A DNA stretch of 27,375 nt, taken from positions 1 through 27,375 of the forward strand of contig CAZBPC010000040.1 in NCBI GenBank assembly GCA_964493715.1, read 5' to 3'. This document shows positions 1 to 27,375 of this stretch, piece by piece. This DNA comes from an uncultured archaeon (lineage in GTDB: Archaea; Asgardarchaeota; Lokiarchaeia; Sigyniarchaeales; SOKP01). The translations under genes and the position numbers were made by a program. Numbering within the stretch: position 1 is the first letter of the stretch; the number at the start of each line of letters is the position of its first letter. The notes beneath the pieces are model-generated. The model did not search any database, was not told the DNA's origin, and saw nothing but the letters and a program-made list of their open reading frames with translations.

Positions 1-1117
1 AAGTTGTATCTCCTAATGAAACTCCAACCTTTATCAATTTAAAGAGTTCCATTAATTTATAGCAATCTTCTACGGTTTTTAACTCGAAATCTACCATCCC
101 TCCAAATCCGGTCATTTGTTTTTTAGCTATTTCATGCCCTGGGTGAGATTCTAATCCAGGATAGATGACATTCTCTACTTTTGGGTGTGAAGATAAGTAT
201 TTAGCAATTTTCATGGCATTTGAGCAATGTTTTTCCATCCTTAAACTCAATGTTCTTACTCCCCTAAGAATAAGCCAAGCACTAAACGGACTCATCACGG
301 GACCTTGGGTTTCTTGCCAAAAGTATCTTATATTTTGAATTTCTGCCTTAGGACCTATAATTACACCGCCAAGACAATCTCCGTGACCATTGACATATTT
401 TGTTAAGCTTTCAATTACTAAATCTGCTCCGTGCTTAAAGGGTAGTTGAAGCGCTGGTGAAGCAAAAGTATTATCAACAATGCATTTACCTCCTGCATTA
501 TGGATGAGATTTGAAATTTCTTTAATATCGATGATATCAACTGATGGATTTGTCGGAGTTTCAAAAAATACAGCTTTAGTTTGTTCGGTAATCGCATTTT
601 CGACTTCCTTTAAGTTACACATATCTACACTAATGGCAGTATTTCCCATTTGTGGGTATATTTTAGTTAGTAAACGAAATACTCCTGTATATTGATGTTT
701 ATGAACAATTATATTCGGAAAATGTGTGGGGTTATTTTGAGGGTAATAATTTTCTATTTTCTTCGGCTTCATTCGGTCTAATCTATCTTGAAATACGCTA
801 GAAAGAGAAAGATGGACTGCAGCCATTCCAGATGCTACGGATAATGCTTCTTCCCCACCATGAAGGGTTGCTAATTTCTTATCTAAAGCATATAACGTTG
901 GGTTTTCTGTTCTTGAATAGAAATAATTATTTCTTAACATTTCAGACATGGTCGAATAAGTATAAGACTTCGTGGCATAAATTGGCGTTCTTAGACTATG
1001 CGTCGTTGATGGATAAGGATCCTCTCCCGCTCTGATTTGCTGAGTATCAAATTGCCATTGATCCCATTTTTCTCTTAATTCTTTATTTATTTGGTCAGGT
1101 GTTTTCTTTTCTTCCAT
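1..1117 (-). CDS. PLP-dependent Cys/Met metabolism enzyme (methionine gamma-lyase / cystathionine gamma-synthase family), 3' end runs off the window
   Basis: Not in the ORF track; translated by hand from ATG at 1117: MEEKKTPDQ...LRTPIYATKSY...YSRTENPT...ASGMAAV...FFETPTNP...VDNTFASP...ESLTKYVNGHGD (PLP lysine)...YPGLESHPGH...GFGGMV...VSLGDTT. Starts 5 nt after the MttB stop. Confidence 0.93.
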   Translation of the reverse strand, partial: MEEKKTPDQINKELREKWDQWQFDTQQIRAGEDPYPSTTHSLRTPIYATKSYTYSTMSEMLRNNYFYSRTENPTLYALDKKLATLHGGEEALSVASGMAAVHLSLSSVFQDRLDRMKPKKIENYYPQNNPTHFPNIIVHKHQYTGVFRLLTKIYPQMGNTAISVDMCNLKEVENAITEQTKAVFFETPTNPSVDIIDIKEISNLIHNAGGKCIVDNTFASPALQLPFKHGADLVIESLTKYVNGHGDCLGGVIIGPKAEIQNIRYFWQETQGPVMSPFSAWLILRGVRTLSLRMEKHCSNAMKIAKYLSSHPKVENVIYPGLESHPGHEIAKKQMTGFGGMVDFELKTVEDCYKLMELFKLIKVGVSLGDTT

Positions 1118-1122
1118 TCCAT

Positions 1123-2625
1123 TCACTCCATACTTGGTAATTTTATTGCTTCAGTCTTATCCATTCCTTCAGCTTTTTGATAATCTTCGTATGTACGTGA
1201 AGAAATCTTCTTATAAAACTCTTGAAATTCTCTCTCTACTTCATTTGATATTCCCGGGCCTTTCTGAATCTTAAGAATTTGTTCCACTTCTTCTGAGGCT
1301 CTTTCGATGATATCTTTTGCGCCATTTCTCTGCCAAATTCCTCTCCGATCTCTATCTGCAAGTTGAGGAATAAATAATTCTTTTCGTGTGTTTTTTGAAG
1401 TATGTTTCAACATTAAATAATTCTTTCCTTCTGTAGCCACTCGTTCAATCTCATTTACTGCCATGGAATTTTCATCCACTTTTATACCTTCCATCCCTCG
1501 TTTAACAATATCTATCAACTCATCATCGATTACTAAAAGTTCTAAAGATTCAGCAAGAGATGATTCATAAGTACCCGCACAGGTAATATAATTAATCCCT
1601 GCATTTGCAGCGCAAAACAATGTCATGAATCTCTCAAAACCGTTCTGAATATCAAAACATTTAGATTCAGTCACTAAACCCGGACCTCTTGAAGGGATGT
1701 TATAATAGTGGGCTAATTGAGCAGCTCCAATCGTGATTAATCCTGTCTCAATAGAACCCCAAGCAACATTTCCTGTAGGAGGATCCATGGGTGCATTCAT
1801 GGTTGAATAAAAAACTGGACAACCTGGATTGATGAGTTGAGATAACACAATAGAAGATAATGTTTCCATATTAGTTTGTATGAGTAATCCCGCTAGGGTT
1901 ACAGGAGCAGTAGAACCAGCGCTAGCTGCTGGAGCTATAATTATGGGTTGCTTATATTTAGCAAAAATGAATAACCCATTTAACAAGAGAGTACTCATCG
2001 TTAGGGGGCTTACTGGATTAAAAAATCCAATTAAACGTGGTTTTTTCTTTAAAACATCCTCTCCCCCCACTATAATGGATGTAAGATCCATCATATCTTG
2101 ACTAGCTACTCTACCTAAGCAACCTAAACCATAAGGTTTAATACTGTTTTCAGCCCAAGCTTTAATTGCATGGAAATGTAATTCCAAATAGGGGACATCA
2201 TTTGGCCAAACATCTACATGAGAGCAACAAATATTTTTCAAGTAGTCAACAATGCGAATTTGTTTTATGGTATCCGCCAACACGGTTTTTCGCACTCCTT
2301 TTTTTTTAGTAGAATCATAGATGGTTACGGGGGTTCCCACGGTTGCAAAATTAACACTTTTCGTATTTACCTCAAAATTATATGATCCATTTGAACCCCA
2401 TAAAGTAAAAGAATCTGGGACGTGCTTAAGTTGTTCTAATACTAAATTCTCAGGAAATTTAACAAAATGAGTCTTATTATCTACACTTGCACCATTTTCC
2501 TTTAAAAGATTACGAGCTTCTTCAGATTCTACTTTAATTCCAATCTTTGCTAAAAGTTCTAAGGTTTTTCTATGTAACAGATCAATCTCTTCTTTTTCTA
2601 ATACTTCAATTTTATTCATTCTCAT
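1123..2625 (-). CDS. Trimethylamine methyltransferase (MttB/MtgB superfamily), non-pyrrolysine
   Basis: 500 aa with MttB-family motifs NPVSPL, AGSTAPVTLAG, Q-x-x-NPGCP, SKCFDIQNGFE, LVIDDE. No in-frame TAG; Val at the Pyl-equivalent site (GPGLVTESK). Confidence 0.92.
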   Translation of the reverse strand: MRMNKIEVLEKEEIDLLHRKTLELLAKIGIKVESEEARNLLKENGASVDNKTHFVKFPENLVLEQLKHVPDSFTLWGSNGSYNFEVNTKSVNFATVGTPVTIYDSTKKKGVRKTVLADTIKQIRIVDYLKNICCSHVDVWPNDVPYLELHFHAIKAWAENSIKPYGLGCLGRVASQDMMDLTSIIVGGEDVLKKKPRLIGFFNPVSPLTMSTLLLNGLFIFAKYKQPIIIAPAASAGSTAPVTLAGLLIQTNMETLSSIVLSQLINPGCPVFYSTMNAPMDPPTGNVAWGSIETGLITIGAAQLAHYYNIPSRGPGLVTESKCFDIQNGFERFMTLFCAANAGINYITCAGTYESSLAESLELLVIDDELIDIVKRGMEGIKVDENSMAVNEIERVATEGKNYLMLKHTSKNTRKELFIPQLADRDRRGIWQRNGAKDIIERASEEVEQILKIQKGPGISNEVEREFQEFYKKISSRTYEDYQKAEGMDKTEAIKLPSME

Positions 2626-2744
2626 GATTTAATCAAACTCGAATAATATGACTAATAATGATTTTAAGATTAGTAAACATTGATTAATGAAAAACTTTTT
2701 TTTAAAAAAAACGTTAGTTTATTCAAATTTCTATATTAAAGCTA
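2626..2744. promoter_or_regulatory. Divergent promoter region between MttB-1 and the corrinoid/MttB-2 genes
   Basis: 119-bp very AT-rich spacer between divergent starts with TATA-like A/T runs; individual elements not resolved. Confidence 0.45.
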
Positions 2745-3404
2745 ATGGTAATTAACATGTCTATTAAAGAGAAAATTCAAGAATTTGTAGTTGAATGGGA
2801 TGAGGAAGGGTTAAAGAATTATTGTCAGCTACTATTAAAAGATAAAGGAGCAAAAGCTTCTGATCTTCTTAAAGTTATAGGGGATATCATGAAATTCGTT
2901 GGAGATCAATTTGAAAATGAAGAAATATTTCTTCCCGAGTTAATTGGTTCAGCTGAAGTTGTAAAAGCTACAATTGATGAAATTTTAGATCCAGCAATTA
3001 GAGCTTCCGGAGAAGAAAAAAAAACAATGGGGAAAGTGGTTATCGGAACCGTAGAAAGTGACGTGCATAGCATCGGAAAGGATCTGGTTGGATCTTTTTT
3101 ATTTTCTAGCGGTTTTGAGGTGTATAACTTAGGTGTAGAGGTTACGGCTGATCAATTCATTTCAAAAGCGGAAGAAGTAGGCGCTGATGTGATAGGTTTA
3201 TCCTCCTTATTGACGATGTCAATGGATTTTCAAAAGCAAGTTATCGAGGAATTAAAAAAGAGAGGTCTACGAGAGAAATACAAGGTTATTGTAGGAGGAG
3301 CTCCTACTACTGAAGAATGGGCTGATCAAATTGGTGCCGATGCATGGGCAGATGATGGTATTGAGGCAGTATATAAAATTAAAGAAATTCTCAATAAAAA
3401 TTAG
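2745..3404 (+). CDS. Methyltransferase cognate corrinoid protein (MttC/MtbC-like)
   Basis: B12 cap region (F-x-x-EEIFLPEL), base-off motif DxHxxG (ESDVHSIGKDLV), GLSSLLT, IVGGAP. Confidence 0.95.
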   Translation: MVINMSIKEKIQEFVVEWDEEGLKNYCQLLLKDKGAKASDLLKVIGDIMKFVGDQFENEEIFLPELIGSAEVVKATIDEILDPAIRASGEEKKTMGKVVIGTVESDVHSIGKDLVGSFLFSSGFEVYNLGVEVTADQFISKAEEVGADVIGLSSLLTMSMDFQKQVIEELKKRGLREKYKVIVGGAPTTEEWADQIGADAWADDGIEAVYKIKEILNKN

Positions 3405-3420
3405 GAGATGAGTAAATAAA

Positions 3421-4950
3421 ATGAAATTAAAAAAGATCGAGGTTTTCTCGAAGGACGAGCTTGAAACCATTCATTCTGCTACAATGACATTGCTTTCAGA
3501 GTTAGGAATAAAAATAGATGCTAAAGATACGCGAGATCTTCTAAAAGAAAATGGTGCAAGCGTAGATGAAGACACGCTATTCGTACGATTCCCAGAATCT
3601 ATGATTATGGAAAATCTGAAAACAATCCCAGATTCATTCAAATTACATGGACCTGATGGTTCATTTTCCTTCGAAGTAAATACTAAAAGCACCCGATTTG
3701 CAACAATTGGAACCCCTGTTAAAATAAGAGATTTAAATTCTAAGAGAGGTGTGCGTAAAAGCATGATGACAGATACCATTGAGCAAATTAAAATTGTAGA
3801 TAGTCTAGAAAATATAGTTTGTTCCCATATTGATGTATGGCCGAATGATGTGCCATATATTACCATTCATACTGAATGTATTTATCAATGGGTAAAAAAT
3901 ACTCGAAAACCGTATGGTTTGGGATGTCTTGGAAAATTAGCCTCCCAGGATATGATGAATATGGCATCCATTATTGTAGGGGGAGAAGAAGAATTAATTA
4001 AAAGACCAAGATTTATAGGTTTCATGAACCCAACTTCACCACTTCACTTACCAAAATTAATGACAAATGGATTTGCAATTTTTATAAAATATAAACAACC
4101 GACTATCATCGCTCCCGAAGCTATAGCGGGAAGTTCTTCTCCAGTAACTCTTGCGGGTCTAATAACACAAACTAATGCTGAAATCGTCGGAAGTGCTGTT
4201 TTATCTCAAATCTTAAATCCTGGAGCTCCTATTTTCTTTGGTACCGTTTCACACATTACTGATATGCGATCAGGAAATTCTGCCATGGGATCAGTGGAAA
4301 TGGGATTGATCACGACAGGTATAGCCCAACTAGCAAGGTTTTATAATATTCCTTCTCGTGGTCCTGGGGCAGGAACTGATTCGAAAGTTCTGGATTTACA
4401 GAATGGATACGAACGACTACAAACATTAATGCTTGCAGCTCAAGCTGGCGTGAATTACATTACTTGTGCAGGTACCTATGAAGCCACTTTAGTTGAAGCA
4501 TTAGAACTTTTAGTAATTGACGATGATTTAGCTGGAATGGTACAAAGAACAATGGAAGGAATCTCTGTTAATGAAGATACCATAGGATTAGATGTAATAA
4601 AGAAGGTTGCGACAAGCAAAACGAAAGGAGTTAATTTTCTTGCTGAAAGTCATACACGAAAATTTATGAAATCGGAACTTTACATGCCTCGGTTATCTGA
4701 TAGAACCAGACGATCGACCTGGGAGAAAAAAGGCTCAAAAGATATCATTGAAAGAGCAAGAGAAAAAGTAAATCAGATTCTTGAGGATCATCAACCTAAT
4801 AAATTAGAAAATATTGTGGAAGAACGATTGCTTGACTATATGAAACAAGTCCAATCAAGAACTTTTGATGATTATAAAGAAGCTGAAGGATTAACGGTTG
4901 ACAGCATTACTTTACCAGATGGTATTGAAATAAAAAGTAAAAAGAAATAA
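3421..4950 (+). CDS. Trimethylamine methyltransferase (MttB/MtgB superfamily), non-pyrrolysine, paralog 2
   Basis: 509 aa, collinear with 1123..2625 (shared HxDVWPNDVPY, KPYGLGCLG, NYITCAGTYE). Gly at the Pyl-equivalent site (GPGAGTDSK); AGGAG upstream. Confidence 0.92.
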   Translation: MKLKKIEVFSKDELETIHSATMTLLSELGIKIDAKDTRDLLKENGASVDEDTLFVRFPESMIMENLKTIPDSFKLHGPDGSFSFEVNTKSTRFATIGTPVKIRDLNSKRGVRKSMMTDTIEQIKIVDSLENIVCSHIDVWPNDVPYITIHTECIYQWVKNTRKPYGLGCLGKLASQDMMNMASIIVGGEEELIKRPRFIGFMNPTSPLHLPKLMTNGFAIFIKYKQPTIIAPEAIAGSSSPVTLAGLITQTNAEIVGSAVLSQILNPGAPIFFGTVSHITDMRSGNSAMGSVEMGLITTGIAQLARFYNIPSRGPGAGTDSKVLDLQNGYERLQTLMLAAQAGVNYITCAGTYEATLVEALELLVIDDDLAGMVQRTMEGISVNEDTIGLDVIKKVATSKTKGVNFLAESHTRKFMKSELYMPRLSDRTRRSTWEKKGSKDIIERAREKVNQILEDHQPNKLENIVEERLLDYMKQVQSRTFDDYKEAEGLTVDSITLPDGIEIKSKKK

Positions 4951-4962
4951 CTGAATTATTTC

Positions 4963-5682
4963 CTACACAATTTCATTTTTATTTTCTTTGAAAATTCTTC
5001 TAAAAAGGTTTAGTAAATCAACTTTAAGTAATATATAAATTAGAAAAATAATTGCGTAAAGAGTAATAATACTTAAAATCCAGCTTTCTCCTCCTAGAAA
5101 ACTACAAATATTTAAAAGATTATATCCAAAAACTAGCATTAATCCAAATTTCCCCAGCCAACACCAAAAAACAGTTCTTTTTATTGAATATTTCAACAAT
5201 CCTAATGGAACTGTAATAAAATCATCATTAATTGGAGTGAGAGCGGCTATAAAAATAAGAAAGGGGGCTAATTTTGGATGTTCTAATAAAATTTGTTGAT
5301 ATGGAGACAATTTTCTCATCTTATCTTCTGAAATCAAACCAGAAACTCCTCTACCCACAAAATATCCTCCTAATTCACCGATTAAACACCCTAAGCTCGC
5401 AATAAATGCCACTAAAAAAGGTACCCAAAAATTTAATGATAAAAAGGGAGCAGCACTAAAACAAACTACAAATGTATAGGGTGTGGGAACGGGCAATAAA
5501 TTCCCAATAAGACATACTGAAAAAGTAATCACAAGTCCAGAAAATAGATCTTGAAATGGAGGATATTTAGAAATATTTTCAATAAATTCTCGATGTGCTT
5601 CATTTAGCATCAAATCAATTGAAATGATTGTAACAATTACGATTAAGATTAGAAAGATTAAATCTATTCTTTTGAGTTTCAT
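4963..5682 (-). CDS. DedA/VTT-domain membrane protein
   Basis: Multi-TM protein with LLPVPTPY, G-x-x-IGELGGYFVGR and ALTPINDD...PLG motifs typical of DedA/SNARE-associated Golgi family. Confidence 0.8.
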   Translation of the reverse strand: MKLKRIDLIFLILIVIVTIISIDLMLNEAHREFIENISKYPPFQDLFSGLVITFSVCLIGNLLPVPTPYTFVVCFSAAPFLSLNFWVPFLVAFIASLGCLIGELGGYFVGRGVSGLISEDKMRKLSPYQQILLEHPKLAPFLIFIAALTPINDDFITVPLGLLKYSIKRTVFWCWLGKFGLMLVFGYNLLNICSFLGGESWILSIITLYAIIFLIYILLKVDLLNLFRRIFKENKNEIV

Positions 5683-5745
5683 AAATCGTATCCAGTAATT
5701 AATAGTTATTTAAAATAAAAAGGACTTCATTAAATATTTGTTTCT

Positions 5746-5889
5746 TTAATTAAATGTGGGCATTGAAAATATAATAATAAAGACTGTTACTATAACACTA
5801 ATGAAAAGTAATAGGATAATAAAAATCCCTTTCCAAGCACTTTTCTTTTTCTTCCTTTCAACATAACTTCTTCTTCTTGCAGCATTCAT
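5746..5889 (-). CDS. Small (47 aa) single-pass membrane protein with basic N-terminus
   Basis: Below ORF-track cutoff. ATG at 5889, 2 nt after the gelsolin stop: MNAARRRSYVERKKKKSAWKGIFIILLLFISVIVTVFIIIFSMPTFN*. Confidence 0.65.
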   Translation of the reverse strand: MNAARRRSYVERKKKKSAWKGIFIILLLFISVIVTVFIIIFSMPTFN

Positions 5890-5891
5890 TT

Positions 5892-6647
5892 TTATGCATC
5901 AAGATCTTTAAGTTTTTTCTTCTTGATACTGTCGTCCAATTCGATTTTCTGAAGTAGTTGGGTGAGAACCACATTATTATAAGAAAAAATCATTCGTGGG
6001 GTATATCCTTCTGCTAAGTAGGAGCCATCATCAATCTCTTCTTTTAAAGGAAATAGTTGTTTTTCCTTAATAACAGAACCTAAATAATTCTTTTCATATT
6101 CTCTATATCCGTAAATCGTGTTCTTAACAATTACCATTTTCAAATCATAATCATCAGGAATTCCTGCTTTTTCAAGAATAAGTAAGATTTTTTCTCTTGA
6201 GAGAGATTTTAATAATTCTAAATTTTCTTCAGTTCCTTCATAAGCAGGACCTGTTTGTTCCTTCGTGTAATCTATTTCCTCTTCTAATCCAATCATAAAC
6301 TTAAAAGCATGAGTCTCGCTATCTTGATCTACTGCAGTTAGTTTATAAGCAATTCCATGTCGGTCTCTTATCGGTTGAGCCATCTTTGCTGCTATGAATT
6401 TCATGCGTGTAGTAGTATTCCATCCATGCCAGAGCCAGACTCTATAATGTTTCGGGTCCACGAATAGTAAAATGAAATCGTCATCTAACAATTCTGATAA
6501 GTTTACATCTGGATCGATGATTAGTTCTTCAAAATCTCCAATTTGATCGTTAAATTGATATACAACAATTGATTGTTCTTTCCTTTCGGGAATTTCCCCC
6601 GGTGAATTTTCATTGGACATGTTTAAGATTAACTTATGGTTTTTCAA
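5892..6647 (-). CDS. Asgard gelsolin-domain protein (one gelsolin domain plus C-terminal extra domain, 1DGelX-like)
   Basis: ELLDDDFILLFVDPKHYRVWLWHGWNTTTRMKFIAAKMAQPIRD matches the gelsolin-repeat consensus (LxxxDxFIxD...xWxG...K..A...A..I). Real start is probably ATG at 6620. Confidence 0.75.
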   Translation of the reverse strand: MKNHKLILNMSNENSPGEIPERKEQSIVVYQFNDQIGDFEELIIDPDVNLSELLDDDFILLFVDPKHYRVWLWHGWNTTTRMKFIAAKMAQPIRDRHGIAYKLTAVDQDSETHAFKFMIGLEEEIDYTKEQTGPAYEGTEENLELLKSLSREKILLILEKAGIPDDYDLKMVIVKNTIYGYREYEKNYLGSVIKEKQLFPLKEEIDDGSYLAEGYTPRMIFSYNNVVLTQLLQKIELDDSIKKKKLKDLDA

Positions 6648-6797
6648 TCTAACTATTAATAATATATAATAATGTAATAGCTATAAAAATTGACGGATAT
6701 TATACCGGTTTTTTAGTTAAAAGTCCAAAAGATATAAAAAGATGATGCTATTATTTTCTACATCTTTCATTATAATTATATTATAATATTCAATTTT

Positions 6798-6882
6798 GCG
6801 GGAATTGCCAAGCCTGGTCAAAGGCGCTGGACTCAGAATCCAGTCCTGTAGGGGTTCGGGAGTTCGAATCTCCCTTCCCGCA
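6798..6882 (+). tRNA. tRNA-Leu(CAG)
   Basis: Acceptor stem GCGGGAA/TTCCCGC plus discriminator A, D-loop GGTCAAA, anticodon arm CTGGA-CT-CAG-AA-TCCAG, long variable arm, GTTCGAATC T-loop; no intron, no encoded CCA. Confidence 0.97.
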
Positions 6883-6910
6883 TTAAATGAAAAGAAAAAG
6901 TGTTAAAAAT

Positions 6911-9064
6911 TTATATTATTTTAAGCTGATTTTCGCATTTGGGACAGAATAAAGGCAATTCTTCTTCACAAGGTTCTAATTCGTCACTATCTAACAATTT
7001 TCTCCAACAAACTAAGTGATCTTCAGATTTTAACATATCTCTTCCGTGGTGCTGAGGTATCAATTTCTTTGTTTTACAAGATTCACAAATTAGCATCCTT
7101 GCCTTAGATTCTAAAATTTCGCTATTTACCTCTTTAAAATTATTTCTATATCTTAAGATTCTGAGTCCATTAGCTAGTACTAAAAGAGAAACACCCATAT
7201 CCCCAATTCCTACCGCTAACCATAAAGTCATCAAGCCAAATACAGTAAGAACCGCAAAAGAGACCTTTACTATTATTGAAGTCCAAATGTTTTGCTTAAT
7301 AATTTTGTTTGTCTTTTTTGAAACGTCAATATAAGTGAGGATTTTTTTGAGATCATCACTCATGATGATGACATCAGCAGTTTCAAGTGTCAAATCGGTA
7401 GCAGATACTCCAATTGCGATACCTAAATCAGCAAGAGCCAATGCGGGAGCATCGTTTATTCCGTCTCCAACCATTGCAACACCTCGATATTGTTCTTTTA
7501 ATTCTTTAATTTCTTCAAGTTTTTGATCCGGTAATAATTCTCCTCTAGAAGAATTAATATCTAAGCAAGCACTTATTTCATCACATACCTTCTGATTATC
7601 TCCAGAAATTAAAACTGCTTCAAGATTTCTCTTTCTTAAACCATTTACCAAAAGCGGAGCAGAAATTCTCAAAACATCTCGAATCGTGATAATCCCCAAC
7701 AAATTACCATTCGATCCTAATAATATTGGAATAGTACCTTCTTGTTCAATTTTCATTAATTCTTCGGTAGGGATATCATAGTCTAATTCTATAAAAAACC
7801 TTTTACTACCAGCATGATACGTTTTGTTTTCAATTTCTCCAGTAATGCCCTTTCCTCTGATAATTTCAAAATTCTTTACTGAAGAAATTTTTAAATCCAT
7901 TTGATTCGCTTGGTTCACAATCGCTTTTCCGATTGGATGTTCAGAAAGTACCTCCAAACTAGCAGCGAGTGAAAGTACATCTTCTTTACTAATAGAATAC
8001 GAAACAATATCAAAAACTTTTAATTTTCCTTCTGTAAGTGTTCCCGTCTTGTCGAAAGCTAAAACATCTATTTTATTTACACTTTCAATGTACTTATTCC
8101 CCTTGACTAATATACCTTCTTTTGCCAATTTTGTTAGAGCAGTAATGTTTGCAAGTGGAGTAGAAAGTGTTAAAGCGCATGGACAAGACACTACCAATAA
8201 GACTAAGCCCCTGTAAAACCAATCATTAAAATTTTGATTAAATAAGAGAGCTGGGATAACCATTACCATAATAGAAGTTAGTAAAATAAGGGGCGTATAA
8301 TACCTAGCAAATTTTTCAATAAATCGCTCATTTACACTTTTATTTTGTTGAGCTTTTTTTATGCTTTCCGCTATTTGGGCAACAATTGTGTTTGAACTTT
8401 CTCGGGTAACTTTTAAATCAATAAAACTATCACTGTTAATGCTTGCCGCAAAAACTTCGTCATTTTCCTTTTTGTATATGGGCAAAGATTCTCCAGTGAT
8501 AGCACTTTCGTCAAAATACGATTGACCATTTATAATAACTCCGTCCAAGGGGGCTTTCATGCCAGGTTTGATACCTATTATTTGTCCGACTGTTACTTCT
8601 CTTGCAGGCACAATTTCATACGAATCATTGGTTTTTAATAATGCCTCCTCAGGGGCTAATTTTAATAATTCTTTTATTGCATTTCGAGATTTTTCAGTTG
8701 TCACTTCCTCTAAATGCTCTGCAATGGCATATAATAAAATAGCAGTTGCACCTTCTTGACCGTGAAAGATAAAGAATGAAGCAATTGCGGCAACAATCAT
8801 TAATATATTAGCTGTGATTTTTTTATGCAAAATATCTTTAATTGCTTCGCTAAAAATACCATAGCTAGAAAGGAATACCGACAATATCGCCAGCATTTGA
8901 CTGAAAAATACCTCTTGAGTAAATATTTCCAAAATTATGGAAATTGCTAATAATAGTGCCGATGGAACAATGAAAGCCCAAAAATGATGTACAAAATATG
9001 ATTCTTCTTCAATCTCCTCATCGATGAGATCACATGCAGGACTTGAACATTCTACAAGATTCAA
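6911..9064 (-). CDS. Heavy-metal P1B-type ATPase (ZntA/CadA-like, probably Zn/Cd) with C-terminal Cys/His domain
   Basis: TGES, SCPCAL, DKTGT, SEHP, GDGINDAP; Lys in IIVK and GDMG in the last TMs fit P1B-2. TTG start with AGGTG upstream. Confidence 0.93.
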   Translation of the reverse strand: MNLVECSSPACDLIDEEIEEESYFVHHFWAFIVPSALLLAISIILEIFTQEVFFSQMLAILSVFLSSYGIFSEAIKDILHKKITANILMIVAAIASFFIFHGQEGATAILLYAIAEHLEEVTTEKSRNAIKELLKLAPEEALLKTNDSYEIVPAREVTVGQIIGIKPGMKAPLDGVIINGQSYFDESAITGESLPIYKKENDEVFAASINSDSFIDLKVTRESSNTIVAQIAESIKKAQQNKSVNERFIEKFARYYTPLILLTSIMVMVIPALLFNQNFNDWFYRGLVLLVVSCPCALTLSTPLANITALTKLAKEGILVKGNKYIESVNKIDVLAFDKTGTLTEGKLKVFDIVSYSISKEDVLSLAASLEVLSEHPIGKAIVNQANQMDLKISSVKNFEIIRGKGITGEIENKTYHAGSKRFFIELDYDIPTEELMKIEQEGTIPILLGSNGNLLGIITIRDVLRISAPLLVNGLRKRNLEAVLISGDNQKVCDEISACLDINSSRGELLPDQKLEEIKELKEQYRGVAMVGDGINDAPALALADLGIAIGVSATDLTLETADVIIMSDDLKKILTYIDVSKKTNKIIKQNIWTSIIVKVSFAVLTVFGLMTLWLAVGIGDMGVSLLVLANGLRILRYRNNFKEVNSEILESKARMLICESCKTKKLIPQHHGRDMLKSEDHLVCWRKLLDSDELEPCEEELPLFCPKCENQLKII

Positions 9065-9223
9065 CTAGATGCACCTAACTTTTAATTAAATAGAAACTTT
9101 AAAAAATTTCTATTTATGTATAATAAGACTCGCTCAAAAAGGGATAGATATTGGAAAAGTTTTCAGTACAAGATATTATTAATTATAATATTCTTTTTCT
9201 AAATAGACGGAACTGATTATAGA

Positions 9224-10099
9224 TTAATTTAAAACATATACATATTCTTCTATGGGAAGATTTAATTGTTTTCTAATCTCATTTCTTACTAAAATACCTC
9301 CAACATGGAGAATAGAATCCTTTAATATGTTATCTTGGTCCATTGAAGCATTACATGGATAGGAATGATGTGCTTTACTAACTTTTTCATTTAAACTGGT
9401 TTCTTCATCCTCTATATACTTAGCATGTAGTTGCTGAAGTATGAAATAAGTTGAACCACAGGGTGCTGTTTGGATGACACAAGTATCATCAATTGATTTA
9501 CCATCTTTACTTAACAAGATGGAAACAATCGGTTCTCCGATCTTAAAAAATTCAATAAAATCTATGATATAATTTCTTTCCTTAGTGATGTTAAATCCCA
9601 CTTTATTATACTCATTCAATTCTTTACTTAAAGAACAGAACGGCTTTGGAAATGTTGCTTGGATTCCATATTTTTCGAAATCTTCCAACACTTGAACTTG
9701 GAGCCCTGCTGGAACCCATTTAGTGTCTTCAATAGGGACTATAACGGCTTTGATGTTTTTATCTTTTAGAAATTCTGGAAGTCCGGAAAGCAAATCTTGA
9801 TGAATGCCAATAACTAATAAGAAATCAAGTTCGGGGAGATTCTTGGGTAAATATTTTTCTGGATCCTCAATGAAATCTGGTACATTATTTCCTACTTGCT
9901 CATAGAAATATACCGAACTCGCAAAATTTCTTGAGTGTTCTCTACAATGGTCGCATTTTACATTTTGCTCCAATAATTCACATGCTTTACAAAACTTATC
10001 ATCATTAATCAAGTTCCCAACAAATTTTTGGGTTAACATTTCAGTTTCAGGACCTAAGCCGTAGATAATCCCTAATTTATAGTTTTTTTCATTCATCAT
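9224..10099 (-). CDS. DUF166-family protein (probable metal/Fe-S binding)
   Basis: FPKPFCSL, TAPCGST, AHHSYPCNASM motifs; N-terminal CKAC...CDHC. Confidence 0.75.
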   Translation of the reverse strand: MMNEKNYKLGIIYGLGPETEMLTQKFVGNLINDDKFCKACELLEQNVKCDHCREHSRNFASSVYFYEQVGNNVPDFIEDPEKYLPKNLPELDFLLVIGIHQDLLSGLPEFLKDKNIKAVIVPIEDTKWVPAGLQVQVLEDFEKYGIQATFPKPFCSLSKELNEYNKVGFNITKERNYIIDFIEFFKIGEPIVSILLSKDGKSIDDTCVIQTAPCGSTYFILQQLHAKYIEDEETSLNEKVSKAHHSYPCNASMDQDNILKDSILHVGGILVRNEIRKQLNLPIEEYVYVLN

Positions 10100-10289
10100 A
10101 TAAAAAACATGTTTACAATTTTTATTTGTTTATTTAATATTATATAATCGTTTTATTCTTTCTGCCGAAGATGTTCGAATAAAAAACAAAGAAATTTATC
10201 TAAATATTATTATTTTTAATGCATAATTATCTTATACTATATACATGGTATAATATTTTAATAACAAGTTATATCCCCTTAAATTAAAG

Positions 10290-11126
10290 ATGGAGCTCTT
10301 AGAGATCCGAAAGGAAATAATTATTAATCTTAAAGCAGATCTACCAGAGTTGGTTGATAAAGTTAATTATTTCAACTTAATCAAACTACCAAGTAAGAAA
10401 AATGTGGTAGTCGATCTGAGTTTCATTAGACCGACAGAAAGGTTCCCTAAAGATATTGTTGTGAAAATTTTTAGAACAAACAATATGGATATCGAATATA
10501 CGACATTAAGACAATTGAACAATCAAGATATAAGCGTTCCAAAGATATTATTTTATAAAAAACCATTCTTAATTCTTGAAAAAATCAAAGGCATGAATTT
10601 ATGTGATTACATAAATAACATACTAATGCATTATGAAGAACTTAGTAAATTAGACAAAAATCATAAGGAGAACATTCTAAACTCTGTTGAAAAGCTTGCT
10701 TTATGGTTAGGAAATTTCCATCACTTAAATGTAATTAAAAAAAATAATCCCAATGAAATTACTGTCTTAAACAAAGGTGATACAAGATTAAGAGATTTTA
10801 TTTATGATTCTAATTCGGGAGCATTATTTGGAACAGATTTTGAAGATTCTTATGAAGGAAATCATATTGATGATATAGCCTGGATATGTTGTTCTTTATT
10901 AGATACGAATCCGGGTATTTTTGAAATGAATCATCCAAAACATAAGATTGATTTGATAAATTTCTTCTTAAAAAGCTATTATAAACATACTCCTTATTTT
11001 AAATTCAATTTTCATTATTTTACAGAGCGTTTAATTGAAAATTTAAACATCGTGATGAGGAGAAGGCACATAAATTTGAAACTAAATAAAGAGAACTTTA
11101 TCACGGCTATTTCAAAAGAATTATAA
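10290..11126 (+). CDS. Atypical kinase / APH-RIO-Bud32-like phosphotransferase
   Basis: VVKIF (beta3 Lys), helix-C Glu (IEY), VPKIL, LILEKIKG, catalytic-loop-like NKGDTRLRDF, DFED. Confidence 0.75.
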   Translation: MELLEIRKEIIINLKADLPELVDKVNYFNLIKLPSKKNVVVDLSFIRPTERFPKDIVVKIFRTNNMDIEYTTLRQLNNQDISVPKILFYKKPFLILEKIKGMNLCDYINNILMHYEELSKLDKNHKENILNSVEKLALWLGNFHHLNVIKKNNPNEITVLNKGDTRLRDFIYDSNSGALFGTDFEDSYEGNHIDDIAWICCSLLDTNPGIFEMNHPKHKIDLINFFLKSYYKHTPYFKFNFHYFTERLIENLNIVMRRRHINLKLNKENFITAISKEL

Positions 11127-11218
11127 ATCAGTGGTTTGAACTTCTTCTATCTTAAAAAGTATATTTAATAATAATTACTCTATGTGTTATTTAAAAACTA
11201 CTAACAAGAGATATTAAA

Positions 11219-11974
11219 ATGAGTGAAGTACCATTATTAGATGCTAAAACATTTTTAAAAAAGATTGTTTCCGTAATCGTGAATTTAAATGGTCTAAATA
11301 GCGATAACATACCAAAATTAAGGGCTAAACCAGAGATTGTTTTGGAGGCTATTAATAAATATGATACTGAGAAAAATAACCTAATAAAACAGGTTGATTT
11401 GAATAACGAAGAAATCAATTCTCTCAAGAATAGAATTTCCCAAGGGCAACGAGATATTCAAAAATTTGAAGAAGGTATTCAAAATTCAACCATTAAGGGA
11501 CAAGACTTAATGACAAAGATTCAAGATATTCAAAAAGAAACTGAAGAAACTCAAACATCAATTCGGGCAAAAAAAGAAGATTTGAACTCTCGAACATTAA
11601 GATTGAAGGAATTGGAAAATTTAGTTCTTGAACTTTCTCATGAAAATGAGAAATTTGATTCAAAATTAAAAGATTTAGAAAAAGAATTAGAAACCACATT
11701 CTTAAAGAAAGAGAGATTCATCCAATCATATGAAAATAGAGTATCCGCAATGAAAATCTTAATTAATAAAAAGTATATCAATTCATCATTATATCAATTT
11801 ATCCGAGCCTTGCAAGTCGGGAGTGCTCTGGATTTAAGAAACATACTGGTTGCAATTGATATGAGAGAGAGTACTGCAAAAAATATAATATTGAAAATGC
11901 TTGAAGATAATGGCCCAATCGTTTACAATGAAGCTTCAGGAACAATTGAATTAAAAGAGGAGGTAGATTTTTAA
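11219..11974 (+). CDS. Long coiled-coil protein with putative C-terminal winged-helix
   Basis: About 140 aa of heptad-rich E/K/L/N sequence, then LDLRNILVAIDMRESTAKNIILKMLEDNGPIVYNEASGTIEL (HTH plus wing pattern). Confidence 0.7.
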   Translation: MSEVPLLDAKTFLKKIVSVIVNLNGLNSDNIPKLRAKPEIVLEAINKYDTEKNNLIKQVDLNNEEINSLKNRISQGQRDIQKFEEGIQNSTIKGQDLMTKIQDIQKETEETQTSIRAKKEDLNSRTLRLKELENLVLELSHENEKFDSKLKDLEKELETTFLKKERFIQSYENRVSAMKILINKKYINSSLYQFIRALQVGSALDLRNILVAIDMRESTAKNIILKMLEDNGPIVYNEASGTIELKEEVDF

Positions 11975-12711
11975 TGAGTACCAACTTAAAAGATGTTTTG
12001 GGATTAATTGAACAGTTGGAATCCACATTTGATCAATATCTCCAATCATTTAAGAAAAATTCAGATGAAATCCTTAATAATTTAGGAAATTCATGGAAGA
12101 ATATGAAGTTGGAGCAGGAAGAAATCAAAAAAATTGAAGACAATATTGATAATCAGAAATCTGCGATCACTGAATTAAAAATAAAATTGGAGGAAATCGA
12201 CAAAAAAGCTGAGGGTTTAAAAACAACTAAAGAAGAGTTAACTTCAAAGATTACTAAGTTAACGAATAATTCAAATCGTCTTCAAAGTGATCTCGAAGCT
12301 CCAAAAATGGAGTTAAATGACATTACGTCCAAGCTAAATTCAATCAACGATAAAACCACGTTAAAAGAAAACGAGAAAAATGCTTTGGAACAGAAAAAAA
12401 TTGATAATGAAAATAAGGAATCTCGATTAAAAACATTGTATACCGAGGAAAAAATGCAAGATTTGAATTCCAAATTAGCTCAACTAAAAAGAAATAATTT
12501 CTTTACGTCGTTTCTGATGGAAAATTCCGAAGAAGAAATTCCGGAAGTAGATATCATAGCCACAATCATGACTCAAGGAAGCTGCAATCTTGATGAGTTA
12601 AAAAAACTTTTGGATGTACCTCCAATAATGGCGGTGAGAACTATCAAGCAGTTAGCAGTAAAGGGGATAATTAATTTAGATGATAATACTAATATTATTA
12701 CCTTACCTTAA
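11974..12711 (+). CDS. Long coiled-coil protein with C-terminal winged-helix
   Basis: TAATG stop/start overlap with upstream gene; coiled coil followed by IIATIMTQGSCNLDELKKLLDVPPIMAVRTIKQLAVKGIINLD (wHTH pattern). Confidence 0.75.
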   Translation: MSTNLKDVLGLIEQLESTFDQYLQSFKKNSDEILNNLGNSWKNMKLEQEEIKKIEDNIDNQKSAITELKIKLEEIDKKAEGLKTTKEELTSKITKLTNNSNRLQSDLEAPKMELNDITSKLNSINDKTTLKENEKNALEQKKIDNENKESRLKTLYTEEKMQDLNSKLAQLKRNNFFTSFLMENSEEEIPEVDIIATIMTQGSCNLDELKKLLDVPPIMAVRTIKQLAVKGIINLDDNTNIITLP

Positions 12712-12835
12712 CTCTCAGATCAGAATCTTGGCTTATTTTTTCTTAAAAATTTTTTACTTTAAATTCATTCTAAACTAAATTTTTTTAAATAACCTTTCGT
12801 TATATCCTTCTATACATATCGATATTCAAAAAAAT

Positions 12836-14011
12836 GTGAATTTAATGGATAAAAAAGATGCATTTATAGGTATTTTAGCGATTGTAGCTGTAGGTTTAGC
12901 GGGAAGTTTAGGATACTTTATCGTTGCAAATCCTCTTTCGGGGGGATCATCAACACCCGTTTTAAATCAAGGACTACCAGAGGACTGGAGCACTGCCCCA
13001 AATTCTTCAACATTTAAGTTATTTGATGTACATGGTGTAGAATATGATATTTCGCTTGGTGAAATATTAAACGGTGTGCAGATCTATCTTGATGATTTAG
13101 CAGCAGGTTCATTGTCAGATTGGAAAAATTACTATGAATTAACAACTATTCAAGATCCGGTTTCAGGACAATATGTTACTGGAGTCAACATCTTGAATAT
13201 ATTGGAAGAAAAGGGTATATATTTTGCGGGAGATCTTAAATTTGCTACTGGAGATTCAATCACGCGAGATATTCACACGGCAGACATCATTGCAAAAAGT
13301 TATGCTAAGAGTAAAACATACTACGTATTGGTGTTGGCTATAAACCAAGAATGGCTCCAAGATTCTCCCTACTACTCTGTTATGGGTAATTTCTCCATTA
13401 TGGGATTGGATCCTAATGATAATTTCTACAATTTTAATCAAGTTTCAGTGATGAATAATTGGACAATTGATTTAATAGTTAATGGTGTATTAAATTCATC
13501 CCTGGATGCCTGGGATCTGATACAAGATCCGTATACAGCAGTATACCAATATGAAAGTACATCTGGTTGGGGAGCCAATCGTCAATATTGGGGGAAAAAT
13601 GTTTCAGAGATCATTGCAACTGCTGTTGCTGGTCAACCTGATTATGAAGTCACTTTTAGAGCTGCGGACGGTTTCGTAACACCGTTCTGGAAATGGGAAC
13701 CTCCTTACAACAGATCGGAAGTTGAGAATGGCATGTATAACAATGGAACCAATGTTATCCCTCGTTCTGATGATGATTATGTTAACGCCACCGATACCAG
13801 TCTTGGTGTCCCAATACCAGCAACCAATTTAATAATGAATATGGCATGGAAAATCCAAGAATTTGGAGAAACATATAATGGAATTGCTGATGCAGCTTGG
13901 CCAGTTCCGAAAATTTTATCATATTCTAGTGGTCCTTTCAATGTCCAAATACCCGGTAGAAATCGCGCAAACTATGCAAAATGGGTCACCGAAATAATAA
14001 TAGATTTTTAA
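12836..14011 (+). CDS. Membrane-anchored surface protein with two sulfite-oxidase/molybdopterin-binding-like domains, no Cys
   Basis: N-terminal TM; repeated YxGxxxxxI(L/I)...F-x-A/T-x-DG motifs; C-terminal GPFNVQIPG...AKWVTEI resembles the Oxidored_molyb end; several NxS/T sequons. Confidence 0.6.
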   Translation: MNLMDKKDAFIGILAIVAVGLAGSLGYFIVANPLSGGSSTPVLNQGLPEDWSTAPNSSTFKLFDVHGVEYDISLGEILNGVQIYLDDLAAGSLSDWKNYYELTTIQDPVSGQYVTGVNILNILEEKGIYFAGDLKFATGDSITRDIHTADIIAKSYAKSKTYYVLVLAINQEWLQDSPYYSVMGNFSIMGLDPNDNFYNFNQVSVMNNWTIDLIVNGVLNSSLDAWDLIQDPYTAVYQYESTSGWGANRQYWGKNVSEIIATAVAGQPDYEVTFRAADGFVTPFWKWEPPYNRSEVENGMYNNGTNVIPRSDDDYVNATDTSLGVPIPATNLIMNMAWKIQEFGETYNGIADAAWPVPKILSYSSGPFNVQIPGRNRANYAKWVTEIIIDF

Positions 14012-14038
14012 ACATTTCTTGAATTTAAATTAAATATC

Positions 14039-14052
14039 TTTTTTTTCTTTTT
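14039..14052 (+). terminator. Possible oligo-T terminator
   Basis: T8-C-T5 tract 27 nt after the stop of 12836..14011. Confidence 0.35.
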
Positions 14053-14065
14053 AAAAACAAAAAAA

Positions 14066-14950
14066 GTGATAGTTTTGAAAAAAAAAGCCATAATAACTAT
14101 ACTTTTAGTAATTTTTTCATTTTCATCCATCAATTTTCCACTTACAAATGCTTATCCTGGAGACGGTGATTGTCAGAATTATCATAATATTACTCAAATT
14201 GAAGTTCCAATCGATAATTCAGCAAATATTATTTTAGACGGGGTTCCAAGCGAAGAATTCTGGTCAAAACCTGAAAATCAGATGGGAAAAGTGGTAATTC
14301 CACTCGCATCGATTAGATACGATTCAAATCCTCCTGATCTATTAATTTACATGAACGCAACCTTCATTATGAATGCGAATTCACTTTATATCCTCTGTGA
14401 ATGGATGGATAATACTACTTCAGCGGAAGATTATGTTGCTGATGGGATTCTATTTTGTTGGGATATAAATGTGGTAAATTTTTCAGCATATTATCCCTTT
14501 GGTATGACTACTGAACATATGGGTGGAGGTAAAGTTGATAGTTGGAGATGGTATCATTATACCTCCATTTCAAGTGGAGTGCCTACTTTGTGTTTTGATG
14601 AATGTTTTGAGGATGATGGATGGGTAAATCCGAATCCAGAATTGTCCCAAGTTAATGCCGCATTTATGACTATCTCAAATGTCTCTTATACATTAGAGAT
14701 TAGTAGGTCATTAGTCACTAATGAAGAATATGACGTACAATTTAACCAAAACAAAGAATATTTATTCAATATGGCAATTTATGATAATAATTTACACGAG
14801 AATCATGCCGTGTCATGGACTTATAGTTTAGATTTAGATTTGGGGACTTTTCCCCCAATAATCCCGGGATATTTTAATATATTCATACTGTTAACAATGA
14901 TTGGAATCATAGCAACCTATCAAAAAAGGAGATTAAAAATAACCAAGTAG
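14066..14950 (+). CDS. Secreted DOMON/CBM9-like (ethylbenzene-dehydrogenase gamma-like) protein with Loki-CTERM-type sorting tail
   Basis: Signal peptide; IILDG..EEFW, LYILCEWMD, DGILFCWD, VDSWRW, YTLEISRSL, FNMAIYD...H; C-terminal IPGY + TM + KRR. Confidence 0.65.
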   Translation: MIVLKKKAIITILLVIFSFSSINFPLTNAYPGDGDCQNYHNITQIEVPIDNSANIILDGVPSEEFWSKPENQMGKVVIPLASIRYDSNPPDLLIYMNATFIMNANSLYILCEWMDNTTSAEDYVADGILFCWDINVVNFSAYYPFGMTTEHMGGGKVDSWRWYHYTSISSGVPTLCFDECFEDDGWVNPNPELSQVNAAFMTISNVSYTLEISRSLVTNEEYDVQFNQNKEYLFNMAIYDNNLHENHAVSWTYSLDLDLGTFPPIIPGYFNIFILLTMIGIIATYQKRRLKITK

Positions 14951-14962
14951 ACCAATGAACTC

Positions 14963-15511
14963 ATGAAAACTCGTAACTTTTACATGATAGTGGCAAGTGT
15001 TTTAATTGGACTTATAATTTTTTGGTTACTGATGATTGCTTTTTCACAATTTAACCCTTTTAATGATCCCAATAAAATAACGATAGATGGTAATGGAACA
15101 ACAAAATCTATAACGATATCTATTAGTCAATTAACATCGGGAAAATATGAAATGGTGGAGGATAAAATTTTCCACATAAAAAATAGCTTTGATACTGAAT
15201 CCGATATCACATATTCGGGAATTTCACTTTGGAGCATCCTTGTAGAAGAAAATCTTCTTGTTCAATCATCTTCTGATTTAGAATTCCGGTTCTATGCACG
15301 GGATGGATATAGTTCCCCAAAATTTCTAAATCTTTCAATCATAGAAGCATTTCCAAATTTAGTAATCTTAGCAACTAAAGAGAACGGAGTACCTCTTACT
15401 ATAGAAGGACCCTTGAGATCAGTAATGGATCAATCAATTATGCCTGAAGGTGAATATAGTTCACAATATTCTGTGCAACAATTAAGTTTAATAACTATTA
15501 ACATAGCTTGA
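14963..15511 (+). CDS. Membrane-anchored single-domain molybdopterin-oxidoreductase-fold protein, no Cys (PruR-like)
   Basis: N-terminal TM; YSGISLWSIL, FYARDGY, VILATKENGVPL..GPLRSV, VQQLSLITI follow the Oxidored_molyb consensus. Confidence 0.75.
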   Translation: MKTRNFYMIVASVLIGLIIFWLLMIAFSQFNPFNDPNKITIDGNGTTKSITISISQLTSGKYEMVEDKIFHIKNSFDTESDITYSGISLWSILVEENLLVQSSSDLEFRFYARDGYSSPKFLNLSIIEAFPNLVILATKENGVPLTIEGPLRSVMDQSIMPEGEYSSQYSVQQLSLITINIA

Positions 15512-16170
15512 AATCAAAGTGGCTACTCATGAAAGAAGTTAAACAAGATAATATTAACGAGTTAGAAGATGTTTCTAAAAACGATGATGGTTATAGAGAA
15601 ACAGGTTATGATTCTATTCATAAAAAAAAAATTACGAATTTAGATTATATTTATTCTGCAATCATCGGAGTTTTAGGGGGAATAATATCGAGTTTGATTC
15701 CATTTAGTTTATTGATAAAAGTGTGGTACCCAATCACTGGAGGCACACAACTTGTAAGTGGGCATCATGTCATTTGGGGGGTAATTGTATATGGACTTAC
15801 AAAAAAAAAAGAAAACATTATTTTAACAATGGTGACTAAAGGGGTCTTAGAGTTTCTATTGGGAGATCCATGGGGTATACTGATATTGTTCGTAAACTTT
15901 ATTGAAGGTATTTTTCTTTCTTCTGGTTTTTATATTATGGAAATATTAGGAGAAGGTGAGACCAAATTAGGATGGGGAATTGCTGGTGGTATAGGAAATT
16001 TCTTTCAAGCTCCTTTTTTTTGGATCATAAATCAACGCTGGTACTTACATTGGTCTTTATGGGCTTTAGCTTTTATTTTTGCTTTTATTTCAGGTGTTTT
16101 AATAACGGGTCTTCTTGGTAGAGCAATAAAAAATACATTAATTGAAGCCGGTGTCCCTACAACATATTAA
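15508..16170 (+). CDS. ECF transporter S component (YkoE-like)
   Basis: About six TMs, G-HH-IWG..., KGVLEFLLGDPWG...FIEG pattern; directly upstream of ECF A and T genes. Start may be ATG at 15529. Confidence 0.75.
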   Translation: MKSKWLLMKEVKQDNINELEDVSKNDDGYRETGYDSIHKKKITNLDYIYSAIIGVLGGIISSLIPFSLLIKVWYPITGGTQLVSGHHVIWGVIVYGLTKKKENIILTMVTKGVLEFLLGDPWGILILFVNFIEGIFLSSGFYIMEILGEGETKLGWGIAGGIGNFFQAPFFWIINQRWYLHWSLWALAFIFAFISGVLITGLLGRAIKNTLIEAGVPTTY

Positions 16171-16179
16171 CATACGAGT

Positions 16180-17991
16180 GTGATGATTAAATCCTTGTCA
16201 ACCAAAGCTCTTTCTTTTACTAATTTTTCATTTATTTATGGAGAGGATAAGACTAAACAGCCTAGTATCTCTAATATAACTTTTAATTTAAATGAAGGAG
16301 AGACTTTAGTTTTAGCGGGTCCTAGTGGTAGTGGCAAATCAACGATATCTTATGCAATAAATGGAATCATTCCTTGGAGACAAAAAGGTTTTGCTAAGGG
16401 AGAAGTAAAGATTTTCGGGAAAAATATTTGGGATTATGAGTTTTCTGCACTTTCTAAAATTGTTGGATTGGTAAAACAAAATCCAAGTGAACAATTAGTC
16501 ACTTTTACAGTTAGAGACGAGATTTCGTTTGGATTAGAAAACTTAAAATATCCAGAAGATGAGATTACATCCAAAGTTGAACAAGTAAGTAAAATGATGG
16601 GAATCACAGACATTTTAGATCGCCCAATCGAACAATTGAGTGGAGGTCAAAAGCAATTAACCGTACTTTGCTCGTTTTTAGTGATGAATCCGAAAATTCT
16701 TATTTTAGATGAACCAATTGCTTTCTTAGATCAAGAATCTGAGAGTTTTTTACTGAATAGGTTAAAAAAATTGGTCAAAACTAAAGAAATCCCAATAACA
16801 TTAATCATCATTGAACATAGGTTGTCCCGAGTTCTTGATATTGCAGATAAATTAATCATTTTAAATGATATGGGTAATATTTCACTGAACGGGAGTGTAA
16901 AAGATGTATTGGAAAAAAATTTCGCTCAATTGAAAAAATGCAATGTAAGAGTTCCGTGGTTAATTGATGTTTTTGATGAGTTTAAGAGAAAAACACAATT
17001 AAAAGATGATTTTCAACATTCAATTGACTTTCATTTTTATTTTGATTATATTTCAAAACTAGAACAAAATGAATTAAAAATTATTTATAAAATTATTCAA
17101 AGTAGAGAAATTAATGCTGAAGAATTAAAAAAATACGAAAATTTAGACCAAGTTATCGATTTAAAAGACACTTATATTAAATCCTTAAAATTCAAGAAAT
17201 CTAGAAATAATAATGACGAAATTCCTTATGACAATAGTAACATCCTCCTTGAGACCAAAGATCTCTGCTTTTTTTACCCAAATAGCGGAATAAGAGCATT
17301 AAATGGGATCAACCTTCAAATTCAAAAAGGAGATTTCATCGGTCTTGTCGGTCCTAATGGTTCAGGAAAGACCACACTTCTTTATTTATTAGCAAATTTA
17401 TATCAACTAACTTCTGGAGCTATTTTTTATAAAAATCAATTGCTAAATGATATTGATTCCTATGAATATGCGCAAAAAGTAGGATTTATCTTCCAGAATC
17501 CTGAGAATATGATTTTTAAATCCACCATAAAAGATGAAATTTTATATGGTCCCAAAAATTTCGGTATTCTTTCTCGCATTAAGGATGAATACTTAGAGAA
17601 ATTAATAGGTATGATCGGAAAAGAAAATCCTTTGAAAAATCCTTATCAATTAAGCTGGGGTCAAAAACGGCGATTAAATCTAAGTTCGATATTCATTTAT
17701 GATCCCGATATAATCCTGTTAGATGAACCTTTTATAGGTCAGGATCAAAAGACAATCGAAGCTTTAGTCGAGACTCTCTATATTGAAAATAAAAGAGGAA
17801 AAACTATCATAATCTCCTCTCATGACTATCACCTCTTATTAAAATATACGAAAAGGATTATTGAATTAAATAAAGAAGGCTCTGTTCTGTATTATGACAC
17901 GAAAAGCAATTATTTCTCCAAACATAGTAATCTTGGACCAATTTTACTCTTGAATGAAATAAATAGAAGATTAAATGAGGATTTTATCTAA
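16180..17991 (+). CDS. ECF transporter fused double ATPase (EcfA-A', YkoD-like)
   Basis: Two Walker A (GPSGSGKS, GPNGSGKT), Q-loops QNP, signatures LSGGQKQ and LSWGQKRR, Walker B ILDEP/LLDEP, H-loops. Confidence 0.93.
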   Translation: MMIKSLSTKALSFTNFSFIYGEDKTKQPSISNITFNLNEGETLVLAGPSGSGKSTISYAINGIIPWRQKGFAKGEVKIFGKNIWDYEFSALSKIVGLVKQNPSEQLVTFTVRDEISFGLENLKYPEDEITSKVEQVSKMMGITDILDRPIEQLSGGQKQLTVLCSFLVMNPKILILDEPIAFLDQESESFLLNRLKKLVKTKEIPITLIIIEHRLSRVLDIADKLIILNDMGNISLNGSVKDVLEKNFAQLKKCNVRVPWLIDVFDEFKRKTQLKDDFQHSIDFHFYFDYISKLEQNELKIIYKIIQSREINAEELKKYENLDQVIDLKDTYIKSLKFKKSRNNNDEIPYDNSNILLETKDLCFFYPNSGIRALNGINLQIQKGDFIGLVGPNGSGKTTLLYLLANLYQLTSGAIFYKNQLLNDIDSYEYAQKVGFIFQNPENMIFKSTIKDEILYGPKNFGILSRIKDEYLEKLIGMIGKENPLKNPYQLSWGQKRRLNLSSIFIYDPDIILLDEPFIGQDQKTIEALVETLYIENKRGKTIIISSHDYHLLLKYTKRIIELNKEGSVLYYDTKSNYFSKHSNLGPILLLNEINRRLNEDFI

Positions 17992-18881
17992 TGAAAGAAA
18001 AGAATATGGCATTAGATAATAGGAATAATACTTTTGCCTACGTTCCGGGGAATTCGGTATTTCACAAACTAAATCCCCTATCAAAATTGATTTTTCTAAT
18101 TCTCCTTACTATTTTTACTTTTATTGCAAGAAGTTTAATACTCCTTTCGATGATTTTACTTCTTATTTTTCTCTTAGCTTTAGTTAGTGAAATATCCATG
18201 AAAAGATTGATTCGAAAAACTCGATTTATTGTTGTGCTTTTATTATTTGGTGTTATTTTAAATATCTTTTTTAATGCAATCCCAAATGAACGGGAAATAA
18301 TTTTATTTTATTTATTTAATCTAAACTTCTTACCTATTCGTAGATTAGCTGTATATTTTTCTTTAAAAGCATTATTTATAGTATTAACATTATATTCATC
18401 TACAATTTTATTTACAAATACCACATCTAACAAAGATTTCGTATATTCCTTAATGCGATTAAATATCCCGTATAAATTTTGTTTCAGTTTTATGATTGGT
18501 ATACAATTTATCCCTACTATAGAAGCAGAAGCTAAGACAATTGCATTAGCTCAAAAAGCACGTGGTTTTGGCTTGGAAAAAGTTAATACTTTTAAAAGAG
18601 CATATAATTTAATATTTGAGCGTTTAATAACTACCTTAGTCGCAATCCTTAGAAAAGGGCATACTACATCTATATCCATGGAAAATAGGTGTTTCGGTTT
18701 ATATAAAAAAAGGACGAACCGAATAATGGTGAAATTTAAGTTAATCGATATTGTTTTCATAGTGATTTGCTTTTTAGTTTTCACTTCTTTACTTCTATAT
18801 CAGTTAAATATTCTTCCACTCCCTCAGGTTCCTTCCTTATATCAAATTTTTTTACAATTATTCAAGAGATACACTCTATAA
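17991..18881 (+). CDS. ecfT: ECF transporter transmembrane T component
   Basis: SVFHKLNPLSKL, FTNTT, QFIPT, AQKARG and SMENRCF coupling motifs; TAATG overlap with the ATPase gene. Confidence 0.92.
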   Translation: MKEKNMALDNRNNTFAYVPGNSVFHKLNPLSKLIFLILLTIFTFIARSLILLSMILLLIFLLALVSEISMKRLIRKTRFIVVLLLFGVILNIFFNAIPNEREIILFYLFNLNFLPIRRLAVYFSLKALFIVLTLYSSTILFTNTTSNKDFVYSLMRLNIPYKFCFSFMIGIQFIPTIEAEAKTIALAQKARGFGLEKVNTFKRAYNLIFERLITTLVAILRKGHTTSISMENRCFGLYKKRTNRIMVKFKLIDIVFIVICFLVFTSLLLYQLNILPLPQVPSLYQIFLQLFKRYTL

Positions 18882-18925
18882 AATATATCAGTGGTGTTTT
18901 TTAGATATGACTTCCTTTTATTTTT

Positions 18926-19798
18926 ATGGTTGATGTTTCTGAGACTGTAAAAAAAATACAAGATAAATTTAACATCATTGGAAGATCTGAAGAAATAAGG
19001 AAAATCATTATCGCTAGATCCGTTGGGAAGAATGTACTAATTGAAGGTGATGTTGGTGTCGGGAAAACCACGATTGCAAGAGCTGTAGCATCTTATTTCG
19101 ATTCCAATTTCTACAGAATCGATTGTTCAGAGGAAACACTTCCCCATAATTTAGTTGGATATTTCGATCCCCCTCTCGCGATATCTAAGGGATACAATGA
19201 AGAATCATATATTTATGGTCCCCTCGCGCAAGCTATGCTTTCAGGAGGGTGTTTATTTATAAATGAAATAAATAGGATGCCTGAAAGCACCCAAAATTCT
19301 TTACTAACTGCATTAGACGAGAGGATTCTTGAAATTGCTAAATTGAAAACGATAGAGGCTAACGAAGGTTTTTTTACCATTGCAACCCAGAATCCCACAG
19401 CACATATAGGAGTAACTGTTTTAGGTGAAGCAATAAAAGACCGCTTTATTTGGATCAAATTAGAATATCAATCTCCAGAAGAAGAAATCGAAATTATAAA
19501 AAAGGAAGCACATTTTAATGGCCCGGATAGTAATAAAATCGCTCTTATTTCTCAAAAAATCGTTGAGCTATCAAGAAGAACTAATAATATAATGCGAGGA
19601 AGTTCTGTTAGAGGTGCAATCGATTTAGCAGACATCATATTAAAATCAGAAAACTTCAAAAGCTCTAAAGCTTGGGTTGAAGCTGCTGTAATGTCTCTTT
19701 ATAATAAAATTGAACTAGAGGATGGAGTAACAAGATCAAAATCAGAAATTATAACGGATATCGTACTATCTGTATTGAATCAAACGGATTTTCAATAA
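18926..19798 (+). CDS. MoxR-family AAA+ ATPase (CoxD/GvpN-like)
   Basis: IIGR, Walker A GDVGVGKT, GPL, Walker B variant LFINEINR, QNSLL, ATQNP, EAIKDRF, SVRGAI. Confidence 0.92.
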   Translation: MVDVSETVKKIQDKFNIIGRSEEIRKIIIARSVGKNVLIEGDVGVGKTTIARAVASYFDSNFYRIDCSEETLPHNLVGYFDPPLAISKGYNEESYIYGPLAQAMLSGGCLFINEINRMPESTQNSLLTALDERILEIAKLKTIEANEGFFTIATQNPTAHIGVTVLGEAIKDRFIWIKLEYQSPEEEIEIIKKEAHFNGPDSNKIALISQKIVELSRRTNNIMRGSSVRGAIDLADIILKSENFKSSKAWVEAAVMSLYNKIELEDGVTRSKSEIITDIVLSVLNQTDFQ

Positions 19799-20907
19799 TC
19801 GATGACTTCTCTTCATTAAATAAAGAGAATGAGAATGAACGCCTTTATGTTAGATTAACCGAGAGAATTCCAGATAAGGAAATTTTAAGATACGAAATAA
19901 TCAGAAAAAGCAGGAAAAAACCAGATTATTACGAGCATTTAGCAAATTCATTGGATTATAAACAGATCAAGGAATTGACTTATTTAGCAATCAATTATAA
20001 GAATTTAGAAGCAATCATGGGTCTGCTTAAATCAAATGTCTATGCTGCAACTGATGCACTGGATTGTAATGAAGGCGTGGAATTTTTTGCAGAAAAATCA
20101 AAAGATTCTGCTGCATCAATGGCAGAAGTATATTTTTTCATTAGGCGTCCTATATCGAAAAAATATAAGTACATATTTAGGAGATTAGCTCGCCAAAGCA
20201 TAATTAAAACATCCTTAAAAATTACTAGTAAAAGTATAAGAGGTAATTTTAAGAAAATTGTACCAAATTATAAAATTGGTATGCCTGAATTTGATTTAGA
20301 TGAAACTATTCAACATAACCCTCTAAAAGTGCTAGAAAGAACGCTCACCTATAACGATATATATGGGATTAAAAGACAAAGACAGAAGAGGAAAGTGGTA
20401 TTAATTCTTGATACAAGCGGGAGCATGTATGGAAGGTTATTATTAAATGCTGCTTTAACCACATCTGTTCTTGCATATAACATGGAAAAAGAAGACTTTG
20501 CTATAGTGTTATTTAATTCTACAGCAATGCTTCTAAAGAAAATTGATCAAAAAAAACCTGTAAATAACATAATTGATGAAATATTGGATTCTGAAGCCGT
20601 TGGTTTTACAAATATCGAAATTGGGCTTGAAAAAGGACTAAAAGAACTTAATAAAATCAGAGAAAAAACTCGTCATAAATTTGGCATTCTCATTAGCGAT
20701 GGAAATTTTAATAGAGGTATTAATCCTCTTTATTTAGCTAAAAAATTTCCGAAACTGCATGTGATTGGCATACCTGCGGGAAATGATGCAGATCGAGGGA
20801 TTGATACCTGTCGGGAGTTAGCGAGAGCAGGGAGAGGAAAATTTTACGCTGTTAAAGATTATAAGGAAATTCCTCGAGCTTTAATTAATTTATTATCCCG
20901 AACCTGA
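19795..20907 (+). CDS. vWA-domain protein (CoxE-like partner of MoxR); 5' end uncertain (ATA start, TTG at 19951, or frameshift fusion)
   Basis: MIDAS LDTSGSM...GFTN...LISDG. Frame is open from 19714 with protein-like sequence upstream of the ORF-track TTG at 19951 and no ATG/GTG before it. Confidence 0.85.
   Translation: MIDDFSSLNKENENERLYVRLTERIPDKEILRYEIIRKSRKKPDYYEHLANSLDYKQIKELTYLAINYKNLEAIMGLLKSNVYAATDALDCNEGVEFFAEKSKDSAASMAEVYFFIRRPISKKYKYIFRRLARQSIIKTSLKITSKSIRGNFKKIVPNYKIGMPEFDLDETIQHNPLKVLERTLTYNDIYGIKRQRQKRKVVLILDTSGSMYGRLLLNAALTTSVLAYNMEKEDFAIVLFNSTAMLLKKIDQKKPVNNIIDEILDSEAVGFTNIEIGLEKGLKELNKIREKTRHKFGILISDGNFNRGINPLYLAKKFPKLHVIGIPAGNDADRGIDTCRELARAGRGKFYAVKDYKEIPRALINLLSRT
20713..20907 (+). 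repeat. Direct repeat copy 1: last 65 codons of the vWA gene
   Basis: Aligns without gaps to 22874..23068; 27 mismatches in 195 nt by manual count (about 86% identity). Confidence 0.95.
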
Positions 20908-21005
20908 TAATTTTTCAGGTCCTATGATATCAAGTATTAATCATTGATTTCTCCTCCTAATTTAGAGAATAGTGCTTTAATCGAATTTCTATCTCAAACT
21001 TAAGT

Positions 21006-21083
21006 TTATAATCCTACAGTATTACTTTCAAAATCTCTCTTTTTTAAAAAACCATCGAAAGCCATAATGTGAATCGTGCCAAC
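21006..21083 (-). pseudogene. Remnant of a homolog of the 23930..24559 gene
   Basis: Reads VGTIHIMAFDGFLKKRDFESNTVGL* versus STIYLMTYNGLLKKRDFEKNNV at 24214..24149; bounded by stops, shares AAATCTCTCTTTTTTAA. Confidence 0.75.
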
Positions 21084-21196
21084 TCACTTTGTTGACAACT
21101 CTTAAGACAATTTTTTAGTAAACATACATTAACATAAGTGTTAAATATTAAAATATCTAGATTAATATAAATTAACGATATTAATTCTCAGTTTAT

Positions 21197-22825
21197 ATGA
21201 AATATAATAGAAAATTGAGAAAACTTGAGAAAGTGAGAGAAAATATGAATGAAGAAATGTATGATATTGTTGTTATAGGAGCAGGTCCTGGGGGCTACCA
21301 TGCTGCTATTCGAGCTGCTCAATATGATGCTAAAGTAATGTTAATCGAAAAAGATAAAGTAGGCGGAACTTGTCTAAATAGAGGGTGTATTTCTACGAAA
21401 GCTCTTTATAGTTCAGCAAGTTTAATTGAAAAGATTAAGAATCATGCCTTTAATTACGGAATCGATATTAATGGCGAAGTAAAACCAAATTTTAATAGAG
21501 CAGTTGATCGGAAAAATCGAATAATAAATCAATTAATTGAAAATATTGAAGTTCTTATAAGACAAAGAAAGGTTGATTTATCCTATGGAAGTGGGAAATT
21601 AATGGGCGGATCAATTGAAAGTGCTTTTAATGTGAAAATTGAGGGGAAAGACGAAAAAATAGTTAAAGCTAAACGTCTAATTATAGCTACAGGTTCGAAA
21701 CCAGCGGAAGTACCCTCCTTTAATATTAATCATGAAAGAATTTTAACCAGTGATGATATTCTTTCAAATAATTTTAAGACTATCCCAAATACAATTTTGA
21801 TTATTGGAGGTGGAGTAATTGGTTGTGAATTTGCAAATATTTTTAACAGATTTGGCTCAAAAGTGATCATCTTAGAATATTTACCATCTATAATAGCTAT
21901 GGAAGAACCTTCTGTTGCTCGAGAATTAAAAAAAAAATTTAGAGATATGGGCATTGAAGTATTTGAAGATCGAAGAGTTTTAGAGATTAATACTACTGAT
22001 TCTCACGTAAACGCTATAACATGTGATGCAAATATCCCCAAAGATCAAGTAGAATCTGCAGAAAAGCGAGTTTTTAATGCTGATCTTTGCCTTGTTTCAA
22101 TTGGAAGAATTCGGTGTATTGAACATCTTGGAATTGAAAATTCAAAAATAAAAATTAGGAGAGGAAGTATTCAGGTAAATGAAAAGACTTTGGAAACTGC
22201 AGAGAGAGGAATTTATGCAATAGGGGATGTTACTGGTGGGTTAATGTTAGCTCATGTAGCAAGTTATGAAGCTGATATTGCTGTGTTTAATGCATTAAGT
22301 AGTATTGGTGGATTTGATACATTTCCAGTTAAAACAGATTATAATGTCGTTCCAAGTTCAATTTTTACAGCATATGAAATTGCTTCAGTAGGACTTAAAT
22401 CCAAATCTCTTGAGTTGCAAGACGTTCAAATTAGAACTGGTCGATTTGGTTATGCCGGTCTTGGAAAGGCTAAGTGTATGGGTGAGGAAGAGGGATTTTT
22501 AATGATGAATGTTAACGAAAAAACCGATGAAATATTAGGAGCGTCTTGTATAGGTGTTGCTGCTCCTGAATTAATATCTGAAATTTCTTTAGCAATGAAG
22601 AATGGACTTACAGTTCACGAAATTACAGATACCATTCATAGCCATCCCACTTTATCAGAAATGGTATTAGAAGCTGCTGAAGATGTTTATGGTTTATCTA
22701 TTCATAGAGCAAGACGTCGAATTAAGGAAAAAATTGATCTTCAAGAGGATATGATTCAACATTTCATAAAAAGTGAAAAACTTAAGAAGTATGGACTTGT
22801 TTCCTTAGCGATGACAGGTGATTAA
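21197..22825 (+). CDS. lpdA: Dihydrolipoamide dehydrogenase (E3) with C-terminal extension
   Basis: GAGPGGY FAD motif, GGTCLNRGC redox disulfide, IATGS, GGGVIGCE, YAIGD, MLAH, HSHPTLSE. Real start may be ATG at 21245. Confidence 0.93.
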   Translation: MKYNRKLRKLEKVRENMNEEMYDIVVIGAGPGGYHAAIRAAQYDAKVMLIEKDKVGGTCLNRGCISTKALYSSASLIEKIKNHAFNYGIDINGEVKPNFNRAVDRKNRIINQLIENIEVLIRQRKVDLSYGSGKLMGGSIESAFNVKIEGKDEKIVKAKRLIIATGSKPAEVPSFNINHERILTSDDILSNNFKTIPNTILIIGGGVIGCEFANIFNRFGSKVIILEYLPSIIAMEEPSVARELKKKFRDMGIEVFEDRRVLEINTTDSHVNAITCDANIPKDQVESAEKRVFNADLCLVSIGRIRCIEHLGIENSKIKIRRGSIQVNEKTLETAERGIYAIGDVTGGLMLAHVASYEADIAVFNALSSIGGFDTFPVKTDYNVVPSSIFTAYEIASVGLKSKSLELQDVQIRTGRFGYAGLGKAKCMGEEEGFLMMNVNEKTDEILGASCIGVAAPELISEISLAMKNGLTVHEITDTIHSHPTLSEMVLEAAEDVYGLSIHRARRRIKEKIDLQEDMIQHFIKSEKLKKYGLVSLAMTGD

Positions 22826-22873
22826 ATCTTTTACTATACATCTCTTCAATATTTTCTTCCTAAAAATCGTTTT

Positions 22874-23068
22874 AGAGGCATTAATCCTCTATATTTAACT
22901 AAAAAATTTCCTAAATTACACGTTATTGGTATACCTGCTGGAAGCGATGCTGATCGTGGGATTGATACTTGTCGGGAGTTATCAAGAGCAGGAAGAGGTA
23001 GATTTTATGCTGTTAAAGATTATAAGGAAATTCCTCGGGCTCTTATCAATTTATTGTCCCAAACCTGA
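22874..23068 (+). pseudogene. Direct repeat copy 2: orphan 3' fragment of a diverged vWA allele
   Basis: RGINPLYLTKKFPKLHVIGIPAGSDADRGIDTCRELSRAGRGRFYAVKDYKEIPRALINLLSQT*; no start codon; 5 amino-acid changes versus 18 synonymous codon changes. Confidence 0.9.
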
Positions 23069-23143
23069 TTTTTTTTCTAAATTCTAATAACATATGCGAT
23101 TCCCCGCACATTCATTGTATTTTTCACGCAATAGGGGGAGAAT

Positions 23144-23515
23144 TTATATTTTTTTCGTATTAATTTTAAACCATTCTTTAATTTCTTCAAATTTTTTCTG
23201 TCCTTGAGCAACTTCCATAGTTATTTGATACACTTCTCCTTTAGGAAGTGAAAATTCATATCCATTTTTAGAAAAAAAAATGTATCCCAACAAAGAACCA
23301 ATTCTTTTATTACCATCGGAAAAATAATGACCTTCTATCATTTCTTTATACAATATTGTAGCTCTATCCCATATTGTTGGAGTATCTTGGAAAGGAATCC
23401 CCCATTTAACTTTATCAAGAGTAGATATTAATTTAGTACGATTCATTAAAGCCCCAGTTTTAATTAGATCATTAAATAATGCTTCGATATATTCAATTGA
23501 AGGAATCCATACCAC
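23144..23515 (-). CDS. doc: Fic/Doc-family toxin (death-on-curing type)
   Basis: 123 aa with HYFSDGNKRIG (Doc-type HxFxDGNKR); 1-nt overlap with upstream small gene. Confidence 0.85.
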   Translation of the reverse strand: MVWIPSIEYIEALFNDLIKTGALMNRTKLISTLDKVKWGIPFQDTPTIWDRATILYKEMIEGHYFSDGNKRIGSLLGYIFFSKNGYEFSLPKGEVYQITMEVAQGQKKFEEIKEWFKINTKKI

Positions 23516-23778
23516 TACTCTTCACCAAGTTTTTTCCATTCTTCGCCATATTTTAACATAAACTTTTTGATAATTTCTCGATCTTCTTCTAATTCATTCC
23601 TGGCAACCACTTTTTGATCTTCGAGATAGTCCTTAAAATAACTTTGGATCAAATAGCGTACAACTTCCGCATCATTTTGTATACCCAAGGCTGATTTAAT
23701 AATTTCAAAACGTGTTGAAATATTTCCTTTTAGCTCAGTATGTAAAATTTTTGGTTTTTCTTTTTCCATCAGAAACAC
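23515..23778 (-). CDS. Putative antitoxin (RHH-like N-terminus, helical C-terminus)
   Basis: Small gene coupled upstream of doc; FEIIKSALGIQNDAEVVRYLI is RHH-like; C-terminal KFMLKYGEEWKKLGEE resembles Doc-neutralising helices. Confidence 0.65.
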   Translation of the reverse strand: MFLMEKEKPKILHTELKGNISTRFEIIKSALGIQNDAEVVRYLIQSYFKDYLEDQKVVARNELEEDREIIKKFMLKYGEEWKKLGEE

Positions 23779-23929
23779 AAACTTTTTTTATAAATATTAC
23801 AAATTATAATAATCTATTATAAATTATAAATTTTTATAGTATTAAGATATTAACTAATAATTTCTTCTCCTAACTCTAATCGAACTTCTTTTTTAGACTT
23901 AATTCTCAAATTCAAGAATAATCTTTTAC

Positions 23930-24559
23930 CTATAAATTTCTTAATTTGATATGAAATTTTCCTTTTTTTTTCTCTAAAGGAGCAGAACTGCCAAGAAGAG
24001 AAGAAAAACTAATTTTTTGAACCAGCTTGGGTCTAAAAAGGAACCTATAATATTTCTTATTCCAATAAAATCTTAAACTATTAAGATATTTAGAAATATC
24101 TGAAATTTCTTCATTATTTATATCTGTAAAAGAACTTATAACTTGATTGACATTATTTTTTTCGAAATCTCTCTTTTTTAATAGCCCATTATAGGTCATG
24201 AGATAAATTGTACTGTTTAAATATGCTAAATCTTCTCTATCTATCGTTAGTCCAAGATAATTAGAATATTTTTCAAAATTTTGTAAGATTTTAGTGCTCA
24301 AATATGAATTTTGAATTATGTCTTTATTTCGAGTTTTATTAACAAGCTTCTCATGTGTGTCTTCTATTTGTTTTTTCTCAATAACTTTATAGTATTCGCT
24401 TTGAATTTGCGTGTATATTAGATTTTCAATATCTCCGTAAAACTCTTGAACTTCTTTTGCTAGTAGGCGATCATCTTTAAAGTGATCCCATATGATAAAT
24501 ATTAATACTGCCGAAGAAATGAGTACATTCAAATACACAATAACGTTTTCTGAACTCAC
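23930..24559 (-). CDS. Hypothetical protein with N-terminal TM anchor
   Basis: 209-aa ORF, GTG start with GAGGTG upstream, hydrophobic residues 6-24; homologous remnant at 21006..21083. Confidence 0.75.
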   Translation of the reverse strand: MSSENVIVYLNVLISSAVLIFIIWDHFKDDRLLAKEVQEFYGDIENLIYTQIQSEYYKVIEKKQIEDTHEKLVNKTRNKDIIQNSYLSTKILQNFEKYSNYLGLTIDREDLAYLNSTIYLMTYNGLLKKRDFEKNNVNQVISSFTDINNEEISDISKYLNSLRFYWNKKYYRFLFRPKLVQKISFSSLLGSSAPLEKKKGKFHIKLRNL

Positions 24560-24870
24560 TATATTTACACCTCTTGAGTCAATTCTTTTATCACTATATT
24601 TTTACCTAAGTATTATAAATTTAAATATATGATTAATATATTTTAACCTAATGATATCTCTATTTATATAAACTAAAATAGATAATTGAGAAATCTTAAG
24701 AAAGTTAGGTAATATTTATATTAAGAACTGAATCAATTTCTCGTTATATGATCAGTTCCAGAAGATATCTTACTGCTTGGTTTCTTTTTTACATGATGTG
24801 AAAACATTTAAAAGCTTAATAATCTTGATTAGAGATTGAAATATAAAATAAATTTAAAAGGTTCAATTCT

Positions 24871-25536
24871 ATGGAAAATCTAAACAAATTAGAAAAAATG
24901 GCTCAAGATGGATTCGATTTAGTTAAAAGGGAAAAGAATATTGCTAAAGATTTAAAATTGGAAGCTAAACAAGAACTTAAAAAGGCAAAAATTCGAGAAG
25001 ATCTAGCAAATAATGAATTTGAATTGGCAAAAATAAAAGAGAGACTATTTGAAAAAACTAAAAAATACATAAAAAAAAAAATTGATATTAAGGATGATTT
25101 AGGACTCTCCGAAAATGGCTTAACAATCGAACTAAATCACGCCCATTATAATGAAAGAGAATCAGAAATACAGAAACAAATTGCCGTAATTCATAAAAAA
25201 ATAGCAAAAGTAGAGAAAGAGATGGCAGAAGAAAGATTAAAATTAGTTGATGAAAGATTAAATATTGCAAATGAAAGAGAAAAATTAGCTAAAAAACAAA
25301 ATAATTATGTTAAACTAGTTAAATCTTCAGCGTTGGAAGAGAAAATCGAAAAAGCAAAAGAGGAATATCTCTCTCAAAATAAGGATCTCACCAGAACAGA
25401 AAAGGATGTCGTGGAGCGAAATAACGTAATCATGAAATTACAAAATGAATTAGCTGATCGAAAAAAGGATTTATCTCTAAAACTTGCTGAGCGTGAGAAA
25501 ATACGACCTGAAAAACAAAATGTTCAAATTAAATGA
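24871..25536 (+). CDS. All-helical coiled-coil hypothetical protein
   Basis: 221 aa, E/K-rich heptads throughout, no recognisable catalytic motif. Confidence 0.75.
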   Translation: MENLNKLEKMAQDGFDLVKREKNIAKDLKLEAKQELKKAKIREDLANNEFELAKIKERLFEKTKKYIKKKIDIKDDLGLSENGLTIELNHAHYNERESEIQKQIAVIHKKIAKVEKEMAEERLKLVDERLNIANEREKLAKKQNNYVKLVKSSALEEKIEKAKEEYLSQNKDLTRTEKDVVERNNVIMKLQNELADRKKDLSLKLAEREKIRPEKQNVQIK

Positions 25537-25582
25537 TATCATATACTAATTAATTTTATTTAAATTAAAGGTTCGAAGTTAA

Positions 25583-26116
25583 ATGGTTTATTTAAGTAAT
25601 AAAAATTTTAATATCATTTCCGGTATTTTCATAATTATTCTTTCAATATTGCTTCTGATCTATTCTGCAGCTACTGTGGTTATAATTTTAGTCATATTAG
25701 CTGTTGTCATGTTATTTATTGGAATTACTCAAATCCTAAACGTTAGATCTGACGATAATTTGGAAGGAACTTCGCTCCGTGTTAAATATTTAATTGGTAT
25801 TCTTGAACTGATCGTGGGAATAATTCTTTTCATTAACTTAACTATAGATCCTATTGCTACTGCTGTATTTAGTATCAGATTTCTTGGTTTAGTAATTCTT
25901 CTTGTAGGATTAGCAATGTTATATGTTGGTTCTATGAATAATGATTATAGTAAACAATATCGATATATCTTAATAGTAATTGGTTTATTAACTATGATTT
26001 TTGGGGTATTGATATTAGCTATCCCAAGTGTTGGAATTAATATCATAGCCTTTTTAGTTGCTTTCCCCTTATTATTTATTGGTTTAACTAGACTACTCAA
26101 GGGAATTTTAACCTAA
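25583..26116 (+). CDS. DUF308/HdeD-like membrane protein
   Basis: Six TMs as three repeated hairpins (GI..II..G..L...P...). Confidence 0.75.
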   Translation: MVYLSNKNFNIISGIFIIILSILLLIYSAATVVIILVILAVVMLFIGITQILNVRSDDNLEGTSLRVKYLIGILELIVGIILFINLTIDPIATAVFSIRFLGLVILLVGLAMLYVGSMNNDYSKQYRYILIVIGLLTMIFGVLILAIPSVGINIIAFLVAFPLLFIGLTRLLKGILT

Positions 26117-26149
26117 AAAAAAAGATGTTAAAAAATAAAAATTTTAATC

Positions 26150-26713
26150 TTATTTATTGTATTCAAATGATAGTTGATTAAATGTTTGTGTAACTGTCAC
26201 TCCAAATAAAGTATCGCCAGTACAGTAGCATCTTATAAAAAAATTATCTAAACCAGTACTTTTTACAAATAAAGAAGATTCAATTTGATGATATGGCGAA
26301 CTCTGATTGGCTGATATTGCAACTCTATCAAAACATTGTTCAAAGGTGTCATTTCTGTAAAGATATGCCCAGTATATTCCATTAGCATCAATATCATCCC
26401 ACATTAAGAGGAGATTTACTTTATAAAAACCCTCTTTTAATAGTTTAAAGGTTGTATTATTGTTACTTACGGAGATATAATTAGAATTATTATAAGGACT
26501 ATTGTAAAATTCAATAAGCCAAGAAGCGTCCGTATTGTATGGAGCATATTCTTTATTCTCTGCAAGATCCTCCCATAGTCCTACTAGAATTAATCCACTA
26601 TCTGGAGGAGTTTCACTTGAAAAAAAGGTACTAATAAATGAATATCCCCCTAACCCTAAAGCAGCAAATGCTATTATTCCTAATATGATTATTCCGCTTT
26701 TTCTTTCACTCAT
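26150..26713 (-). CDS. Membrane-anchored beta-sandwich surface protein (C1q/TNF/BclA-like, tentative)
   Basis: N-terminal TM (IAFAALGLGGY), TFKLLKEGFYKVNL motif, several NxS/T sequons. Confidence 0.55.
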   Translation of the reverse strand: MSERKSGIIILGIIAFAALGLGGYSFISTFFSSETPPDSGLILVGLWEDLAENKEYAPYNTDASWLIEFYNSPYNNSNYISVSNNNTTFKLLKEGFYKVNLLLMWDDIDANGIYWAYLYRNDTFEQCFDRVAISANQSSPYHQIESSLFVKSTGLDNFFIRCYCTGDTLFGVTVTQTFNQLSFEYNK

Positions 26714-26910
26714 ATTCTACACTATTAAAAAAATTTTAATGTTATTATAATTAAAATTCACAGTTATAAATTGATATTACCTTTTATATTACTTAAACAA
26801 AATATATTCCTTTTTTGACAAAAAGGTAAGGGATAAATAAATCTCTGTCTAATTTAGAATCACCACGAAATCTATGTTAATTTATCTTAATTAAATATGA
26901 GGTTTTGAAA

Positions 26911-27027
26911 ATAACTATATTACTAAATCGAGTTTGGTTTCCACCAGATCAATCAAATAAGATAGCAAAAGAATATGTTGAGTGGTTAAAAGATGATTTA
27001 GATATAATTGGATTTTTAGAATTTTGA
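26911..27027 (+). pseudogene. Short gene remnant or small ORF with ATA first codon
   Basis: ITILLNRVWFPPDQSNKIAKEYVEWLKDDLDIIGFLEF*, preceded by TGAGGT; protein-like composition in otherwise AT-rich spacer. Confidence 0.45.
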
Positions 27028-27053
27028 AACAAAAAATAGAATAAAAAGAGTAT

Positions 27054-27375
27054 TTATTTAGTATTAGCTATTTCTCTACCGAATTCTATGCATTTTGCCA
27101 CACTTTCATCATCAGGATTCCACATAGCACGTATACCGTCATTGATTATAGAAAAGCCGCTCTTTTCGAGATGTTCAGTTATCACTTTTACTGATTCTCC
27201 GCTCCATCCATAACAACCAAATGCTGAAGCTTTCTTGTTTTTAAAACGCATTCCTTTAATCATCTCTAAAAGTTCGGCAACACCCGATAGAACCCCTCCA
27301 CCAATAGTAGGTGATCCTACAAGAATAATTCTAGATTTAAAGATTTCTGTAATTAAGTCGTTTTTATCTGTTTTT
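27054..27375 (-). CDS. Flavodiiron protein (FprA/flavorubredoxin-like), C-terminal flavodoxin domain; 5' part outside window
   Basis: Frame open to window edge: KTDKNDLITEIFKSRIILVGSPTIGGG...FKNKKASAFGCYGWSGESV. Confidence 0.88.
   Translation of the reverse strand, partial: KTDKNDLITEIFKSRIILVGSPTIGGGVLSGVAELLEMIKGMRFKNKKASAFGCYGWSGESVKVITEHLEKSGFSIINDGIRAMWNPDDESVAKCIEFGREIANTK

Follow-up and report, generated by a model that had tools for sequence, protein, structure and literature searches.

The stretch of DNA analysed here (the window, 27,375 nucleotides of contig CAZBPC010000040.1 from an uncultured archaeon of the Lokiarchaeia) carries on its forward strand an open reading frame for a MoxR-type AAA+ ATPase (18926–19798, 290 aa; Pfam AAA_3, 1.1e-20, and AAA_5, 4.7e-20), whose 3' end reads ACG GAT TTT CAA TAA, with the TAA at 19796–19798. 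As the original prediction had stated, a correctly phased G_GAT_TTT heptamer (19786–19792) lies one codon 5' of this stop; in the proposed -1 slippery site, GAU (Asp) would occupy the P site and UUU (Phe) the A site, and the stop, 3 nt past the heptamer, is a possible stimulator of the shift, given its position in orthologues and a viral parallel discussed below. The vWA frame, which is -1 relative to MoxR, is open from 19714, immediately after a TGA at 19711–19713, and its first ATG, GTG or TTG is the TTG at 19951, exactly as had been claimed. The translation that crosses the junction in the window reads ...GFSIIDDFSSLNKENENERLYVRLTERIPDKEILRYEIIRKSRKKPDYYEHLANSLDYK..., and the junction peptide predicted from a -1 shift is ...NQTDFSIIDDFSSLNK (...TDFSIIDDF...). 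Past the shift, the -1 frame (19792–20907, forward strand) comprises 371 codons and a stop at 20905–20907, so that 289 + 371 residues would make up a predicted MoxR-vWA fusion of 660 aa, as judged from translation, orthologue alignment and codon-position variability.

Three parts can be distinguished in this downstream frame, all on the forward strand. Residues 1–21 (19795–19857) form an acidic, polar linker with a conserved DD motif, predicted to be disordered (pLDDT <50); residues 27–147 (19873–20235) form a helical domain in the AlphaFold2 model (mean pLDDT 83.5), the first two helices of which, 27–37 and 43–50, lie 5' of TTG 19951; and a vWA domain, its MIDAS motif complete, occupies 20377–20904. 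The latter matches Pfam VWA with 35.4 bits (cut-off 23.8) as well as VWA_2, and includes the D-T-S-G-S signature at 20410–20424; in an alignment of 30 sequences, T272 is almost invariant (at least 90%), and D206, S208, S210 and D302 fully so. Fold matches of the vWA model reach E 1e-7 and include NorD in NorQ-NorD complexes. On the ATPase side, the scores of 74.3 bits for AAA_3 and 72.5 bits for AAA_5, with cut-offs of 27 and 22, place the protein in the MoxR class, and its relatives in the PDB are MoxR 2r44 (the best single-domain match, 66.5 bits), NorQ and CbbQ. A special kinship with eukaryotic midasin was considered and rejected: the top PDB E-value, 8e-38, sums six AAA domains of 23–36 bits each, and every one of these scores below the single-domain match to MoxR 2r44. 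The CoxD/CoxE-type assignment put forward in the original prediction is not established, VWA_CoxE reaching 25.0–25.5 bits against a cut-off of 26.4; rather than cox genes, those of an ECF transporter and of an oxidoreductase lie next to the locus.

We compared the junction across 96 orthologous loci from the phylum Asgardarchaeota, sampled in 24 families; these loci are related, so the counts given here do not represent independent events. The vWA frame is in the -1 phase in 85 loci, in the +1 phase in 8 and fused in frame in 3, and the -1 phase extends over 36 genera and 20 of the 24 sampled families, which agrees with the conserved phase that had been predicted. An in-phase NNNTTTN heptamer is present in 84 of the 85 -1-phase loci, the remaining one displaying AAACCCT; GGATTTT is found in 36, AAATTTT in 16, TTTTTTC in 8 and TTTTTTA in 8, plus others, and runs of six to seven T (TTTTTTC, TTTTTTA or TTTTTTT) occur in 19 of the 85. 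The expectation of a conserved GAT TTT, or of another slippery heptamer, was thus borne out. The MoxR stop follows the heptamer by 0 nt in 31 loci and by 3 nt in 52. Such an arrangement, in 83 of 85 loci, exceeds chance, since within MoxR gene bodies 762 of 24,071 codon positions (3.2%) show an in-phase NNNTTTN. The -1 frame opens at a median of 28 nt 5' of the MoxR stop, and in many loci just 7–13 nt before it; any change of frame is thus confined to the heptamer. The outcomes named in advance as speaking against recoding were found in a minority only: eight of 96 loci (four families) are in the +1 phase, and 11 of 85 have TTGA, ATGA or GTGA at the junction.

The conservation of the heptamer appears to be imposed on nucleotides rather than on residues. 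In all 84 loci (35 of 35 genera) the third base of the P-site codon, which precedes the codon of the last Phe, is T, whichever residue is specified (D, N, H, P, L, R, G or F); the joint probability of this T, computed from the codon usage of each locus, is 10^-8.1, a value that treats genera as independent and so overstates the case. Similarly, G stands directly 5' of GAT in 27 of 29 loci, at the end of codons for eight amino acids (M, S, V, A, T, L, E, K); G makes up only 11.8% of third codon positions. From these sequence patterns we conclude that the heptamer is selected as such. Conservation of the U-run could, on the other hand, partly reflect a [DN]-F(-F) motif that is conserved at the C-terminal end of the MoxR protein and retained, as FFR, in the in-frame fusions too.

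What, then, separates a recoded gene from two genes, or from an artifact? A sequencing or assembly indel, or a decaying pseudogene of a once-fused gene, might be entertained given that in-frame fused relatives exist. Nevertheless, contigs from independent runs cross the junction without insertion or deletion (an X3 contig spans 19600–20050 and differs by one substitution, at 19935; a pair of X4 contigs overlap each other at 19766–19795), the -1 phase recurs in the 85 loci of other genomes, and both halves are under purifying selection; this explanation is effectively refuted. A vWA protein beginning at a downstream canonical codon, with the preceding ~50 codons as untranslated spacer, would take TTG 19951 as its start (318 aa); this is the first canonical codon, and gene callers do annotate shorter forms, of 296–340 aa. 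Yet the variability of those ~50 codons is that of a translated vWA frame: from +3 to +155 it amounts to 0.130/0.058/0.264 at the three codon positions, against 0.152/0.064/0.380 in the MoxR body. Within the genus, orthologues align as protein from the first residue past the junction, and other lineages repeatedly show a [SP]-D-[DE] motif between +5 and +35, 5' of any start codon. By its pattern of variability, the extension is evolving as protein-coding DNA read in the vWA frame, in line with the original description of what looks like real protein opening on a polar acidic linker. Moreover, the first canonical start moves among orthologues, five loci of the window's genus being devoid of one in the first 240 nt of the vWA frame, and annotated homologues vary from 296 to 367 aa in length; a start at residue 53 would also, according to the model, remove two helices from a confidently predicted domain. 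We regard a downstream start as very improbable.

More can be said for two separate proteins, the ribosome terminating at UAA and re-initiating on the codon that overlaps it (ATA 19795 in the window) or on a neighbour. The 4-nt overlap (NTAA or NTGA) has the geometry of classical coupled genes, and TTG, ATG or GTG overlaps the MoxR stop in 11 of the 85 -1-phase loci, where coupled initiation of the classical kind would be allowed. In addition, the +1-phase families seem to start the vWA gene on its own ATG, located 10–13 nt past the stop in four of the eight loci (three in family f18, and L094 in f32), so the vWA protein is apparently able to work as a separate chain. However, the canonical overlapping codons occur only with a TGA stop, an almost automatic outcome past a T-run, and elsewhere the overlapping codon is ATA, TTA, CTA or GTA depending on the lineage, so that no near-cognate start is conserved and the ATA start offered as a competing explanation fails. 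From the opening of the frame to +30, 67 of 85 loci hold no ATG, GTG or TTG, as predicted, and in eight further ones the sole canonical codon is that overlapping the TGA stop. Shine-Dalgarno-like motifs discriminate only weakly: ahead of the junction, just 2 of 85 loci have a 5-mer and 10 of 85 a 4-mer, the corresponding values before MoxR's own ATG being 11 and 22 of 80. Re-initiation also leaves the in-phase heptamer, the invariant third-base T of the P-site codon and the preceding G without explanation, and we hold it to be unlikely. A change of frame made by RNA polymerase rather than the ribosome is conceivable in those lineages with six or seven T; yet polymerase slippage generally needs longer runs than the four T of the window and of most loci, and has no need of conserved heptamer-like features such as the P-site third base, the preceding base and the phase. 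Slippage in transcription is accordingly given very little weight.

Ribosomal frameshifting is the reading that we favour: MoxR (18926–19798) and the downstream vWA frame would together constitute one recoded gene, with a probability of roughly 0.8. It is argued for by the anatomy of the locus and its conservation, the nucleotide-level selection on the heptamer, the coding extension and the fused homologues, all of them read from sequences. Most ribosomes would read GAU UUU CAA, end at UAA 19796 and release the 290-aa ATPase, the output of ribosomes that do not shift; some, we infer, would slip back by one base on G_GAU_UUU, the A-site tRNA-Phe re-pairing from UUU to UUU and the P-site tRNA-Asp from GAU to GGA, and would continue with UCA AUA AUC GAU GAC. 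The heptamer is non-canonical, in that only one P-site pair is retained after the slip. The shift would append the disordered acidic linker, the helical domain and the MIDAS-containing vWA domain, giving the 660-aa fusion. If they behave like ChlI/ChlD and other MoxR-vWA pairs, the two products would join in mixed AAA+ rings, in which the number of tethered vWA arms would be set by the efficiency of the shift. The original proposal of a 290-aa MoxR and a ~660-aa MoxR-vWA fusion from a single locus is thus supported by the comparative evidence, the slip, its efficiency and stimulators, the mixed ring and the cellular function being the inferred part. A wider formulation, in which a -1 frameshift in a cellular, non-mobile gene operates throughout the Asgard phylum on an umbravirus-like G_GAU_UUU_NNN_stop signal, with the adjacent stop as main stimulator, and serves to build AAA+ rings in which the number of tethered MIDAS arms is fixed, is offered tentatively, at slightly less than even odds.

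Candidate stimulators of the proposed shift differ among lineages. A 7-bp stem downstream of the heptamer (TTCTCTT 19807–19813 with AAGAGAA 19823–19829, enclosing a 9-nt loop; 19807–19829, forward strand) had been proposed, and it does exist as the minimum free energy structure of 19793–19852, with the 14-nt spacer that had been noted. Its role is unsupported by shuffling and covariation: at -4.9 kcal/mol it has a z of +0.54, 140 of 200 dinucleotide shuffles folding equally well or better, and it is 78.1% paired, versus 76.6% for shuffled sequence and 75.3% for the stem displaced by -2. Within the genus, RNAalifold applied to 22 of 27 loci (near-duplicates L009, L011, L014, L015 and L022 omitted) lent the stem no support, predicting another, implausible pairing that engages the heptamer, and neither a consensus fold nor covariation in the window's family favours it. 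The hairpin is weak in this family and lies 14–15 nt past the heptamer, the norm for frameshift cassettes being 5–9 nt. The suggested pseudoknot between the CATT of the loop and a downstream AATG is not supported: its second helix would follow the stem with no intervening loop, and the hairpin loop is not conserved in the alignment. In other lineages, hairpins are found 7–10 nt past the heptamer, with compensatory changes in 3 of 5, 5 of 8 and 1 of 7 pairs. By analogy, the stop 3 nt downstream probably helps the shift; in other lineages a hairpin 7–10 nt downstream probably does so as well.

The role given to the stop has a direct parallel. In the pea enation mosaic virus 2 (PEMV2, an umbravirus), G_GAU_UUU with a stop 3 nt downstream (G_GAU_UUU_UGG_UAG) is a proven -1 site, and conversion of the stop to a sense codon strongly reduces frameshifting, according to passages of two papers (PMC4737148, PMC5009743); these agree with the plant-virus precedent invoked in the original prediction. 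As quoted in those passages, the heptamer is identical to that of the window, followed by UGG UAG in the virus and by CAA UAA here. The RNA of PEMV2 is nonetheless viral, is translated by eukaryotic ribosomes and has extra long-range elements, whereas ours is a cellular archaeal gene, and a convincing downstream structure was not found in the window's family.

In gene organization, the closest likeness is with frameshifted chlD, in which -1 frameshifting separates the AAA and vWA parts, with efficiencies of 10–63% in E. coli reporters, as given in passages of Antonov et al. (2013, PMC3711429). As far as the portions of the chlD literature cited here describe them, these genes too yield an AAA+-only and an AAA+-linker-vWA product, change frame at the AAA/linker boundary, shift mostly by -1 on AT-rich sites with downstream structure, are annotated as two adjacent genes and have in-frame fused relatives (Antonov et al. 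2013; Kuznetsov, Milenkin and Antonov 2022, PMC9227772). The locus described here shares this architecture, an N-terminal AAA+ part and a C-terminal vWA part split by a conserved frameshift, with fused relatives. It differs in family, the ATPase being MoxR-type (AAA_3/AAA_5) and not ChlD/BchD or cobaltochelatase: TIGR02031 (BchD-ChlD) gives 19 bits (cut-off 499.55), TIGR02442 gives 23.6 and 22 bits (cut-off 779.45), and Pfam Mg_chelatase matches residues 16–56 only, no stretch passing alone. It differs also in signal, since the tested magnesium-chelatase cluster displays A_AAA_AAR poly-A runs in the passages concerned (PMC3711429) and the Asgard loci a U-run heptamer abutting the stop. The host and the partner are distinct as well: the gene resides in Asgard archaea, and CobN/ChlH (PF02514) was not found in the window's genome (completeness 100%), although 5 of 14 named genomes used as control were positive. 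Cases of fs-chlD with neither a large chelatase subunit nor a tetrapyrrole pathway are known, as passages of Kuznetsov, Milenkin and Antonov (2022) report. Some of the Asgard genes may already be in the Chelatase DB.

Nor does the neighbourhood point to a dedicated partner: an ECF T component lies near only 4 of the 96 loci and an oxidoreductase near 1, none of the flanking ORF clusters occurs in more than two families, and a conserved client gene was not found within 1.5 kb of the loci. RavA/ViaA, CbbO and CoxD/CoxE are names attached to two-gene MoxR-vWA chaperone pairs, and the present arrangement resembles NorQ/NorD and CbbQ/CbbO in that a MoxR-class AAA+ ATPase adjoins a vWA/MIDAS partner, as the NorD-NorQ fold and NorQ/CbbQ sequence matches illustrate. 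In those pairs, however, the chains are separate and have their own starts, while here the partner is start-less and would be tethered by the proposed recoding. Escherichia coli dnaX offers another comparison: a -1 shift yields tau and gamma, two products at a fixed ratio within one AAA+ complex, but the shifted product is the short one, whereas here it would be the long one.

Reports of -1 frameshifting in archaea are scarce; the relevant part of a 2016 review lists tail genes of haloarchaeal viruses, 'magnesium chelatase' genes of Methanococcales and a possible case in Sulfolobus (PMC5009743), and our literature search found no paper describing an Asgard MoxR-vWA frameshift. Were the proposed recoding to operate, the logic of AAA-only plus AAA-vWA from one gene would reach MoxR-type chaperones, beyond chelatase-type genes. 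For the closest archaeal relatives of eukaryotes it would also provide a compact signal with which frameshifting by their ribosomes can be tested, and a natural substrate to ask to what extent Asgard ribosomes resemble eukaryotic ones in keeping the reading frame. Annotation pipelines currently call two genes here, one for the ATPase and one for a vWA protein whose start is placed arbitrarily; with the recoding confirmed, the annotation of hundreds of Asgard genomes would be corrected. Fused counterparts, which had been predicted to exist, escaped a word-indexed search for longer homologues and were recovered by an exhaustive search of representatives. Two loci, L096 and L097, are single open frames of 724 and 732 aa in which MoxR and vWA are fused in frame. 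Among the 150 homologue representatives listed, 26 measure 563–711 aa, and these more distant proteins are, by their domain content, in-frame AAA-vWA fusions, an N-terminal AAA_5 being detected in all eight of those tested.

In this part of the analysis, we explored the junction between the MoxR-class AAA+ ATPase gene and its vWA partner, which is best explained, on present sequence comparisons, by a programmed -1 ribosomal frameshift (probability about 0.8). The ATPase ORF (18926-19798, forward strand, 290 aa; Pfam AAA_3 1.1e-20, AAA_5 4.7e-20) ends ACG GAT TTT CAA TAA, and the heptamer G_GAT_TTT (19786-19792, same strand) lies in its phase, one codon ahead of the stop. By ORF list and translation, the vWA frame, on the same strand and -1 relative to MoxR, is open from 19714 to 20907, across the MoxR stop, with no ATG, GTG or TTG upstream of TTG 19951. 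Its product matches Pfam VWA and VWA_2, and the MIDAS motif is complete in the alignment (D206, S208, S210 and D302 invariant, T272 nearly so). A slip on the heptamer would yield 289 + 371 = 660 residues. Sequence re-checking confirmed both the -1-phase frame with its in-phase heptamer and every coordinate of the original prediction at this junction, and independent metagenome-run contigs reveal no letters gained or lost: in one run (X3) a single contig covers 19600-20050 with one substitution, and in another (X4) two contigs overlap at 19766-19795. A further run, X5, may be where this DNA came from.

The vWA query protein, taken from the stop-overlapping codon (19795), gave full-length matches from residue 1 in same-genus genomes and matched at E <= 1e-25 in 256 of 398 phylum genomes, where open frames are nearly all 360-397 aa; close homologues are named as Lokiarchaeota, Promethearchaeota, Hermodarchaeota and Thorarchaeota MAGs. 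Of 97 loci fetched (the best 30 matches, 17 more from the same order or class, 20 from the top of the phylum-wide match list and 30 from genomes picked for unsampled families), L028 was left out, its contig ending short of MoxR. Among the remaining 96, which are related by descent so that counts are not independent events, the vWA frame is at -1 in 85 (36 genera, 20 families), as expected of a conserved phase, at +1 in 8 (families f18, f21, f24 and f32) and in frame with MoxR in 3 (L096 and L097 of f24, L098 of f21). The variable phase that was to speak against a frameshift thus occurs, but in a minority. L098-L100, all of f21, match at E 1e-29 to 1e-33 and could be paralogues.

All 85 -1-phase loci carry an in-phase heptamer with identical bases 4-6, AAACCCT in one and NNNTTTN in 84 (GGATTTT 36, AAATTTT 16, TTTTTTC and TTTTTTA 8 each, AGATTTT, AAATTTC and TTTTTTT 3 each, CCATTTT and GGGTTTT 2 each, TCATTTT, CCCTTTT and CCTTTTT 1 each), so that GAT TTT or another slippery heptamer is conserved as anticipated; the background of in-phase NNNTTTN in the same MoxR gene bodies is 3.2% (762/24071 codon positions). 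The gap from heptamer to MoxR stop is 3 nt in 52 loci and 0 nt in 31 (n=85). In the window's genus, a junction block of ~25 nt (GGATTTTCAATAATCGATGA...) is almost invariant, with flanks variable at synonymous sites. The TT of the Phe codon could stem from a conserved [DN]-F protein motif, and in-frame fusions retain FF(R) as well; thus, part of the U-run is protein-constrained. Yet such a motif cannot account for the two bases relevant to slipping alone, the P-site T and the preceding G. In the codon preceding the last Phe, the third base is T in 84/84 loci and 35/35 genera, across codons for Asp, Asn, His, Pro, Leu, Arg, Gly and Phe, with a joint probability of 10^-8.1 under each locus's synonymous usage, a figure overstated by treating genera as independent. 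Likewise, 27 of 29 loci (the window's genus plus L029 and L030 of neighbouring family f2) have a G directly ahead of GAT, ending ATG, TCG, GTG, GCG, ACG, CTG, TTG, GAG and AAG codons, in loci where G fills only 11.8% of third codon positions.

No conserved start codon was found for the vWA chain: from the frame opening to +30, ATG, GTG and TTG are all missing in 67/85 loci, the sole such codon overlaps a TGA stop in 8 and another candidate start exists in 10. In the window's genus, five loci have no canonical start within 240 nt. ATGA at the junction, named as contrary evidence, exists only as a minority pattern, TTGA, ATGA or GTGA overlaps being present in 11/85. The non-canonical ATA overlapping the MoxR stop had been offered as an alternative start; the overlapping codon is ATA, TTA, CTA or GTA depending on lineage, and an ATA start is therefore not conserved. 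Database homologues are annotated at 296-367 aa, so gene callers share no agreed start. Ahead of the MoxR stop, the -1 frame is open over a median of 28 nt, often just 7-13 nt. Variability by codon position between +3 and +155 (0.130/0.058/0.264) follows the same pattern as the MoxR (0.152/0.064/0.380) and vWA (0.097/0.023/0.351) bodies, and by this measure the extension is coding. AlphaFold2, run on a 30-sequence alignment (mean pLDDT 83.5), leaves residues 1-21 disordered and models a confident helical domain at 27-147 and the vWA fold at ~195-370; initiation at TTG 19951 (residue 53) would remove the first two helices of the modelled helical domain. An ATG at 19802-19804, CCGATGA in other lineages, is conserved inside a D-D/D-E motif just past the junction; it is in the MoxR frame, meets a stop within a few codons, and is a by-product of GAT GA codons, not a start.

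In-frame fused relatives, also predicted, were found. L096 and L097 each consist of one uninterrupted frame (724 and 732 aa, respectively), where MoxR is joined, via F-F-R and a long acidic linker, to the vWA part. Among 150 matches listed when 1.84 billion representatives were searched exhaustively, 26 are 563-711 aa long and match in their C-terminal part; AAA_5 lies at residues ~31-185 in 8/8 long homologues tested, and 7/8 have a C-terminal Pfam vWA match. Thus, the predicted trans-frame product occurs as an ordinary protein elsewhere. L095, of the same genus as L096 and L097, is split at +1 phase, implying that the split or fused state switches over short evolutionary distances. The +1-phase loci (L052, L056, L066, L069, L094, L095, L099 and L100) share a conserved TTT TTT CGN (F-F-R) 12-30 nt upstream of the MoxR stop and are either ordinary two-gene pairs or sites of a +1 shift on UUU_CGN. 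Four of them (three f18 loci and L094 of f32) have an ATG 10-13 nt past the stop, and the +1-phase loci as a group suggest, against the frameshift reading, that a free vWA chain is viable in some lineages. The window's genus also holds 830-860-aa paralogous open frames (e.g. G033:C73:5095-6093 and G021:C6:28496-29491), whose C-terminal part matches the vWA protein at 24-30% identity and which may be already-fused AAA-vWA proteins.

Regarding stimulators, the proposed 7-bp stem (19807-19813/19823-19829), beginning 14 nt past the heptamer, does exist as the MFE fold, but is weak (-4.9 kcal/mol, z +0.54; 140/200 shuffles at least as stable). RNAalifold on 22 loci of the window's genus did not predict it, and its positions pair in 78.1%, against 76.6% when shuffled and 75.3% with partners slid 2 columns. 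The suggested loop-AATG pseudoknot is unsupported, no connecting loop being left after the stem and the loop not being conserved. Other lineages display hairpins with compensatory changes 7-10 nt past the heptamer: a GGAGG/CCUCC-type hairpin (3/5 pairs, 11 loci), an 8-bp stem in f15 (5/8 pairs, 6 loci) and a GC-rich 7-bp stem in f16 (1/7 pairs, 4 loci, -11.9 kcal/mol). The one feature common to nearly all loci is a 0-frame stop 0-3 nt past the heptamer; the shift site of pea enation mosaic virus 2 is G_GAU_UUU_UGG_UAG, where replacing that stop by a sense codon strongly reduces frameshifting (PMC4737148, PMC5009743).

The arrangement appears to share its logic with frameshifted chlD, a set of 23 fs-genes from six genera, Methanocaldococcus and Methanococcus among them, with poly-A slip sites that gave 10-63% shifting when tested in E. 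coli reporters; other taxa hold fused relatives (PMC3711429). Such genes were later called widespread, sometimes without any tetrapyrrole pathway (PMC9227772). Here, in contrast, the ATPase family is MoxR, the host phylum is different and the signal is a U-run heptamer abutting the stop. In the literature searched, on ribosomal frameshifting in Asgard archaea (a paper on IS982) and on MoxR-vWA frameshifting, no description of such a junction turned up. A ChlD/BchD orthologue was rejected (19-24 bits versus cut-offs of ~500-780), and CobN/ChlH is absent from the window's genome (100% complete by markers), the control search being positive in 5/14 named genomes. The CoxD/CoxE-type assignment is not supported, the VWA_CoxE match falling below its cut-off, and midasin kinship of the ATPase was discarded, its top PDB hit summing weak matches to six AAA domains. 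The structural matches of the vWA model are generic vWA domains, NorD of NorQ-NorD complexes among them.

No neighbour gene is conserved across families in the flanks of the 96 loci. In the window, an ECF-type transporter (15508-18881) lies directly upstream of MoxR, comprising an S component (15508-16170) that bears an ABC_cobalt domain, a duplicated ATPase (16180-17991) and a CbiQ/EcfT T component (17991-18881); this linkage lacks conservation, with the T component found again in only 4/96 loci. Downstream, a 214-nt direct repeat of 85% identity (20703-20916 and 22864-23077) places a second copy of the vWA gene 3' end beyond a pyridine-nucleotide-disulphide oxidoreductase gene (21197-22825). 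This copy holds an 80-codon open frame whose protein shares 90% identity with vWA residues 304-370, and it looks as if the vWA gene end received a ~2.2-kb oxidoreductase segment by insertion or recombination.
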